A stretch of 64,000 bases of DNA from Finegoldia sp. Lineage in GTDB: Bacteria; Bacillota; Clostridia; Tissierellales; Peptoniphilaceae. Both the position numbers and the translations under genes were made by a program. Below are positions 1 through 64,000 of this stretch, in pieces. The stretch spans positions 139,758-203,757 of the forward strand of contig JAXFOR010000005.1 in NCBI GenBank assembly GCA_034180305.1, in the 5' to 3' direction. A model generated the notes under the pieces. The model saw nothing but the letters and a program-made list of their open reading frames with translations, searched no databases and was not told the DNA's origin. Numbering within the stretch: the first letter of the stretch is position 1; each line of letters starts with the position of its first letter.

Positions 1-1098
1 ACCGGCTATGGATATGGAGATGTAGGCAGAGATAAGTGTGAGGCGATTTACAGGGATGTCTTTAAGGCGGAAGATGCTCTTGTAAGGCCATCAATAGCGT
101 CAGGAACCCATGCCTTAAGTTTAGTTTTAAAGGGAATTTTATTACCTGGAGACCAGCTGCTTTATATAAGCGGAATGCCTTATGATACTCTTCAAGAAGT
201 TATAGGCATAAGAGGAGATGGAATAGGCTCTTTAAAAGAACTTGGAATTGATTTTGATTATGTAGACCTTAGAGATGGCAAAATAGATATAAAGTCTGTC
301 CTGAAAAAAATTAAGCCTGAAACAAAAATGATAGCAATTCAAAGGTCAACAGGATATAGTCTTAGAAACGCAATTACAATAGAAGAGATGGAAGAGGTTA
401 TAAAAGCTATCAAAGATGAACATCCGGGGATTATAATAATGGTTGACAACTGCTACGGAGAATTTACCAATACTAAAGAGCCTATAGAAATAGGTTGTGA
501 TGTTATTGCAGGTTCTTTAATTAAAAATCCCGGAGGTGGAATAGCGATATCCGGAGGATATATAGCAGGAAGGAAAGATTTAATTCAAAGAATTTCTTAT
601 AGTTTGACAGCTCCAGGTCTCGGCAAGGAAGTAGGTCTATCTTTTTCAACTACAAGGCAAACCCTCCAAGGACTTTTTCTAGCTCCAAAGGTAACTTCTG
701 AAGCCTTAAAATCAGCTATCTTATTTTCAAAGGTATTTTCAGACCTAGGTTATCCTACCTATCCTAAAGTAGATGATGAAAGAAGCGATATCATTTGTGC
801 CATAGAACTTGGCTCTGCCAACAAAGTTGTAGAATTTTGCAAGATGATACAAGCATCATCAGTAGTTGACTCGCATGTAGTCCCATATCCATGGGATATG
901 CCCGGCTATGATGATAAGATAGTAATGGCATCCGGAAGTTTTATAGACGGATCAAGCATTGAAATATCTGCTGATGGGCCATTGAGAGAGCCTTATGTAG
1001 TTTATTATCAAGGAGGACTTTCTTATTACCAAGCAATGCTAGCCTGTATGAAAGTTCTTATGGACTTTAAAGAAAAAGGATATGCCACAGGTTTTTAA
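1..1098 (+). CDS. Methionine gamma-lyase family / YnbB-like (aluminium resistance) PLP protein, 5' end outside window
   Basis: Frame open from window start; motifs IQRSTGY, VDNCYGEF, GSLIKNPGGG, GSSIEISADGP. Confidence 0.88.
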   Translation, partial: TGYGYGDVGRDKCEAIYRDVFKAEDALVRPSIASGTHALSLVLKGILLPGDQLLYISGMPYDTLQEVIGIRGDGIGSLKELGIDFDYVDLRDGKIDIKSVLKKIKPETKMIAIQRSTGYSLRNAITIEEMEEVIKAIKDEHPGIIIMVDNCYGEFTNTKEPIEIGCDVIAGSLIKNPGGGIAISGGYIAGRKDLIQRISYSLTAPGLGKEVGLSFSTTRQTLQGLFLAPKVTSEALKSAILFSKVFSDLGYPTYPKVDDERSDIICAIELGSANKVVEFCKMIQASSVVDSHVVPYPWDMPGYDDKIVMASGSFIDGSSIEISADGPLREPYVVYYQGGLSYYQAMLACMKVLMDFKEKGYATGF

Positions 1099-1099
1099 C

Positions 1100-1726
1100 C
1101 TATGGCATATATCTATATAATCCTATTACTTTTCCTAAAATATCTACATTTTCAACATAAATTGAGCACATAGAAGAGTTTGCAGGTCTTAGTTCTATCT
1201 TATCTTCGTGCTTATAAAATCTTTTGACAGTAGCATTTTCATCTATCATCGCTACAACTATTTCACCGTTATTAGCCGTACTTTGCTTTCTTACTATTAG
1301 CTTATCTCCGCTAAAAATCCCATCTTCAATCATTGATTCCCCTTGAACTACAAGGATGAATAAAACCCCCTGAGATGTATACTCAATAGGCAGGGGAAAG
1401 GTATCCTCTATATTTTCTACAGCTAAAATAGGAGTACCAGCCTGAACCTTTCCGACTATAGGAACATCTATAGTTTCCTTCTTTATATTGTTATAATCTT
1501 CCTGAAAGGCTGACTCAACTACTTCAATAGCTCTATTTTTTAAAGGGTCTCTCCTTATATAACCATTTTTTTCTAACTTTAATATATTATTATGAACAGT
1601 CGATGTAGAACTGATGCTTAAACTTTCACAAATTTCCCTAATTGAAGGTGGGTAACCCTTAAAGTCTATATATCTCTTTATAAATTCTAATATTTCAATC
1701 TGTTTTTGATTTAAATCATCGTACAT
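1100..1726 (-). CDS. lexA: SOS repressor LexA
   Basis: wHTH (GYPPSIREIC), Ala-Gly cleavage site VQAG, catalytic GESM and ATVKRF; ATG at 1726 with AAGGAG upstream. Confidence 0.97.
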   Translation of the reverse strand: MYDDLNQKQIEILEFIKRYIDFKGYPPSIREICESLSISSTSTVHNNILKLEKNGYIRRDPLKNRAIEVVESAFQEDYNNIKKETIDVPIVGKVQAGTPILAVENIEDTFPLPIEYTSQGVLFILVVQGESMIEDGIFSGDKLIVRKQSTANNGEIVVAMIDENATVKRFYKHEDKIELRPANSSMCSIYVENVDILGKVIGLYRYMP

Positions 1727-1827
1727 AAAAATCTCCTTGCGATCTAACAACTATTTGGCTTTATTATATCACAGTCACAAACAAAAACAAACGCTTATTT
1801 ATGCTTAGATCCTAGATAATTAAACTA

Positions 1828-1856
1828 TTGACATTGAAAAAATAAAAATATATAAT
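1828..1856 (+). promoter_or_regulatory. Consensus sigma-A promoter for the yneA-like gene
   Basis: TTGACA (1828-1833), 17 bp spacer, TATAAT (1851-1856). Confidence 0.85.
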
Positions 1857-1864
1857 TTAGTAGA

Positions 1865-1876
1865 GAACAAACATTC
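1865..1876. promoter_or_regulatory. LexA (SOS) box
   Basis: GAAC-AAAC-ATTC, one mismatch to Firmicute GAAC-N4-GTTC; just downstream of the -10, between divergent lexA and yneA. Confidence 0.75.
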
Positions 1877-1909
1877 TGGAAATTGTATTTTTATTTTTGG
1901 AGGAAAAAG

Positions 1910-2210
1910 ATGAAAATTTATAATAAAAAAAGATTTTTTACTTTTATATTTTTACTTGTAAGTTTAATCACTTTGCTTGTAATAAAAATATTTGATGTAG
2001 ATACGTATGGGGCAAAAGAAAGAGAAAAGTTAGAATTTCAATATTATATAGTAGAAAATGGTGATAGCTTGTTGTCTATAAGCTAAGGAATATAAAAAAG
2101 AAGGCATGACTACTCCTGAATATACTTCTTGTATTAAGGAATATAATAGCCTGACAAATGATAATATTATTCATGATGGGGAGCTAATTTTACTTCCTCA
2201 ATTTAATTAA
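1910..2210 (+). pseudogene. yneA: YneA-like LysM cell-division inhibitor, frameshifted (or sequencing error)
   Basis: N-terminal TM, then LysM start YIVENGDSLLSI with stop at 2084-2086; LysM continues in the +1 frame (AKEYKKEG...IIHDGELILLPQFN*); divergent from lexA. Confidence 0.75.
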
Positions 2211-2224
2211 AAGAACATATAATC

Positions 2225-2268
2225 GAACATAAAGGAAGTTTAAATGAGTCTAAACTTCCTTTATGTTC
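2225..2268. terminator. Bidirectional hairpin between convergent yneA and xerC
   Basis: 18-bp perfect stem GAACATAAAGGAAGTTTA / TAAACTTCCTTTATGTTC, 8-nt loop, T-run after on +. Confidence 0.75.
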
Positions 2269-3232
2269 TTTTTTTTATCTTATTTAAGGGGTTGCTATCC
2301 ACCGCTTTCTTCAATGATTTATTATTTATGTGAGTATATATTTGAGTAGTGGCAACTGACTCGTGACCTAATATTTCCTGTAAAACTTTAATGTCGACCC
2401 CTCCGTATTGGTACATAAGAGTTGCTGAAGTATGTCTAAGCTTATGGACACTATAAATGGAAGTATCAAAGCCTGCAAGTTCTAAATAGTGGTCAATCCT
2501 ATATTGGATTGCTCTGTTACTCATCCTGTTTTTCTTTTTGCTGACGAATAGGGCAGGGCTATCAATTTTTGGCCTATACATAAGGTAATCTGCTATAGAA
2601 GCCAGGCAAGCCTCATTTAAATATATAGTCCTTTCTTTATCGCCTTTACCTATAACTGTTAGGGTATCTTCTTTGATATGGGGGATATCTATATTGCTTA
2701 GTTCTGATAATCTCATTCCGCAGTTTAGAAAAAGAGTAACAATACAATAATCTCGACTCCTTAAAAAGTCACTTTCTTCCTCTAAGATAGTATCTAAGAG
2801 CTTTTCACATTCCTCAAGAGTCAAATAAACCGGTTGCCTTGAATTTTTCTTAGGAGTTTCTAATTCCTCAGCAGGATTTTTTATATCAAGCTTTCTAATA
2901 TTAATAAGGTACTTAAAGAAGGTTTTTATGCTTGACGTTTTTCTGGCCCTGGTAATATTGGAGTCGTTTTGTGTCCTATCTAAAAAGGACATAAAGGAGT
3001 GGAGGTCTACAAGATCCACGTCTTCATAAAAACCCGAATCGACCTTAGATATATCAATATTGTTTTTTAAATCCTCAAAGCTTTCGATTTTGATTTTATC
3101 CTTTCTAGCCTTCAAGTATTTAGTAAGTAGGTTGACATCATATCCATACTCTTTAATTGTGTTAGGGGATCTTCCTTTTATAGTTTCTAAATATTCCATA
3201 AAGTCAATTATCACATCCGGATAGGAATTCAT
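2261..3232 (-). CDS. xerC: XerC-like tyrosine recombinase
   Basis: Catalytic R (GMRLSEL), K (GKGDK), HxxR (HKLRH), H (LGHES), Y (TQIYTH); N-terminal SAM-like domain. Confidence 0.88.
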   Translation of the reverse strand: MNSYPDVIIDFMEYLETIKGRSPNTIKEYGYDVNLLTKYLKARKDKIKIESFEDLKNNIDISKVDSGFYEDVDLVDLHSFMSFLDRTQNDSNITRARKTSSIKTFFKYLINIRKLDIKNPAEELETPKKNSRQPVYLTLEECEKLLDTILEEESDFLRSRDYCIVTLFLNCGMRLSELSNIDIPHIKEDTLTVIGKGDKERTIYLNEACLASIADYLMYRPKIDSPALFVSKKKNRMSNRAIQYRIDHYLELAGFDTSIYSVHKLRHTSATLMYQYGGVDIKVLQEILGHESVATTQIYTHINNKSLKKAVDSNPLNKIKKRT

Positions 3233-3321
3233 AATAAGCTCCTTAAATAAAAAGTATCAGCATAATACAAAAGAAGAGTGAGAGTATTTTAATATTATAT
3301 GATACTTTTTAGAAATTTTTA

Positions 3322-3353
3322 TAATGTCACAAAATAAGTATTTTGTGACATTA
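3322..3353. other. Perfect inverted repeat, candidate dif-like Xer recombination/binding site
   Basis: TAATGTCACAAAATA-AG-TATTTTGTGACATTA; core 3324-3351 reads ATGTCACAAAA-TAAGTA-TTTTGTGACAT (11-6-11). Confidence 0.55.
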
Positions 3354-3355
3354 AT

Positions 3356-3384
3356 ATTATAGCAATAAATAAGCCGATATTCAA
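3356..3384 (-). promoter_or_regulatory. Sigma-A promoter for xerC
   Basis: Minus strand TTGAAT-17bp-TATAAT with extended TG. Confidence 0.6.
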
Positions 3385-3418
3385 GAAGTTACATATAAAA
3401 CTACAAGACTTTATAGTT

Positions 3419-4255
3419 TTATATACTGTTTATTTTCTTGCTTCTAATTTCGTGAAGACTTTTTAATCTTTTAAGCACCTTATCAGATACAATGTAATTA
3501 CCTAGCAGATAATCTCCGTTTATAATCCTACCATGGCAATCAGATCCTGCTGTATATATCAATTTATATTTATCGCACAATTTCAAGTAACTTATTACAT
3601 CCTCTTTCTTGTGTTTTGAGTTTAATACTTCTAAGCCATCTATACCTGCTCTTATTATATCTTCAACTAACACGTCATTCTTTAAAGTTTTTGGATGAGC
3701 TAGTATAGCTACTCCTCCCGCTTTTTTTATTGTAGAAATAATTTCTTCTACACTTGAATATTCCTTCTTTACGTAGCATACTCCTTCTTTACCTAGGTAT
3801 TTTTTAAAGGCTTCATTCTTGTTTTCACAGTAGCCCTTATCAACTAAATAGTCTGCTAAATAAGACCTACTGAAGATACCGTTCTTAAAATATTTTTCAA
3901 GCTTTTCTTTTTCTATTTCTATTCCTATTTTAGAAAAATTTTCTATATACTTATCTTCCTTGTTATATCTATCTTCTCTTGATTTTCTTATCATTTCATT
4001 TAAGTCTTTATCATTAACATCTATATAATAACCTAATATATGAGCTTCACTTTCACCTACTGATATTCCAAATTCTATTGCCGCTATTATATTTATATCG
4101 GATAAATTTTCCTCCTTTATTTCTTTTAGCTTATCTACAGTGTCATGATCGCTTATAGCTATATTTGTTAATTTTTTATCTTTTGCTATTTTTAAAATCT
4201 TATCTAAGTCTAAAGCCCCATCGCTGGCTATAGAATGAATGTGCAAATCTATCAT
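3419..4255 (-). CDS. PHP domain phosphoesterase (TrpH/YciV-like)
   Basis: DLHIHS..SDG, ISDHDT, AHP, GSDCHG motifs. Confidence 0.9.
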   Translation of the reverse strand: MIDLHIHSIASDGALDLDKILKIAKDKKLTNIAISDHDTVDKLKEIKEENLSDINIIAAIEFGISVGESEAHILGYYIDVNDKDLNEMIRKSREDRYNKEDKYIENFSKIGIEIEKEKLEKYFKNGIFSRSYLADYLVDKGYCENKNEAFKKYLGKEGVCYVKKEYSSVEEIISTIKKAGGVAILAHPKTLKNDVLVEDIIRAGIDGLEVLNSKHKKEDVISYLKLCDKYKLIYTAGSDCHGRIINGDYLLGNYIVSDKVLKRLKSLHEIRSKKINSI

Positions 4256-4272
4256 AATTCCTCCTAAAAATT

Positions 4273-4302
4273 AAAAAGACCAACTTATAAAAAGTTGATC
4301 TT
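4273..4302 (-). terminator. Probable intrinsic terminator after rny
   Basis: AAGACCAACTT/AAGTTGATCTT stem with U-run on minus strand. Confidence 0.5.
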
Positions 4303-4307
4303 ATATC

Positions 4308-5849
4308 TTATTTAGCGTAGTCTGATGCCCTGCTTTCCCTGATGACATTAACTTTAATTTGTCCGGGATATTCGAGTTCATCTTCTATCTTATGAGCTAT
4401 TTCCTTAGCTAATATAACCATAGAATTATCATCTACTTCTTCAGGTATTACAGCAACCCTTAATTCCCTACCGGCTTGGATAGCATAAGAGTTTTCTATA
4501 CCCTTGAAAGAATTAGCAATTTCTTCAAGCTTTTCAAGTCTTTGGATATAATTTTCCATTGATTCTCTTCTTGCTCCCGGTCTTGCAGCCGAAATCGCAT
4601 CTGCAGCTTGAACTAAAACCGCTTCGATGTACTCAGGCTCAGCATCTCCGTGGTGTGATTCAATACAATTTATAACCTCTTTAGGTTCCTTATATTTTTT
4701 AGCTGCATTTACTCCTAGCTCTACATGAGGTCCTTCAATTTCATGGTCAATTGCTTTTCCAATATCATGTAGTAATCCTCCTCTTTTAGCTAATTTTACA
4801 TTAGCTCCAAGCTCTGCAGCGAGCATGCCTGAAATGTTTGAAACTTCTATTGAATGCTTTAACACATTTTGACCATAACTTGTTCTGTAGTGAAGTTTTC
4901 CTAAGAGTTTAACTATTTCAGGATGAAGACCGTGTACATTTGTTTCATCACAGGCTTCTTGTCCTTTTTCTATAATAGTTTCTTCCACTTCTTTTGTGGC
5001 TTTTTCAACCATTTCTTCGATTCTTGTAGGATGAATTCTTCCGTCAATTATAAGCTTTTCTAAGGCAATTCTCGCAATTTCTCTTCTTATAGGATTAAAG
5101 GCGGACAAAACAACTGCTTCCGGAGTATCATCTATTATTAAATCTACCCCTGTAAGATTTTCAAAAGCTCTTATGTTTCTACCTTCCCTACCAATTATCC
5201 TACCCTTCATATCATCGGTTGGTAAATTGACAACAGAAACTGTAGTTTCTGAAACTTGGTCTGCGGCATATCTCTGAATAGAAGTACTGATAATTTCTCG
5301 AGCATATTTTTCTGACTTTTCTCTGGTATCGGCTTCTATCTCTTTAATGATGCTGGCTTGCTCTTGGATTGTATTATCCCTAACTTCGTTTAAAACTATA
5401 TCCTTAGCTTCATCTGAAGTTAGACCTGCTATTTTTTGAAGTTCAACTTCCTTTTGGTCAATAACAGCCTGGATCTGTGCCTTAAGTTCTTCTGCCTTGT
5501 TTAATTCAGCATCAAGTTTCTTATGCTTTTTATCTAAAGAATCATTTTTCATCTCAAGGCTGGCTTCTTTTAACTCAATACGCTCCTTTTGCTTGTCCAG
5601 ATCATTTTGCCTAATCCTATTTTCTTTAATGAGTTTATTCTTCATATTGAAGATCTCATCTTTAGCTTCTATAAGTATTTCTTTCTTTTTTGATTCAGCT
5701 TCTTTATTAGCATCATTAATTATCTGTGTAGCATAGTTTTTTGCTCCATTAATTTCCTTTTCAGATGAATTTTTTCTAATAAAATATCCTAAAACCAAAC
5801 CTATGATAAGAAATATTACGGCTAAAATAATGCTTGCTGTGGTGCTCAT
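4308..5849 (-). CDS. rny: Ribonuclease Y
   Basis: N-terminal TM, coiled coil, KH ([13 protein letters not shown]), HD (LLHDIGK). Confidence 0.97.
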
Positions 5850-5912
5850 AATTACACCCCCTTTTTATTTAATTTTCAATTTACATTTTTTTTGTAGAGA
5901 ACCTACATTGTA

Positions 5913-5941
5913 ATTTTAAAACAAATAGATAAATTTGTCAA
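5913..5941 (-). promoter_or_regulatory. Sigma-A promoter for rny
   Basis: Minus strand TTGACA-17bp-TAAAAT. Confidence 0.6.
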
Positions 5942-6030
5942 TATAGAATATTTTGTATAATGAAATAAATGTTATATTGACAAATTACTTTATTCTAATT
6001 TCTTTTGACAAAAATAAATCTCTGTCTTTA

Positions 6031-7089
6031 TTATTTATCTTCGGCCGGATTTTCTTCCTTTACTTCCAGGTCATTAGAATCAGAGTCATTTTTTATACCA
6101 TAAAAATCATAAGTTTCATTTTTTATAGAATTTAAGATTTCAGGATTTTGTTCAAGAAAGTCCTTGGAGTTTTCTCTACCTTGGCCTAATTTTTCATCTC
6201 TATAGCTATACCATGCCCCTGATTTTTTAACTACCCCGCAATCTGTTGCAAGATCTAATAAGGCTCCCACTTTTGATATTCCTTTTCCATAAATTATGTC
6301 AAACTCAACTTGCTTAAAAGGAGGAGCTATTTTATTTTTTACAACCTTAACCTTTGTCCTATTACCTATTATTTCTTCACCTTTTCTTATGGCTTCCCCT
6401 CTTCTAATATCAAGTCTTACAGATGAATAGAATTTCAAAGCCCTACCTCCTGTAGTAACCTCAGGACTACCGAACATTACTCCGACTTTTTCTCTCAACT
6501 GATTGATAAAGACAACTGTACAATTACTTTTTGATATAGCGGCTGTAAGTTTTCTTAAAGCTTGAGACATAAGTCTTGCTTGTAAGCCTATATGAGAATC
6601 TCCCATATCTCCTTCAATTTCAGCTCTTGGAACAAGGGCGGCTACAGAGTCGACAACTACTATATCTACAGCTGAGCTTCTAACCAGATAGTCACAGATA
6701 TCTAGTCCTTGTTCACCTGTATCGGGTTGTGAAATTATAAGATTGTCTGTATCTACTCCAAGATAGCTTGCATAATTAGCATCGAAGGCGTGTTCTGCAT
6801 CTATAAAGGCTCCTGTTCCTCCACGTTTTTGGCACTCTGCTATTATATGAAGGGCAAGAGTAGTCTTTCCTGATGACTCAGGTCCATATATTTCTACAAT
6901 CCTACCCACAGGGATTCCCCCTATACCAAGTGCTATATCTAGATTTATAGCTCCTGTAGGTATAGCTTGTATATCAACCTTAGGTTGGTCCCCTAATTTC
7001 ATTATAGAACCTTTACCATATTGCTTTTCTATCTTTTTAAAAGCATCCTCTAAAGCTTCTTCTTTTTCTTTACTGTTTTCAAAGTTCAT
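6031..7089 (-). CDS. recA: Recombinase A
   Basis: [23 protein letters not shown]. Confidence 0.99.
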
Positions 7090-7115
7090 AATTTCCTCCT
7101 AAAGAACTTATCTAC

Positions 7116-7655
7116 TTATATATTATCTAAATCCAATACTTGTATGTTTTTGTAGATATAATCTACTAATGACATTATTGTTAAAATTACAGACACATAA
7201 TAAAGACCTTGTCCTAAAATAAGCGGAATATTTAAGGCACTTCTTGCAAAAAGCAAAAGGATTATAGCTATAAATTGAGTCATAGTCTTTGCCTTACCCC
7301 ATATACTCGCAGCTAAAGTTACTCCATTAGAAGCAGCTAAAATTCTAAATCCACTTATAGTAAGCTCCCTTGCAACAATTATAACAACGCTCCAAGCCGG
7401 TACAAAACCTATTTCAATAAGCATTATTAAAGATGAGCATGAAAGCATCTTATCTGCAAGAGGATCTACAAATTTACCGAAGGTTGTTACAAGATTTCTG
7501 CTTCTGGCCAGATGACCATCTAAGAAATCTGTAATAGAAGCTATTATAAATATAAGAGCAGGTACTACACTTGTTTCAGGTAAAAAAATAAAACATACAA
7601 TAAATACCGGAATCATAAATACCCTAAATAAAGTTAGCTTATTTGCTATATTCAT
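7116..7655 (-). CDS. pgsA: CDP-diacylglycerol--glycerol-3-phosphate phosphatidyltransferase
   Basis: [22 protein letters not shown]-alcohol motif. Confidence 0.96.
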
Positions 7656-9843
7656 TTGATTTTCCCCTTTCTAATAGGTCTTTTGATGCAAGTATTTTTC
7701 TAGGCTTGCTTCCCTCACTAGGACCTATGATATTTCTTTCTTCCATTTGATCAATTATCCTGCCTGCCCTTGCATATCCTATCTTTAACTTTCTTTGTAA
7801 AAGAGATATAGATGCAGACCCTTCAGTCAAGATTATTTCTAAAGCTTCATTAAATAGTGAATCAGTATCATCATCTATGATATCTGCAGCCTGGTCAATT
7901 TTGTCAATATCTTCTATAATTTCTTCATCATATTCACTTTCATTTTTAGAAATTAAATATTCAACCACTGCTTCAACCTCTTCATCGGATACAAAAGCTC
8001 CCTGAATTCTCTTAGGCTTTAAGGAACTTGACGGATAGAACAACATATCTCCCTTACCTATTAACTTTTCAGCTCCGGATTGGTCCAGGATAGTCCTTGA
8101 ATCTATCTGGCTACTAACTGCAAAGGAAATTCTAGAAGGTATATTTGCCTTTATAGTTCCTGTTATTACATCTACAGTAGGCCTTTGGGTAGCTATTATA
8201 AGGTGAATCCCGCAAGCTCTCGCCATTTGAGCCAATCTGCAGATCGAATCTTCTACATCATTTGCACTAACCATCATCAAGTCACTCAATTCATCTATTA
8301 TTATTACAATATAAGATAGCTTTTCCAAGCTGTTATCCTCATTTTTTCTGTTATAGGAATTTATATCCCTGACGTGATTTTTAGAGAAAATTTCATACCT
8401 TCTTTCCATTTCCCTAACGGCCCAGTTAAGAGCAGAACTTGCCTTTTGAGGATCTGTTACAACCGGGATGGCAAGATGAGGAATATTATTGTAAATTGAT
8501 AACTCGACAACTTTCGGATCTATAAGAATTAGCTTTACGTCATCAGGAGATGATTTATAAATGATGCTCATTATAAGCGTGTTTATGCAAACAGACTTAC
8601 CGCTTCCTGTAGCTCCGGCAATAAGCAAGTGAGGCATCTTATCTATAGAAGAAATTATGCACTTTCCTGAAATATCTTTTCCAAGAGCCATAGGCATTTT
8701 TGATTTTTCTTTTTGAAATTCTTCAGATACAAACATTTCTTTTAAAGATACTGAATTTTTAACTTCATTTTCTATTTCCAAGCCTATTACAGATTTGCCC
8801 GGAATAGGAGCTTGAATTCTTATCCCACTGCTGGCTAAGGCTAGGGATAGGTCATCTGCTAAGTTTACTATCTTAGATACTTTTACTCCTGCATTTGGTT
8901 CTAATTCAAAGCAAGTTACAGTAGGTCCCTTGTCTATCTGAACGACCTTGGCATCTATAGAAAATTCTTTAAGGGTCTGTTCAATTTTTTCAGCTTTTTG
9001 AATAATTACAGAGTCATCCATATCAACTTGTTCATAATATTTTAATAAATCAAGAGGAGGAAACTTGTAATTATTATTATCCGAAGCATTTTTATTTTCT
9101 TCTAGGGTAAGCTGTTCTATATCTTTATAATCTACTTTTTTATACTCATTTAATTTAGGCTTTCCATAATTTTCTATATCTTCTTTAATATTAGACCTTT
9201 TGTCTTTTTTAATAGAGAAACTTTCCCTATTTTCATCAAATTTATTTACCCTGTTCTCTACTACTTTTTCCCTAGTTTTAGTAGAAGCTTTTAAGTCTTT
9301 TGATTTTTTGCCTACTTTATTGTACAGAGAATATACAAGTTCTACTATATTTTTGTCAAATATAAGAGGCACAATTCCTACCAAACAAACTATTGCTAAT
9401 ACATTTATTCCCATTATTCCAATTATTGAATTTAACAAAGAAGATAGAATTGCCCCTAAGACCCCTATACCTGTATAATTATTTGCAAGTTGGTTATTTA
9501 GACTTATTCTTCCTCTCATATCTAAGTTAGGATAAGCTTTTAAATTTTGTCTACTAAAAATGAGAGTAAAGAAAATCCCGGACAAAATACAAAGATTAAT
9601 GGTCTTTTTATTATCTATCCTATCTATATAAGTTGATAATAAGCCAATAAGTGCCAGAGATAGATATATATAGGATAGTTGTCCGAAGCTGTTAAAAAAT
9701 ATATTTTTTGTGATAATTCCTATTATTCCGGTTTCCTTAGATATTATAAAAACAAGAGATAAGATTATGAGTAAAATTATGAGCGGTTTTTTGCTAAAAT
9801 TATTTTTTCTTTTCTTAGATTTCTTATTATTCTTCTTTGGCAT
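7639..9843 (-). CDS. ftsK: DNA translocase FtsK/SpoIIIE (start uncertain)
   Basis: N-terminal TMs, [21 protein letters not shown], gamma domain [14 protein letters not shown]. Confidence 0.96.
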
Positions 9844-9847
9844 GACA

Positions 9848-10279
9848 CTAATAGCCGGAATGACCAAATCCTCCATCGTTTCTTTCTGTAGAATCCAAAG
9901 ATTCAACTTCTATAAATTCTACATTTTCATATTTAGAAAGTATCATTTGTGCGATCCTGTCGCCTGATCTTATGGTATAGTCTTCATTTGAAAGATTTAT
10001 AATAGGAAGTTTTAACTCTCCCCTGTAATCACTATCTATAGTCCCTACACAATTTACAAGAGTTATTCCATGCTTTATACTTAAACCGCTTCTCGGTCTT
10101 ATCTGCACTTCATAACCATCAGGTATAGAAATATAAAGACCTGTAGGAATTATCTTCCTTTCTAAAGGCTTTAAATTTATATCTGAATCTAAGTAAGCCA
10201 TTAAATCCATCCCACTTGAGCCTTCTGTAGCATAAGTAGGTAGTGGATTATTTGATTTGTTTATAATATTTACTTTCAT
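9848..10279 (-). CDS. dut: dUTPase
   Basis: [24 protein letters not shown]. Confidence 0.97.
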
Positions 10280-10326
10280 ATAACTCCTAAATAACCTCGA
10301 AAAGCTCTAAGCCCTCGAGGTCATAA

Positions 10327-12438
10327 TTAATCATTCTTTTTATTTTCTTCTTTTCTATTTTCTTTAGGTAAAAGGGCTTTTCTTGATAAATTAAGTCTTC
10401 CCTGATCATCTATGTCAGTAAGTTTTACCATTATTTCATCCCCAACCTTTAAAACGTCTTCTACCTTGTTTACCCTTTCGTGGGAAATGTTTGATATGTG
10501 AAGAAGACCTTCCTTATCAGGTAATATTTCAATAAAGGCTCCGAAATTAGTTATCTTTGTAACTTTTCCAAGGTACTTTTCTCCGACTTCAGGTTCTCTT
10601 ATAATTTCATTTATCATTTCCAAAGCCTTTTCAACTGATTCAAAGTTATCTCCGGAAATTGTAATCTTTCCATCATCTTCCGTATCAATCTTATTTACCT
10701 TGCTTTCAGTTATTATCTTGTTAATTAACTTTCCACCCGGTCCTATAATTTCTCTTACCTTTTCAGGTTTTACTTGGATAGTTTTTAACCTTGGAGCATA
10801 TTTAGAAATTTGGTTAGGTTGTGATATTTCTTCATTTATTACTGAGAGAATTTCAAGTCTTGCTTTTTTAGCTCTTTCTAAAGCTTCCTTAAGGATATCT
10901 TCTGATATTCCATCTATTTTTATATCCATTTGCAAAGCTGTGATTCCATCCTTTGTCCCTGCTACCTTAAAGTCCATATCTCCTAAATGATCTTCAAGGC
11001 CTTGGATGTCTGTAAGGATAATTACATCATCATCTTCTTTTATAAGTCCCATAGCAATGCCTGCTACCGGAGCTTTAATAGGAACCCCTGCATCAAGCAA
11101 GGATAAAGTAGAGCCACATATAGAAGCTTGTGAACTTGATCCGTTACTGCTTAAAACTTCAGATACTACCCTTATTGTATAAGGAAATTCTTCTTCAGAA
11201 GGAATTACCGGTAACAAGGCTCTTTCAGCTAAGGCTCCGTGACCTAACTCTCTTCTTCCCGGTCCTCTTAAAGGTCTTACATCTCCAACAGAATAAGGAG
11301 GAAAGTTGTATTGATGCATATAGACCTTATCTTCTTCTTCAATCATCCCGTCCATAACCTGTACGTCTGAAGGAGTACCTAAGGTTGTGACTGATAGTAC
11401 TTGAGTTTGTCCTCTCTTGAAAAGTCCTGATCCGTGAGCTCTAGGTAGTAGGCCATGGTCACATGATAAAGGTCTTATTTCGTCTAAGGCCCTTCCGTCC
11501 GGTCTCTTCTTTTCCTTTGTAATAAGATTTCTAAACTCATCTTTTTCTATATCTTCTATGATAGCCTTTATTTCACTTTCAGCTTCAGGATACTCTTCTT
11601 TAAAATTTTCTAAGGTATCTTCTACAATTTGATCCTTATCTCTGCCACGTTCTTTTTTATCATCAGTTATAATGGCATCTTTCATATCAGAGCCTACGAA
11701 AGCTTTAACCTTTTCTTCAAGCTCTTGATCCCTGACTTCCTTAACGAATTCTTTCTTTTCTTTTCCGCAATCTTTTTGAATTTCTAGAATAAAATCACAT
11801 ATTCCCTTTATTTCTTCATGAGCTCTTAATATTGCATTAAGAACAGTTTCTTCAGAAACATTATTACATCCTGCTTCAACCATCATTATTGCATCTTTAG
11901 TTCCTGAAACTGTAAGGTTCAAATCTGATTTTTCTCCTGCTTCAGAATCCGGATTTATGACAAATTCTCCATCTACAAGACCTATAGAAACGGCCCCTGT
12001 CGGTCCTAAGAAAGGAATGTCTGATATGCTAAGGGCAATAGATGATCCTATCATTGCTAAAATATCAGGATGTGAATCCTTGTCAAGTGATAGGGCAGTA
12101 GCAATAATTTGGACATCATTTCTATATCCATCAGGGAAAAGTGGACGAAGAGGTCTATCTATTAATCTAGATATTAAAATAGCTCTGTCGCTAGGTTTAC
12201 CTTCTCTTTTTATATATCCTCCGGGGAACTTACCTACTGCGTATAATTTTTCTTCAAAATCACATGTCAAAGGGAAAAAATCTACCCCGTCTCTTGGGTT
12301 TTTAGAGCTTACAGCTGTAACTAATATAACTGTCTCTCCACTTTGAATTAAGCAAGCTCCGTTAGCCTGTTCAGCTACTTTACCTATGGTTACCTCAAGC
12401 TTTTTGCCACATAGATCATATTCATATCTTTTTACCAT
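10327..12438 (-). CDS. pnp: Polynucleotide phosphorylase
   Basis: [29 protein letters not shown] and S1 domains. Confidence 0.98.
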
Positions 12439-12456
12439 CAATTTCTCCTTGTTAGC

Positions 12457-12481
12457 AAAAAAGACGGATATACCGCCTTTT
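12457..12481 (-). terminator. Terminator after rpsO
   Basis: AAAAGGCGG-TATAT-CCGTCTTTTTT on minus strand. Confidence 0.65.
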
Positions 12482-12482
12482 A

Positions 12483-12749
12483 TTACCTTCTGATATTTAA
12501 TCTTTGTATTAAGTTACGATATCTTTCAATGTCCTTTTTTGAAAGATATTTAAGAAGATTTCTTCTCTTACCAATCATTTTATATAATCCTCTTCTAGAG
12601 TGATGATCTTTAGGATTACTCTTTAAGTGTTCTGTTAAATAGTTGATTCTGTAAGTCAATAAAGCAACTTGAACTTCAGGAGAACCTGTATCTCCTTCTT
12701 CTAACTGATATTCTTTAATAATTTCTTCTTTAATTTCTTTAGTATACAT
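12483..12749 (-). CDS. rpsO: 30S ribosomal protein S15
   Basis: [22 protein letters not shown]; ATG at 12749 after GGAGG. Confidence 0.98.
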
Positions 12750-12806
12750 ACTTTCCTCCAAAAATTTAATTCACCTTGACATGGAAACCGTCGAGGAGTC
12801 GTATTC

Positions 12807-13748
12807 CTATGCAAAGGTATTACTTAATAAGTTTAACATATATTTATCTTTTTGTAAATTAATATCCTTACCTTCAGCGTACTCTTTATCATGTTTAAGT
12901 TGATTAATTAAGCCGTCTTGACTAGGAAATTTTATATTTTCTCTCATCTTTTCTAAGAAAATAAGTTCTATCCTTTTGCCATATATGGTATCTGAAAAAT
13001 CAAGGACATTTGTCTCTATTTTAAAGTCATTTTCATTGTAGGTCAGATTTGCTCCAACAGAAGTTATTCCCTTATATATATTCCCGTCTATTATTACATT
13101 TGTATAGTAGACTCCATCTTTAGGTATAAGATAATCTTCAGCTCTTAAGTTAAGAGTAGGAAAGCCTAATTTTTTACCTCTAGATAATCCATGTACAACC
13201 TCTCCCTTTACAGAGTAGGGTCTATATAAGAGCTTATTTGCACTTTCAACGTCGCCATCTGCTAGAAAAGTCCTTATAACTGTAGACCTTATGGGGATAT
13301 TATTTATTTTGTCTTCAAGAAGAATGTGAGTATGAAATTTATCCCTATAGGTTAAGAGTAGATTTATATCTCCTTTTGCCCCTTTACCGAATTTAAAATC
13401 ATCACCTACGACTATATTTTTAAATCCTATAGTTTCATACATCTTATTTATAAAAAGGTCGGCATCAGTGGAGAGAAAATTATAATCAGCCTCCTTTATA
13501 TAGCAATTGTCAATGCCGAGTCTTTCTGCTATAAAGATTTTATCGTCTAATGATAAAAGATATCTGAATTTCGTATCTTTAAGTTTATTTAGGGTATGAT
13601 TTTTAAAAAATAATATGCCTGAAGGCTTGTATTTATTTGCAGTATTTATAAGTTTTTGATGGGCAAGGTGAATTCCGTCAAAATTACCCATAGTTAAGGA
13701 ATTAGAATAAACTATACGATTTTTTTTATCTAAATCTATAATTTTCAT
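12807..13748 (-). CDS. ribF: Riboflavin kinase / FAD synthetase
   Basis: GNFDGIHLAH, GFPTLN. Confidence 0.95.
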   Translation of the reverse strand: MKIIDLDKKNRIVYSNSLTMGNFDGIHLAHQKLINTANKYKPSGILFFKNHTLNKLKDTKFRYLLSLDDKIFIAERLGIDNCYIKEADYNFLSTDADLFINKMYETIGFKNIVVGDDFKFGKGAKGDINLLLTYRDKFHTHILLEDKINNIPIRSTVIRTFLADGDVESANKLLYRPYSVKGEVVHGLSRGKKLGFPTLNLRAEDYLIPKDGVYYTNVIIDGNIYKGITSVGANLTYNENDFKIETNVLDFSDTIYGKRIELIFLEKMRENIKFPSQDGLINQLKHDKEYAEGKDINLQKDKYMLNLLSNTFA

Positions 13749-14608
13749 ACATTAAATACCTTTTTCATCTTCAACTTACTTTGTTTTATTTCTCCAACTC
13801 CTATAAATTTATCATCGCAACTCACCCTGACTAAATCTTTATCATCCTTATCCTTAAGGTAAATTATAGATCCGTTACTTACTTTTTTATATAAATCATT
13901 ATCTAAATCGATAGAATCCATATAGCTTAAAGAGTCATAAAGGCTGTAAGATACATCTGAAAAATTTGATAGTTTTTTTAAGCTTTCAAGCTTTATAGAG
14001 TCTTCTATTTTAAAGCCCGCTGATTCAACTCTTATCAGAGACTTCATATAGGCACATCTGTTCAAGTCTTTTGCTATATCAGCTACTAAACTCCTTATAT
14101 AGGTTCCCTTTGAACATTTTACCTTTATAATGGCTGAATTTTCCAAGAGATATATGGGATTTATATCATATATAGTTACTTCTCTGGCCTTTCTTTCCAC
14201 TTCTATATTTTCTCTTGCATACTCATAAAGTCTTTTACCCTTTATTTTTATAGCAGAGTACATCGGTGGAACTTGACTGATAGTTTTTCCCCTCAAATCA
14301 TTTAATATTTCAAGCAACTTGTCCTTATCATAATCACTTTTTGACTTAGCTATTACTTTACCTGACAAATCCAAAGTATCTGTGGCAAGGCCAAATTGCA
14401 TCTGAAATATATAGGTTTTACCATATTCCATAAGATACTCTGTAAGCTTGGTTCCCTTACCTACTCCGACTAAAAGGACTCCTGTCGCATCCGGGTCCAA
14501 GGTACCTGCATGACCAACTTTACCTGTGTTAAAAATCTTTTTGCAGATAGAAACTACGTCATTTGAAGTGAATCCTTTTTCTTTAAAAATATTAAAAATA
14601 GCATCCAT
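13745..14608 (-). CDS. truB: tRNA pseudouridine(55) synthase
   Basis: GHAGTLDP, QVPPMYSA, CSKGTYIRS. Confidence 0.97.
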   Translation of the reverse strand: MDAIFNIFKEKGFTSNDVVSICKKIFNTGKVGHAGTLDPDATGVLLVGVGKGTKLTEYLMEYGKTYIFQMQFGLATDTLDLSGKVIAKSKSDYDKDKLLEILNDLRGKTISQVPPMYSAIKIKGKRLYEYARENIEVERKAREVTIYDINPIYLLENSAIIKVKCSKGTYIRSLVADIAKDLNRCAYMKSLIRVESAGFKIEDSIKLESLKKLSNFSDVSYSLYDSLSYMDSIDLDNDLYKKVSNGSIIYLKDKDDKDLVRVSCDDKFIGVGEIKQSKLKMKKVFNV

Positions 14609-14609
14609 T

Positions 14610-15557
14610 TTATAATAAGTCTAATATCCTCTTTACAACGTTATCATAAGTATCTTCTATTCTTGTAGCAGCAGCATTAAAGTGACCGCCACCGCCTAAC
14701 TTTTCTGCTATTTCAGATACATTTATTTCCCCCTTACTTCTAAAGCTTACCTTGTAGTCATTAGTGGCCTTTTCCTTTATAAGGATGGAAATATCTATCT
14801 TATCTGTATCCCTGAAAATATTTATAACGTTATCAATATCAGACACATCAACCTTATACTTTTCAAGCTGAGATAAGCTTACCCTGCTAAGAGCTACATG
14901 GTCATCGATAATTCTGGTATCTGATAGAATTTCATTTTGAAGTAACTGGGCATCAAACTTCTTGGATTGGTAGACATTTAAGTTTATTTCTTGTATTTTA
15001 GCACCGAATTTCACCAAGTCAGATGCCTTTCTTAGAGTCTCAGCAGTTGTAGCTCCGTAAAGAAATCTTCCGGTATCGGTTGATATGCCTGTTAAGATAG
15101 ATGTAGCCATATCTTCATCTATCTTAATTTCCAGGCTTTCAAATATATCATAAACAAGTTCACAAGTTGATGAATAGCCCTCTTTTACCATATTTATATC
15201 GGCATAATTTTCATTTGTCATATGGTGATCTATGTTTACTGTTTTCTTCGCCCTTGAAAACACATAATCCACATCGCCCAGTCTATCATAGTTGGCACAG
15301 TCAAGGCAGATTAAAATGTCAACATCAAGCTTGCTTTGGTCTGTAAAATTATCTCCGAAACTTAAAAATTTTAAGTTATAAGGTATTTTATCAAAACAAA
15401 TTACCTTGACATCCTTGCCCAAATTTGTAAGGGCCTTTGAAAAGGCATTCAAAGACCCCAAATTATCACCATCAGGATCTCTGTGTGATATAAGGGCAAA
15501 TTTTTCATTATCCTTAATTAAACTCTTAAAGAGGCTAAGGTCATCTTCTTTAATCAT
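14610..15557 (-). CDS. nrnA: DHH/DHHA1 nanoRNase / pAp phosphatase
   Basis: HRDPDGD, IDHH, DTGRF, GGGGH. Confidence 0.9.
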   Translation of the reverse strand: MIKEDDLSLFKSLIKDNEKFALISHRDPDGDNLGSLNAFSKALTNLGKDVKVICFDKIPYNLKFLSFGDNFTDQSKLDVDILICLDCANYDRLGDVDYVFSRAKKTVNIDHHMTNENYADINMVKEGYSSTCELVYDIFESLEIKIDEDMATSILTGISTDTGRFLYGATTAETLRKASDLVKFGAKIQEINLNVYQSKKFDAQLLQNEILSDTRIIDDHVALSRVSLSQLEKYKVDVSDIDNVINIFRDTDKIDISILIKEKATNDYKVSFRSKGEINVSEIAEKLGGGGHFNAAATRIEDTYDNVVKRILDLL

Positions 15558-15912
15558 TATTATCTTCCTTGTGGATTTCTTCAATCAGATTATTTATGTG
15601 TTGAGCATGTTCTGAAGTATTGTCCAGCTTAAATATCAATCTAGGAGTATGTCTTAAATCTACATTTTCGCCGATTTCTTTTCTTAAAAATCCGCCTGCA
15701 CTTATAAGACCTTCCTTGGTATCTTCCTTAGCCTTATCATCTCCGATTGTAGAAAAATAAATTGTAGCATAGCTTAGGTCATTTGTAACCTCTACTCCTG
15801 TTATAGAAGTGTTTATTTTATCTATTCTCGGATCTTTGATCTGATTTATTATGCTGTTGGAAACTATTTTTTGTATTTCTGAAGCTATTCTTTGAGTTCT
15901 TTTTTTATTCAT
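15550..15912 (-). CDS. rbfA: Ribosome-binding factor A
   Basis: IKDPRI, DLSYA, LRHTPRLIF. Confidence 0.96.
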   Translation of the reverse strand: MNKKRTQRIASEIQKIVSNSIINQIKDPRIDKINTSITGVEVTNDLSYATIYFSTIGDDKAKEDTKEGLISAGGFLRKEIGENVDLRHTPRLIFKLDNTSEHAQHINNLIEEIHKEDNND

Positions 15913-15917
15913 TAAAT

Positions 15918-18191
15918 CTACCTTTTGATTTCTTCCATTACATAAGCTTCTATAACATCGTCAACCTTAACATCATTAAAGTTTTCAAGTCCCATTCCAC
16001 CTTCAAAGCCTTGGGTAATTTCTTTTGCATCATCCTTAAATCTCTTTAAAGATGCCACATTACCTTCAAAAATAACTACATCATCTCTAAGCAATCTTGT
16101 TGAAGAATTACGAGTAACCTTACCGCTTGTAACATATATACCTGCTACAGTTCCTACATTTGGAACCTTGAAAGTATCTCTTATTACAGCTCTTCCCAAT
16201 ACTTTTTCACGATACTCAGGTTTTAGCATACCTGTAATGGCATTCTTTATGTCTTCAATGGCATCGTAAATAACCCTGTAAGTTCTTATGTCAACTTTTT
16301 CTTCCTTTGCCAAGTCCATAGCAGGTTGAGATGGTCTTACGTTAAAGCCTATAATTACAGCATTTGAAGCAATAGCAAGATTTACATCTGATTCATTAAT
16401 ACCACCTACTGCTCCGTGGATGATATTTACCCTTACTTCATCATTGCTTAGCTTTTCAAAAGATTGTTTTACTGCATCAATTGTTCCCTTAACATCTGTC
16501 TTTATAATTATGTTAAGATCTGTAGTTTCTCCACCTGAAATTTTGCCGAATAAGTCGTCCAAGTTCATTGATGTAGATGATTTAAGCATTTCTTCTCTGT
16601 TATGATCTTTTATCTTTTGAGCATAATTTCTGGCATCTTTTTCATCATCTACAGCATAAAGAATATCTCCTGCTTCCGGAACTTCATTCAAACCTAAAAT
16701 TTGGACAGGAATTGATGGACCGGCTTTCTTTACTTGCTTAGCCTTATCATTAAACATGGCCCTTATTCTACCACTTGCTTCCCCACTGAATACGAAATCA
16801 TTGTGGTGAAGAGTTCCCTTATTAACCAAGATAGTTGCTACAGGTCCCTTACCCTTATCTAATTGTGCTTCTATGACAGTACCTATGGCATTTCTATTTG
16901 GATTTGCCTTTAACTCTTCCATTTCAGCTACCATTAGAATCATTTCAAGAAGATCGTCAATTCCTTCTCCTGTCTTTGCAGATACAGGGACTATTATCGC
17001 TTCTCCACCCCAGTCTTCAGGCATAAGTCCGTTTTCAGCAAGCTCACTTTTTACTCTTTCTATATTTGCATCAGGCTTATCAATTTTATTTACAGCTACT
17101 ATTATAGGTACTCCTGCAGCCTTGGAGTGGTTTATAGCTTCCAAGGTTTGAGGCATTACCCCGTCATCTGCAGCTACTACTAAGACTGATATATCAGTAA
17201 CTTGAGCTCCCCTGCTTCTCATAGCTGTAAAGGCTTCGTGACCCGGTGTATCTAAGAAAACTATCTTCTTTCCTTGAATATTTATAGTATAAGCCCCTAT
17301 ATGTTGAGTAATTCCACCGGCTTCTCCCTTAGTTACATGACTATTTCTTATATTGTCAAGGATTGATGTTTTACCATGGTCAACGTGACCCATGACAGTT
17401 ACTACCGGTGGTCTTTCTACTAAATCTTCTTCATCATCTTCAAAGTCAAGATTAAATACGTCGTCACCATCGAAGTCTTCCATTTCTTCTTGCTCTACAA
17501 TAATATTAAATTCATCTAGGACAAGGCTTGCTGTATCGAAATCTATTTCTTGATTTTGATTAGCCATAATTCCGAGATCCATCAATTTAACAATTAGGTT
17601 AGCAATAGAAATTCCTGACTTTTCAGCCAAATCCTTTATGGTAATTTCTGACATCATAGTTATTTTTTTAGGTTTTTTAGGCTCTTTAGTGTTATTATTC
17701 TTAGAATCCTTTTTATTATTTTCCTTGTTGTTTTTATTCTTATTGTGGTTCTTCTTAGAATTCTTCTTGTTATTTTTCTTCTTGTTATTTTTCTTCTTGT
17801 TGTCAGAATTTTTATTATCAGAATTTGTATTTTTGTTATCAGCTTTTATATTTTTCTGATTATTTTTTTTGTTAGAATTATTTGCTTTGTTAAAGTTTTT
17901 GTCTGTATGTTTGCCCTTATTCTTATTAGATGAATTATCTGACTTATCTTTGTCATCATAAGGCTTACTGTCTTTAGGATTTTTTTCAGCTTTCTTTTCT
18001 TTTTTCCCTTGGTCTTGGTTTAAGCTTTGGGATTTTTTTGCCTTAGCGTCTTTTATCTTTTGGGCTTGTTCATCATCTAAGCTTGACATATGACTTTTTA
18101 CAACTATGCCATTATTTTCTAAATCTATCATTAAATCCTTAGTTGCTATATTTAACTCTTTAGCTAATTCATATACTCTCATTTTACCCAT
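15918..18191 (-). CDS. infB: Translation initiation factor IF-2
   Basis: RVYELAKEL, GHVDHGKT, DTPGHEAF. Confidence 0.99.
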   Translation of the reverse strand: MGKMRVYELAKELNIATKDLMIDLENNGIVVKSHMSSLDDEQAQKIKDAKAKKSQSLNQDQGKKEKKAEKNPKDSKPYDDKDKSDNSSNKNKGKHTDKNFNKANNSNKKNNQKNIKADNKNTNSDNKNSDNKKKNNKKKNNKKNSKKNHNKNKNNKENNKKDSKNNNTKEPKKPKKITMMSEITIKDLAEKSGISIANLIVKLMDLGIMANQNQEIDFDTASLVLDEFNIIVEQEEMEDFDGDDVFNLDFEDDEEDLVERPPVVTVMGHVDHGKTSILDNIRNSHVTKGEAGGITQHIGAYTINIQGKKIVFLDTPGHEAFTAMRSRGAQVTDISVLVVAADDGVMPQTLEAINHSKAAGVPIIVAVNKIDKPDANIERVKSELAENGLMPEDWGGEAIIVPVSAKTGEGIDDLLEMILMVAEMEELKANPNRNAIGTVIEAQLDKGKGPVATILVNKGTLHHNDFVFSGEASGRIRAMFNDKAKQVKKAGPSIPVQILGLNEVPEAGDILYAVDDEKDARNYAQKIKDHNREEMLKSSTSMNLDDLFGKISGGETTDLNIIIKTDVKGTIDAVKQSFEKLSNDEVRVNIIHGAVGGINESDVNLAIASNAVIIGFNVRPSQPAMDLAKEEKVDIRTYRVIYDAIEDIKNAITGMLKPEYREKVLGRAVIRDTFKVPNVGTVAGIYVTSGKVTRNSSTRLLRDDVVIFEGNVASLKRFKDDAKEITQGFEGGMGLENFNDVKVDDVIEAYVMEEIKR
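17761..17801. repeat. 15-bp tandem repeat (about 2.7 copies) in the IF-2 Asn/Lys linker
   Basis: TTCTTCTTGTTATTT repeated, encoding NNKKK units. Confidence 0.8.
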
Positions 18192-18209
18192 ACGAGCCTC
18201 CTTTGGTAT

Positions 18210-18473
18210 TTAATCGTCTACATAACTAAGTAACTCCTCATAAACTTCTTGATTCACATTTGTTTTAAAAGCATGATTTAACTTTTTATCCTTCATAGCT
18301 TTTTCTATGCATGCCTTATCCTTACAAATATATGCTCCTCTTCCATTCATTTTATATGTTGGATCTATTAAAATACCTTCTTCTTTATTTAAAACAATTC
18401 TTATCAATTCTTCTTTTGTCTTATTTTCCCCACATGATATACATTTTCTTAAAGGGATTTTTTTCTTTTTCAT
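18210..18473 (-). CDS. ylxR: YlxR family RNA-binding protein
   Basis: PLRKCISC, GRGAYIC. Confidence 0.93.
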   Translation of the reverse strand: MKKKKIPLRKCISCGENKTKEELIRIVLNKEEGILIDPTYKMNGRGAYICKDKACIEKAMKDKKLNHAFKTNVNQEVYEELLSYVDD

Positions 18474-18494
18474 TTGATACTCCGAATTATTGAA

Positions 18495-19772
18495 CTAATT
18501 TTCCTCTTCATCTATTTCAAAATTTTCATTCAATTTATCATCTTCATTGTCATCAATATTTTCTTCATCAAAATCTAAATCGTCAAAATCTACATCATCG
18601 TAGTCTTTATTATCTTCAAAGTCTTTTTCTAAATCTGCTTGTCTAACTTCTACACCTAGATTTTGAAGAAATTCTTTTTCCCCTTCAAATTCTATACCTA
18701 TAGTCTCACCCTTATATTCTTTAATATATTGATTTAAACCCTTTATATCTATCTTCCAGTTAGTTAACTTGGCAGCAAGTCTTGCATTTTGGCCTTCTTT
18801 ACCGATAGCTAAGGATAGTTGATTTTCATCTACTATTACTCTACATACCTTATTTTTGTTATCTATAAATGTTTCTATCACTTCAGAAGGACTTAAACTG
18901 TTTGCTATAAAAGTTTTTATATCCTTTGACCATACTACAATATCTAATTTTTCGCCATTTAATTCATCAACTATTGACTTTACCCTAGCTCCGCTAAGAC
19001 CTACGCAGGCTCCTACCGGGTCTACATTAGGATCATTTGAATATACAGCTATCTTTGTACGAGATCCTGCTTCCCTTGCTATATTAAATATTTCTACAGT
19101 TCCGTCAGATATTTCAGGGATTTCAAGTTCAAACAATCTCTTGATTAAGTTAGGATCAGTTCTTGATAGGATTATCTGAGCTCCCTTTGTAGTGTTTCTT
19201 ACTTCTTTTATATATAGTTTGAGTCTTTGGTTAGGTTCATAACTTTCTTGTGATATCTGTTCAGATACAGGTATTATACCCTCTACCCTACCTAAATCAA
19301 TAAATACTGAGCCTCTGTCAATCCTTTGAACAGTTCCTGTTATTATTTCTTTTTCCCTTTCAACAAATTCATTGTAGATGTTGTTTCTTTCTGCATCTTT
19401 TATTTGTTGAATCATTATATTTCTTGTAGTTTGAGCAGCTATTCTCCCAAAATCCTTAGGAGTTTCCTTTAATTTAATCCTATCACCAAGCTCACATTTG
19501 CTGTCAATAGTCCTTGCCTTTTCAAGAGATATTTCACATGATTCATTTTCAGGATCTTCTACTACCTCTTTTACAACATATATTTCTATATCTCCTGTTT
19601 CCCTATCAACTTTTGCTTCAATAAGGTCGGATTTTTCTTCAGGGTCTTGATAGTTATAATTTTTTTCATAACTTTTTACCAAGGCCTTTTCCAAAGAGTC
19701 TATAATAAGATCTTTAGGTATTTTTTTTGTTTTTTCAAGCTCATCGAGTGCAGCTATAAATTCCTTATTCAT
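18495..19772 (-). CDS. nusA: Transcription termination factor NusA
   Basis: FGRIAAQT, AREAGSRTKIAV, AIGKEGQNARLA; acidic tail. Confidence 0.98.
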   Translation of the reverse strand: MNKEFIAALDELEKTKKIPKDLIIDSLEKALVKSYEKNYNYQDPEEKSDLIEAKVDRETGDIEIYVVKEVVEDPENESCEISLEKARTIDSKCELGDRIKLKETPKDFGRIAAQTTRNIMIQQIKDAERNNIYNEFVEREKEIITGTVQRIDRGSVFIDLGRVEGIIPVSEQISQESYEPNQRLKLYIKEVRNTTKGAQIILSRTDPNLIKRLFELEIPEISDGTVEIFNIAREAGSRTKIAVYSNDPNVDPVGACVGLSGARVKSIVDELNGEKLDIVVWSKDIKTFIANSLSPSEVIETFIDNKNKVCRVIVDENQLSLAIGKEGQNARLAAKLTNWKIDIKGLNQYIKEYKGETIGIEFEGEKEFLQNLGVEVRQADLEKDFEDNKDYDDVDFDDLDFDEENIDDNEDDKLNENFEIDEEEN

Positions 19773-19781
19773 AATTATTTA

Positions 19782-20255
19782 TCAATCGAAAATGGATAAT
19801 TTTATCGATGATATGTTACTCCTTTCTAAATCATAAGTCTTACTTTTAGTTTCTATACTTACCTTATCCTCAGTAAAATCTATTAGTTTGCCTTTTATTT
19901 CTTTTTTATTGTCAATAGACTTATATAGGTTAACTATTACAATGTTACCTATATTTTTTCTATAATCCCTGTCCCTAGTAAAAGGAGTATCGATATCTAA
20001 CGAAGCTATTTCCAAGTAGTAAGCTTCCTTTATAGGATCAAGCTCATCAAGTTTGTCTGTGATTAAGTCATTTACACTTTCACACTCATCTACGCTTACA
20101 AAGCCTTCTAAGCCTTCTTTTTTTTCTATATAGAAGGTCAATATATTTTTATCATCTCTCCTAGTATATTCAACGTCGTAAAATTCAACATCTAAATTTT
20201 TTATCAAGGGTGTTAGATCTTCTCTCATCATCTTTCTTAAAAGATTTCTATTCAT
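19782..20255 (-). CDS. rimP: Ribosome maturation factor RimP
   Basis: VDECESV, YYLEIAS; first gene of nusA-infB operon; ATG at 20255 after GGGGAGG. Confidence 0.9.
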   Translation of the reverse strand: MNRNLLRKMMREDLTPLIKNLDVEFYDVEYTRRDDKNILTFYIEKKEGLEGFVSVDECESVNDLITDKLDELDPIKEAYYLEIASLDIDTPFTRDRDYRKNIGNIVIVNLYKSIDNKKEIKGKLIDFTEDKVSIETKSKTYDLERSNISSIKLSIFD

Positions 20256-20286
20256 ATTTCCCTCCCCATATTTTATATCAAACAAA

Positions 20287-20311
20287 TGAGAGTGGGCACT
20301 GCCCACTCTCA
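20287..20311 (-). promoter_or_regulatory. rimP leader hairpin
   Basis: Perfect GC-rich stem TGAGAGTGGGC-N3-GCCCACTCTCA in the 5' leader, downstream of TTGCAT-17-TATAAT (20360-20332). Confidence 0.7.
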
Positions 20312-20389
20312 CTCCTTTAACTATTAGTACAATTATAGCATTTTATTAAATTATATGCAAATTACAAAGCCTAAAAGATCTTATTTTCA

Positions 20390-21307
20390 TTAAATTATTC
20401 TAACAGACTTTAAAACGAAATCATACTCTCCTTTTATGTCATTCTTCTTTAAATTAGGACTTTTAGATAATTCTTTCGTAGTCAAATAATTCCCGGTTAC
20501 ATCATAAATCTCATTATCAGAATCTATCATAAGTAAAATTCCATTTACCCTTACTCTCTTAGCCTCATCAGAAATAATATCGAGCTTATAAATATTATCC
20601 CTATCTACAAAGATTCCCCTGGTATCTACATCATTTAATAAAATAATTTTCTTACTATCTATTATAGCCGAGTCCTTAAGCTCAGTTGATCCACTTACAA
20701 AAATATCAGGGCTTGGTTTTAGGTCAGCCCGGCCTGATATCTTATCAGCATTTTCTTCCTGCCACTTTTTATATATCTGATTTATATTTTCCAGGCTATT
20801 AAAATAGGTCTTTTTGTCAAAACTAAAGAGGACAAGCTCATCTATATTAATCTTAGATTTGTCTTTCCCAAATCTTTCTATAGCCTCATCTATCTTTTTC
20901 CTATCAACTACATTATGATCGAAAAAGCTCTTCTTTACATAGTCAATTTTGCAATTAGCCATGGAACTATACTTATCATTCTTAGGATATTCTATGTTAT
21001 AATTTGCCCTATATATCTTATTATCATACCTTGTAAAATTTACCCTTACAGATCTATTTAACTGAGGAATTTGAAAAACCCTATATGTTGTTTTGGAATT
21101 TAAGGTATCTATGAAGTCTTTATCGGTTACTAAAAAAGAAGATATAGAATAGGCCCAGGTTCTGGCATGGATTTTGTTTTCATAGTATCTGTTTTCAATC
21201 CTCTTATTTTGATTTAGAATTATTAAAAAAGATATGGCTAAGACCAGAACCAAAAACATACTTAAGGCATAAATACTTATATAAGCTTTGGATTTATTTT
21301 TCATCAT
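20390..21307 (-). CDS. Large minor pilin-like protein (ComGG/PilX position)
   Basis: KSKA|YISIY followed by hydrophobic helix, no Glu5; last gene of pilus cluster. Confidence 0.6.
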   Translation of the reverse strand: MMKNKSKAYISIYALSMFLVLVLAISFLIILNQNKRIENRYYENKIHARTWAYSISSFLVTDKDFIDTLNSKTTYRVFQIPQLNRSVRVNFTRYDNKIYRANYNIEYPKNDKYSSMANCKIDYVKKSFFDHNVVDRKKIDEAIERFGKDKSKINIDELVLFSFDKKTYFNSLENINQIYKKWQEENADKISGRADLKPSPDIFVSGSTELKDSAIIDSKKIILLNDVDTRGIFVDRDNIYKLDIISDEAKRVRVNGILLMIDSDNEIYDVTGNYLTTKELSKSPNLKKNDIKGEYDFVLKSVRII

Positions 21308-21830
21308 CGTTTAAAACCTTATCTGAAATATCAATTACTTTAGTATTGGCATTTAATTTTATAATTATAGATCCACCGTCAATATATGCAGATATATCTT
21401 CTATATCTTCATCAATTACATTTTTATTATCAGCCTTGATGCTCTTTTCTTTTAGTGCGTCATAGTGATCCTTATCTGAATAAGTGTACCTTCTTATATT
21501 ATTTTGATCAATGATATACCAAATATACTTGTAATCGCTTGAGGCTTGATCAGGATATTTTACTAAAATAAAGCCCAAAGACTTTACAAAATCCGAAAAA
21601 TTATCTCCATCAAACCTAATATCATTTGCATCATTTATCTCAGTTTCCATAAATTTTATAATATGATTTTCAATGTTGCACTTAGAATTTTTTTCATAAC
21701 TTTGACTTATAACCATGCTGTTTACCCTAAAGGAAGATAATATAACTATAAGAATTACAGAAAAAATCGATAGGCTTACAAGCATTTCTAAAAGACTGAA
21801 AGCTTTACTTTTTCTTGTAAATAGTTTCAT
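21294..21830 (-). CDS. Minor pilin (ComGF-like)
   Basis: Class III signal KSKA|FSLLEML. Confidence 0.85.
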   Translation of the reverse strand: MKLFTRKSKAFSLLEMLVSLSIFSVILIVILSSFRVNSMVISQSYEKNSKCNIENHIIKFMETEINDANDIRFDGDNFSDFVKSLGFILVKYPDQASSDYKYIWYIIDQNNIRRYTYSDKDHYDALKEKSIKADNKNVIDEDIEDISAYIDGGSIIIKLNANTKVIDISDKVLNDDEK

Positions 21831-22128
21831 CTTTGCTAATCATCCCATTTGTAACTTCAATTTGAATACTTTCATAATCTCCATGATCTTCTTTATTTAT
21901 ATTTATCAGGCTTGATTCATGTAGTAAAGACCTATCCATATCATCATGATTTTTTAAATATTCTACACTATTATCCAAATCTTCTAAAAGATAAGCTTCT
22001 TGATAAGACTTTTCTTCTAAGTTTCTTGCGTTAGATAAAAGAGGATAGTAGATCAAAACACATAGAGATACTATGAATAAAGCAAAGAGTACTTCTATTA
22101 AGGTAAATCCTTTTGCTTTTTTATTCAT
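21805..22128 (-). CDS. Minor pilin (ComGE-like)
   Basis: Class III signal KAKG|FTLIEVL. Confidence 0.85.
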   Translation of the reverse strand: MNKKAKGFTLIEVLFALFIVSLCVLIYYPLLSNARNLEEKSYQEAYLLEDLDNSVEYLKNHDDMDRSLLHESSLININKEDHGDYESIQIEVTNGMISKDETIYKKK

Positions 22129-22540
22129 TGATCTCACTTACCTTTATCCTCCCTGTTCCTATCATAAAGTTTATCTTATAATTTTTATTATTGGCCTTAA
22201 CATATATGTTTGAGTGATTATAAGGTGCTGAATAATTGGAAAATACAGGAGATGAATTCTTTAAGTCTATTCTTATATATTTAATAGGCCTTTCAACTAC
22301 GGTAGTACTTCCTCCGCATACGAGTTTATAAGAATCTTTACTCATAACTATTTCTACATTCTTTCCCGAATTTTGAGCCAGGCTCCTCGCAGTCTCCAAA
22401 TCTGTTACTAAGGTATTTAATTCAGTTCTAGAGTTAAGTCTATCTGAAATATTAAACCTAGCTGTAACTATTCCCATTAAGATAGTTAAAATAAAAAGAG
22501 TGACAAGTAACTCTATATAAGTAAATCCTTTAAATTTCAT
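22121..22540 (-). CDS. Minor pilin (ComGD/FimT-like)
   Basis: Class III signal FKG|FTYIELL. Confidence 0.85.
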   Translation of the reverse strand: MKFKGFTYIELLVTLFILTILMGIVTARFNISDRLNSRTELNTLVTDLETARSLAQNSGKNVEIVMSKDSYKLVCGGSTTVVERPIKYIRIDLKNSSPVFSNYSAPYNHSNIYVKANNKNYKINFMIGTGRIKVSEINE

Positions 22541-23099
22541 AAATAACCTCAAAAAAATTACCTAGTCCAAGCTGTAAAATATATCCTATTAAAATAAAGG
22601 GAACAAAAGATACTTCTCCTCTTTTCCCCCTTAAAATAAGTAAAAGAGCTATAAATCCCGATACTAAGGATATGTAAAGCATTAGGGATAAAAAATCAAA
22701 ATAAGTTAATGTCATAGCTATTGCAAGTAAGATTAGTCCATCTATTATTCCCATGTAACTTGTAAACATAGCCAGGCATATAAATAAAAGAGGTATTATC
22801 AGAGAAGTAAGGTCTATTTTTCCGCTTATTATCACATCAATTAGGCTTATGATAAATAAGAATATTACATCTGTCCAATAGACTTCCATATACATAAAAT
22901 CATCTATGCTAATCGATGTTAATATTAATAATATAAGCTCATTTAAGAGACTTATATCGCTAACCTTATAGATAAATAAACCTACAAATAAGCATAACAT
23001 TAAAAATATAGATAGCTTTTTTCTATCCAGCCTGTCAAAAAGCTTATCTGATAAAACTTTTATAAGAATAAAAGTTAAAATAAGCAGATACTTACTCAT
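22530..23099 (-). CDS. Prepilin peptidase A24-like membrane protein
   Basis: Polytopic; SIDD and MGIID aspartate motifs, C-terminal FVPFI; located inside pilin cluster. Confidence 0.7.
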   Translation of the reverse strand: MSKYLLILTFILIKVLSDKLFDRLDRKKLSIFLMLCLFVGLFIYKVSDISLLNELILLILTSISIDDFMYMEVYWTDVIFLFIISLIDVIISGKIDLTSLIIPLLFICLAMFTSYMGIIDGLILLAIAMTLTYFDFLSLMLYISLVSGFIALLLILRGKRGEVSFVPFILIGYILQLGLGNFFEVIYEI

Positions 23100-23439
23100 T
23101 CAGTGCATTTTTATCCGGAGATACATTACCGTTATTTTTATCTATAGTATATGAACCTGTTACTTTCTTTTTGTTCTTTGGAATTTGAGGGACTTCTTTT
23201 ATATAGCCCTTAGTTTGTAATTCTTGAATTGATTCAGGATATGAACCATTATCTTGATAATAATTTTCTCCGGCCGTTTCTAGAATTCTTACATTTGATT
23301 GGTGAGCTGTGATAGCAGCCTTATCCCTTTGAGCTTGATATCTAGGTACTGCTATAGCAACTAAGATTGCCATAATAGCTAAGACTACCAACAATTCCAA
23401 CAGAGTAAATCCTTTTGATTTCTTTTTTTGAATTTTCAA
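23092..23439 (-). CDS. Major pilin (ComGC/PilA-like)
   Basis: KSKG|FTLLELLVVLAIMAILVAIAVP; ELQTKGYI. Confidence 0.9.
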   Translation of the reverse strand: MKIQKKKSKGFTLLELLVVLAIMAILVAIAVPRYQAQRDKAAITAHQSNVRILETAGENYYQDNGSYPESIQELQTKGYIKEVPQIPKNKKKVTGSYTIDKNNGNVSPDKNALNE

Positions 23440-23465
23440 TTTTTACACCCCTTACAAAATATTTA

Positions 23466-24569
23466 TTAAAATGAATTAATCATTTCAAACATTGGAATAG
23501 TAATGGAAATAACTATAAATCCTACCAAAAATCCCATTACCAAGATAATCATAGGTTCAAATATACTGACAAAACCTTTTATTGCATATTCAACTTCCTT
23601 GTCATAAAAGTTGGATATTTTATTTAAGACCTCATCAAAATCCCCGGTATTTTCAGCGATCTTCAGCATAGAATTAAACACTACAGGAGTTATGGAACTT
23701 TGATTAAAGGCCTCATCTATACTTTGAGAACCCGTTTCGATTTTTTCTATAATCTCAAGAAGTTCTCCCCTATAGTACCTATTAGTCATACCGGAGTATA
23801 TAATGGCTAAACCGTCTAAAATTGTCATCGAATTTTTTTGAGTTACATATAAAGTTCTTGCTATTTTAGAAGTTTTTATGATTTTATTATAAGTTCCATA
23901 AATTCTATTATTTGTGTTAAATTTATCGACATAATATCCGAACTTTGTCTTTTTATATGCTATAAATAAAGCGAGTCCGACAAGTATAAGTGCTAGCAGA
24001 ATTAGCCTCCAGTAGTCATTTATTATCTCAGATAGTTTAATTATAATTCTGGTAGGAAGAGGAATGGCTATATCTGAATCATTAAATATAAAAATAAAAG
24101 AAGGCACTACTGTCTTTACCAGAAAGATCATCATTACCATCCCTACTAAACTTAAAATTATAGGATAGGTCAGGGCGTTTGTTAACTTTGACTTCATATT
24201 GTAACTTATCTCATAATACCTACTGAGATCATACATTACCTTATCAAGCTTGCCACTACTTTCGCCTAATTTTAACATAGCTATAAAGAATGGATCAAAG
24301 TTTTTGTCGTTAGAAAAACTTTCGCTTACCCCAAATCCATTTTCTAAGTTCTCTACCACCCTTTCCAAAGACTTTCTCAAAGATTTTAATTCTCTTTGAT
24401 CTATTAAAATTTTTATAGAATCAACTATTGGTATTTTTGAAGATAAGAGGATAGAAAATTGTCTTAAAAATAAAAACTTGGTCCTTAAATTAACCCTTTT
24501 CCCTATATCCTTATGTAAAAATTCATTTATCTGATCGTTACCGATTTTTATCTGATTAATTTTACTCAT
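23466..24569 (-). CDS. Pilus platform protein PilC/ComGB (T2SS F family)
   Basis: GESSGKL, ALTYP, AENTG, FEPMII motifs. Confidence 0.92.
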   Translation of the reverse strand: MSKINQIKIGNDQINEFLHKDIGKRVNLRTKFLFLRQFSILLSSKIPIVDSIKILIDQRELKSLRKSLERVVENLENGFGVSESFSNDKNFDPFFIAMLKLGESSGKLDKVMYDLSRYYEISYNMKSKLTNALTYPIILSLVGMVMMIFLVKTVVPSFIFIFNDSDIAIPLPTRIIIKLSEIINDYWRLILLALILVGLALFIAYKKTKFGYYVDKFNTNNRIYGTYNKIIKTSKIARTLYVTQKNSMTILDGLAIIYSGMTNRYYRGELLEIIEKIETGSQSIDEAFNQSSITPVVFNSMLKIAENTGDFDEVLNKISNFYDKEVEYAIKGFVSIFEPMIILVMGFLVGFIVISITIPMFEMINSF

Positions 24570-25722
24570 TTAATAATCTTAGAGCCTCTTTCATACTTGT
24601 ATTACCCAAACTTACCTGAAACAAAGCTTTTTCAAAAAGCGATTTTATATTTTTGCTTTTCCCTATTTTTTCAAGTCTTTCTATATCAAGCGTACTTGTA
24701 ATCTCTCTTCTTATATCTTCATCAACCTTTAGAATTTGCATAAGGGCCATTCTTCCTGAATATCCATTATTACAATGCTCACATCCCTTAGGTCTATAAA
24801 TATAAGGAGGATCTATCTTATACTTGTCAAAGATTTCCCTGTAAGATTTATCAACTTCTACCTTTTCTTTACAGTAAGGACATAATTTTTTCACAAGCCT
24901 TTGGGAGATAACTAACTTAAGGGAGGCCCTTATCATATAGTCCTCAACTCCCATATCTAGTAGTCTTATGATTGATTGGTATACATCATCTGTATGTAAG
25001 GTTGAAAATACCTTGTGACCTGTAATCGAAGATCTCATAGCAAGTTTTGCCGTTTCACTGTCCCTTATTTCTCCAAGTAAAATGATATCCGGATCCTGCC
25101 TTAAAACATACTTTAAGGTGTTATCAAACCTCATTCCTATCTTTTCGTTTATCTGAATCTGATTAATTCCATATATGTTATACTCGACAGGATTTTCTAT
25201 AGTTATAATGTTTTTTTCGATGTCATTTTCTTCTATTATCATCGTATATAAGGAGGTAGTCTTACCACTTCCTGTTGGCCCACATACTAAAATCAAACCG
25301 TTTTCAAATTTTGTATATTCAGATATTAAATCAATTTCTTCATCGCTTATACCGAGCTTATCCATCCCTACGATAAAATTATCAGGATTTAATACTCTTA
25401 TTACACATTTTTGCCCATATATGGTATTTATTATGCTGATTCTAAGATCAACATCCTTGTCTTTATACCTGTATGTAATCCTGCCGTCCTGAGCTAATCT
25501 CTTTTCAGCTATGTCCAAACTGCTCATTACCTTTATTCGAGCTAAGATTTTAGAATGTAGATCCATACTATAAGTCTTGTATAAAGACAAAGAACCATCT
25601 ATACGAAATCTAATCCTCAGCTCGTCTTTAAATGGTTCTATGTGAATATCGCTTGCCTTTTGTCTTATGGCATCATCTATTATATTATTTACTAAAATTA
25701 TATTATCTGAATTAGTCTCCAT
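24562..25722 (-). CDS. Pilus assembly ATPase PilB/ComGA (GspE family)
   Basis: ASDIHIEP, GPTGSGKTT, LRQDPDIILLGEIRD, TGH..STLH, CxxC...CxxC. Confidence 0.95.
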   Translation of the reverse strand: METNSDNIILVNNIIDDAIRQKASDIHIEPFKDELRIRFRIDGSLSLYKTYSMDLHSKILARIKVMSSLDIAEKRLAQDGRITYRYKDKDVDLRISIINTIYGQKCVIRVLNPDNFIVGMDKLGISDEEIDLISEYTKFENGLILVCGPTGSGKTTSLYTMIIEENDIEKNIITIENPVEYNIYGINQIQINEKIGMRFDNTLKYVLRQDPDIILLGEIRDSETAKLAMRSSITGHKVFSTLHTDDVYQSIIRLLDMGVEDYMIRASLKLVISQRLVKKLCPYCKEKVEVDKSYREIFDKYKIDPPYIYRPKGCEHCNNGYSGRMALMQILKVDEDIRREITSTLDIERLEKIGKSKNIKSLFEKALFQVSLGNTSMKEALRLLNE

Positions 25723-25752
25723 ACCTGATCTCCAAAAACATCTTACATTTGG

Positions 25753-25781
25753 ATTATATACCAAAGCAATTAAGTATTCAA
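25753..25781 (-). promoter_or_regulatory. Sigma-A-like promoter for pilus operon
   Basis: Minus strand TTGAAT-17bp-TATAAT. Confidence 0.55.
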
Positions 25782-25991
25782 TAAAAGTAATATGTCTTTA
25801 TAAGAATTACTCTATATTTATAAAAACTATAAATAAAAATACATAAGTTATGTACTTTGGAAAATACTTGTCAATGACCCTTTGTAATTAGGTAAATAAG
25901 TTATTAGCACTACGATAACTTCCTTCGTTTGTACAAATTATTAGTTTTTAAAAATATTCCTATTTTTAACGCATATGTATTATCATATAAT

Positions 25992-26030
25992 AAAAAAAGA
26001 ACCTCAAGCCCTAAGGCTAATATTGGTTCT
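25992..26030 (-). terminator. Probable terminator after rpsU
   Basis: AGAACC...GGTTCT stem followed by U-run on minus strand. Confidence 0.55.
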
Positions 26031-26037
26031 GTGACTA

Positions 26038-26217
26038 CTAGAAATTTCTTTTTTTTCTTTTAGCAGCTTCTGATTTTTTCTTTTTCTTTACACTAGGTTT
26101 TTCATAGTGTTCTCTTTTTCTATATTCAGTTAATACACCGGATCTAGCACATTGTCTTTTAAATCTTTTTAATGCACTTTCTAATGATTCGTTTTCTCCA
26201 ACTTTAATTTCTGACAC
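26038..26217 (-). CDS. rpsU: 30S ribosomal protein S21 (59 aa, absent from ORF track)
   Basis: GTG start after GGAGGGG; hand translation [59 protein letters not shown]. Confidence 0.97.
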
Positions 26218-26296
26218 ATCATTCCCCTCCCCTCTTTATTGAAAAATGCTCATAAAGAGCGAATATAAACTAACTCTTAGCAAAACATGCTATAAA

Positions 26297-26638
26297 TTAA
26301 GCGAATTCAACATTTAATTTTTTGCCACCTAGGATATGGAAATGTAAATGTTGGACTGTTTGTCCTGCATTATCTCCACAGTTATTGATTATTCTATACC
26401 CATCTTCAGCTATCCCCAAGTCATTTGCAATTTTAGGTATAAGTTCAAAAATGTATTTTATAATATCTGAATTACTTGAATCAATATCATTGGCACAAGA
26501 AATATGTTCCTTTGGAATAACTAAGACATGAATAGGTGCTTGAGGTTGATTATCCTTAAAAGCCAGTACTTTTTCATCTTCATATACTTTCTCAGTAGGA
26601 ATCTCCCCGGAAATTATCTTACAAAAAACGCAATCCAT
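26297..26638 (-). CDS. Histidine triad (HIT) nucleotide-binding protein
   Basis: DCVFCKI, HLHFH. Confidence 0.96.
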   Translation of the reverse strand: MDCVFCKIISGEIPTEKVYEDEKVLAFKDNQPQAPIHVLVIPKEHISCANDIDSSNSDIIKYIFELIPKIANDLGIAEDGYRIINNCGDNAGQTVQHLHFHILGGKKLNVEFA

Positions 26639-26678
26639 AATTCGCCTCCTGGCTAATTATACCAGATATAAGAAGCTA

Positions 26679-27974
26679 TTACAAGCTTATAAGTTCTTCA
26701 TTTTCCCTTTTATCTAATTTCAAATTTACAATTTGATTTACTAGGTCCGGATCATATTTTTTCTTTACCCTGATATAATTTGTTGTATAGCCATACATAT
26801 ATCCATCATCATTTTTAGACTCAAATAAAACATCGTGATTATAGGATAAATTTTTATCCAAAAACTCATCTGTCATTTCTTTTGCACAATCAATTAACCT
26901 GGAGCTTCTTTTCTTCTTGGTATTTCCATCGATTTGTCCCGACATATCGTATGCTTTTGTACCCTCTCTTCTGGAATATCTAAATACGTGAATTTTAGAA
27001 AAGGCAACCTTTTTTACAAAGTCCAAGGTATCTAAAAAGTCCTCTTCGCTTTCATTAGGAAATCCTACTATAATGTCTGTAGTTATGCCGGCATTTGGAA
27101 AATACTTTCTGATAAGCTCAACCTTGTCAAAATACATTTTTGTATCATATTTTCTGTTCATCAACTTTAATATCTTATCTGACCCACTTTGAAGCGATAG
27201 GTGGAAGTGATCACATATCTTGCCTGTATTTTTTAATCTTAAAAGAAAGTCATCGCTTATTATTGAAGGCTCTAATGATGACATTCTTATTCTTTCTATC
27301 TTATCTATACTTGCGATTTTTTCTATAACATCTGCAAGAGAAATTTCTAAATCTTTAAAGTCTTTTCCATATGAAGCTACATGAATTCCTGTAAGAACTA
27401 CTTCTTTGTAGCCTTGGTCAGCTAATTTTAAGGCTTCCTTTTCTACATCTTCTATATTTCTAGATCTTATAGGTCCTCTGGCATAAGGGATTATACAGTA
27501 AGAGCAGTACTGATTACATCCATCTTGAATCTTTATATAGGCTCTTGTCATATCCTGTTCCTGTGAAGTTTTCATCTCTTCATAATCTTCAAGTCTTTCA
27601 AAATCCCTAACTATATTTATATTTTGCTGAGTATTTTCATACTCTTCACACAAGTCTACTATTTTATTTTTATTTTGGGTTCCAAGTATTATATTTACAC
27701 CATCAATTTTTTCTATCTGATCAGCATTTACCTGAGCGTAGCAACCAACAACAGCGATCACGGCATCATGATTATTCCTTTTTACTTTGGAAATATACTG
27801 TCTTGCCTTTCTATCAGATAGGTTAGTAACGGTACAAGTATTTATAACGAATATATCACAGTTATCTTCATCTGTAAGATCATATCCCCTAGCTAAAAAT
27901 AACTCTTTCATCGCTTCACTTTCATATTGATTTACCTTGCAACCTAAAGTCAGAAATTTTACTTTTTTATTCAT
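26679..27974 (-). CDS. mtaB: tRNA t6A methylthiotransferase
   Basis: TLGCKVNQYE, NTCTVT, CNQYCSYC. Confidence 0.95.
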   Translation of the reverse strand: MNKKVKFLTLGCKVNQYESEAMKELFLARGYDLTDEDNCDIFVINTCTVTNLSDRKARQYISKVKRNNHDAVIAVVGCYAQVNADQIEKIDGVNIILGTQNKNKIVDLCEEYENTQQNINIVRDFERLEDYEEMKTSQEQDMTRAYIKIQDGCNQYCSYCIIPYARGPIRSRNIEDVEKEALKLADQGYKEVVLTGIHVASYGKDFKDLEISLADVIEKIASIDKIERIRMSSLEPSIISDDFLLRLKNTGKICDHFHLSLQSGSDKILKLMNRKYDTKMYFDKVELIRKYFPNAGITTDIIVGFPNESEEDFLDTLDFVKKVAFSKIHVFRYSRREGTKAYDMSGQIDGNTKKKRSSRLIDCAKEMTDEFLDKNLSYNHDVLFESKNDDGYMYGYTTNYIRVKKKYDPDLVNQIVNLKLDKRENEELISL

Positions 27975-27977
27975 TAA

Positions 27978-28702
27978 TTAACCCATATCTCCTAACTCAT
28001 ACTGTATAATACTTAAAACACTCAATTGAGCGGTTTCTCCCCTTAATATTCTAGGACCTAGAGAAACCGGAATAAAGCCCTTAGCTTTTAAAACTTCTAT
28101 ATTATCTTCCGACAAGCCACCTTCAGGACCTACCAATATATTTATATTTACAAAATTTTTATGTTTTGATAAAAGATTTTTTAAATTTGTAGTATCTTTT
28201 TCATAGCAAACAAGGTTTAGAGAGTCATTGTCTACATATATATCTTTTATATCTATAAGACCTGATATGCTTGGAACTAGAGTTCTCTTGGACTGTTTAG
28301 CTGCCTCTATATTTTTTCATACCTTAGAAGTTTCTTATTCCATTTTTTATCGTCAAGCTTAACAACTACTCTTTCACTATTAAAAAATACAAGAGAATTT
28401 ACTCCAAGCTCTGTGGCTTTTTGAATTATAAATTCGTTTTTATCTCCCTTCATAAGGCCTTGATATAAAGTTATGTTAAGATTTGACTCGTAAGTTTTTT
28501 CATCTTTACCTACTATCTCAGTTATAACCTTGTCTTTGAGATAGTCTACTATAAGGCAGTCATATATTTGATCTTCGATTACTATATGGATATGTTCACC
28601 TATACTTAGCCTTAGGCTATTTTTTATATGGTTGTAATCCTCTCCGTCAAGATATATGTTTTTTTTATCAAGATCTAAAGACTCTCTAAAAAATCTATAC
28701 AT
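27978..28702 (-). pseudogene. rsmE: 16S rRNA m3U1498 methyltransferase, frameshifted (or sequencing error)
   Basis: N-half (QKATELGV) stops at 28307; C-half EAAKQSKR...VGPEGG...LGPRILRGETA continues in another frame to 27978. Confidence 0.85.
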
Positions 28703-29624
28703 CCTGTCTTTTCCTGCTTATTACTGAGATCCACTCGCCTTTTTCCATAACATCAACTACTTCAAATCCATTGTCAGACAAGCATTTTTCTATTTCATCT
28801 TTTTGGTCACTTAAAATCCCTGAGCATATGAAAAGAGATTCATCAAATAATACCCTATCTAACTGTGGGATAAGCTCTTTTAATACATTTAGCAAGATAT
28901 TAGCTATTACCAGGTCGTATTTTCCTTCTATCTTGTCGATTAGTGAGCTTTCTATAACCTCTACGTTGTCAACCTCATTAATTTCACAGTTACTTATGCC
29001 GGCTTCAACTGCAAGTGGATCTATATCGGATGCAGTAATCCCACTTGCTCCAAGCTTTGAACTGATTATAGATAAAATTCCTGATCCACATCCTATGTCT
29101 AAAACTTTTTTGCCCTCAAGGTCTAATTGTTGTAGATGTTCTACACAGAGGCTTGTAGTTTCGTGTAAACCTGTTCCAAAGGCAAGTCCCGGATTTATAT
29201 CTACGATTACCTTATCCGGATTTTCGTAATCAAGCCAGCTCGGTCTAATTACTACATCTCCTATCTCGACAGGTTCATAATACTTTTTCCATTCATTTGC
29301 CCAATCATGGTTTTCTATTAATTCAGGATCACTGATTTTTATATCTATATTATTTTTATCTGAAATTAAAGCCAGCTTATCTTTTATGCTTTCTAAATTT
29401 ATATCTTGATCAGCATCATAGAAGGCAGTCATTATAATATCTTGGTGGTAAGAAAAGTCATCGTCATCAACTACGACCCAGTAGGGCTGATTCTTTTTAA
29501 ATTCTACAAGGTCATTATAATCATCTATCTGGATATATTCTATTTTTTCATCGTTTAAAATTGAACTTACTATCTCATCATAGCCACTAGGGCATGTTAT
29601 AGTTAACTTATTATACTTATCCAT
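28695..29624 (-). CDS. prmA: Ribosomal protein L11 methyltransferase
   Basis: PGLAFGTGLHETT, LDIGCGSGIL. Confidence 0.96.
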   Translation of the reverse strand: MDKYNKLTITCPSGYDEIVSSILNDEKIEYIQIDDYNDLVEFKKNQPYWVVVDDDDFSYHQDIIMTAFYDADQDINLESIKDKLALISDKNNIDIKISDPELIENHDWANEWKKYYEPVEIGDVVIRPSWLDYENPDKVIVDINPGLAFGTGLHETTSLCVEHLQQLDLEGKKVLDIGCGSGILSIISSKLGASGITASDIDPLAVEAGISNCEINEVDNVEVIESSLIDKIEGKYDLVIANILLNVLKELIPQLDRVLFDESLFICSGILSDQKDEIEKCLSDNGFEVVDVMEKGEWISVISRKRQDV

Positions 29625-30740
29625 TTATTCAAACATTTCCTTAATTTTAGAAAAGACTGACTTTTTGTCCTTTAATTTTATATCTTGTTTCATAGAATCT
29701 GAAAATTCCAAAAGCTTTTCTTTTTGTTCCTTGTTAAGGTTTTTAGGAACTACAACCTTGACTGTAAATATTATATCGCCTCTGCCTTGACTATTTACAT
29801 GAAAAACTCCCTTTGACTTAAGTCTGAAAGTTTGTCCTGACTGAGTACCTTCGGGAAGATCAAATTCTTCAATTCCTTCCAAACTAGGAACTTCTATTGT
29901 TGAGCCTAAAGCAGCGTCAGCATATGTAATAGGCATCTCAAAGGTTATGTCATCCCCAACTCTGTTGAAAAATTCATGTTCTTTAACATTTATTACTATA
30001 TATAAGTCTCCGTTAGAGCCGCCATTTTCTCCTTTGTCACCTTGGCCGTGAAGATTAATAACAGATCCGTTGTCGACCCCCTTAGGAATTTTGACTTCTA
30101 TGGTTACACTTTCATTTTCCATCCCTGTTCCGTTACAGTTTTCACACTCGTGCTCTATTATAACTCCACTTCCCCCGCACTTATCGCAGGTTGTTTGAGA
30201 AGTAAATATACCGAAAGGAGTTCTTCTAGATTCATTCATCACTCCGGTACCATTACACTTATCACAAGTCTTCTTTTCTGTACCCGGCTTCGCTCCGGTG
30301 CCACCACATACCTTACAGTTAACTCTTCTGTTAATCTTAACTTTCTTGTCAGCCCCGAATACAGATTCTTCAAAGCTTAATGTTATATGCTTTTGTAGGT
30401 TACTACCTTTCTTAGGAGCATTAGGATTTCTCTTCCTACTACTTGAAAAGCCTGTTCCAAATATATCACCAAAAATGTCTCCGAATATATCTGAAAAATC
30501 CATCCCGAATCCACCTGAATTAGAAAAGACTTGATCCCCGTACATATCATACTGTCTTCTCTTTTCTTCGTTACCCAATACTTCATAGGCAGCATTTATT
30601 TCTTTAAACTTTGCCTCTACCTCATCATCTCCAGGATTTAAATCCGGATGATATTTTTTAGCAAGTTTTCTGTAGGCAGATTTTATTTCGGCTTGAGAAG
30701 CTGATTTATCCACTCCTAAAATTTCATATAAATTATCCAT
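29625..30740 (-). CDS. dnaJ: Chaperone DnaJ
   Basis: HPD motif, four CxxCxGxG repeats. Confidence 0.98.
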
Positions 30741-30780
30741 ATTATCACCACCACGCTTTAACTATTTTACTAAAATGGGC

Positions 30781-30815
30781 AAAAAAATCAAGGACAAGAA
30801 TAATTCTTGCCCTTT
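30781..30815 (-). terminator. Hairpin between dnaK and dnaJ
   Basis: AAGGACAAGAA-TAA-TTCTTGCCCTT stem with U-run on minus strand. Confidence 0.55.
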
Positions 30816-30833
30816 CTTTACCTATTCTTTATC

Positions 30834-32657
30834 TTATTCTTCGTCATCATCTACTACTTCATAGTCTGCATCAACGACATCATCATCGTTATTAGCTGAT
30901 GCTTGTCCTTGGGATTGATCTTGTGCATTTTCATAAAGCTTTGAACTTAACTTGTACATTTCTTGAGTCAATTCGTCAGTCTTTGTCTTGATATCATCTA
31001 TATTTGAAGATTCCATTGAAGATTTCAAAGCTTCTACCTTTTCCTTAACTTGAGATTTTTCATCTTCGCTTATCTTATCTCCTAAATCATTTACAGTTTT
31101 TTCAACTTGGTAGATAGTTTGTTCAGCATTATTCTTAGCTTCGATCATTTCTTTCTTTGCCTTGTCTTCTTCTGCAAATCTGCTGGCTTCATCTACTTTT
31201 TTCTTTATTTCTTCTTCTGTCATGTTAGTAGAAGATGTTATAGTTATGTTTTGTTGTTTTCCTGATCCCTTATCTTTTGCACTTACATTAACTATACCAT
31301 TTGCATCGATATCAAAAGTTACTTCTATTTGAGGAACTCCTCTTGGTGCTGCAGGAATATCTGTAAGGTTGAATTGACCTAAGACAGTGTTGTCTGCAGC
31401 CATTTCTCTTTCCCCTTGAAGAACTTTTATTTCTACTGATGTTTGACCATCTGCAGCAGTAGTGAATACTTGTGATTTTTTAGTTGGAATAGTTGTATTT
31501 CTTTCTATTAACTTAGTAGTAACTCCACCTAATGTTTCTATACCTAATGATAAAGGTGTAACATCAAGTAATAATAAGTCTTCAACTTCTCCTGTCAATA
31601 CCCCACCTTGGATAGCAGCACCTATAGCTACACATTCATCAGGGTTTATATCTTTTTGAGGATCTTTTCCTATTAAGTTTTTAACAGCTTCTTGAACAGC
31701 AGGTATTCTAGTTGAACCACCTACTAATAGAACCTTATTAATTTCACCTGTGCTTAAGCCTGCGTCTTGTAAAGCTTGCTTAACCGGACTAAGAGTAGAC
31801 TCTACCAAGTCTCTTGTCAATTCATTAAATTTAGCTCTTGTTATATCCATATTAAGGTTTACAGGAGTTCCATTAACTGCTGAAATGAATGGTAAGTTAA
31901 CATTTGTTGAAGATCTTGAAGATAATTCCTTCTTAGCACTTTCTGCAGCATCTTTTAATCTTTGCTTTGAAGTAACGTCATCTCTTAAGTCAACTCCGTG
32001 TTCCTTCTTGAATTCTTCAGCTATATAGTTAACAAGTCTTTCATCGAAGTCGTCCCCACCTAGTCTGTTATTACCTCTAGTTGCAAGTACTTCAAATACT
32101 CCGTCTCCTACTTCAAGGATACTTACATCAAAAGTACCACCACCTAGGTCATATACCATAATCTTTTGTTGGTCATTATCCTTGTTTAAACCGTAAGCTA
32201 AAGCTGCAGCAGTAGGTTCGTTGATTATTCTCTTTACTTCCAATCCTGCTATCTTACCTGCGTTTTTAGTTGCTTGTCTTTGAGAGTCTGTGAAGTAGGC
32301 AGGTACAGTAATTACAGCTTCTGTAACTGTTTCTCCCAAGTAGCTTTCAGTATCAGCCTTTAATTTTTGTAGAATCATTGCTGATATTTCTTCAGGAGTA
32401 TAAGCTTTACCGTCTATGTTTACTTTTTCATCTGATCCCATTATTCTCTTTATAGAAGCGATAGTTCTTTGTGGATTTGTTATAGCTTGTCTTTTAGCAG
32501 TTTCTCCAACCAATCTTTCTCCATCTTTTTCAAAAGCTACTATTGATGGAGTAGTTCTATTACCTTCTGCATTAGGTACTATTGTAGCTTCCCCACCTTC
32601 CATAACTGCTACTGCTGAATTTGTTGTTCCTAAATCTATACCGATTACTTTACTCAT
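30834..32657 (-). CDS. dnaK: Chaperone DnaK
   Basis: [19 protein letters not shown]. Confidence 0.99.
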
Positions 32658-32673
32658 TTATATCTTCCTCCTA

Positions 32674-33186
32674 TTATTTACTTACCTTTACCATTGCCGG
32701 TCTAATGCATTTGTTATTTAAAAGATATCCCTTTTGATAAACTTCTAATATTTTGTTACTATCCTTATCTGATTCTTCAGCAAGGACTGCATGATGATAT
32801 TTCGGATCAAAATCTTCATAATTATCTATTTCCTTAAGTCCAAAATCACCTAGTATATTTACAAGATTTTCTCTTATAAGAGAAACTCCCTCATAAAATT
32901 CATCTTTTCTATCTTCACTTTGAATAGCTCTTTCCAAATCATCCAAGATGGATAAAAGCTTAGTTATCAAATCTTCATTAGCAAGTTCTATAGACTGAGC
33001 TTTTTCCCTGTTAACCCTATTTTTGTAGTTAATAAAGTCAGCCTGTAACCTAGCTAACGAATTTTTTAAATCACTTACTTCATCGCTCTCTTGCTCAGAT
33101 TCACACGTATCATCCTCATCAACTAATTCATCATCTTTTTTAATATCTTCATCATTTATCATATCTTCTTGACTCATCTCACTCAC
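32674..33186 (-). CDS. grpE: Nucleotide exchange factor GrpE
   Basis: ADFINYKNR, FDPKYHHAV, QKGYLL..IRPAMVKV. Confidence 0.97.
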   Translation of the reverse strand: MSEMSQEDMINDEDIKKDDELVDEDDTCESEQESDEVSDLKNSLARLQADFINYKNRVNREKAQSIELANEDLITKLLSILDDLERAIQSEDRKDEFYEGVSLIRENLVNILGDFGLKEIDNYEDFDPKYHHAVLAEESDKDSNKILEVYQKGYLLNNKCIRPAMVKVSK

Positions 33187-34234
33187 CTCTTTTAATGAAA
33201 TCTTTTAATCTTGAAGAAACCGCAAGCATTTCTCTAATTATAAGTTCATAATCCATCCTTGTAGGTGCTGCAATTGCAATATTTCCAATACTGTTATTGT
33301 TAAATATGATAGAAGTAGAAATAATAGAGTTATTTTTTAACCTATAATCCTTATTCTCACTTCCTATGGAAATATTTAAAAACTCTCCATTAAAATTAAA
33401 AATCTCTTTTATTTTTTCCCTATCTTCCAAGACTTCTATGAGATTCTTTGCCTCATTTAAGTCCTCGTATTCGACGTAATTAAAAATATTTGATACGCCA
33501 TCGACTGAAAAATAGGTCATATCAAGCTTTTTAATAGCTTCTCTAACGCTATTTATAACAAAAATCTTAATGTTCTCTCCGAGCATGTGGCTATTAGGTA
33601 TTCCTATAAAAGATTCGTATAAATAACTCATATCATTTTCTAAGAATAATTTTCTTAAGCCAAAGTTTACTTTTATCAAAGTTCCCTGGTCTATTTCACT
33701 ATCTGTGTGAATGATATTATGACTTAAATCCCCTGTGTTAAATAAGGTTATAAGGGCATAATTGTGTTTGTTTATCTTTATAAGCTCAATATGATCAAGC
33801 CCTATGCTATCTAAATTTCTTATCATTGAAACAGTTGGATACTTTGTCACTTCTGAAAGGAATTCAGATAAACTTTTTAAAAATCTTTGCGGATCTACAT
33901 ACCTATACCTATTATTTGATATTGGAATTAAAGCTTTACTAACCTCACTTCCCATACCATGATCAACATAGAGTCTGCTAAGTATATCATCCACGTAAAG
34001 CCTGTACGCCTTGTCAGTAGGAATCCTCCCTCCTGAAACATGAGCCTGCTGGAGATAACCCATATCTGATAAATCACTCATCTCATTTCTGATAGTTGCA
34101 GGGCTATAACCTATATCATAATCTTTTGATAGGGTCCTTGAGCCCACAGGCTGAGCACTTTTAATGTAACTATCTAAAATAGAATACAAGATATTTAATT
34201 TTCTATCACTTAAATCAGTATTCAAGTTACCCAC
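33179..34234 (-). CDS. hrcA: Heat-inducible repressor HrcA (start may be TTG at 34225)
   Basis: PVGSRTL, SPATIRNEM, GRIPTDKAYR, PTRMDY. Confidence 0.96.
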   Translation of the reverse strand: MGNLNTDLSDRKLNILYSILDSYIKSAQPVGSRTLSKDYDIGYSPATIRNEMSDLSDMGYLQQAHVSGGRIPTDKAYRLYVDDILSRLYVDHGMGSEVSKALIPISNNRYRYVDPQRFLKSLSEFLSEVTKYPTVSMIRNLDSIGLDHIELIKINKHNYALITLFNTGDLSHNIIHTDSEIDQGTLIKVNFGLRKLFLENDMSYLYESFIGIPNSHMLGENIKIFVINSVREAIKKLDMTYFSVDGVSNIFNYVEYEDLNEAKNLIEVLEDREKIKEIFNFNGEFLNISIGSENKDYRLKNNSIISTSIIFNNNSIGNIAIAAPTRMDYELIIREMLAVSSRLKDFIKRGE

Positions 34235-34243
34235 GCCTTTCTG

Positions 34244-34270
34244 TTAGCACTTATCTTCCTTGAGTGCTAA
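34244..34270. promoter_or_regulatory. CIRCE element
   Basis: TTAGCACTT-N9-GAGTGCTAA directly upstream of hrcA. Confidence 0.95.
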
Positions 34271-34274
34271 AGAT

Positions 34275-34303
34275 ATTATATAGGAGATTTTAGCGCTTGT
34301 CAA
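34275..34303 (-). promoter_or_regulatory. Consensus sigma-A promoter of hrcA-dnaK operon
   Basis: Minus strand TTGACA-17bp-TATAAT. Confidence 0.88.
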
Positions 34304-34383
34304 CCTATATTGATAATTTTCTTGATTTTTTGCTAAACCAGATAATTTTAACCATTTATGTCCTTGAAAATTTCCGGGACAAT

Positions 34384-34414
34384 AAAAAATAGACTTCAAA
34401 GCTGAAGTCTATTT
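34384..34414 (-). terminator. Terminator after hemW
   Basis: AAATAGACTTCA-N4-TGAAGTCTATTT with U-run. Confidence 0.75.
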
Positions 34415-34430
34415 AAGCTTAAATTTAATA

Positions 34431-35546
34431 TTAATTACTCAAAGATAAGTCTCTAAAAAAACTATTTGAAATATAAAATCCTTCATCTGTAAAGGCAAGA
34501 TTTTCTTTTTCAAATCTTATTAAATTTCTGTCTAGCCAAGCTTCTATAAGATTTTTGTTTTCATGATAAAAATTTATAGCAAATTTTTTATAAAAGTAAT
34601 CTAAATTTATCCCGTCTTTTAATCGCATATTCATAATTACATATTCAAATACTTCTTTTTCCCTATCTATATATTCTTTTTCTGTTAAGGGCCTTTGTCC
34701 TTCCAGAATTTTTTTCTTGTAGTTATTATAGAAATATTCATTGGAATACCTAAACTTATTTATATATCCTGATGCCGAAATACCAAATCCATAATAGCTT
34801 TCATCATGCCAATATATTTTATTATGCTTTGATTCAAATCCTTCCATGGCATAATTTGAAATTTCATAGTGCCTGTATTTCTCTCCAAGCCCCTTATAAA
34901 TCATCCTATAAAGTTCAAGCTCATAATCTTCATCCATAACTTCCTTATCGGCATATAACTTATAAAACTTGGTTCCTGATTCTACTATGAGATTATACCA
35001 AGATATGTGCTTAGGTTTAAGCTTTTGTATATTTTGCAAATCAACTTCTATATCTTCAATTTTTTGATTTGGAATCCCATACATAAGATCAATCGAAATA
35101 TTATCTATCTTTTTAGAAATGCTTTCATAAGCCTTATATACATCACTAAGACAATGACTTCTTCCTAGGATCTTATTTAAGTTATTATTAAAAGTTTGTA
35201 CTCCTAAAGACACCCTATTAACTCCGATAGACAGGTAATCAGATATTTTTTTATCATCTATGGAATCGGGGTTTGCTTCTATAGTAAATTCCCTTAGTTT
35301 AAGGTCAAAAGATCTTTCAATAATTTTATATATTTGAACAATATATTTTGAATCTATCTGACTTGGAGTTCCCCCCCCTATATATAAGGTATCTATAAGA
35401 TCCTTTTTATCCTTATACTTATAAATCTCTTTTTCTAATAAATCTATATACTCTTCTACCCTGTTTTCTTGATTAATCATCGTCGAAAAATCACAATAAT
35501 TACATTTTTTACCACAAAATGGTATGTGGACATAAATTCCTTTAAT
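34431..35546 (-). CDS. hemW: Radical SAM heme chaperone HemW (HemN-like); probable ATT start
   Basis: In-frame extension upstream of ORF-track start gives IKGIYVHIPFCGKKCNYCDF; GGGTPS, HYEISNY, HNKIYW. Confidence 0.9.
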   Translation of the reverse strand: MKGIYVHIPFCGKKCNYCDFSTMINQENRVEEYIDLLEKEIYKYKDKKDLIDTLYIGGGTPSQIDSKYIVQIYKIIERSFDLKLREFTIEANPDSIDDKKISDYLSIGVNRVSLGVQTFNNNLNKILGRSHCLSDVYKAYESISKKIDNISIDLMYGIPNQKIEDIEVDLQNIQKLKPKHISWYNLIVESGTKFYKLYADKEVMDEDYELELYRMIYKGLGEKYRHYEISNYAMEGFESKHNKIYWHDESYYGFGISASGYINKFRYSNEYFYNNYKKKILEGQRPLTEKEYIDREKEVFEYVIMNMRLKDGINLDYFYKKFAINFYHENKNLIEAWLDRNLIRFEKENLAFTDEGFYISNSFFRDLSLSN

Positions 35547-35559
35547 AATATACTCCTAT

Positions 35560-35585
35560 AAAAAATAGCCGAATTACGGCTATTT
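35560..35585 (-). terminator. Terminator-like hairpin between lepA and hemW
   Basis: AAATAGCCG-TAATT-CGGCTATTTTTT on minus strand. Confidence 0.65.
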
Positions 35586-37391
35586 ATCGTCATCATATTT
35601 AAGAACTGAAAGAAAGGCTTGTTGAGGAACTTCTACATTACCTACTGAACGCATTCTCTTCTTTCCTTCTTTTTGCTTTTCAAGTAACTTTCTCTTTCTG
35701 GATACATCTCCCCCATAGCACTTGGCCAATACATCTTTCCTGTAGGCTTTAATTGTTTCTCTGGCAATTATTTTATTACCTATAGATGCTTGGACAGGGA
35801 TAGCAAATTGATGTCTAGGTATTTCATCCTTTAACTTACTTACTATTCTCCTACCCCTATCGTAGGCACTGTCTCTGTGGACTATAAGAGAAAGAGCATC
35901 GACTCCTTCTCCGTTAATAAGGATATCCATTTTAACAAGGTCTGCCTTCTCATATCCTTTAAGCTCATAGTCTAGGGAAGCATAACCTTTCGTTTTTGAT
36001 TTTAAGGCATCATAGAAATCATAAATTACCTCATTAAGTGGGAGCTTATATTGAATATTTACTCTCTTCTCATCCAAATATTCCATATTTTTAAATTCTC
36101 CCCGCTTATTTTGACATAATTCCATAATCACACCTACATAGTCGGTAGGAGTCATTATATTAGCTTCTACTATAGGCTCCTCTATATAATCAATTTCTGT
36201 AGCCGGAGGAAAATTAGTAGGATTTTGAATTTCAACTACAGTAGAGTCAGTTAAGTGTACCTTGTAGATTACGCTTGGAGCAGTCGCTATTATATCAAGA
36301 TCAAATTCTCTATCAAGTCTTTCCTGGATAATTTCCATGTGAAGTAGGCCTAAAAATCCACATCGTAACCCGAAACCAAGGGCCTGAGATGTTTCATTTT
36401 CAAAAGTAAGAGAAACGTCATTAACTTGAAGTTTTTCCAAGGCGTCTTTTAGTGTATTGAAGTCTTCCCCTTCGGCAGGGTATAAACCACAATAGACCAT
36501 TGGGGTTACTTCCTTGTATCCTTCAAGAGGAATATCTGCAGGTCTATTTGCATCTGTAATGGTATCTCCTACTCTTGCATCCTTAACATTTTTAATACTG
36601 CATACTATGTAACCTACATCTCCGGAGCTTATCTTATCAGTTAAGACATTTCCATGGGAGACATATCCGCATTCGGTAACTTCAAAAACTTTATTTGTAG
36701 CCATCATTTTTATTTGCATACCGACCCTAACTACGCCTTCAAAAACCCTTATAAAGGTAACTACTCCCTTATAGGAGTCGTAGTAGGAGTCAAATATCAA
36801 GGCCTTTAAAGTTTTATCATCTTTGTCCTCAGGAGCCGGAATTCTAGTTATAATTCCTTCAAGGACATCTTGGATGTTAAGACCCTCCTTGGCTGAAATC
36901 GCAGGAGCATCTGTGGCATCTAGCCCTATAATATTTTCTATCTCATTTTTGGCAGAATCTATATCAGCACTGGGAAGATCTATCTTATTTATTACAGGCA
37001 GAATTTCCAAATCCTGATCTATAGCCAAGTAAACATTTGAAAGGGTCTGTGCTTCTACACCTTGTGAGGCATCTACTATCAATACCGCCCCTTCACAAGC
37101 CTTAAGGGACCTACTTACTTCATAACTGAAGTCGACATGTCCCGGGGTATCGATTAGGTTAAGCATATACTTATTGCCGTCCTTTGCATCATAAAATAAC
37201 TTTATAGCCTTGAGCTTAATAGTTATACCTCTTTCCCTTTCCAGGTCCATAGAGTCTAAGATTTGGTCACTCATCTCTCTTTTAGTAATAGTTCCCGTAT
37301 ACTCTATCAACCTATCGGCAAGGGTTGATTTACCGTGATCTATGTGTGCTATTATCGAAAAATTTCTAATATATTTTTTATCTATATCCAT
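35580..37391 (-). CDS. lepA: Elongation factor 4
   Basis: [23 protein letters not shown]; ATG at 37391 after GAGG. Confidence 0.98.
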
Positions 37392-37514
37392 AATACCTCT
37401 TAATAAAATATTCCTAAGCAGCTTAAGGATAAGTGCATAGGATATTAAAATTATCAATAAAATAAGTATACCATATTATTAAATAAATTTATGTACTTAT
37501 ATATTCATAAAAAT

Positions 37515-37543
37515 TTGAAAAATTTTGAATTTTAATGTATAAT
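37515..37543 (+). promoter_or_regulatory. Promoter for rpsT
   Basis: TTGAAA-17bp-TATAAT. Confidence 0.6.
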
Positions 37544-37575
37544 ATCAATATTGTTTTATTTTAGGAGGTGAAAGA

Positions 37576-37839
37576 ATGGCAAATATTAAATCAGCTATCA
37601 AAAGAATAGATGTAACTAACAAACAAACTCAAAGAAATAAGGCAAAGAAATCTGAAGTTAAGACTTACATCAAAAAATTTGAACAAGCAGTTGAAGCTAA
37701 TAACAAAGAAGAAGCAGCTAAATACCTTAAAGTTGCTACAAAAAAATTAGATAAGTTAGCTAGCAAAAATACAATTTCAAAGAATAGTGCATCTAGAAAA
37801 ATCAGCAAGTTAAATAAGGCATTTAATAAAATCGCCTAA
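37576..37839 (+). CDS. rpsT: 30S ribosomal protein S20
   Basis: MANIKSAIKR; AGGAGG RBS. Confidence 0.98.
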   Translation: MANIKSAIKRIDVTNKQTQRNKAKKSEVKTYIKKFEQAVEANNKEEAAKYLKVATKKLDKLASKNTISKNSASRKISKLNKAFNKIA

Positions 37840-37872
37840 TAATGTAAAGGATCCGTTACATTATTAAATCAT

Positions 37873-37899
37873 TACCATCGGCAAGGCCGGTGGTTTTTT
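37873..37899 (+). terminator. Terminator after rpsT
   Basis: ACCATCGGC-AAG-GCCGGTGGT followed by T-run. Confidence 0.8.
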
Positions 37900-37920
37900 A
37901 TTTGCTAAAATTATAGGCAT

Positions 37921-37954
37921 AAAAAATCCCGAGTCCTTTTTAGGATCCGGGATT
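37921..37954 (-). terminator. Terminator after tsf
   Basis: AATCCCG..CGGGATT stem with U-run on minus strand. Confidence 0.75.
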
Positions 37955-37961
37955 GTCTATC

Positions 37962-38633
37962 TTATTGCATTTGTTTTTTTACTTCTTCAGCAAAGTCTTC
38001 ATTTTTCTTTTCTAGACCTTCACCAACTTCGTATCTAACAAATCTACGAATTTTAATGTTTTCACCAATTTTAGCGATAAGATCTGTCAAAAGATCTCCC
38101 ACAGTCTTGCTTGGATCTTTGATGAAAGGTTGTTCTAATAGACAGATTTCTGAATAGAACTTGTCAATTCTACCTTCAACCTTCTTTTGAGCTATCATTT
38201 TAGCTTTTTCTTCAGGCATATTTTTTCCTTGACCTTCATTTATAGCTTGTTGAATTAGAACTTCCTTTTCTCTTTCTACTTCTGCAGGATCTACATCTTC
38301 TCTTGAAACGTATTTAGGATTTTGAGCTACTATGTGCATAGCAACGTCTTTAGCAAAAGTTTTAAATTCTTGGTTCTTAGAAACGAAGTCTGTTTCAGAG
38401 TTAATTTCAACTATACATCCTATTCTACCTGAGTGAATGTATGATTCAACTATACCTTCTGATGCTATTCTTCCTGACTTCTTTTGTGCACCTGCTAATC
38501 CCTTTTCTCTTAGTAGGTCTACAGCCTTATCAACGTCTCCATCTGCTTCGCTTAAGGCTTTTTTGCAGTCCATCATTCCGGCACCAGTTTTTTCTCTTAG
38601 TTCTTTAACCATTTTAGCTGTAATTTCTGCCAT
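37962..38633 (-). CDS. tsf: Elongation factor Ts (short form)
   Basis: [24 protein letters not shown]. Confidence 0.98.
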
Positions 38634-38710
38634 TTTTTACCTCCATACATTAAAAGAGGCGGTTAATTGTATTCTTAACAGCCACTTTTACTTACTTTAT
38701 CTATAATGAA

Positions 38711-39550
38711 TTATTCTTCGTCTAAATTTTCTCTTAAGTCGTCTTCAGTTAATTCGATAGAATCTTCTTCAACTTCATTTTCGTCCGAAGTTTCTTCAGC
38801 TACATCTTCAACTTCTTCATCGTCTTGAGCTTGAAAATTGTCGCTGTATTCTACATCTACTTCTTCAACGCCTTGTCTTCCTTCGATTACTGCATCAGCA
38901 ATAGTAGAAGTTAATAACTTAACCGCTCTTATTGCATCGTCATTTCCAGGAATAGCGATATCCACTTCATCAGGATCACAATTTGTATCAACTGTAGCTA
39001 TAACAGGTATACCCAAAACGTGTGCTTCACGAATAGCTATATATTCTTTATTAGGATCTATGACGAACATTGCATCAGGCATCTTTACCATATTTCTTAT
39101 TCCGCCAAGATTCTTTTCCAACTTTTCTCTTTCTCTTTGTAATTCGCTAACTTCTTTCTTTGGTAAAAGATCAAAAGTTCCGTCTTCTTCCATTTCATAT
39201 AACTTTTCTAATCTTTCAACTCTCTTACGAATAGTCTTGAAGTTAGTTAACATACCACCTAACCATCTATGACTTACATAGTGTTGAGAACATCTTTTAG
39301 CTTCCAATTCTATAACTTCTTGAGCTTGCTTCTTTGTTCCTACAAAAAGAATTTGTCCACCATCTGCAACTATATCTCTAACAAATTCATAAGCTTTATC
39401 GATTTGTTTAACAGTTTTTTGCAAATCTATAATGTAGATTCCATTTCTTTCTGTGAAGATGAATTTTTCCATTTTTGGATTCCATCTTCTAGTTTGGTGT
39501 CCAAAGTGAACACCTGCTTCTAATAATGATTTCATTGATACTACTGACAT
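38711..39550 (-). CDS. rpsB: 30S ribosomal protein S2
   Basis: [27 protein letters not shown]. Confidence 0.99.
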
Positions 39551-39554
39551 TTAC

Positions 39555-39640
39555 ATACCTCCGTGTTTTTTTCCTCCAATTGAGTCTCCTGTAGATGAAA
39601 CCCTAGGGCAACATCATCTGCATCGTCAATTGTGTGTCTT
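39555..39640 (-). promoter_or_regulatory. rpsB 5' leader (S2 autoregulatory RNA candidate)
   Basis: Structured leader starting ACACAC, with internal GGAGG and stem-loops; upstream TTGAAT-17-TACAAT (39677-39649). Confidence 0.55.
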
Positions 39641-39669
39641 ACCAAGTAATTGTAACATAGATTTAAGAA

Positions 39670-41727
39670 TTATTCAAATATTTTATAGTCGCAGTCCTCA
39701 TTACTGCACTTTGTTATGCTTCCCTTCCTATTTTTTCTGTGAACCAAAAGTGATCCACATTCAGGACATTTTTCCCCTGTTGGCTTATCCCAGAGAGCAA
39801 AATCACAATTAGGATAATTTTCACAGCCATAAAAGACTTTTCCCCTTTGGGAAACTTTTTCTATAATCCTTGATCCACACTTAGGGCATTTTACATGAGT
39901 ATCTTTTACTATTGATTCAGTGTATTTACAGTCAGGGAAATTACTACATCCTATAAATTTTCCATTTCTTCCATGCTTATAAACAAGATCTGACCCACAT
40001 TCAGGACATTTCTTTCCTGTAGGCATATCCTTAACTTTTAGATTGTCATCTGCCTTTTTTGCCTTTTCAAGATCCTGGTTAAAATCTGCATAGAAGTCTC
40101 TTATTACACTTTTCCAATCCACATCATTATCCGCTATCCCGTCGAGTCTTTCTTCAAGCTCTGCTGTAAATTTTTTGTTAATGACATCTTCAAAATATTC
40201 CATCAAAAATTGATTAACTTTCTCTCCTATCTCTGTAGTGTAAAACTTTTTCTCTTTTAGCTCTACATAATTTCTAGATAGGATATTAGTGATTATAGAT
40301 GCGTAAGTACTTGGTCTACCTATTCCTTCCTTTTCAAGAGTCTTTACAAGAGATGCTTCAGTATATCTCGGCTTAGCTTGCGTAAAGTGTTGGCTCTTAT
40401 CTATTGCTTGTGACTTTATGGTTTCTTTTTCTTCCAGGTCAGGTAGGATTAGGTCCTTGTCACTTAAACCGTAGACCTTAGTAAATCCATCAAAGGCAAG
40501 ATAAGATCCACTGGTTCTAAACTCATATCCCTTATTTAACATGATTACAACTTTCGATATAAACTTAGCCGGTTTCATTTGACTGGCCAAAGTTCTTTCC
40601 CAAATAAGTTTGTATAACTTGTATTGGTCATCGCTTAAATATTTTTTTATTTCATTAGGCCTTCTCAGTATGGAGCTCGGTCTTATGCCTTCGTGAGCAT
40701 CCTGAGATCCCTTTTCCTTCTTAGAATAAGAATTGCTCTTGCCTAAATATTCTTTTCCAAACAGATCATTTATAACTGTCCTGCTCTCATTTATGCAGGT
40801 AGTTGATATCCTTGTAGAATCTGTTCTCATATAAGTTATTAGACCGGCAGACCCTTCCTTGCCCAAACTTACCCCTTCATAAATTTGCTGAGCTATTCTC
40901 ATGGTTTTAGAAGTAGAAAAACCTAACTTTTTATAGGCTTCTTGTTGTAGGGTTGAAGTAGTAAAGGGAGGATAAGGATACCTGTTTTTACTTGACTCTT
41001 TAACAGAATCTATGTAAAATTCATCGCTTAGGTCTTGCAAAATCTTATCTGCAGCCTCTTCATTTTCAATTATATTGTTTGTGTCAGGATTTTTGTAGTT
41101 AAGTTCAGCTTGAAATTCCTTATTATCAACCTTAAACTTTGCTATAATCTTCCAAAATTCTTCAGGTACAAACTTTCTAATCTCTTCTTCCCTTTCGCAT
41201 ATAAATCTAAGGGCTATTGATTGAACCCTTCCTGCACTAAGGCCTGACTTTATTTTTTTCCATAATAGCGGAGAAATAGTGTAACCTACTATCCTGTCTA
41301 AAACCCTCCTGGCTTGTTGAGAATCAACCAAGTTTTTATCAATAGCCTCAGGTTTTTTTATGGAATTTTTTACTGAATCCTTAGTTATTTCATGAAATTT
41401 TACCCTATTGTTCTCATTAGGATCTATTCCTATCAAATTGCAAAGGTGCCAAGCTATAGCTTCTCCCTCCCTATCAGGGTCGGTAGCTATGTATACTTTA
41501 TCGGCTTTTTTTGCCTCTTTTTTTAAGGAATTTATAATATCCGCCTTTCCCCTTACATTTATATACTTAGGCTCAAAGTCATTCTCTATATCTACCCCCA
41601 TAGTACTCTTAGGTAAATCTCTAAGGTGACCTACTGTTGCCATTACCTTATAATTATTGCCAAGCATTTTTTTAATTGTCTTTGCCTTGGTAGGTGATTC
41701 CACAATAACCAAATTTTTATCCGCCAT
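39670..41727 (-). CDS. topA: DNA topoisomerase I
   Basis: IVESPTKAK, ATDPDREGE, ITYMRTDS, three C4 zinc ribbons. Confidence 0.98.
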   Translation of the reverse strand: MADKNLVIVESPTKAKTIKKMLGNNYKVMATVGHLRDLPKSTMGVDIENDFEPKYINVRGKADIINSLKKEAKKADKVYIATDPDREGEAIAWHLCNLIGIDPNENNRVKFHEITKDSVKNSIKKPEAIDKNLVDSQQARRVLDRIVGYTISPLLWKKIKSGLSAGRVQSIALRFICEREEEIRKFVPEEFWKIIAKFKVDNKEFQAELNYKNPDTNNIIENEEAADKILQDLSDEFYIDSVKESSKNRYPYPPFTTSTLQQEAYKKLGFSTSKTMRIAQQIYEGVSLGKEGSAGLITYMRTDSTRISTTCINESRTVINDLFGKEYLGKSNSYSKKEKGSQDAHEGIRPSSILRRPNEIKKYLSDDQYKLYKLIWERTLASQMKPAKFISKVVIMLNKGYEFRTSGSYLAFDGFTKVYGLSDKDLILPDLEEKETIKSQAIDKSQHFTQAKPRYTEASLVKTLEKEGIGRPSTYASIITNILSRNYVELKEKKFYTTEIGEKVNQFLMEYFEDVINKKFTAELEERLDGIADNDVDWKSVIRDFYADFNQDLEKAKKADDNLKVKDMPTGKKCPECGSDLVYKHGRNGKFIGCSNFPDCKYTESIVKDTHVKCPKCGSRIIEKVSQRGKVFYGCENYPNCDFALWDKPTGEKCPECGSLLVHRKNRKGSITKCSNEDCDYKIFE

Positions 41728-41757
41728 CTCTATCCTTCCTAAAGTAATAAAACTTTA

Positions 41758-42294
41758 TTACTTACTAAATATCTCCTTTAACTCCTTTATAGATTTTCTG
41801 CTTATCTCATTTCTATCAAGCTTTAAATCCTCTATTATACTATCCAAATCATCTTCATTTTTAACTTCTATTTCCAAGTACGGAAAAGGGAAAAATTCTT
41901 TATCCCAGCTATCAAAGTCAAACCTGGCATTCTTATAGGCAAAAGATTCCCTCTCCTTCTTAGTGGCTTCAAAAATATCGAAACCTAGAAGTTGTAAAAT
42001 AGCTTTCATATTTTCCAAGTCATCAAAAATTACAGTATACTCATCATAGCTTCTTACAAGCTTATCAGCGACCCTCTTTTTATAAGTTAGCTCTTTTCTT
42101 GAAATATTTTGATAGCTATCTTCTAATATTCTTATTCTCATATAGTCCAGATCCTTAATAGGATTAGCTGATGAATCTATAAGGATATTATCCTGATACT
42201 CATGAGCCAAGATCTTAGCTCCTTTTGATATTATATCTTTCTTTATTTTATCTAAATTTTTTGATAATACTTTTACTTCTAATTCTTTTTCCAC
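41758..42294 (-). CDS. CYTH domain protein (class IV adenylate cyclase / triphosphatase fold)
   Basis: N-terminal ELEVK (ExExK), KERESF, YLEIEV. Confidence 0.88.
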   Translation of the reverse strand: MEKELEVKVLSKNLDKIKKDIISKGAKILAHEYQDNILIDSSANPIKDLDYMRIRILEDSYQNISRKELTYKKRVADKLVRSYDEYTVIFDDLENMKAILQLLGFDIFEATKKERESFAYKNARFDFDSWDKEFFPFPYLEIEVKNEDDLDSIIEDLKLDRNEISRKSIKELKEIFSK

Positions 42295-42296
42295 AC

Positions 42297-42977
42297 CTAG
42301 CTCCTAATAAGTACGGGCTTAAAATCTATATAATCAGATGATACACATTTTACATTGATTCCGTCAATCTTACCTTCAACTATATTTGCATGGCCAAGTC
42401 CGTGAAGGTGACCATATACAAGATCTGTAACCTTATATTTTTTCAAAAGGGTAAAGAGGTCGTTTGTTTGCTTTTCTTTATCAAAGGGAGGATAGTGCAT
42501 CATCATTACAATATCTTTGTCATTTTTTACAGAAGACAGGCTCATATCTGCCCTGATAAGTTCCCTTTTAAAAATCTTCTCATCCGCTTCCTTAAAGTCC
42601 TTATTTGTAGGGTCAAGCCAACCTCGTATTCCACAAATATTTAAGCCATCGTAACTTATGCTATCATTTTGTATAAATTTAATCGTCTTAAGGTCCAGCT
42701 TCCTAAGTTTTGAAAGACTATTCCACCAATAATCATGATTTCCTTTAGTTAATATCTTTGTTCCCGAAAGAGAATCTATTCTCTTTAAGTCTATATATGC
42801 AGCTTCTATATCATTTGCCCATGAAAAATCACCGGGAATCAAGACTAAATCGTCATCATTTATAAATTCCCAGTTTTTAAATATTTTTTCTTCATAATTT
42901 ATCCATTTTTCGCCAAATACTTCCATAGTCTTTTCTTTGGTAAAATCCAGGTGCAAGTCCCCTATAGCATATATCAT
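42297..42977 (-). CDS. Calcineurin-like metallophosphoesterase
   Basis: DLH, GDFSW, GNHDYW, HYPP, GHLH. Confidence 0.92.
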   Translation of the reverse strand: MIYAIGDLHLDFTKEKTMEVFGEKWINYEEKIFKNWEFINDDDLVLIPGDFSWANDIEAAYIDLKRIDSLSGTKILTKGNHDYWWNSLSKLRKLDLKTIKFIQNDSISYDGLNICGIRGWLDPTNKDFKEADEKIFKRELIRADMSLSSVKNDKDIVMMMHYPPFDKEKQTNDLFTLLKKYKVTDLVYGHLHGLGHANIVEGKIDGINVKCVSSDYIDFKPVLIRS

Positions 42978-42979
42978 CT

Positions 42980-45217
42980 TTAAAGTCCTATTTTTCTATA
43001 ATCTACTTTTAGTTCGTCCAATATTTCAGATTCTCGTAAGTGACAGGAAAAAATTATAACTTGATTTGTAGTAGAAAGTTGTGAAAGCAATTTTAAAGTC
43101 TTGGTATACCTAATGTAGTCTAATTGGACAAATGCATCGTCAAAGATCATCATATAATCTTCTCCCATAAGCTCTTCTAGAATAGCTATTCTTATGAACA
43201 AGGCTATCTGTCCCAAGGTTCCTGAGCTTAAATTATTCTGTGGGTGAAATTTTTTCCCATCAAAAACATTTACATTAAAATTTTCATCTAAATTATAAGT
43301 CTTATCTGATCGCAGGTATAAACTTATCATTTCTCTAACTTTATCATTAATCCTAGGAATAAAGCTATCTTGTAACCTGTTAGAGCTCTTGTTTATAATT
43401 TCCTGAGCTAAATCTAAGGCCTTTAGCTCATCATTATATTCATCTATTCTTTTATTAACATCAAACAAGCTTTCTTCTTTTTCCATTAATAACTTTGAAG
43501 ATTCTTGAAGATTTCTATATCGCTCTTTTAATTTAGATATACTCACAATGTTAGATTCAAGTTCCTTGTCCAAAATTTCGAGGTTTCCTATGTCATCCTC
43601 CCTTATTTCAGCTACATCATCAAGACTTTCATCTGCAAGTAAGCTAAAGTCATAGTCTGCATTTATCCTTTTTAATTCCCTGTCCTTTTCTTCAACCATA
43701 TCCCTTAAATTATCAAGTCCTGATAATTTTACCATATAGTCATTTATATCTACTTTGCTAAGGCTCTTATTTTCATTTATTAAATGTTTATTCTCTTTTT
43801 CTAGCTTCTTTTCATAAGCTTCAAGCTCATCTAAGCTTTCATAAAGCTCATCTAGCCTATCTTTTAAATTATTAAAGTAAATATAACTTTCTTCTATATT
43901 ATATCCATTCATATAGGCTTCAAGCTCATCGGAACTTTCCATACTTGTATCAAGGCCCAAATTTATAGTAGCTATTTTTTTCATCTTGCCCTTTTGATAA
44001 TGTTTAATCCTAAAATTATAAAAGAAAACTACAAATCCGATTAAAAGAGCAGATACAAGTCCCATTACTATAGTAAATATAAGGCTGTTACTTAAAAAGT
44101 AAATTACAAAAATCATAGCTACTAAGATTAAGGATAAAATATTTCTCCTGTTTGTCAACTTTGAAATCTTACTTTCACTATCCCTGAGTTCTTCAAGAGA
44201 ATCTCTAAAGTTATTTATCAAGTCAATCTTATCTTTGCTTTTTACATAATCACCTTCTAAAATAGTCTTCTCTTTATAGAGGTCGTTATATCTTTTGTTT
44301 ATGCCATTAATACTTTCCTTGTTTTTTTGTAATTTATTGATATCGTCTATGTCTATTTCCTGTAAATATGAAAGGCTATTTATCTCCTCTAAAAGCTCAG
44401 CCCTTTCCTTTAGGAGTTTCATTTTATAAGATCTGACTTCATCCAGCTTATCTATCCTGGCTTTTTTATCCTTAACTTGAAGTCTTTTTTTATTATCTGC
44501 TAATCTTTCATTTTTTTCTTCCAGGCTCTTTAATTTTTTTTCAATCACTCCTACTTCATTGGAGTTTGACCTTAAAATACTTATCTCCGATTCCAGCTTA
44601 TCTTTTTCCTTGTAGAGAAGACCTAAGGGCTTATTTGAGGAATTTTTAGTTCCTATTTCATTTTTATATTTTTTCAGTTTTTCTATTGCCCTTTTAGCTG
44701 AAAAATTACTGGTATCATCAATATTGGAATTTATTAAAAAATCTGATATAGCTTGTGAGCTTTCCTTATAATTTGTAATCTCATAAAGGTCAGATTTTTG
44801 AGTAGCCTGAAAAATATCTAAAGGCATGCAAAAGAAATATTCGCCAGGAAAGGCTAGGTTGTTTTTGTCAAAGCCCTCAAGGTCATTAATTTCACTTCCC
44901 TTTTGCCCATCAAAAATAGAGTAAGTCTTATTTTTAAAGTCCCTGTAAATTATATAGACCTTAGACTTATATTCTATCTCTATACTTCCTTCATACTCCT
45001 CCCCATCCCAGGGTCTATATTTTTCATAATCATTAGTATAGACTGTCCTTTTTGTATAGGGTTTGGTAAAGCCGTAGAAAACGCCTTCTATAAATTTTGA
45101 AATAGTAGTTTTTCCTGATTCATTTCTTCCTTCTATTAGATTCAATCCATCGTAAAAATCAATATTGAAATTGTGAAATTTGCCGAAGGATTTTATATCA
45201 AGTCTTAGTATTTTCAT
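42980..45217 (-). CDS. YhaN/SbcE-like Rad50/SMC-type ATPase with central transmembrane hairpin
   Basis: Walker A GRNESGKTT, coiled coils, LSSGT signature, FDDAF Walker B, FSCH; two hydrophobic helices mid-protein. Confidence 0.88.
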   Translation of the reverse strand: MKILRLDIKSFGKFHNFNIDFYDGLNLIEGRNESGKTTISKFIEGVFYGFTKPYTKRTVYTNDYEKYRPWDGEEYEGSIEIEYKSKVYIIYRDFKNKTYSIFDGQKGSEINDLEGFDKNNLAFPGEYFFCMPLDIFQATQKSDLYEITNYKESSQAISDFLINSNIDDTSNFSAKRAIEKLKKYKNEIGTKNSSNKPLGLLYKEKDKLESEISILRSNSNEVGVIEKKLKSLEEKNERLADNKKRLQVKDKKARIDKLDEVRSYKMKLLKERAELLEEINSLSYLQEIDIDDINKLQKNKESINGINKRYNDLYKEKTILEGDYVKSKDKIDLINNFRDSLEELRDSESKISKLTNRRNILSLILVAMIFVIYFLSNSLIFTIVMGLVSALLIGFVVFFYNFRIKHYQKGKMKKIATINLGLDTSMESSDELEAYMNGYNIEESYIYFNNLKDRLDELYESLDELEAYEKKLEKENKHLINENKSLSKVDINDYMVKLSGLDNLRDMVEEKDRELKRINADYDFSLLADESLDDVAEIREDDIGNLEILDKELESNIVSISKLKERYRNLQESSKLLMEKEESLFDVNKRIDEYNDELKALDLAQEIINKSSNRLQDSFIPRINDKVREMISLYLRSDKTYNLDENFNVNVFDGKKFHPQNNLSSGTLGQIALFIRIAILEELMGEDYMMIFDDAFVQLDYIRYTKTLKLLSQLSTTNQVIIFSCHLRESEILDELKVDYRKIGL

Positions 45218-46290
45218 TAATTATTCTCCAATAAGGCCTTTAAGCCAAGCTCTTTTGCTCGGTTTAGAATTTTTTTATCGGCCTCATTTTTGTTAATTTC
45301 TTCTAAAAAGTATCCAACTATATTAGTTTTATTCAGCTTGTACAAACTTTCAAGGTCTATATTATCCTCAGTCTCATCTATGATTTCAATGTAATCACAA
45401 TACTTACTTAATTCAACTTCCAAAGCCTTAAAATCAAGATCATACTTATCTTCAAGAAGACCCTTTAAAGTCAGACTGACATAATTTTTCTTTCCTTCTA
45501 CTATAGAATCTTTCAGCTTTTCGACCAAGTCGTAATAATTAAAGCTACCACTTAAGTCAAATTCTATATTAGTAAACTTAGATCTTGAACAATCTATGAA
45601 GTCCAAATCTAAGGACCTGTTATCTAAGTTTCCACTTATAAATCCATTGATAGAATTATACTTAAAATTTAAGGGTTCGATAGAGCCGGGGTAAACAAAT
45701 ATATCATTTATAATAGTGGGTTTGTGGATATGCCCAAGAGCTACATAATCAAAGCCTAAATTCCTAACAACATTTATATCAAATGGCATGTAGGAGTCAT
45801 CTTTTGTCAAAATATCAGAATGGATCAAAAGGACATTATGTTTAAACTTATCAAGTTTTAAGCCATCAAAGCCATCAAAAAAGGGATAATTTCTCTTGTT
45901 ATAGCTAACCCCGTAAACATCTACTTCATCATATTCAATCTTTTCGAGATAATCATTTTTAAAAACGTAAACATTGTCAGGTAAGTTTATTTCATCCCAC
46001 AAGCTATCTGTAGATATGTAATCATGATTACCTGCTATTATACAGATCTGACTATTAGTCTTTCTAAAGAGATTGACAAGCCTATTCATATCTAAAGAGT
46101 TAAAGTTTTCCCTATTGTATAAGTCTCCTGATAAAAAAATAAAATCTATTGTCTTATCCCTGCTATAAGATACCATGTCCTCTAAACATGACCAAATATC
46201 CTCCCTTCTAAATCTTGAAAATGATTTTGGAAGGGAAGAAGTTTCAAAGCTTGTCCCTAAATGAAGGTCTGCTGAGTGAATAAACTTCAT
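45217..46290 (-). CDS. YhaO/SbcD/Mre11-like DNA repair nuclease
   Basis: ADLHL, SGDLY, AGNHD, ALGHIH, YPGS. Confidence 0.92.
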   Translation of the reverse strand: MKFIHSADLHLGTSFETSSLPKSFSRFRREDIWSCLEDMVSYSRDKTIDFIFLSGDLYNRENFNSLDMNRLVNLFRKTNSQICIIAGNHDYISTDSLWDEINLPDNVYVFKNDYLEKIEYDEVDVYGVSYNKRNYPFFDGFDGLKLDKFKHNVLLIHSDILTKDDSYMPFDINVVRNLGFDYVALGHIHKPTIINDIFVYPGSIEPLNFKYNSINGFISGNLDNRSLDLDFIDCSRSKFTNIEFDLSGSFNYYDLVEKLKDSIVEGKKNYVSLTLKGLLEDKYDLDFKALEVELSKYCDYIEIIDETEDNIDLESLYKLNKTNIVGYFLEEINKNEADKKILNRAKELGLKALLENN

Positions 46291-46299
46291 TCAAGCCCC

Positions 46300-46533
46300 C
46301 TATTCATCTAAATTTTTTATTTCTTCTTCTAATAAGCTATGCAGTATTCTAATTTCTTCCTCGGTAAAAGTTACTCCTTTGCTCATTCTTGTATGATCAG
46401 GATTCCACTCTCTAATATCGTACTTAGGTTCATAGTCTGACCACTTCACAATATTTAATTCCTTAGTCCAATTATTTGACTTTGTTGATAGTCTTCCTAG
46501 GTTTTCAATAATTTCAAATTTAAATTCTGCCAT
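46300..46533 (-). CDS. YdbC/PC4 family ssDNA-binding protein
   Basis: WTKELN, KYDIREW, MSKGVT. Confidence 0.92.
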   Translation of the reverse strand: MAEFKFEIIENLGRLSTKSNNWTKELNIVKWSDYEPKYDIREWNPDHTRMSKGVTFTEEEIRILHSLLEEEIKNLDE

Positions 46534-46632
46534 AATTCACCTCAAAATCTTATTTATATCATATGATATAGCATTATTTTTAAATATGCAAACTCATGCA
46601 TATGTGTTAAAATACAAAATGAGGTGATTAAT

Positions 46633-46725
46633 GTGAAAAAAAGTAATAGAGCAATGAAAATAATAGCTTTAATTTTGGTACTCATGATGGTAGCACCTTT
46701 TATCTTAAGATTGGTACTTAGTTAA
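46633..46725 (+). CDS. 30-aa single-TM small protein (DUF4044/Prli42-like pattern), absent from ORF track
   Basis: GAGGTG RBS, GTG start, MKKSNRAMKIIALILVLMMVAPFILRLVLS*; stop overlaps recX ATG (TAATG). Confidence 0.7.
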   Translation: MKKSNRAMKIIALILVLMMVAPFILRLVLS

Positions 46726-47339
46726 TGGTCATAACAGACTTAGATTACAATGATAGAAAAGGTAAGTTTATATTAAAGATTAATGGTGAAAAATACATCC
46801 TCGACTACAACAATTTTGAAAAATTTAATATAAGCAAAGGGATGGAAGTAGATCAAGAGCTTTTTGATAAAATTAAAAATATTTCAAACTTTGAAACAGC
46901 CTTTGAAACAGCCTTAAACTTTATATCCTACAAATTGAGAAGTTCTTATGAAGTTAGAAACAAGTTACTGTCTAAGAAATTTAATCATGAGACTATAGAT
47001 AAGGTGCTAGAAAAACTTGAAGATTTAAAACTGATAGATGATTATAGCTATTGTAAAATTTTCATAAACGAAAAGATAAATTCAAGCGATTATAGCAAAA
47101 GAAGGATAGAAAATTACCTCTTTAAAAAAGGAATAAGCAAAGATATCTACAAAGACTACTTAGAAAATCTTTATAACTATGATTTAGAATACGAGAAAGC
47201 TTCTAGTATAGTAGACAAAAAGATAAGGTCTTGGTCAAAAAAATACTCAGGCTACCAGTTAAAAAATAAAATAATAACTTTTTTAATGCAAAAAGGATTT
47301 TCCTATGATATTTCAAAAGAGATAGCAGGTAACTACTGA
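46725..47339 (+). CDS. recX: Regulatory protein RecX
   Basis: ALNFISYKLRSSYEV, LIDDYSY, FLMQKGFS. Confidence 0.9.
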   Translation: MVITDLDYNDRKGKFILKINGEKYILDYNNFEKFNISKGMEVDQELFDKIKNISNFETAFETALNFISYKLRSSYEVRNKLLSKKFNHETIDKVLEKLEDLKLIDDYSYCKIFINEKINSSDYSKRRIENYLFKKGISKDIYKDYLENLYNYDLEYEKASSIVDKKIRSWSKKYSGYQLKNKIITFLMQKGFSYDISKEIAGNY

Positions 47340-47614
47340 TGTATTACGTATATATTTTAAGATGTAGTGATGGTAGCCTATATACAGGCATAACTAATAA
47401 CCTAAAGAAAAGACTTGATGCTCACAATAAAAAAAGAGCAAGTAAGTATACTCGCTCCAGAGTTCCTGTAGACTATGTATTTATAAAAAGCGTAGAAAAT
47501 AAGAGCCAAGCCCTAAAACTAGAGATAAAAATAAAAAGCTTGTCTCGAGATAAAAAGATAGCATACATAAAATCTTTAGAAAATGAGATAGACTCGCTTC
47601 GAGAAAATTTCTAA
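47339..47614 (+). CDS. GIY-YIG nuclease (UPF0213/YazA-like)
   Basis: YYVYILRC..LYTGIT..RLDAH..KYTR. Confidence 0.93.
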   Translation: MYYVYILRCSDGSLYTGITNNLKKRLDAHNKKRASKYTRSRVPVDYVFIKSVENKSQALKLEIKIKSLSRDKKIAYIKSLENEIDSLRENF

Positions 47615-48517
47615 TTACAAGACTAATTTGGTCTTTGACAAAGCTTTTTTAAACTCCAAGTCAGGTTCTCCGTACAAGCAAAGATGTTTTTTTGTAATAG
47701 GATGATCAAATTCTAAATTGTAGGAGTGTAGCATTTGACTTGAAAGATTTATTTTTTCTTTTTTTCTTCCATATAGCTTATCGCCTAGGATAGGATGACC
47801 TATGTAGTCCATATGAACCCTTATCTGGTGAGTCCTTCCTGTTTTTAAACTAACCTCTACAAAAGAGTAGTCCTCATTGTGATTTAGTCTTTGATATAAG
47901 GTCAGAGAATATCTCCCGTCATCTCTAACTGCCATTTTCTTTCTATCGTGAAGGTTTCTAGCTATAGGCACTTCTATTTTCCCACTCTTATCAATTATTC
48001 CATGTACAAGGCACAAGTACCTCTTTTTTATTTTGTGGTCCATAAACATTTCTTTAAGCTTTAGGTGAGTATCATTATCTTTGGCTATTATTATAAGCCC
48101 GCTCGTGTCCTTATCAAGCCTGTGAACAATTCCAGGTCTTGACTCCCCTCCTATATCACTTAAATTTTCAAATTCAGCCATTATATAATTTACTAAGGTA
48201 TCTTTAAATATATTTTCACTGGGGTGGACAATAACATTTTTAGCCTTATTAATTACAGCCAAGTATTCGTCCTCATAAACTATATCCAGATCAGTTTTTT
48301 GCGGATAAATTGTTTTATCAATTTCTTCATAGTCATATTCAACTAAATCGTCAAATTTCAGACTATAATTTTTCTTGCTATACTTTTTATTTACCTGTAC
48401 TTTTTTACCTTCTATGTCAGTTTGGACAAGAGATCTTGAAACGCATACTTTATCTGCAAGATATTTATCTAATCTTGTATTTTCATCTTCTTTATCTATT
48501 TGAAATTTATAAATCAT
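47615..48517 (-). CDS. rluD: RluA/RluD family pseudouridine synthase
   Basis: S4 domain, GIVHRLDKDTSG, TGRTHQIRVH. Confidence 0.9.
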   Translation of the reverse strand: MIYKFQIDKEDENTRLDKYLADKVCVSRSLVQTDIEGKKVQVNKKYSKKNYSLKFDDLVEYDYEEIDKTIYPQKTDLDIVYEDEYLAVINKAKNVIVHPSENIFKDTLVNYIMAEFENLSDIGGESRPGIVHRLDKDTSGLIIIAKDNDTHLKLKEMFMDHKIKKRYLCLVHGIIDKSGKIEVPIARNLHDRKKMAVRDDGRYSLTLYQRLNHNEDYSFVEVSLKTGRTHQIRVHMDYIGHPILGDKLYGRKKEKINLSSQMLHSYNLEFDHPITKKHLCLYGEPDLEFKKALSKTKLVL

Positions 48518-49191
48518 ATATCTTCAATTTGCCAATCTATTTCTTCAAGTCCATGCTCTTTTAAAAATTCATTAGCTTTTATAAAATGATTATTACCGAA
48601 AAATCCTCTATTTGCAGAAAATGGAGACGGATGAGCAGACTCAAGAACTAGACAATTTTCTCCCTTAATCAAATCCTTTTTGCTTCTTGCATTATTTCCC
48701 CATAGCATGAAAACAATTGGTCTTCCACTGGTTGAAAGTAATTCTATAATGTGATCAGTTAAGGTTTGCCAGCCAATATTTTGGTGGGAGTTAGGACTAT
48801 TTTCAATTACTGTTAAACTGCTGTTTAAAAGTAAAACCCCTTGTTTTGCCCATTTTACAAGGTAGCCATTATTAGGAATTTTTAGACCCAGTTCCATATT
48901 TAATTCCTTATAAATATTAACTAGGGACGGAGGAATTTTTACTCCGGGTTTTACTGAAAAGCTTAGACCGTGAGCCTGTCCCCTTCCATGGTAGGGATCT
49001 TGACCTAAAATTACCACTTTACAAGCTTCATAGGGAACAAGCTTTAAGGCATTAAAGATATCATTCATGTCAGGATAAACAGTCTTTGAAAAGTAATCAT
49101 TTATAAGAACTTTTCTTATATTTTGATAATAATCTTTTTCCCATTCATCTTTTAATAATTCGTCCCAGCTGTTACCTATATTAACTGTCAA
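48514..49191 (-). CDS. ung: Uracil-DNA glycosylase (start uncertain, TTG at 49191 chosen)
   Basis: GQDPYH, HPSPFS. Confidence 0.97.
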   Translation of the reverse strand: MTVNIGNSWDELLKDEWEKDYYQNIRKVLINDYFSKTVYPDMNDIFNALKLVPYEACKVVILGQDPYHGRGQAHGLSFSVKPGVKIPPSLVNIYKELNMELGLKIPNNGYLVKWAKQGVLLLNSSLTVIENSPNSHQNIGWQTLTDHIIELLSTSGRPIVFMLWGNNARSKKDLIKGENCLVLESAHPSPFSANRGFFGNNHFIKANEFLKEHGLEEIDWQIEDI

Positions 49192-49636
49192 CTTTATCAC
49201 CCTTAATTAAAATAATAGCTAATCCTATACAAGATATTACCACACAAATATCAGCTAAATTAAATATCGGAAACTGATATCCATTAGGAAAAGTAACTGA
49301 TATATAATCAACTACATAGCCGTTTAAAAATCTATCAATAAAATTACCTAAGGCTCCACCTATTAAAAGGCCAAAAAAAATGCGACCTAAAGTACTTATC
49401 TCTTTATAGTTCTTAAATAAGAAAATTGATATAACTCCTATCACAAGGATTGTAAAAATTATAAGAATAATCCTTTTTTCCTGTAAAATTCCAAAAGCCG
49501 CCCCCCTATTTTCAAGGTAGGTAAACTTTAAAAAATTATCTATTATTACAATTTCATTGTTTTTTAGAGAAATAGCCATATTTTTAGTTAACTGATCTAA
49601 TAATATTACTAAAATACTTGTTACAACACTTAGCAT
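49181..49636 (-). CDS. lspA: Lipoprotein signal peptidase II
   Basis: NRGAAFG, GALGNFIDR, FNLAD. Confidence 0.97.
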   Translation of the reverse strand: MLSVVTSILVILLDQLTKNMAISLKNNEIVIIDNFLKFTYLENRGAAFGILQEKRIILIIFTILVIGVISIFLFKNYKEISTLGRIFFGLLIGGALGNFIDRFLNGYVVDYISVTFPNGYQFPIFNLADICVVISCIGLAIILIKGDKVDS

Positions 49637-49645
49637 AAACTCTCC

Positions 49646-50419
49646 TTAAAGATATTTTTTATATTCAATCCTAAGCTTATCCTTTTTTGTCATCCCTAAG
49701 CCCTTAGAATATATAAATCTTCCATAACCTCTTATAGAAACAAGGCTAGATTCTTTAACTTTAGTAGAAGCATCATCAGCCAACTCATAATTTATCTTGA
49801 CTTTACCTGAATTTATGAGTTTCTTTGCATCACTTCTTGATATAGAAGCCATGGCTGATACAAGTAAATCCAGTCTATTTGACTGGATTACATCGATTAT
49901 AGATTCAAATTCCTGGTCATCCTTTTTTACATTTTCATCTACTATTTTAGTAGATACCTTGTCTTTTTTTATTTTTTCGAGGTTTAAATTTAAAAACTTT
50001 GCCAAAGATGGACTGGCTGTCAGATAAAGGATACCTTTAGAATAAAAAATATCTCCTATTTTATCTCTACTTATACCTAGATTAAGAGCAGCTCCTAAAA
50101 CATCCCTGTGAGATAAATTCGAATTTGTGTCTATCTTTAAAAGCTTAAGGTAGTCAAACTGGTCTATATAAGCCTTATCATAAATATTATTGTCCCATAA
50201 AATTATTATTGATTTTTCACATCCACGTGGGACATTACTTATAATATAATCTATCTGTCCTTCTTTATCCAGAATTTTTCGAGCATATTCTATTTCTTTT
50301 GGATTTAAAAAATTTGTGCTATTAACTTGCTTATTTTTCTTGGCAATTTCTAAAATATCACAAAATCTTCTGATATTATTTTTTATTTCCTCATCTCTTA
50401 TATAAGAAAGATCATTCAT
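49646..50419 (-). CDS. ylmH: YlmH S4-domain RNA-binding protein
   Basis: HRDVLGA..LGISRDKIGD, SNRLD, SIRGYGR. Confidence 0.92.
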   Translation of the reverse strand: MNDLSYIRDEEIKNNIRRFCDILEIAKKNKQVNSTNFLNPKEIEYARKILDKEGQIDYIISNVPRGCEKSIIILWDNNIYDKAYIDQFDYLKLLKIDTNSNLSHRDVLGAALNLGISRDKIGDIFYSKGILYLTASPSLAKFLNLNLEKIKKDKVSTKIVDENVKKDDQEFESIIDVIQSNRLDLLVSAMASISRSDAKKLINSGKVKINYELADDASTKVKESSLVSIRGYGRFIYSKGLGMTKKDKLRIEYKKYL

Positions 50420-50688
50420 TAAAATATCCTAACTACTATATTTGAAATTAAACCTAAAAATAAAAGAGTTACAAGAGGTGACCAGTCTAACATCCCCCTA
50501 TTCAAGCCTAACTTATAAAGTAATATCTTAGCAGGTCTCATCAAGGTATCTGCTACAGTAAAGATGGTATCGACTATTACATTATCTCTACTTGTTACTA
50601 TATAGGACAAAAGCACCCTTATAATTATAGTCCATTCCAATATATCAACTATAGCAAGTAAAAATCTTAAAAATGAAAAACTACCCAT
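50419..50688 (-). CDS. ylmG: YggT/YlmG membrane protein
   Basis: RVLLSY, LDWSP; position after sepF. Confidence 0.88.
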   Translation of the reverse strand: MGSFSFLRFLLAIVDILEWTIIIRVLLSYIVTSRDNVIVDTIFTVADTLMRPAKILLYKLGLNRGMLDWSPLVTLLFLGLISNIVVRIF

Positions 50689-51161
50689 TAAAGTTGATAA
50701 TACTCTTTCTGATTAATTTGATCTTTTATCTTTCCATCTATTTCTACATCTTCAGGAACAAGGACAAATATATCCTTCGCAACCTTTTGCATCTTACCCT
50801 TTAAAGCATAGATTCCTCCACTAATGAAGTTAAAGACAACTTTCTTTGTATCTATTTCAAGCATTTCAAGATTAACAACGACAACTTCACCCTTTAGTAT
50901 TAAATCTATAATTCCCGGAGCATCCTCATATTTTATAGGCTCTTGAACATTAATCTTAACCTTGCCTAAATCATCCCTATAATCTTTACTTTCGTAATTT
51001 GATTTCATATTAACTACCTTAGATCCATAATTGTTGTCAACCCTCATATCATCTACATCATCTACTACAAAATCATCATCGTAGTATTGATCATCATAAT
51101 ACTCATCCTCATAGTCGTCCTGAACTCCTATAAATTTTTTAAATGAGTCAAATCCTGACAT
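50688..51161 (-). CDS. sepF: Cell division protein SepF
   Basis: VVVNLE, FISGGIYALKG, IFVLVP. Confidence 0.92.
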   Translation of the reverse strand: MSGFDSFKKFIGVQDDYEDEYYDDQYYDDDFVVDDVDDMRVDNNYGSKVVNMKSNYESKDYRDDLGKVKINVQEPIKYEDAPGIIDLILKGEVVVVNLEMLEIDTKKVVFNFISGGIYALKGKMQKVAKDIFVLVPEDVEIDGKIKDQINQKEYYQL

Positions 51162-51170
51162 AATATCCTC

Positions 51171-51851
51171 CTAGTTATAATTTCTCTTTCCAAAAATTTT
51201 GCTTCCTACCCTTATCATGTTTGAACCTTCTTCCAAAGCTATCTTGTAATCATGACTCATACCCATTGATAGGAATTTCATTTCTATATTATTGTAATTT
51301 TCTTTAGCTAACTTGTCGAAAATTTCCCTCATCTTCTTAAATTCAGGTCTTACCTTTTCGGGATCATCGTAGTTTGTAGCTATATTCATAAGACCCTTTA
51401 CCTTTACAAACTTACACTTTTCAACCTCTTGAATAAAAGAGTCCAAATCTTCTAAGTAAAGGCCTGATTTTTGTTCTTCTTTTGCTATATTAATCTGAAT
51501 TAGGCAATCCATCACCGTATTTTCTTTTTCAGCTCTTTTTTCTATTTCTTCAAGAAGGTTAATCCTATCTAAAGAATGAATAAGAGTGGTCTTTCCAATA
51601 AGGTCTTTTACCTTATTAGTTTGAAGGTGACCTATCATATGATAGTTTATATCCGGACCTAACTCTTCATATTTTCTTTTTAATTCTTGAGGTTTATTTT
51701 CACCGATATTTTTTATACCGAAATCCAAAGCTTCCCTTATCCTATCTGTATCAACAGTTTTTGTTACAGCTATAAGAATAGGATTTTCATCCTTGTTTGC
51801 ATACTTTTCCATATCAAGTAATACTTCTTCAAGGTTATCTTTAATACTCAT
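51171..51851 (-). CDS. yggS: PLP homeostasis protein YggS/YlmE
   Basis: LIAVTK, IGHLQTNKVK, LSMGMS..RVGSKIFG. Confidence 0.95.
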   Translation of the reverse strand: MSIKDNLEEVLLDMEKYANKDENPILIAVTKTVDTDRIREALDFGIKNIGENKPQELKRKYEELGPDINYHMIGHLQTNKVKDLIGKTTLIHSLDRINLLEEIEKRAEKENTVMDCLIQINIAKEEQKSGLYLEDLDSFIQEVEKCKFVKVKGLMNIATNYDDPEKVRPEFKKMREIFDKLAKENYNNIEMKFLSMGMSHDYKIALEEGSNMIRVGSKIFGKRNYN

Positions 51852-51855
51852 GACT

Positions 51856-53013
51856 TTAATTCACTAACTCTCCTTCTTCTATTAATTTAGGATGAACAAA
51901 AATTTCATCATTTAATTCAACAGTTTCCATTTCCTTATTATTGATTTTTATTTTACCACTAATACCACTATTTATATAAGCATAAGAACCTTCATACCTT
52001 ATTATTTCCACAGGGTAAAATTTTGAAACTCCTACAGGATTTTTAACAAAAACTCCATCTTGACCTGATCTCTTAATTATTGATTTTTTTGGTATTTTAA
52101 AGCTATTGTAATTACTGTCGAGTAATTCTAAGTCAAAATATCTTCCCTGTAGAAAATCATTTATTCCCTCTTCTAATCTTACAAGAAGACTTAAAGTTTT
52201 ATCATCATTGTAATTTAAAGAATTTATATAGGCTGTATAGGTCTTATTTTTATACTTAAACTTAATAACCTGATTATTCTGTAAATTTTTATTTAGGCTG
52301 TCAGCTTTTATAGTAAAAGTAAAAAAGCAGTCCATACTATTTACTATATTAAGACCTGGATATTCTTTTATATCCTGACTATCTCTTAAAAAGAAGTCAT
52401 CTTTTAAGAGATGCTTGCTGTTGTAACTAATTAGGCCATTTAAATTATCAAGCTTAGATACAAAAACTCCACTGTTTTTAGAGTAGATTTCTCCATTGTT
52501 TTCTTTAACATACAAGCTTATGTTTAATTTGTCTCTTATGTAAAAAGTCTCTTCTTCACTTAAATTTACAAAATTATAGTAATTAGTAATTAAATCACTA
52601 CTATAATCTTTTTTATTTATATTGTCTATTAAATCATCAACTTGCCCGTCTTCTATTTTATCTTCATTTTTTAATGGCTTTTCTCTTAGAGTCTCTATCT
52701 CTAAGAGCCTAGCTTTAATATAGTCTTTACTCATTAAGTTATCATTATAATTTTTTATATCCGAGCTTATAAAAGATCCTATAGGCTGTCTAACGTTAGA
52801 AAATTCATTTATCTTATAATTAGTAAGATAACCGTATTCATCTCTTACTACCATAGCTTTTGTTGGATAAGACGTTGTTATAGAAGTTTTCTCACTCAGA
52901 TTATAGGACCTGTATTTTATAAAATTAATGTATAGATTGTGAACTACAAAAAAAGCTATAATTAAAAATATGAACAGAATAAGTGTATCCGAGATCTTCA
53001 TTTTCTTTCTCAT
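51856..53013 (-). CDS. HlyD-like membrane-anchored protein upstream of yggS
   Basis: N-terminal TM, VVRDE, SGVF, IPKKSI; typical clostridial position. Confidence 0.6.
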   Translation of the reverse strand: MRKKMKISDTLILFIFLIIAFFVVHNLYINFIKYRSYNLSEKTSITTSYPTKAMVVRDEYGYLTNYKINEFSNVRQPIGSFISSDIKNYNDNLMSKDYIKARLLEIETLREKPLKNEDKIEDGQVDDLIDNINKKDYSSDLITNYYNFVNLSEEETFYIRDKLNISLYVKENNGEIYSKNSGVFVSKLDNLNGLISYNSKHLLKDDFFLRDSQDIKEYPGLNIVNSMDCFFTFTIKADSLNKNLQNNQVIKFKYKNKTYTAYINSLNYNDDKTLSLLVRLEEGINDFLQGRYFDLELLDSNYNSFKIPKKSIIKRSGQDGVFVKNPVGVSKFYPVEIIRYEGSYAYINSGISGKIKINNKEMETVELNDEIFVHPKLIEEGELVN

Positions 53014-53019
53014 ATTTTA

Positions 53020-53048
53020 ATTATAGCATTATATTTTTTTATTTACAA
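53020..53048 (-). promoter_or_regulatory. Promoter of HlyD-like/yggS/sepF operon
   Basis: Minus strand TTGTAA-17bp-TATAAT with extended TG. Confidence 0.6.
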
Positions 53049-53050
53049 AG

Positions 53051-54274
53051 CTAGTCTTTTGCCTTTCTCAACATATAATTTTCTTCAATGTCAGCATCTA
53101 AATTCATATATATAATTTGCTGAGCCTTATTCGCTACTTCTATTTCCTCCATGTCTTCATCATATAGCTTTTCTACTTTAAATTCTATAAATTCCTTATC
53201 GGGTCCAAAAATTTCCAGCTTGTCGCCTACAAATATTCTATTTCTTTGCTCAATCTTTGCTAATTTCTTTTCCTTATCATAGTCTAAGACAAGACCTACA
53301 AAATCATATTCTCTTATATAGGATGAAGATTCATAGAGCTGAGACTTTTCGTCCGGCTTACTTAAGAAGAAACCGGTAGTAAAGTCTCTGTAAGAAACTT
53401 TCTTTATCTCATTTAAAAGATAAGAGGCAAGTTCCTCATTAAATTTTCCTTCATAGTAGCTATCTATTGCTATCCTATATGATCTTACTATTGTTGCGAC
53501 ATAGTATTGACTCTTTACTCTGCCCTCTATTTTAAGACTGTCTATACCTGCTTCTATGAGCTTATCTACGTGCTCTATCATACAAAGATCTTTTGAATTG
53601 AAAATAAAGGTTCCCTTATCATTTTCTTCTATCGGAAAATACTCTCCCGGTCTTTTTTCCTCAACCAAGTTGTACTTCCACCTGCATGCCTGAGCACAAT
53701 CTCCCCTATTAGCATCCCTTCCTGTCATGTAGTTACTAAGTAAACACCTTCCTGAATAAGAAATGCACATAGCACCATGTACAAAAGTCTCCAGACTACA
53801 TTGAGGAACCCTTTCCTTTATCTTTCTGATTTCATCAAGAGACAGTTCCCTGGCGAGGACAACTCTCTTTATTCCTTGCTTGTACCAGTAATCTACAGTC
53901 CTATAATTAGTTGCACTGGCTTGAGTTGAAAGGTGACACTCAATATCTCGGTCGATACTCCTTACTATAGAATAAATACCGGGATCAGATATTATCAGAG
54001 CATCCACCTTCATATCTACAAGATCTTTTATATAATCATCAATCCCATCAAGGTCATCGTTGTGAGGAACTATGTTCATGGTTACATATATTTTTTTTCC
54101 TCGTGCATGTGCATAAGCCAGACCTTCTTTGAGTTCATCTCTTGAGAAATTTTTAGAGGCAGTCCTAAGCCCATAATCATCTCCTGCCAGATACACAGCA
54201 TCTGCTCCGTAATTTATCGCAGTCTTTAGCTTTACCAGATCTCCTGCAGGAGCCAGTAACTCAACTTTTCCCAT
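53051..54274 (-). CDS. Peptidase U32 family tRNA hydroxylase (TrhP-like)
   Basis: ELLAPAG, HGAMCISYSGRC, CAQACR, SLKIEGR; adjacent to trmR. Confidence 0.92.
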   Translation of the reverse strand: MGKVELLAPAGDLVKLKTAINYGADAVYLAGDDYGLRTASKNFSRDELKEGLAYAHARGKKIYVTMNIVPHNDDLDGIDDYIKDLVDMKVDALIISDPGIYSIVRSIDRDIECHLSTQASATNYRTVDYWYKQGIKRVVLARELSLDEIRKIKERVPQCSLETFVHGAMCISYSGRCLLSNYMTGRDANRGDCAQACRWKYNLVEEKRPGEYFPIEENDKGTFIFNSKDLCMIEHVDKLIEAGIDSLKIEGRVKSQYYVATIVRSYRIAIDSYYEGKFNEELASYLLNEIKKVSYRDFTTGFFLSKPDEKSQLYESSSYIREYDFVGLVLDYDKEKKLAKIEQRNRIFVGDKLEIFGPDKEFIEFKVEKLYDEDMEEIEVANKAQQIIYMNLDADIEENYMLRKAKD

Positions 54275-54296
54275 ATATCTCCTTATTTTTTATCTT

Positions 54297-54947
54297 TTAA
54301 TTTTTAATTCTTGTTATCGACATTCCATCATCTATTGGAATTATACTGGTTTCATATTTACTTGAATCGGATATTTCTTCAAGAAATTCTCTAAGTCTTT
54401 TTACAATAGTTACCTTCCTATGCCTCTTTTCAGCAAGCTCCTTATGAGCCACCATCCCCCTGAAAAGGACATTGTCGCAGACAATAAGACCACCCTTGTT
54501 AAGTAATTTCTTGGACAAGTCAAAGTAGTTCATGTACTGACCCTTTGCAGCATCAATGAAAATAAGATCAAACTTTTCTTCCAACTTTTCAAGAGCTAGA
54601 GACGCATCTTCATTGATAACTTTTATGTCCTCATAACCGTATTTGAGAAAATTTTCCTTGGCTATTTGTGCAGAGTCATAATCGATTTCTATAGTAGTAA
54701 TAGACGAATCTCTATAGGCTTTTTTCATCACTATGGAACTGTATCCTATAGCAGTTCCTATTTCAAGTATTTTACTAGGTTTTTTTAAGGACACGATTAT
54801 AGAAAGGAAATTTCTAACTTCAGCCTCTATAATAGGTACCTTGTTTTTTTCAGCATAAGCTTCCATTTCAATAAGAGACTTATCACTTGTTTGTGATAAA
54901 TCTCTTATATAGTTTTGAACATCGTCATATACAATTTTATTTTCCAT
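54297..54947 (-). CDS. trmR: O-methyltransferase (TrmR/YrrM-like)
   Basis: LEIGTAIGYS, FIDAAKGQY, DNVLFRG. Confidence 0.85.
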   Translation of the reverse strand: MENKIVYDDVQNYIRDLSQTSDKSLIEMEAYAEKNKVPIIEAEVRNFLSIIVSLKKPSKILEIGTAIGYSSIVMKKAYRDSSITTIEIDYDSAQIAKENFLKYGYEDIKVINEDASLALEKLEEKFDLIFIDAAKGQYMNYFDLSKKLLNKGGLIVCDNVLFRGMVAHKELAEKRHRKVTIVKRLREFLEEISDSSKYETSIIPIDDGMSITRIKN

Positions 54948-55278
54948 CGTCTAATCTAAGATTTTCATCTAAAGTCTCGTATACATCTTTTAAAATAAGA
55001 GAAAATTCTACCTCAGCTTGAAGATAATCACTTACATCCTTGTTGGATAAAAGAATTGCTTGGAGTGAATTGATTCTATTTATATCATCTTGGCTAACAT
55101 TTTCTCCTGTTTGAACCTTTAACTGATAATCAAGCATCTGCTTTCTAAAGTCATCTATCATTTGTCTTTGACTTTCAGATCTAAGATAAACCTTATCATT
55201 TAGCTCTTTATACTTCCTATATTCAGATGATGATTTTATTAAATCTGCTAATTCCTTAGCTTTAGCTTTATAATCCAC
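54937..55278 (-). CDS. YlbF/YmcA family protein
   Basis: KAKELADLIKSSSEY, YLQAE helical pattern. Confidence 0.8.
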   Translation of the reverse strand: MDYKAKAKELADLIKSSSEYRKYKELNDKVYLRSESQRQMIDDFRKQMLDYQLKVQTGENVSQDDINRINSLQAILLSNKDVSDYLQAEVEFSLILKDVYETLDENLRLDDGK

Positions 55279-56946
55279 TTATACCTCCATTATTATAGGC
55301 AAGATCATAGGATTTCTGTGTATTTCCTGATATACATATTTTTTCAAGGCATCTCTTATATTATTCTTTAATACAGACCAATCTATTATATTTTTTTGGA
55401 TACAATCTTCAAGAACATCCCCAACTATTTTTTTCGCTTCTTCCATAAGATCTGTATTTTCCTTTACATATACAAATCCTCTAGAAATAATGTCAGGTCC
55501 CGCAATTACTTCCTTATTTGATGAATCCAGGGTAATAACAACAGCTATTAATCCATCTTCCGATAAGTGTCTTCTATCCCTTAAAACTATATTTCCGACA
55601 TCTCCTATACCAAGACCATCTACTAAGATATCACTGGCAAACTTTGTATCTACAAGTTTTGCACTTCTCTTTGTAAATTCTATAGTATTTCCATTATAGG
55701 CTATTATTATATTTTTCCTAGGCATCCCTAAACTTTCAGCAAGCTTTGCGTGAATTTTAAGGTGTCTCATTTCACCATGGATAGGAACAAAAAATTTAGG
55801 TCTAACTAAATTATGCATAAGTTTTAATTCTTCCTGGCAGGCGTGACCACTTACATGTACATCTGCAAGAGAAGAATAGATAACCTTAACTCCTTGTTCC
55901 ATCAGCTTATTAATTACAGAACTTACGTGATTATCATTTCCAGGTATTGGGGTTGCAGAAAGAACTACAGTATCGGTAGGGTTTACCTTAACTTTTCTAT
56001 GAGTTCCGTTTGCTATACGAGTCATTGCGCTCATAGGCTCTCCTTGAGATCCCGTTGTCAATAACACTACCTGGCTAGGCTTGTAATTATTTATGTCGTT
56101 TATATCTATTAAAGTATCTTCTTTTACATTTAGGTATCCCAATTCCTTTGAGACTCTTACAGTATTTAGCATAGATCTTCCGGACAGGGCAACTTTCCTC
56201 TTATAGGCTTCAGCTGCATATATTACCTGTTGGATCCTGTGAACATTTGATGCAAAGGTAGCCACTATTATTCTTGCAGGAGCCTCACCAAATATCCTCT
56301 TAAAAGTTTCTCCAACTGTACTTTCGCTAAGGGTATAGCCTTGTCTTTCAACATTTGTACTGTCACAAAATAGAGCTAGTACTCCTTTATTTCCTATTGC
56401 AGCGATTCTACCTAAATCAATTCTGTCTTTGTCTATAGGAGTGTGGTCTATCTTGAAATCTCCTGTGAAAAACAAGACTCCGACAGGAGTTGTAATAGCT
56501 ATTGAAGCAGCATCGGGAATAGAGTGAGTAACCTTTACAAATTCAACTTTAAAACATCCTAAAGTAAGTTTTTTACCATATTCTATCGGATTTAAAAGAC
56601 TTGAATCCAAGTGATGCTCTGCCATCTTATTTTGTAAGAGACCCATAGTCAGCTTAGTTCCATAAATCGGTACATCCATCTTTTTTAATAGATAGGGAAC
56701 TGCTCCTATATGGTCTTCGTGACCGTGGGTAATTACAATTCCTTTAACCTTATCCTTATTTTTTTCCAAATATGACATATCCGGAATTACCAGGTCTACT
56801 CCCAACATTTCCTCATCAGGGAAAGTCATACCGCAGTCGACTACAATAATATCATCTTTATATTCGACTAGAGTCATATTTTTACCTATTTCGTTAAGAC
56901 CTCCTAAAGGTATTACTTTCAACTTATCAACATTCTTTTTTGCCAT
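55279..56946 (-). CDS. rnj: Ribonuclease J
   Basis: LGGLNEIGKNM, THGHEDH, HVSGHA. Confidence 0.97.
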   Translation of the reverse strand: MAKKNVDKLKVIPLGGLNEIGKNMTLVEYKDDIIVVDCGMTFPDEEMLGVDLVIPDMSYLEKNKDKVKGIVITHGHEDHIGAVPYLLKKMDVPIYGTKLTMGLLQNKMAEHHLDSSLLNPIEYGKKLTLGCFKVEFVKVTHSIPDAASIAITTPVGVLFFTGDFKIDHTPIDKDRIDLGRIAAIGNKGVLALFCDSTNVERQGYTLSESTVGETFKRIFGEAPARIIVATFASNVHRIQQVIYAAEAYKRKVALSGRSMLNTVRVSKELGYLNVKEDTLIDINDINNYKPSQVVLLTTGSQGEPMSAMTRIANGTHRKVKVNPTDTVVLSATPIPGNDNHVSSVINKLMEQGVKVIYSSLADVHVSGHACQEELKLMHNLVRPKFFVPIHGEMRHLKIHAKLAESLGMPRKNIIIAYNGNTIEFTKRSAKLVDTKFASDILVDGLGIGDVGNIVLRDRRHLSEDGLIAVVITLDSSNKEVIAGPDIISRGFVYVKENTDLMEEAKKIVGDVLEDCIQKNIIDWSVLKNNIRDALKKYVYQEIHRNPMILPIIMEV

Positions 56947-57393
56947 TTAATTCTCCTTGTCTTTACCTTGGCAATTAGAACATATTCCATAAAACTTTAA
57001 ATCATGATTTTTTATTTCAAAACCATAGTCATCTGTGATTTTTTTCTCCATATCATCTAAAAGATCAAACCTTACTTCGGTTACTTTTCCACATTTGACA
57101 CAGAGAAGATGATGGTGCTGATGAGCGTTATTCTCATCAACAAGCTCATATCTTGATCTGTTATCATCAAAATCTAATTTAAACAACAGTCCAAGTTCTT
57201 CAAATAACATCAAAGTTCGATATACTGTCGCAATCCCTATCTCAGGATCCTTCTCTGCTACCAAATCCGACAACTCTTCAGTAGAAAGATGCTTATCGTT
57301 ATTTTCTAGCAAAGTTTGGAAAATTATTTCTCTTTGCTTTGTTAACTTATATCCTCCTTCGACTAACTTTTGTTTTAATACATCTACATTCAT
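56947..57393 (-). CDS. Fur family transcriptional regulator
   Basis: TKQR, ATVYRTL, HHHLLCVKC, CSNC. Confidence 0.93.
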   Translation of the reverse strand: MNVDVLKQKLVEGGYKLTKQREIIFQTLLENNDKHLSTEELSDLVAEKDPEIGIATVYRTLMLFEELGLLFKLDFDDNRSRYELVDENNAHQHHHLLCVKCGKVTEVRFDLLDDMEKKITDDYGFEIKNHDLKFYGICSNCQGKDKEN

Positions 57394-57635
57394 AATTGCT
57401 CCTCTTGTGATGTAATAAGTTCATTATAAACTTCAATTGCATCATCAAGTTCCTGTTTACTATCTAAACTTTCAAAATTTATAACATCGTTTTGTATCTT
57501 TATTCTAAGGATTAAAGACTCTCCGCTTTCTACTTCTTCAAGCACACAATAATCCAAATTATCCATTCCAAATGTATTAACGATTTGAAAGTCTCTTTCT
57601 ATTCCATTTTCATCTTCTAATTTTATAATTTCCAT
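57390..57635 (-). CDS. DUF1292 (YrzB-like) protein
   Basis: LEDENG..F pattern, acidic, position after ruvX. Confidence 0.8.
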   Translation of the reverse strand: MEIIKLEDENGIERDFQIVNTFGMDNLDYCVLEEVESGESLILRIKIQNDVINFESLDSKQELDDAIEVYNELITSQEEQL

Positions 57636-57637
57636 AC

Positions 57638-58054
57638 CTAACACCTGTTCATATCAAGATAGGTCTGTAATATATAAGTTGCAGCTACGCTGTCTATTAC
57701 TTCCTTACGTTTTTTTCTTGATAAATTCTGTTCAATTAAAGCTCGTTCAGCACTCATAGTTGTAAGTCTTTCATCAACATATTCTATATCGATATCAACA
57801 TGCTTTTTCAATTCTTTTATAAAAGTTTTTACCTTTTTTGCCTGTGGGCCTATGGTGTTATTCATATTTTTAGGTAATCCAACTATTATCTTTGATACTT
57901 CTTTGTCTATAACAATATCTTTTATTATTTCTATATCTTCAATCTTGCTTTTTCTTTTTATAGTCATTAGAGATTGGGCAGTTATGAAGAAAGGGTCACT
58001 TACAGCTACTCCTATTGTCCTATCTCCTACATCTAAACCTAAATATCTTTCCAT
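57638..58054 (-). CDS. ruvX: YqgF/RuvX pre-16S rRNA nuclease
   Basis: GLDVGDRTIGVAVSD, DERLTT, DSVAA. Confidence 0.95.
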   Translation of the reverse strand: MERYLGLDVGDRTIGVAVSDPFFITAQSLMTIKRKSKIEDIEIIKDIVIDKEVSKIIVGLPKNMNNTIGPQAKKVKTFIKELKKHVDIDIEYVDERLTTMSAERALIEQNLSRKKRKEVIDSVAATYILQTYLDMNRC

Positions 58055-58062
58055 ATTTAAAA

Positions 58063-58094
58063 TTTAAAGAGTTGTAAAAATACAACTCTTTAAA
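58063..58094. terminator. Hairpin between reoM and ruvX
   Basis: TTTAAAGAGTTGTA-AAAA-TACAACTCTTTAAA. Confidence 0.5.
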
Positions 58095-58356
58095 TACCAA
58101 TCTCCTTCAAATATACATTTAATATTTCTTCTAACAAATTATCCCTATCAATTTGTCTAATCAAATTTCTGGCATTGTTATAGCTGGTTACATAAGTTGG
58201 ATCTCCAGAAAGTATATACCCAATTATTTGGTTTTTAGGATCATACCCCTTATAATCCAATGCTCTATATACCTCTCTTATAATTTCTTCAGTAGACTTC
58301 TTTTCAGCTTTTACAGGTTCAAATCTTACGGTATAATTTTTTTCATTATTATCCAT
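58090..58356 (-). CDS. reoM: IreB/ReoM (UPF0297) regulatory phosphoprotein
   Basis: KGYDPKNQIIGYILSGDPTYVT..AR. Confidence 0.92.
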   Translation of the reverse strand: MDNNEKNYTVRFEPVKAEKKSTEEIIREVYRALDYKGYDPKNQIIGYILSGDPTYVTSYNNARNLIRQIDRDNLLEEILNVYLKEIGI

Positions 58357-58364
58357 AATTCCTC

Positions 58365-60992
58365 CTATGAATTTAATATTTCAATAACCTTTTCTTCCCC
58401 TTTAACTAAAGCTTCACTTACTTTTGATAAATCTTTACCACCGGCTTGGGCAAAGTCCTTTCTTCCTCCGCCGTTTCCACCTGTAACTTGAGAAACAAGC
58501 CTTACAATTTCATCTGCTCTAACTCCGGCTTCTATTATTGAATCACTGGCTAATCCTATAAAGTTTAGCTTATCATCACCTGTATTGGATAAAATTACAA
58601 GTCCATCTTTAATCTTTGACTTTATTTTTTCTCCAATATCTCTTAACATATTGTTATCCAAACCTTCAAAAGAGTTTGTTACAATTTTGTATTTGTCTAT
58701 AGCCTTAGCATTATCGATTATTTTATCGATATCCTTATCAACATCTACTTGTTGGATATTTTTTATTTTCCTCTTTAAGTCCTTATTTTCTTCGATATAA
58801 GAACTTATTCTATTAATTATTTCATTTTCGTCTTTTGCTTTTATCGCTTCTTTTATCTGATCAACCCTATTTTCTTTATCTAATAGATACTTGTAAACTT
58901 GTCTTCCTGTAATAGCTTCTATTCTTCTAACTCCTGCAGCTACACTGGATTCAGAAATTATTTTGAACATTTGAATATCGCTTGTAGTTTTTACGTGAGT
59001 TCCCCCACATAATTCCTTGGAATAATCTCCCATTTGAACTACTCTTACTATATCTTGATACTTGTCTTCAAAAAGTCCCATTGCCCCTATTTCTTGTGAA
59101 TCTTCAAGACTCATTTCATCTGTTCTGACAGGAAGTCCTCTTGCAATTTTATCATTAACTATCTTTTCAACTTCCTTTAATTGATCAGGGCTAATAGCTT
59201 CAAAATGTGTTACGTCAAATCTAAGTCTTTCATCATCTACATATGAACCCGCTTGATTTACGTGCTTTCCTACTACATCTTTTAAAGCTTGGTGAAGAAG
59301 GTGAGTCGCTGAGTGATTTTTCATAATATCTCTTCTTCTCATAATATCAACTTCAGCTATCAAGCTGTCACCTAGCTTAAGCTCTCCTTCAAGAACCTCA
59401 ACATAGTGGAGGTATACCTTCTTACTTGTTTTTTTAGTATCATATACTCTTATTTTACAAGCTTGATTATATAAATATCCCTTATCTCCTACTTGACCTC
59501 CGCCTTCGCCATAAAAAGGAGTCCTGTCAAGTATGATTATACCACTATCTCCTACTTTTAAAGTATCTTTGTCGCAATTTGTATATATTCCTAAAACTTT
59601 AGCTTCATCCTTTAGATGACTATATCCACTAAATACTGTTTCCTCAAACCCTTCACCATAATTTTTCCTGTCGCCTGACCAGCCAAAATTATCTTCATTT
59701 CTTGAGCTTCTAGCTAGTTCTCTCTGTTCTTCCATTAATTGATTAAATTTTTCTTCGTCTACTTTTTTGCCGCGCTCCTCTACAATTTCAACTGTCAATT
59801 CCTTAGGGAATCCATAAGTATCGTATAATTTAAAAGCATCTTCTCCGGAGAAAACTTCACTATCATTATTTTCAAGCATTTGATCAAGCTTTAAAAGACC
59901 TATATCAAGAGTTTCTTGGAATTTAGTTTCTTCAGCATTTGCTATTCTTACTATCCTGTCCCTACTATCTTGTAATTCAGGATATCCTGATTTGTAGGCC
60001 TCTATACAAGTATCTATAAGCTCTTCTAAGAATTTTCCTTCAATTCCTATTAATTTTCCATGTCTACAAGCCCTACGAATTAATCTTCTTAAAACATAAC
60101 CTCTTTGCTCATTGCTAGGTATTACCCCATCGTAGATTAAGAAAGTAAGAGCTCTTATGTGGTCTGCAATTATTCTTACACTTACATCTGTATCCTTGTC
60201 TTTATTGTACTGAATTCCTGAAAGCTCTTCAATTTTTGAAATAATATCTTTAACTAGATTAATTTCAAATATATTATCTGCCCCTTCCAAAACCATTGTA
60301 ATTCTTTCGAGTCCCATACCTGTATCTATATTTGGATGAGCCAAAGGCTGATATTCTCCTTCTTTTGTCTTATTAAATTGAGTAAATACAAGGTTCCATA
60401 CTTCCAAAAATCTATCTGATTCATCTCCAGGCCTTGCATCTTCTCTAGGATCTAGGTCATATCCACGATCTACATAAATTTCTGAGCATGGTCCGCATGG
60501 ACCTTCCTCCAATTCCCAGAAATTGTCTTCTCTACCCAGTCTTACTATCCTATCTTCACTTACTCCGATATCATCTTTCCAAATATTATAAGCTTCATCA
60601 TCATCTTTATAAACACTGACCCATAGGACGTCTTTATCAAGTTCAAGTTCATTAGTTAAAAAATCCCATGCCCATGATATAGCTTCTTTTTTGAAATAGT
60701 CACCGAAGGAAAAGTTACCTAACATTTCAAAAAATGTTCCGTGTCTTTTCGTCTTTCCAACTTCATCTATATCAGCTGTTCTTATACATCTTTGAGAAGA
60801 TGTAGCCCTGTCCTTAGATAATTTTTTTTCACCTGTAAAATATTTTTTCAAAGATGCCATTCCGGCGTTTACAAGTAACAAGCTGTCATCATCTTGGGGT
60901 ATTAAAGAAAAAGACTTTAACACTAGATGGTCTTTTGATTCAAAATAATTTAAAAACTTTTCTCTTATTTCATTTAATCCTAATTCTTTCAT
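58365..60992 (-). CDS. alaS: Alanine--tRNA ligase
   Basis: [36 protein letters not shown]. Confidence 0.99.
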
Positions 60993-61003
60993 TTATTTCC
61001 TCT

Positions 61004-62188
61004 CTATTTATAAAAAAAATCTACTATATCTTTATAATAATGTAAAAACAATATTTTTACTGTAGCAACAAAAGGTATGGATAATATCATACCGAATACG
61101 CCAAAAATACTACCCCCAATTATGACACTAAAAAGTACTGCCAAAGGATTTAGCCCTATGCTTCTACTCATCAACTTAGGAGCTATAAGGTGATTTTCAA
61201 TCCATTGTATTATTACAAATCCTACTACAACCAAAAACGCCTTCCATATTCCTTCTGTAAGAGCTATCAAAATAGCAGGGAATACTGCTATAAATGGACC
61301 TATAAAAGGTATTATGTCTCCCACTGCAGTTAAAACTCCTATTACAAAGGAAAAATCAACTCCTAAAATCAGAAGGTAAATATTAGTTAATACCCCTGTG
61401 AGTATGGCCATCACAAGTCTTGCTATTATAAAATGGCTATAAGCATTATCCAAATCCTTACATACTGCCATAAATTTAGTTTTATTTTTATCAGGAACAT
61501 AAGAAATAATGGAAGTTATAAATTTTTCCTTATACATTATAAGGTAGTATGTCACTATAGGTACTAAAATTAAATTAATAAGATTCCTTATAAAACTCCC
61601 TGTGCTCTGTCCTGTTCTTGATACTATGTCTATTATTCTTCCTTGTAAATTATTTATCTGTGAGCTAAGCTTCACCCATGCATTATTAAATATATCTTTA
61701 GATTCCGGATAATTTTTAAATATATTTCCAATAATTTCCTGTAGGTAAGCAACTGTACCGGATACAAGGCTTGGTAACCTATCTATAAAAGATCTCGCCT
61801 GCTCTGTGATATTAGGTATCACAAGGGCCATTGTAAAAATAAGAATAAAAAGTATTCCTACATATATAGCTAGTATAGAGAATGTTCTCTTCAATCCCTT
61901 TTCTTCTAATTTTTTTACAAGTGGATTTATAATATAGGCTATAATAGTTGAGGCTACAAAAACCCAAAATGTATTTAAAATAATCGGATATTTTATAATA
62001 AAATATAGGACAAAAATTACAAGTAGAATTATTACAGACAATTTTTTGGCATTTTTAAGATTTAACTTGATTTTTTTGCCATAATCAACTTTTTCATTCC
62101 CTATATTTATAAGGTAATATATACTCAAGGCTACTAATACCGTCACAAATATTATAAGGGTATTTACCAGATATTTATTAGCAACCAT
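61004..62188 (-). CDS. AI-2E family transporter (YrrI-like)
   Basis: Polytopic; IPFIGP, QWIENHLIAPK, GLNP. Confidence 0.92.
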   Translation of the reverse strand: MVANKYLVNTLIIFVTVLVALSIYYLINIGNEKVDYGKKIKLNLKNAKKLSVIILLVIFVLYFIIKYPIILNTFWVFVASTIIAYIINPLVKKLEEKGLKRTFSILAIYVGILFILIFTMALVIPNITEQARSFIDRLPSLVSGTVAYLQEIIGNIFKNYPESKDIFNNAWVKLSSQINNLQGRIIDIVSRTGQSTGSFIRNLINLILVPIVTYYLIMYKEKFITSIISYVPDKNKTKFMAVCKDLDNAYSHFIIARLVMAILTGVLTNIYLLILGVDFSFVIGVLTAVGDIIPFIGPFIAVFPAILIALTEGIWKAFLVVVGFVIIQWIENHLIAPKLMSRSIGLNPLAVLFSVIIGGSIFGVFGMILSIPFVATVKILFLHYYKDIVDFFYK

Positions 62189-62193
62189 AGTAA

Positions 62194-62598
62194 TTACCCA
62201 TTAACTATATCTGAAAGGCTTATGTTAAGTACACTTTCATTTAATTTTTCATTTATATTTTCCCAAATGAGCCTATAAGGACATTTACTATATCTTGAAC
62301 ACAAATCTGACCTAAGAACACACTCAGTAGGAGCAAAAAATTCTTCAAGACTAACAAGAACATCCTTAACTGTAATTTCATCAGCAGGTCTTGCTAGATA
62401 ATACCCTCCCTGTGATCCTCTCACAGATCCTAAGATACAATCTTTCTTTAACGGCCTTACTAATTGTTCCAAATAAGACTCACTTATTCCTGTAGATTTT
62501 GATACATCCATTAAACTTATATGTGATCCGTCTTGAGTAACTTTTGCTATATGGCAGACGGCTTGAAGTCCATATCTGCCTCTTGTCGAAAGTCTCAT
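62194..62598 (-). CDS. Rrf2 family regulator (IscR-like, three C-terminal Cys)
   Basis: MRLSTRGRYG, SYLEQ, SVRGSQGGY, C-x6-C-x5-C. Confidence 0.92.
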   Translation of the reverse strand: MRLSTRGRYGLQAVCHIAKVTQDGSHISLMDVSKSTGISESYLEQLVRPLKKDCILGSVRGSQGGYYLARPADEITVKDVLVSLEEFFAPTECVLRSDLCSRYSKCPYRLIWENINEKLNESVLNISLSDIVNG

Positions 62599-62650
62599 AA
62601 AACACCTCTTTATCAATAAATATACCATAGCTAAAAAGTAAAGTAAATAT

Positions 62651-62679
62651 AAAAGGAGCCCTTGTCTAAGGCTCCTTTT
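62651..62679 (-). terminator. Terminator after leuS
   Basis: AAAAGGAGCC...GGCTCCTTTT. Confidence 0.75.
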
Positions 62680-62691
62680 ATGCTCACTTTA

Positions 62692-64000
62692 TTATTTAAC
62701 TACAAGGTTAAATATTTTACCTTTAACATATATTTTCTTTATTATTTCTTTGTCATCGGTATATTTTTTTATAATTTCATCTTGCAGAATTAAATCTAAA
62801 ATTTCTTCTTCTTCAATATCTTTATCAACCTTAAGAGTTATCCTCACTTTACCATTAATTTGGATAGGAAGTTCAATTTCGTCCACCTTTGTCTTTTCTT
62901 CATCATATTCAGGCCAAGCAGCATCGTGAACATAAGCATCATATCCTAATCTTTGCCATAACTCTTCGGTAATATGAGGGCAAACAGGATTTAATAAAGT
63001 AAGATAAATCTTATAGTAGTCTCTTGAAACTTTTCCTAAAGAGTTAAACTCATTTAACAAAGTCATCAATTGAGCAATTGCTGTATTAAATTTTAGACTT
63101 TCGTAATCCTGTGAAACTTTCTTTATAGTTTGGTGAAGAATTGTATCAAGCTCAGGAGTATCTTCATCAACCACAATCTCTTGAGCCTTCCAAACTCTTT
63201 CCAAGAATTTCCTACAACCCTTTACCCCATTTTCTGACCAAGGAGCAGATTTTTCAAAATCCCCTATAAACATTTCATAACATCTAAGCGTATCTGCTCC
63301 GAAGTCTCTTACTATGTCATCAGGATTTACTACATTTCCCCTTGACTTACTCATCTTTTCATTATTGTCACCTAAAATCATACCATGACTTGTTCTTTTT
63401 TTATAAGGCTCACTGTCAGGTACTACTCCTATATCATATAAGAACTTATACCAAAATCTTGAATATAGTAGGTGAAGAGTAGTATGTTCCATCCCTCCAT
63501 TATACCAATCTATAGGCATAGCATAGCTTATATTTTCTTTACTTGCCAAGGCATCGCTATTATCAGGATCAAGGTATCTTAGATAGTACCAGGATGAGCC
63601 TGCCCATTGAGGCATAGTATCAGTTTCTCTTCTAGCATCTCTTCCACACTTAGGACACTTAGTGTGAACAAATTCATCAATCTTTGAAAGAGGAGATTCT
63701 CCATCATCAGTAGGTTCGTAATTTTCTACTTCAGGTAATCTTACAGGTAAATTTTTTTCATCTACAGGAACCCATCCACAGTGGTCGCAGTAAACCATAG
63801 GAATTGGTTCTCCCCAATATCTTTGACGAGAAAATACCCAGTCTCTTAGCTTATAATTCTTTTTTCTTTTTCCGATCTTATTGTCTTCAAGGTAAGCATA
63901 CATCTTTTCCTTACCTTCATTTACGGAAAGGCCGTCTAAAAATCCTGAGTTGATTATCTTTCCATCATTAATATCTGTATAGGCTTCTTGACTGATATCT
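62692..64000 (-). CDS. leuS: Leucine--tRNA ligase, C-terminal part (5' end outside window)
   Basis: [34 protein letters not shown]. Confidence 0.98.

What the first reader, a model, noticed from the sequence alone, without database searches (positions are those of the whole stretch)
2261..3384. Single-recombinase Xer module: symmetric 11-6-11 dif-like site on the xerC transcription start
Seen: about 90 bp upstream of the only tyrosine recombinase in the window is ATGTCACAAAA-TAAGTA-TTTTGTGACAT (3324-3351), extendable to 15-bp arms. A TTGAAT-17-TGnTATAAT promoter at 3384-3356 puts the predicted +1 near 3349, inside the site. Neither strand has a U-tract after it, so it is not a typical terminator. 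Known: dif sites are 28 bp with two 11-bp arms and a 6-bp spacer. XerC/XerD sites have dissimilar arms, whereas the single-recombinase XerS system has its difSL site immediately upstream of xerS. This sequence does not resemble the E. coli, B. subtilis or difSL sites as I remember them. Inference: a lineage-specific one-enzyme dimer-resolution system, in which identical arms bind one Xer, the slightly asymmetric spacer sets direction, and binding autorepresses xerC. ftsK is 4 kb away. Related terminus palindromes may already be described in some Clostridia, which I cannot verify here.
Basis: partly seen in the sequence, partly recalled or inferred. Interest (0 to 1): 0.75.

Follow-up and report, generated by a model that had tools for sequence, protein, structure and literature searches.

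The report
Clostridial one-enzyme chromosome-unlinking site
A perfectly symmetric 28-base DNA site beside a recombinase gene lies where chromosome replication ends, here and in many other Clostridia, and is likely where that one enzyme separates fused daughter chromosomes, a site that an earlier genome-wide survey missed or misplaced in Clostridium.

Summary
The palindrome is real: 11-6-11 at 3324-3351, single copy, 92 bp upstream of an intact Xer-type recombinase and 2.2 kb from the GC-skew switch. A version occurs in 31 of 31 genomes of the order and widely in Clostridia, with both arms changing together. It follows the skew switch even when the gene is 14-66 kb away (within 27-44 bp), so it is not merely an operator. 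One residue of the recombinase's DNA-reading helix co-varies with arm base 5 (68 of 71). In a relative, a filamentous phage is inserted at the site, and empty and occupied alleles both exist. XerD is absent in 16 of 16 genomes of this family but present in 24 of 59 tested. The enzyme is not a XerC orthologue and lies nearest XerS. Best reading: a single-recombinase dif, like XerS, XerA or XerL, which I did not find described for Clostridia. Autorepression and FtsK control are untested. This scan found the same system before on other DNA.

The parts
3324..3351 (.). Symmetric dif-type site: 11-bp arm, 6-bp non-palindromic spacer, 11-bp arm (perfect repeat extends to 3322-3353)
   Evidence: conservation; skew position
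2261..3232 (-). Tyrosine recombinase, 323 aa, of a clostridial Xer clade; catalytic R174, K196, H263, R266, H290, Y299 invariant in 20 aligned relatives; R240 in the predicted DNA-reading helix
3356..3384 (-). Predicted sigma-A promoter of the recombinase gene (-35 at 3384-3379, extended -10 at 3361-3356); the start of transcription would fall in the first arm
   Evidence: same 4-nt gap to the site in same-genus relatives; not mapped experimentally
3239..3244 (-). Ribosome-binding site (AAGGAG) of the recombinase gene
   Evidence: read from sequence
2225..2268 (.). Bidirectional terminator-like hairpin at the 3' end of the recombinase gene
1084..2260 (.). Replication-terminus zone: cumulative GC-skew maximum of the contig at 1084, near-plateau to about 2700, gene directions converge
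7639..9906 (-). ftsK/spoIIIE translocase with gamma domain; likely activator (context, not shown to act on the site)

Best explanation
The palindrome lies at the replication terminus beside an intact Xer-type recombinase gene and is likely the chromosome's dif site, where that single enzyme would resolve chromosome dimers. Inferred mechanism: one monomer binds each identical arm, with R240 predicted to read base pair 5 of the arm. Two sites on a dimer would pair in a tetramer and exchange strands across the 6-bp spacer. The spacer's asymmetry would set the direction, as the identical arms cannot. FtsK translocation would likely trigger the reaction at division, by analogy with XerS. Because the site covers the predicted start of transcription, bound recombinase would likely damp its own expression; this role is secondary, since relatives keep the site downstream of or far from the gene.
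For: Shown: single copy, 2.2 kb from the skew maximum. Present in 31 of 31 genomes of the order: 30 exact core matches, against 4 of 31 for the reversed control, plus one variant. Of 20 long-contig genomes, 18 have the skew peak within 5.3 kb of the site and 7 within 100 bp. Where the gene is 14, 22 and 66 kb away, the site is 27, 44 and 34 bp from the peak. 33 different arm 11-mers occur, yet 57 of 64 sites keep at least 10 of 11 pairs, and 0 of 64 spacers are palindromic. R240 goes with C at arm base 5 in 38 genomes and other residues with other bases in 30, with 3 exceptions. It is the top column by mutual information (0.84 bits; mean 0.05, sd 0.075), and 6 independent pairs give median p 0.03. 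The rule held in 6 of 6 plasmid-record sites not used to derive it. No XerD in 16 of 16 genomes of the family. A filamentous prophage in a relative is bounded by a full and a half site; of 10 metagenome contigs with the same left flank, 2 are empty, 6 occupied and 2 too short.
Against: No binding, recombination or phenotype has been shown for this protein. The phage-insertion evidence is from a relative whose recombinase is 41% identical, and whether that host has XerD is unknown. 24 of 59 genomes tested carry XerD over the cut-off, so one enzyme cannot be inferred class-wide from gene absence. In this genome the skew peak is 2.2 kb away, not at the site, and a third-codon test could not place the switch better. 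Misses: one genome 11 kb from its peak, one without clear skew, three whose fetched stretch showed no switch close to the site (G012, G017, G376), and 22 of 86 loci with no site inside the stretch fetched (some were found farther off). The class-level motif was built from the first sites found, so the invariance of its inner bases is partly by construction.
Confidence: 0.87

Rival explanations
1. The site is a non-recombining landing pad at the terminus: the protein binds to repress its own gene and/or to unload SMC, like XerD at the XDS sites of Bacillus subtilis, and dimers are resolved elsewhere.
For: XDS sites are described as dif-like XerD sites that unload Smc-ScpAB (passages of PMC11840125 and PMC11894783; the original paper was not available). 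The genome has smc. 25 of 47 upstream sites have a promoter-like element ending within 14 bp of them, against 9 matches in 534 background windows.
Against: Catalytic residues are invariant. The site is single-copy, sits at the skew switch independently of the gene, never has a palindromic spacer and is a crossover point for a phage. No other dif candidate was found in this genome. These roles may be additional, but not the sole ones.
Confidence: 0.07
2. It is a two-enzyme XerC/XerD site, with xerD missing only because the assembly is 83% complete.
For: The assembly is incomplete; 24 of 59 genomes tested with this kind of site have XerD; two order-level relatives have unequal arms (G026, G027).
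Against: 15 further genomes of the family, 92-100% complete and some in 1-3 contigs, also lack XerD. Neither arm has the XerD-arm sequence of Firmicutes dif sites. Both arms change together with one residue of one protein. Matches to a XerD-arm pattern are about as frequent as the reversed control (61 matches not listed).
Confidence: 0.03
3. The palindrome works as an RNA hairpin (terminator of the PHP gene or a 5' stabiliser of the recombinase message), and its terminus position is a by-product of gene order.
For: It folds stably (z -3.8 to -7.1 for the stretches folded) and lies 68-95 nt past the PHP stop codon; in three relatives it lies just after the recombinase gene.
Against: No U-tract. 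Same-genus relatives have a separate U-tailed terminator upstream of the promoter. Spacer length and register are fixed, the sequence co-varies with a DNA-reading residue, and the site stays at the skew switch when neighbouring genes change.
Confidence: 0.02

Closest known systems
XerS/difSL of streptococci and lactococci (PMC1914069 passages; PMC2965235 abstract and passages; PMC5357621 abstract, sections 12 and 14)
   Same: One recombinase; site at the terminus, usually just upstream of the gene. The protein clade lies on the same side of a branch as XerS (SH-aLRT 94, not starred). A difSL-bearing locus (G468) can be read in the same AAAA-N6-TTTT register.
   Different: Below the XerS cut-off (125.8 against 267 bits) and shorter (323 against 356 aa). 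The arms are perfect rather than imperfect and unequal. The site covers the predicted start of transcription and can lie far from the gene. A phage uses it, whereas none was reported at difSL in 2010.
XerL/dif of Legionellales (PMC9765430, abstract and passages)
   Same: Single recombinase, uninterrupted inverted arms, terminus position, used by an integrating mobile element, with plasmid-borne copies.
   Different: Described as a distinct, order-restricted clade with the gene far from the site; I did not compare the sequences.
Archaeal XerA/dif (PMC2958812, passages and first part of Results)
   Same: Single recombinase on a near-symmetric 11-6-11 site; best match by sequence and fold among solved structures.
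   Different: Below the XerA cut-off (204.8 against 220); key motif is N-R-A rather than the XKX given for XerA (K occurs in other members); bacterial, with an ftsK nearby.
XerC/XerD-dif of Firmicutes and E. coli (PMC3025954, passages and parts of supplement 2)
   Same: 28-bp 11-6-11 layout at the skew switch. The arm resembles the XerC-side arm: 7 of 11 here and 9 of 11 for G381 against the Lactobacillus casei site. The XRX motif is XerC-like.
   Different: Two identical arms, no XerD arm, no XerD in the family. The protein is below the XerC cut-off (206.5 against 335) and a clade with Firmicutes XerC is rejected (p-AU 3e-5).
XerD/XDS SMC-unloading sites of Bacillus subtilis (Karaboja 2021; seen only through passages of PMC11840125 and PMC11894783)
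   Same: Xer-bound dif-like sites in the terminus region.
   Different: XDS are several sites bound by XerD; this one is single and read by another protein. Separate symmetric XerD-arm sites occur beside it in 4 XerD-positive relatives.

Membership tests
dif/Xer dimer-resolution systems (general) | About 28-bp site, two 11-bp arms and a 6-bp centre, non-coding, one per chromosome | tested here: met
dif/Xer dimer-resolution systems (general) | Position at the replication terminus (GC-skew switch) | tested here: met
   2.2 kb here; 18 of 20 within 5.3 kb, 7 within 100 bp; misses listed in the Against line
dif/Xer dimer-resolution systems (general) | Cognate tyrosine recombinase with intact R-K-H-R-H-Y | tested here: met
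   cognate link inferred from co-variation
dif/Xer dimer-resolution systems (general) | Site-specific recombination occurs at the site | tested here: inconclusive
   Empty and phage-occupied alleles in a relative; not shown for this genome or this enzyme
dif/Xer dimer-resolution systems (general) | Resolves chromosome dimers under FtsK control | not testable with these tools
   ftsK with gamma domain present; needs genetics
XerC/XerD two-enzyme system | Both xerC and xerD present | tested here: not met
   XerD in 0 of 16 genomes of the family; protein below XerC cut-off, clade with XerC rejected
XerC/XerD two-enzyme system | Dissimilar arms with a conserved XerD arm | tested here: not met
XerS/difSL | XerS family protein | tested here: not met
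   125.8 against 267 bits; separate clade with support 99, nearest to XerS
XerS/difSL | 31-bp site with imperfect, unequal arms | tested here: not met
   perfect arms; description
XerS/difSL | Site directly upstream of the single recombinase gene | tested here: met
   here and in 25 of 31 genomes of the order
Archaeal XerA/dif | XerA family protein in an archaeon | tested here: not met
   204.8 against 220 bits; closest named relatives are Finegoldia proteins
XerL/dif of Legionellales | XerL orthologue | not tested
   no XerL sequence was fetched
XerD/XDS | Several XerD-bound sites that unload SMC | tested here: not met
   single site, no XerD; SMC unloading itself is not testable here
Autoregulatory operator | Site overlaps the mapped promoter and binding represses the gene | tested here: inconclusive
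   predicted overlap here and in 25 of 47 upstream cases; no RNA data

The most novel reading that the evidence does not exclude
Most Clostridia gave up the XerC/XerD dif and resolve chromosome dimers with their own XerS-related, one-enzyme module. Where XerD survives it has been released from recombination and serves another terminus job, such as SMC unloading at symmetric XerD-arm sites. The module also rides on plasmids and is exploited by integrase-less filamentous phages that bring a replacement promoter. Its arms and DNA-reading helix co-evolve by a simple code, giving a natural set of Cre/lox-like pairs with different specificities.
Probability: 0.45. Interest if true: 0.8.

Novelty: new variant of a known kind. 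Interest (0 to 1): 0.62.

Why it matters
The 2011 genome-wide survey found no dif for Clostridium perfringens and C. beijerinckii, and its four C. botulinum predictions lie 137-175 degrees from the skew switch. A defined site and enzyme family makes clostridial chromosome-dimer resolution directly testable; I did not check those three species' chromosomes. It would add another one-enzyme system beside XerS, XerH, XerA and XerL, present in roughly three quarters of the class genomes sampled. It raises the question of what XerD does in Clostridia that keep it. It also bears on two published ideas: that single-enzyme sites are poor targets for mobile elements, and that placing dif in the promoter blocks insertion. 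The site could serve as a neutral integration point in harmless industrial Clostridia.

Tried and rejected
my phylum-wide pattern was mis-designed and excluded the canonical site, so its counts are not used; it did show a related palindrome in other families, followed up; a XerD-arm pattern over 59 genomes gave about as many matches as the reversed control, with 61 matches not listed, so it neither shows nor excludes a canonical dif in XerD-positive genomes. No core-type palindrome was found around 30 clostridial xerD genes. The other two tyrosine recombinases of the genome lie between two ORFs that I read as type I restriction specificity subunits, and beside a repressor-like ORF as in a prophage (read from sequence, not scanned); they were rejected as Xer partners. 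Third-codon skew could not place the switch between 1084 and 3324, and polarised octamers were dominated by coding bias. No RNA holder listed. Contigs of four DNA runs from one study showed no variant or joint at the site. Second copies of the core pattern elsewhere in seven order-level genomes had at most 8 of 11 pairs and look like chance. No site was found beside 3 of 9 plasmid-record copies, nor beside the second copy in G001 or convincingly in G381. Literature: ten searches found no description of this clostridial site; the library lacks most subscription papers. The XDS paper was not held. PMC9239249, PMC10061712 and PMC8138268 (passages only) did not describe it; their supplements were not read and may bear on this.

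Full report
Observation. The 28-mer at 3324-3351 is a perfect 11-6-11 inverted repeat, extendable to 15-bp arms. It lies 92 bp upstream of a 323-aa tyrosine recombinase on the minus strand. No other copy of the arm pair lies within 4 mismatches in the assembly. The predicted promoter ends 4 nt before the first arm. The palindrome alone proves little: the genome holds 27 perfect 11-6-11 repeats.

Position. The cumulative GC skew of the 234-kb contig peaks at window position 1084. 91% and 97% of coding bases left and right of the site point towards it. The gene order is ynbB-like gene, lexA, a LysM-like gene, the recombinase, PHP, rny, recA, pgsA, ftsK (the names not returned by those scans are my reading of the sequences). 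A distant class relative shows much the same order. The closest named proteins are Finegoldia 'XerC', 67-68% identical.

Conservation in the order. A motif-free look upstream of 30 orthologues found the same palindrome in most. The core pattern matched 30 of 31 genomes, the reversed control 4 of 31; the one miss has a variant 6 bp past the stop codon. The site is upstream of the gene in 25, downstream in 3, about 5 kb away in 2, and on another contig in 1.

Conservation in the class. A profile of 20 orthologues matched 110 of 121 class genomes; 89 of these, by my count, are strong full-family matches. Among 86 non-redundant loci, 64 had a site, 47 of them within 260 bp upstream, 4 just downstream and 13 farther; 22 had none in the stretch fetched. 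The arms differ widely (33 distinct 11-mers), yet 44 of 64 sites are perfect and 57 have at least 10 of 11 pairs. None of 64 spacers is palindromic; by hand from the position frequencies about 7 would be expected, ignoring kinship. The class-level search pattern fixed the inner bases, so their invariance is not independent evidence.

The site follows the terminus, not the gene. Of 20 genomes with long contigs, 18 have the skew peak within 5.3 kb of the site and 7 within 100 bp; one is 11 kb off and one lacks clear skew. Three had no site within about 10 kb of the gene. In two, a pattern search found it 14 and 66 kb away; in the third it appeared 22 kb away once more sequence was fetched. All three lie within 27-44 bp of the peak. 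In further genomes the agreement was mostly within a few kb. G012, G017 and G376 showed no switch near the site in the stretch fetched.

One enzyme? XerD (TIGR02225) was sought in 59 of the genomes I held handles for. It is over the cut-off in 24, and in none of the 16 of this family, whose best matches are of the strength given by the recombinase itself. For this organism one enzyme is therefore well supported. For XerD-positive Clostridia it rests on the symmetry of the site and on co-variation. Four XerD-positive members of one family carry a second palindrome built of XerD-type arms just past the recombinase gene; a XerD-negative member has none in the stretch fetched. These resemble the XDS sites described for B. 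subtilis (secondary passages only).

The enzyme reads the site. Residue 240 aligns with the middle of the key dif-binding motif, XRX in XerC and RQX in XerD, and lies at the start of a predicted helix. Of 89 proteins, 15 without a site and 3 with mixed arms were left out. Among 71, R goes with C at arm base 5 in 38, another residue with another base in 30, and 3 are exceptions. The column has by far the highest mutual information with that base. Six independent pairs on well-supported branches give median p 0.03, range 0.03-0.125. The rule held in 6 of 6 plasmid-record modules examined afterwards; two of those records may be chromosome pieces.

Recombination at the site. 15 and 34 viral contigs carry sites of two arm types, most without the recombinase in the stretch fetched. 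In L270 a 6.9-kb element with Rep and Zot-like morphogenesis genes lies between a half site and a full site that share arm and spacer, next to the host recombinase gene. No recombinase was found inside it among the ORFs scanned. Of 10 metagenome contigs with the same left flank, 2 run straight through a full site into the gene, 6 enter the phage, and 2 are too short. This is the pattern of a mobile element exploiting Xer. It shows crossover at a site of this family, not at the window's own site.

Family. The protein is below the cut-offs for XerC, XerD, XerS and XerA. In a 40-protein tree the clostridial proteins form one group (support 99). It lies with XerS and XerS-like proteins on one side of a branch (94, not starred), away from XerC and XerD (a larger FastTree run agrees). 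A clade with Firmicutes XerC is rejected (p-AU 3e-5). XerH and XerL were not included, and the tree is unrooted.

Promoter. 25 of 47 upstream sites have a sigma-A-like (14) or sigma-H-like (12) element ending within 14 bp of the site, against 7 and 2 in 534 background windows (both consensus motifs recalled). This fits autorepression, which was proposed but not shown for XerS. It is inferred only.

What is known. Single-recombinase dif systems are established: XerS (PMC1914069, passages; PMC2965235, abstract and passages), XerA (PMC2958812, passages and part of Results), XerH (through the abstract of review PMC5357621, of which I also read sections 12 and 14) and XerL, which also has perfect arms and a mobile element (PMC9765430, abstract and passages). 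Kono 2011 (PMC3025954, passages; supplement 2, six Clostridium rows and part 3 of 13) failed for two Clostridium species and placed four C. botulinum sites 137-175 degrees from the skew switch. Ten searches of the held library found no description of this site family; subscription papers are largely missing. Earlier notes of this scan report the same system on other genomes; they gave me the XDS and phage leads, which I then examined.

Verdict. A real, well-supported dif-type site with its own recombinase clade: a new variant of a known kind. Shown: structure, uniqueness, conservation, terminus position, co-variation, absence of XerD in the family, phage insertion in a relative. Inferred: dimer resolution, FtsK control, direction by the spacer, autorepression. 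Interest 0.62.

Noticed in passing
window 1910-2210 (+): The LysM/yneA-like gene opposite lexA is split by a frameshift near 2080; contigs of two runs of the same study cover this place without difference. It may be a pseudogene of the SOS division inhibitor; the name rests on gene order, as Pfam matched neither piece.
   Followed up: partly
window 3252-3311: A second, imperfect inverted repeat with arms of about 20 bp lies in the recombinase leader, which is about 60 bp longer than in same-genus relatives. Unexplained.
   Followed up: no
L270:1064-1120 and 7992-8048: The inserted filamentous prophage separates the host recombinase gene from its predicted promoter but ends in a new TTGACT-17-TATAAT, which would restore expression. 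One example.
   Followed up: partly
L173:7283, L174:5924, L176:5797, L301:5354: Symmetric sites made of two XerD-type arms just past the recombinase gene in four XerD-positive genomes of family f142; in G386 this site, not the upstream one, is 3 bp from the skew peak.
   Followed up: partly
L242, L245-L251, L253-L256; L261, L264, L274, L281, L289: A family of 33-58 kb viral contigs, and small tailed phages with SPP1-type portal genes, carry one internal copy of the site with no recombinase of this family nearby. It may be an attachment site or serve to resolve their own dimers.
   Followed up: partly
L360, L361, L362, L365, L366, L367: Plasmid and chromid records (pSOL1, Clostridium butyricum, C. 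beijerinckii, Ruminococcus albus and two others) carry their own recombinase of this family with their own symmetric site.
   Followed up: partly
L357:6974, L358:1011, L359:7220, L352:7554, L355:3857: More distant Xer proteins (27-33% identical) also have symmetric 11-6-11 sites nearby; in L357 and L359 the site lies within 200 bp of the local skew peak. One-enzyme modules may be wider still.
   Followed up: partly
L037:1496, L066:1496: Two order-level relatives have hybrid sites with one arm of each of the two commonest types, possibly intermediates in a change of specificity.
   Followed up: no
L002:208-3205: A tyrosine recombinase between two oppositely oriented ORFs that look like type I restriction specificity subunits, probably a specificity-shuffling locus; it passes the archaeal XerA cut-off, so automatic naming could mislead.
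   Followed up: no
window 1828-1856 (+): A perfect TTGACA-17-TATAAT promoter between lexA and the yneA-like gene.
   Followed up: no
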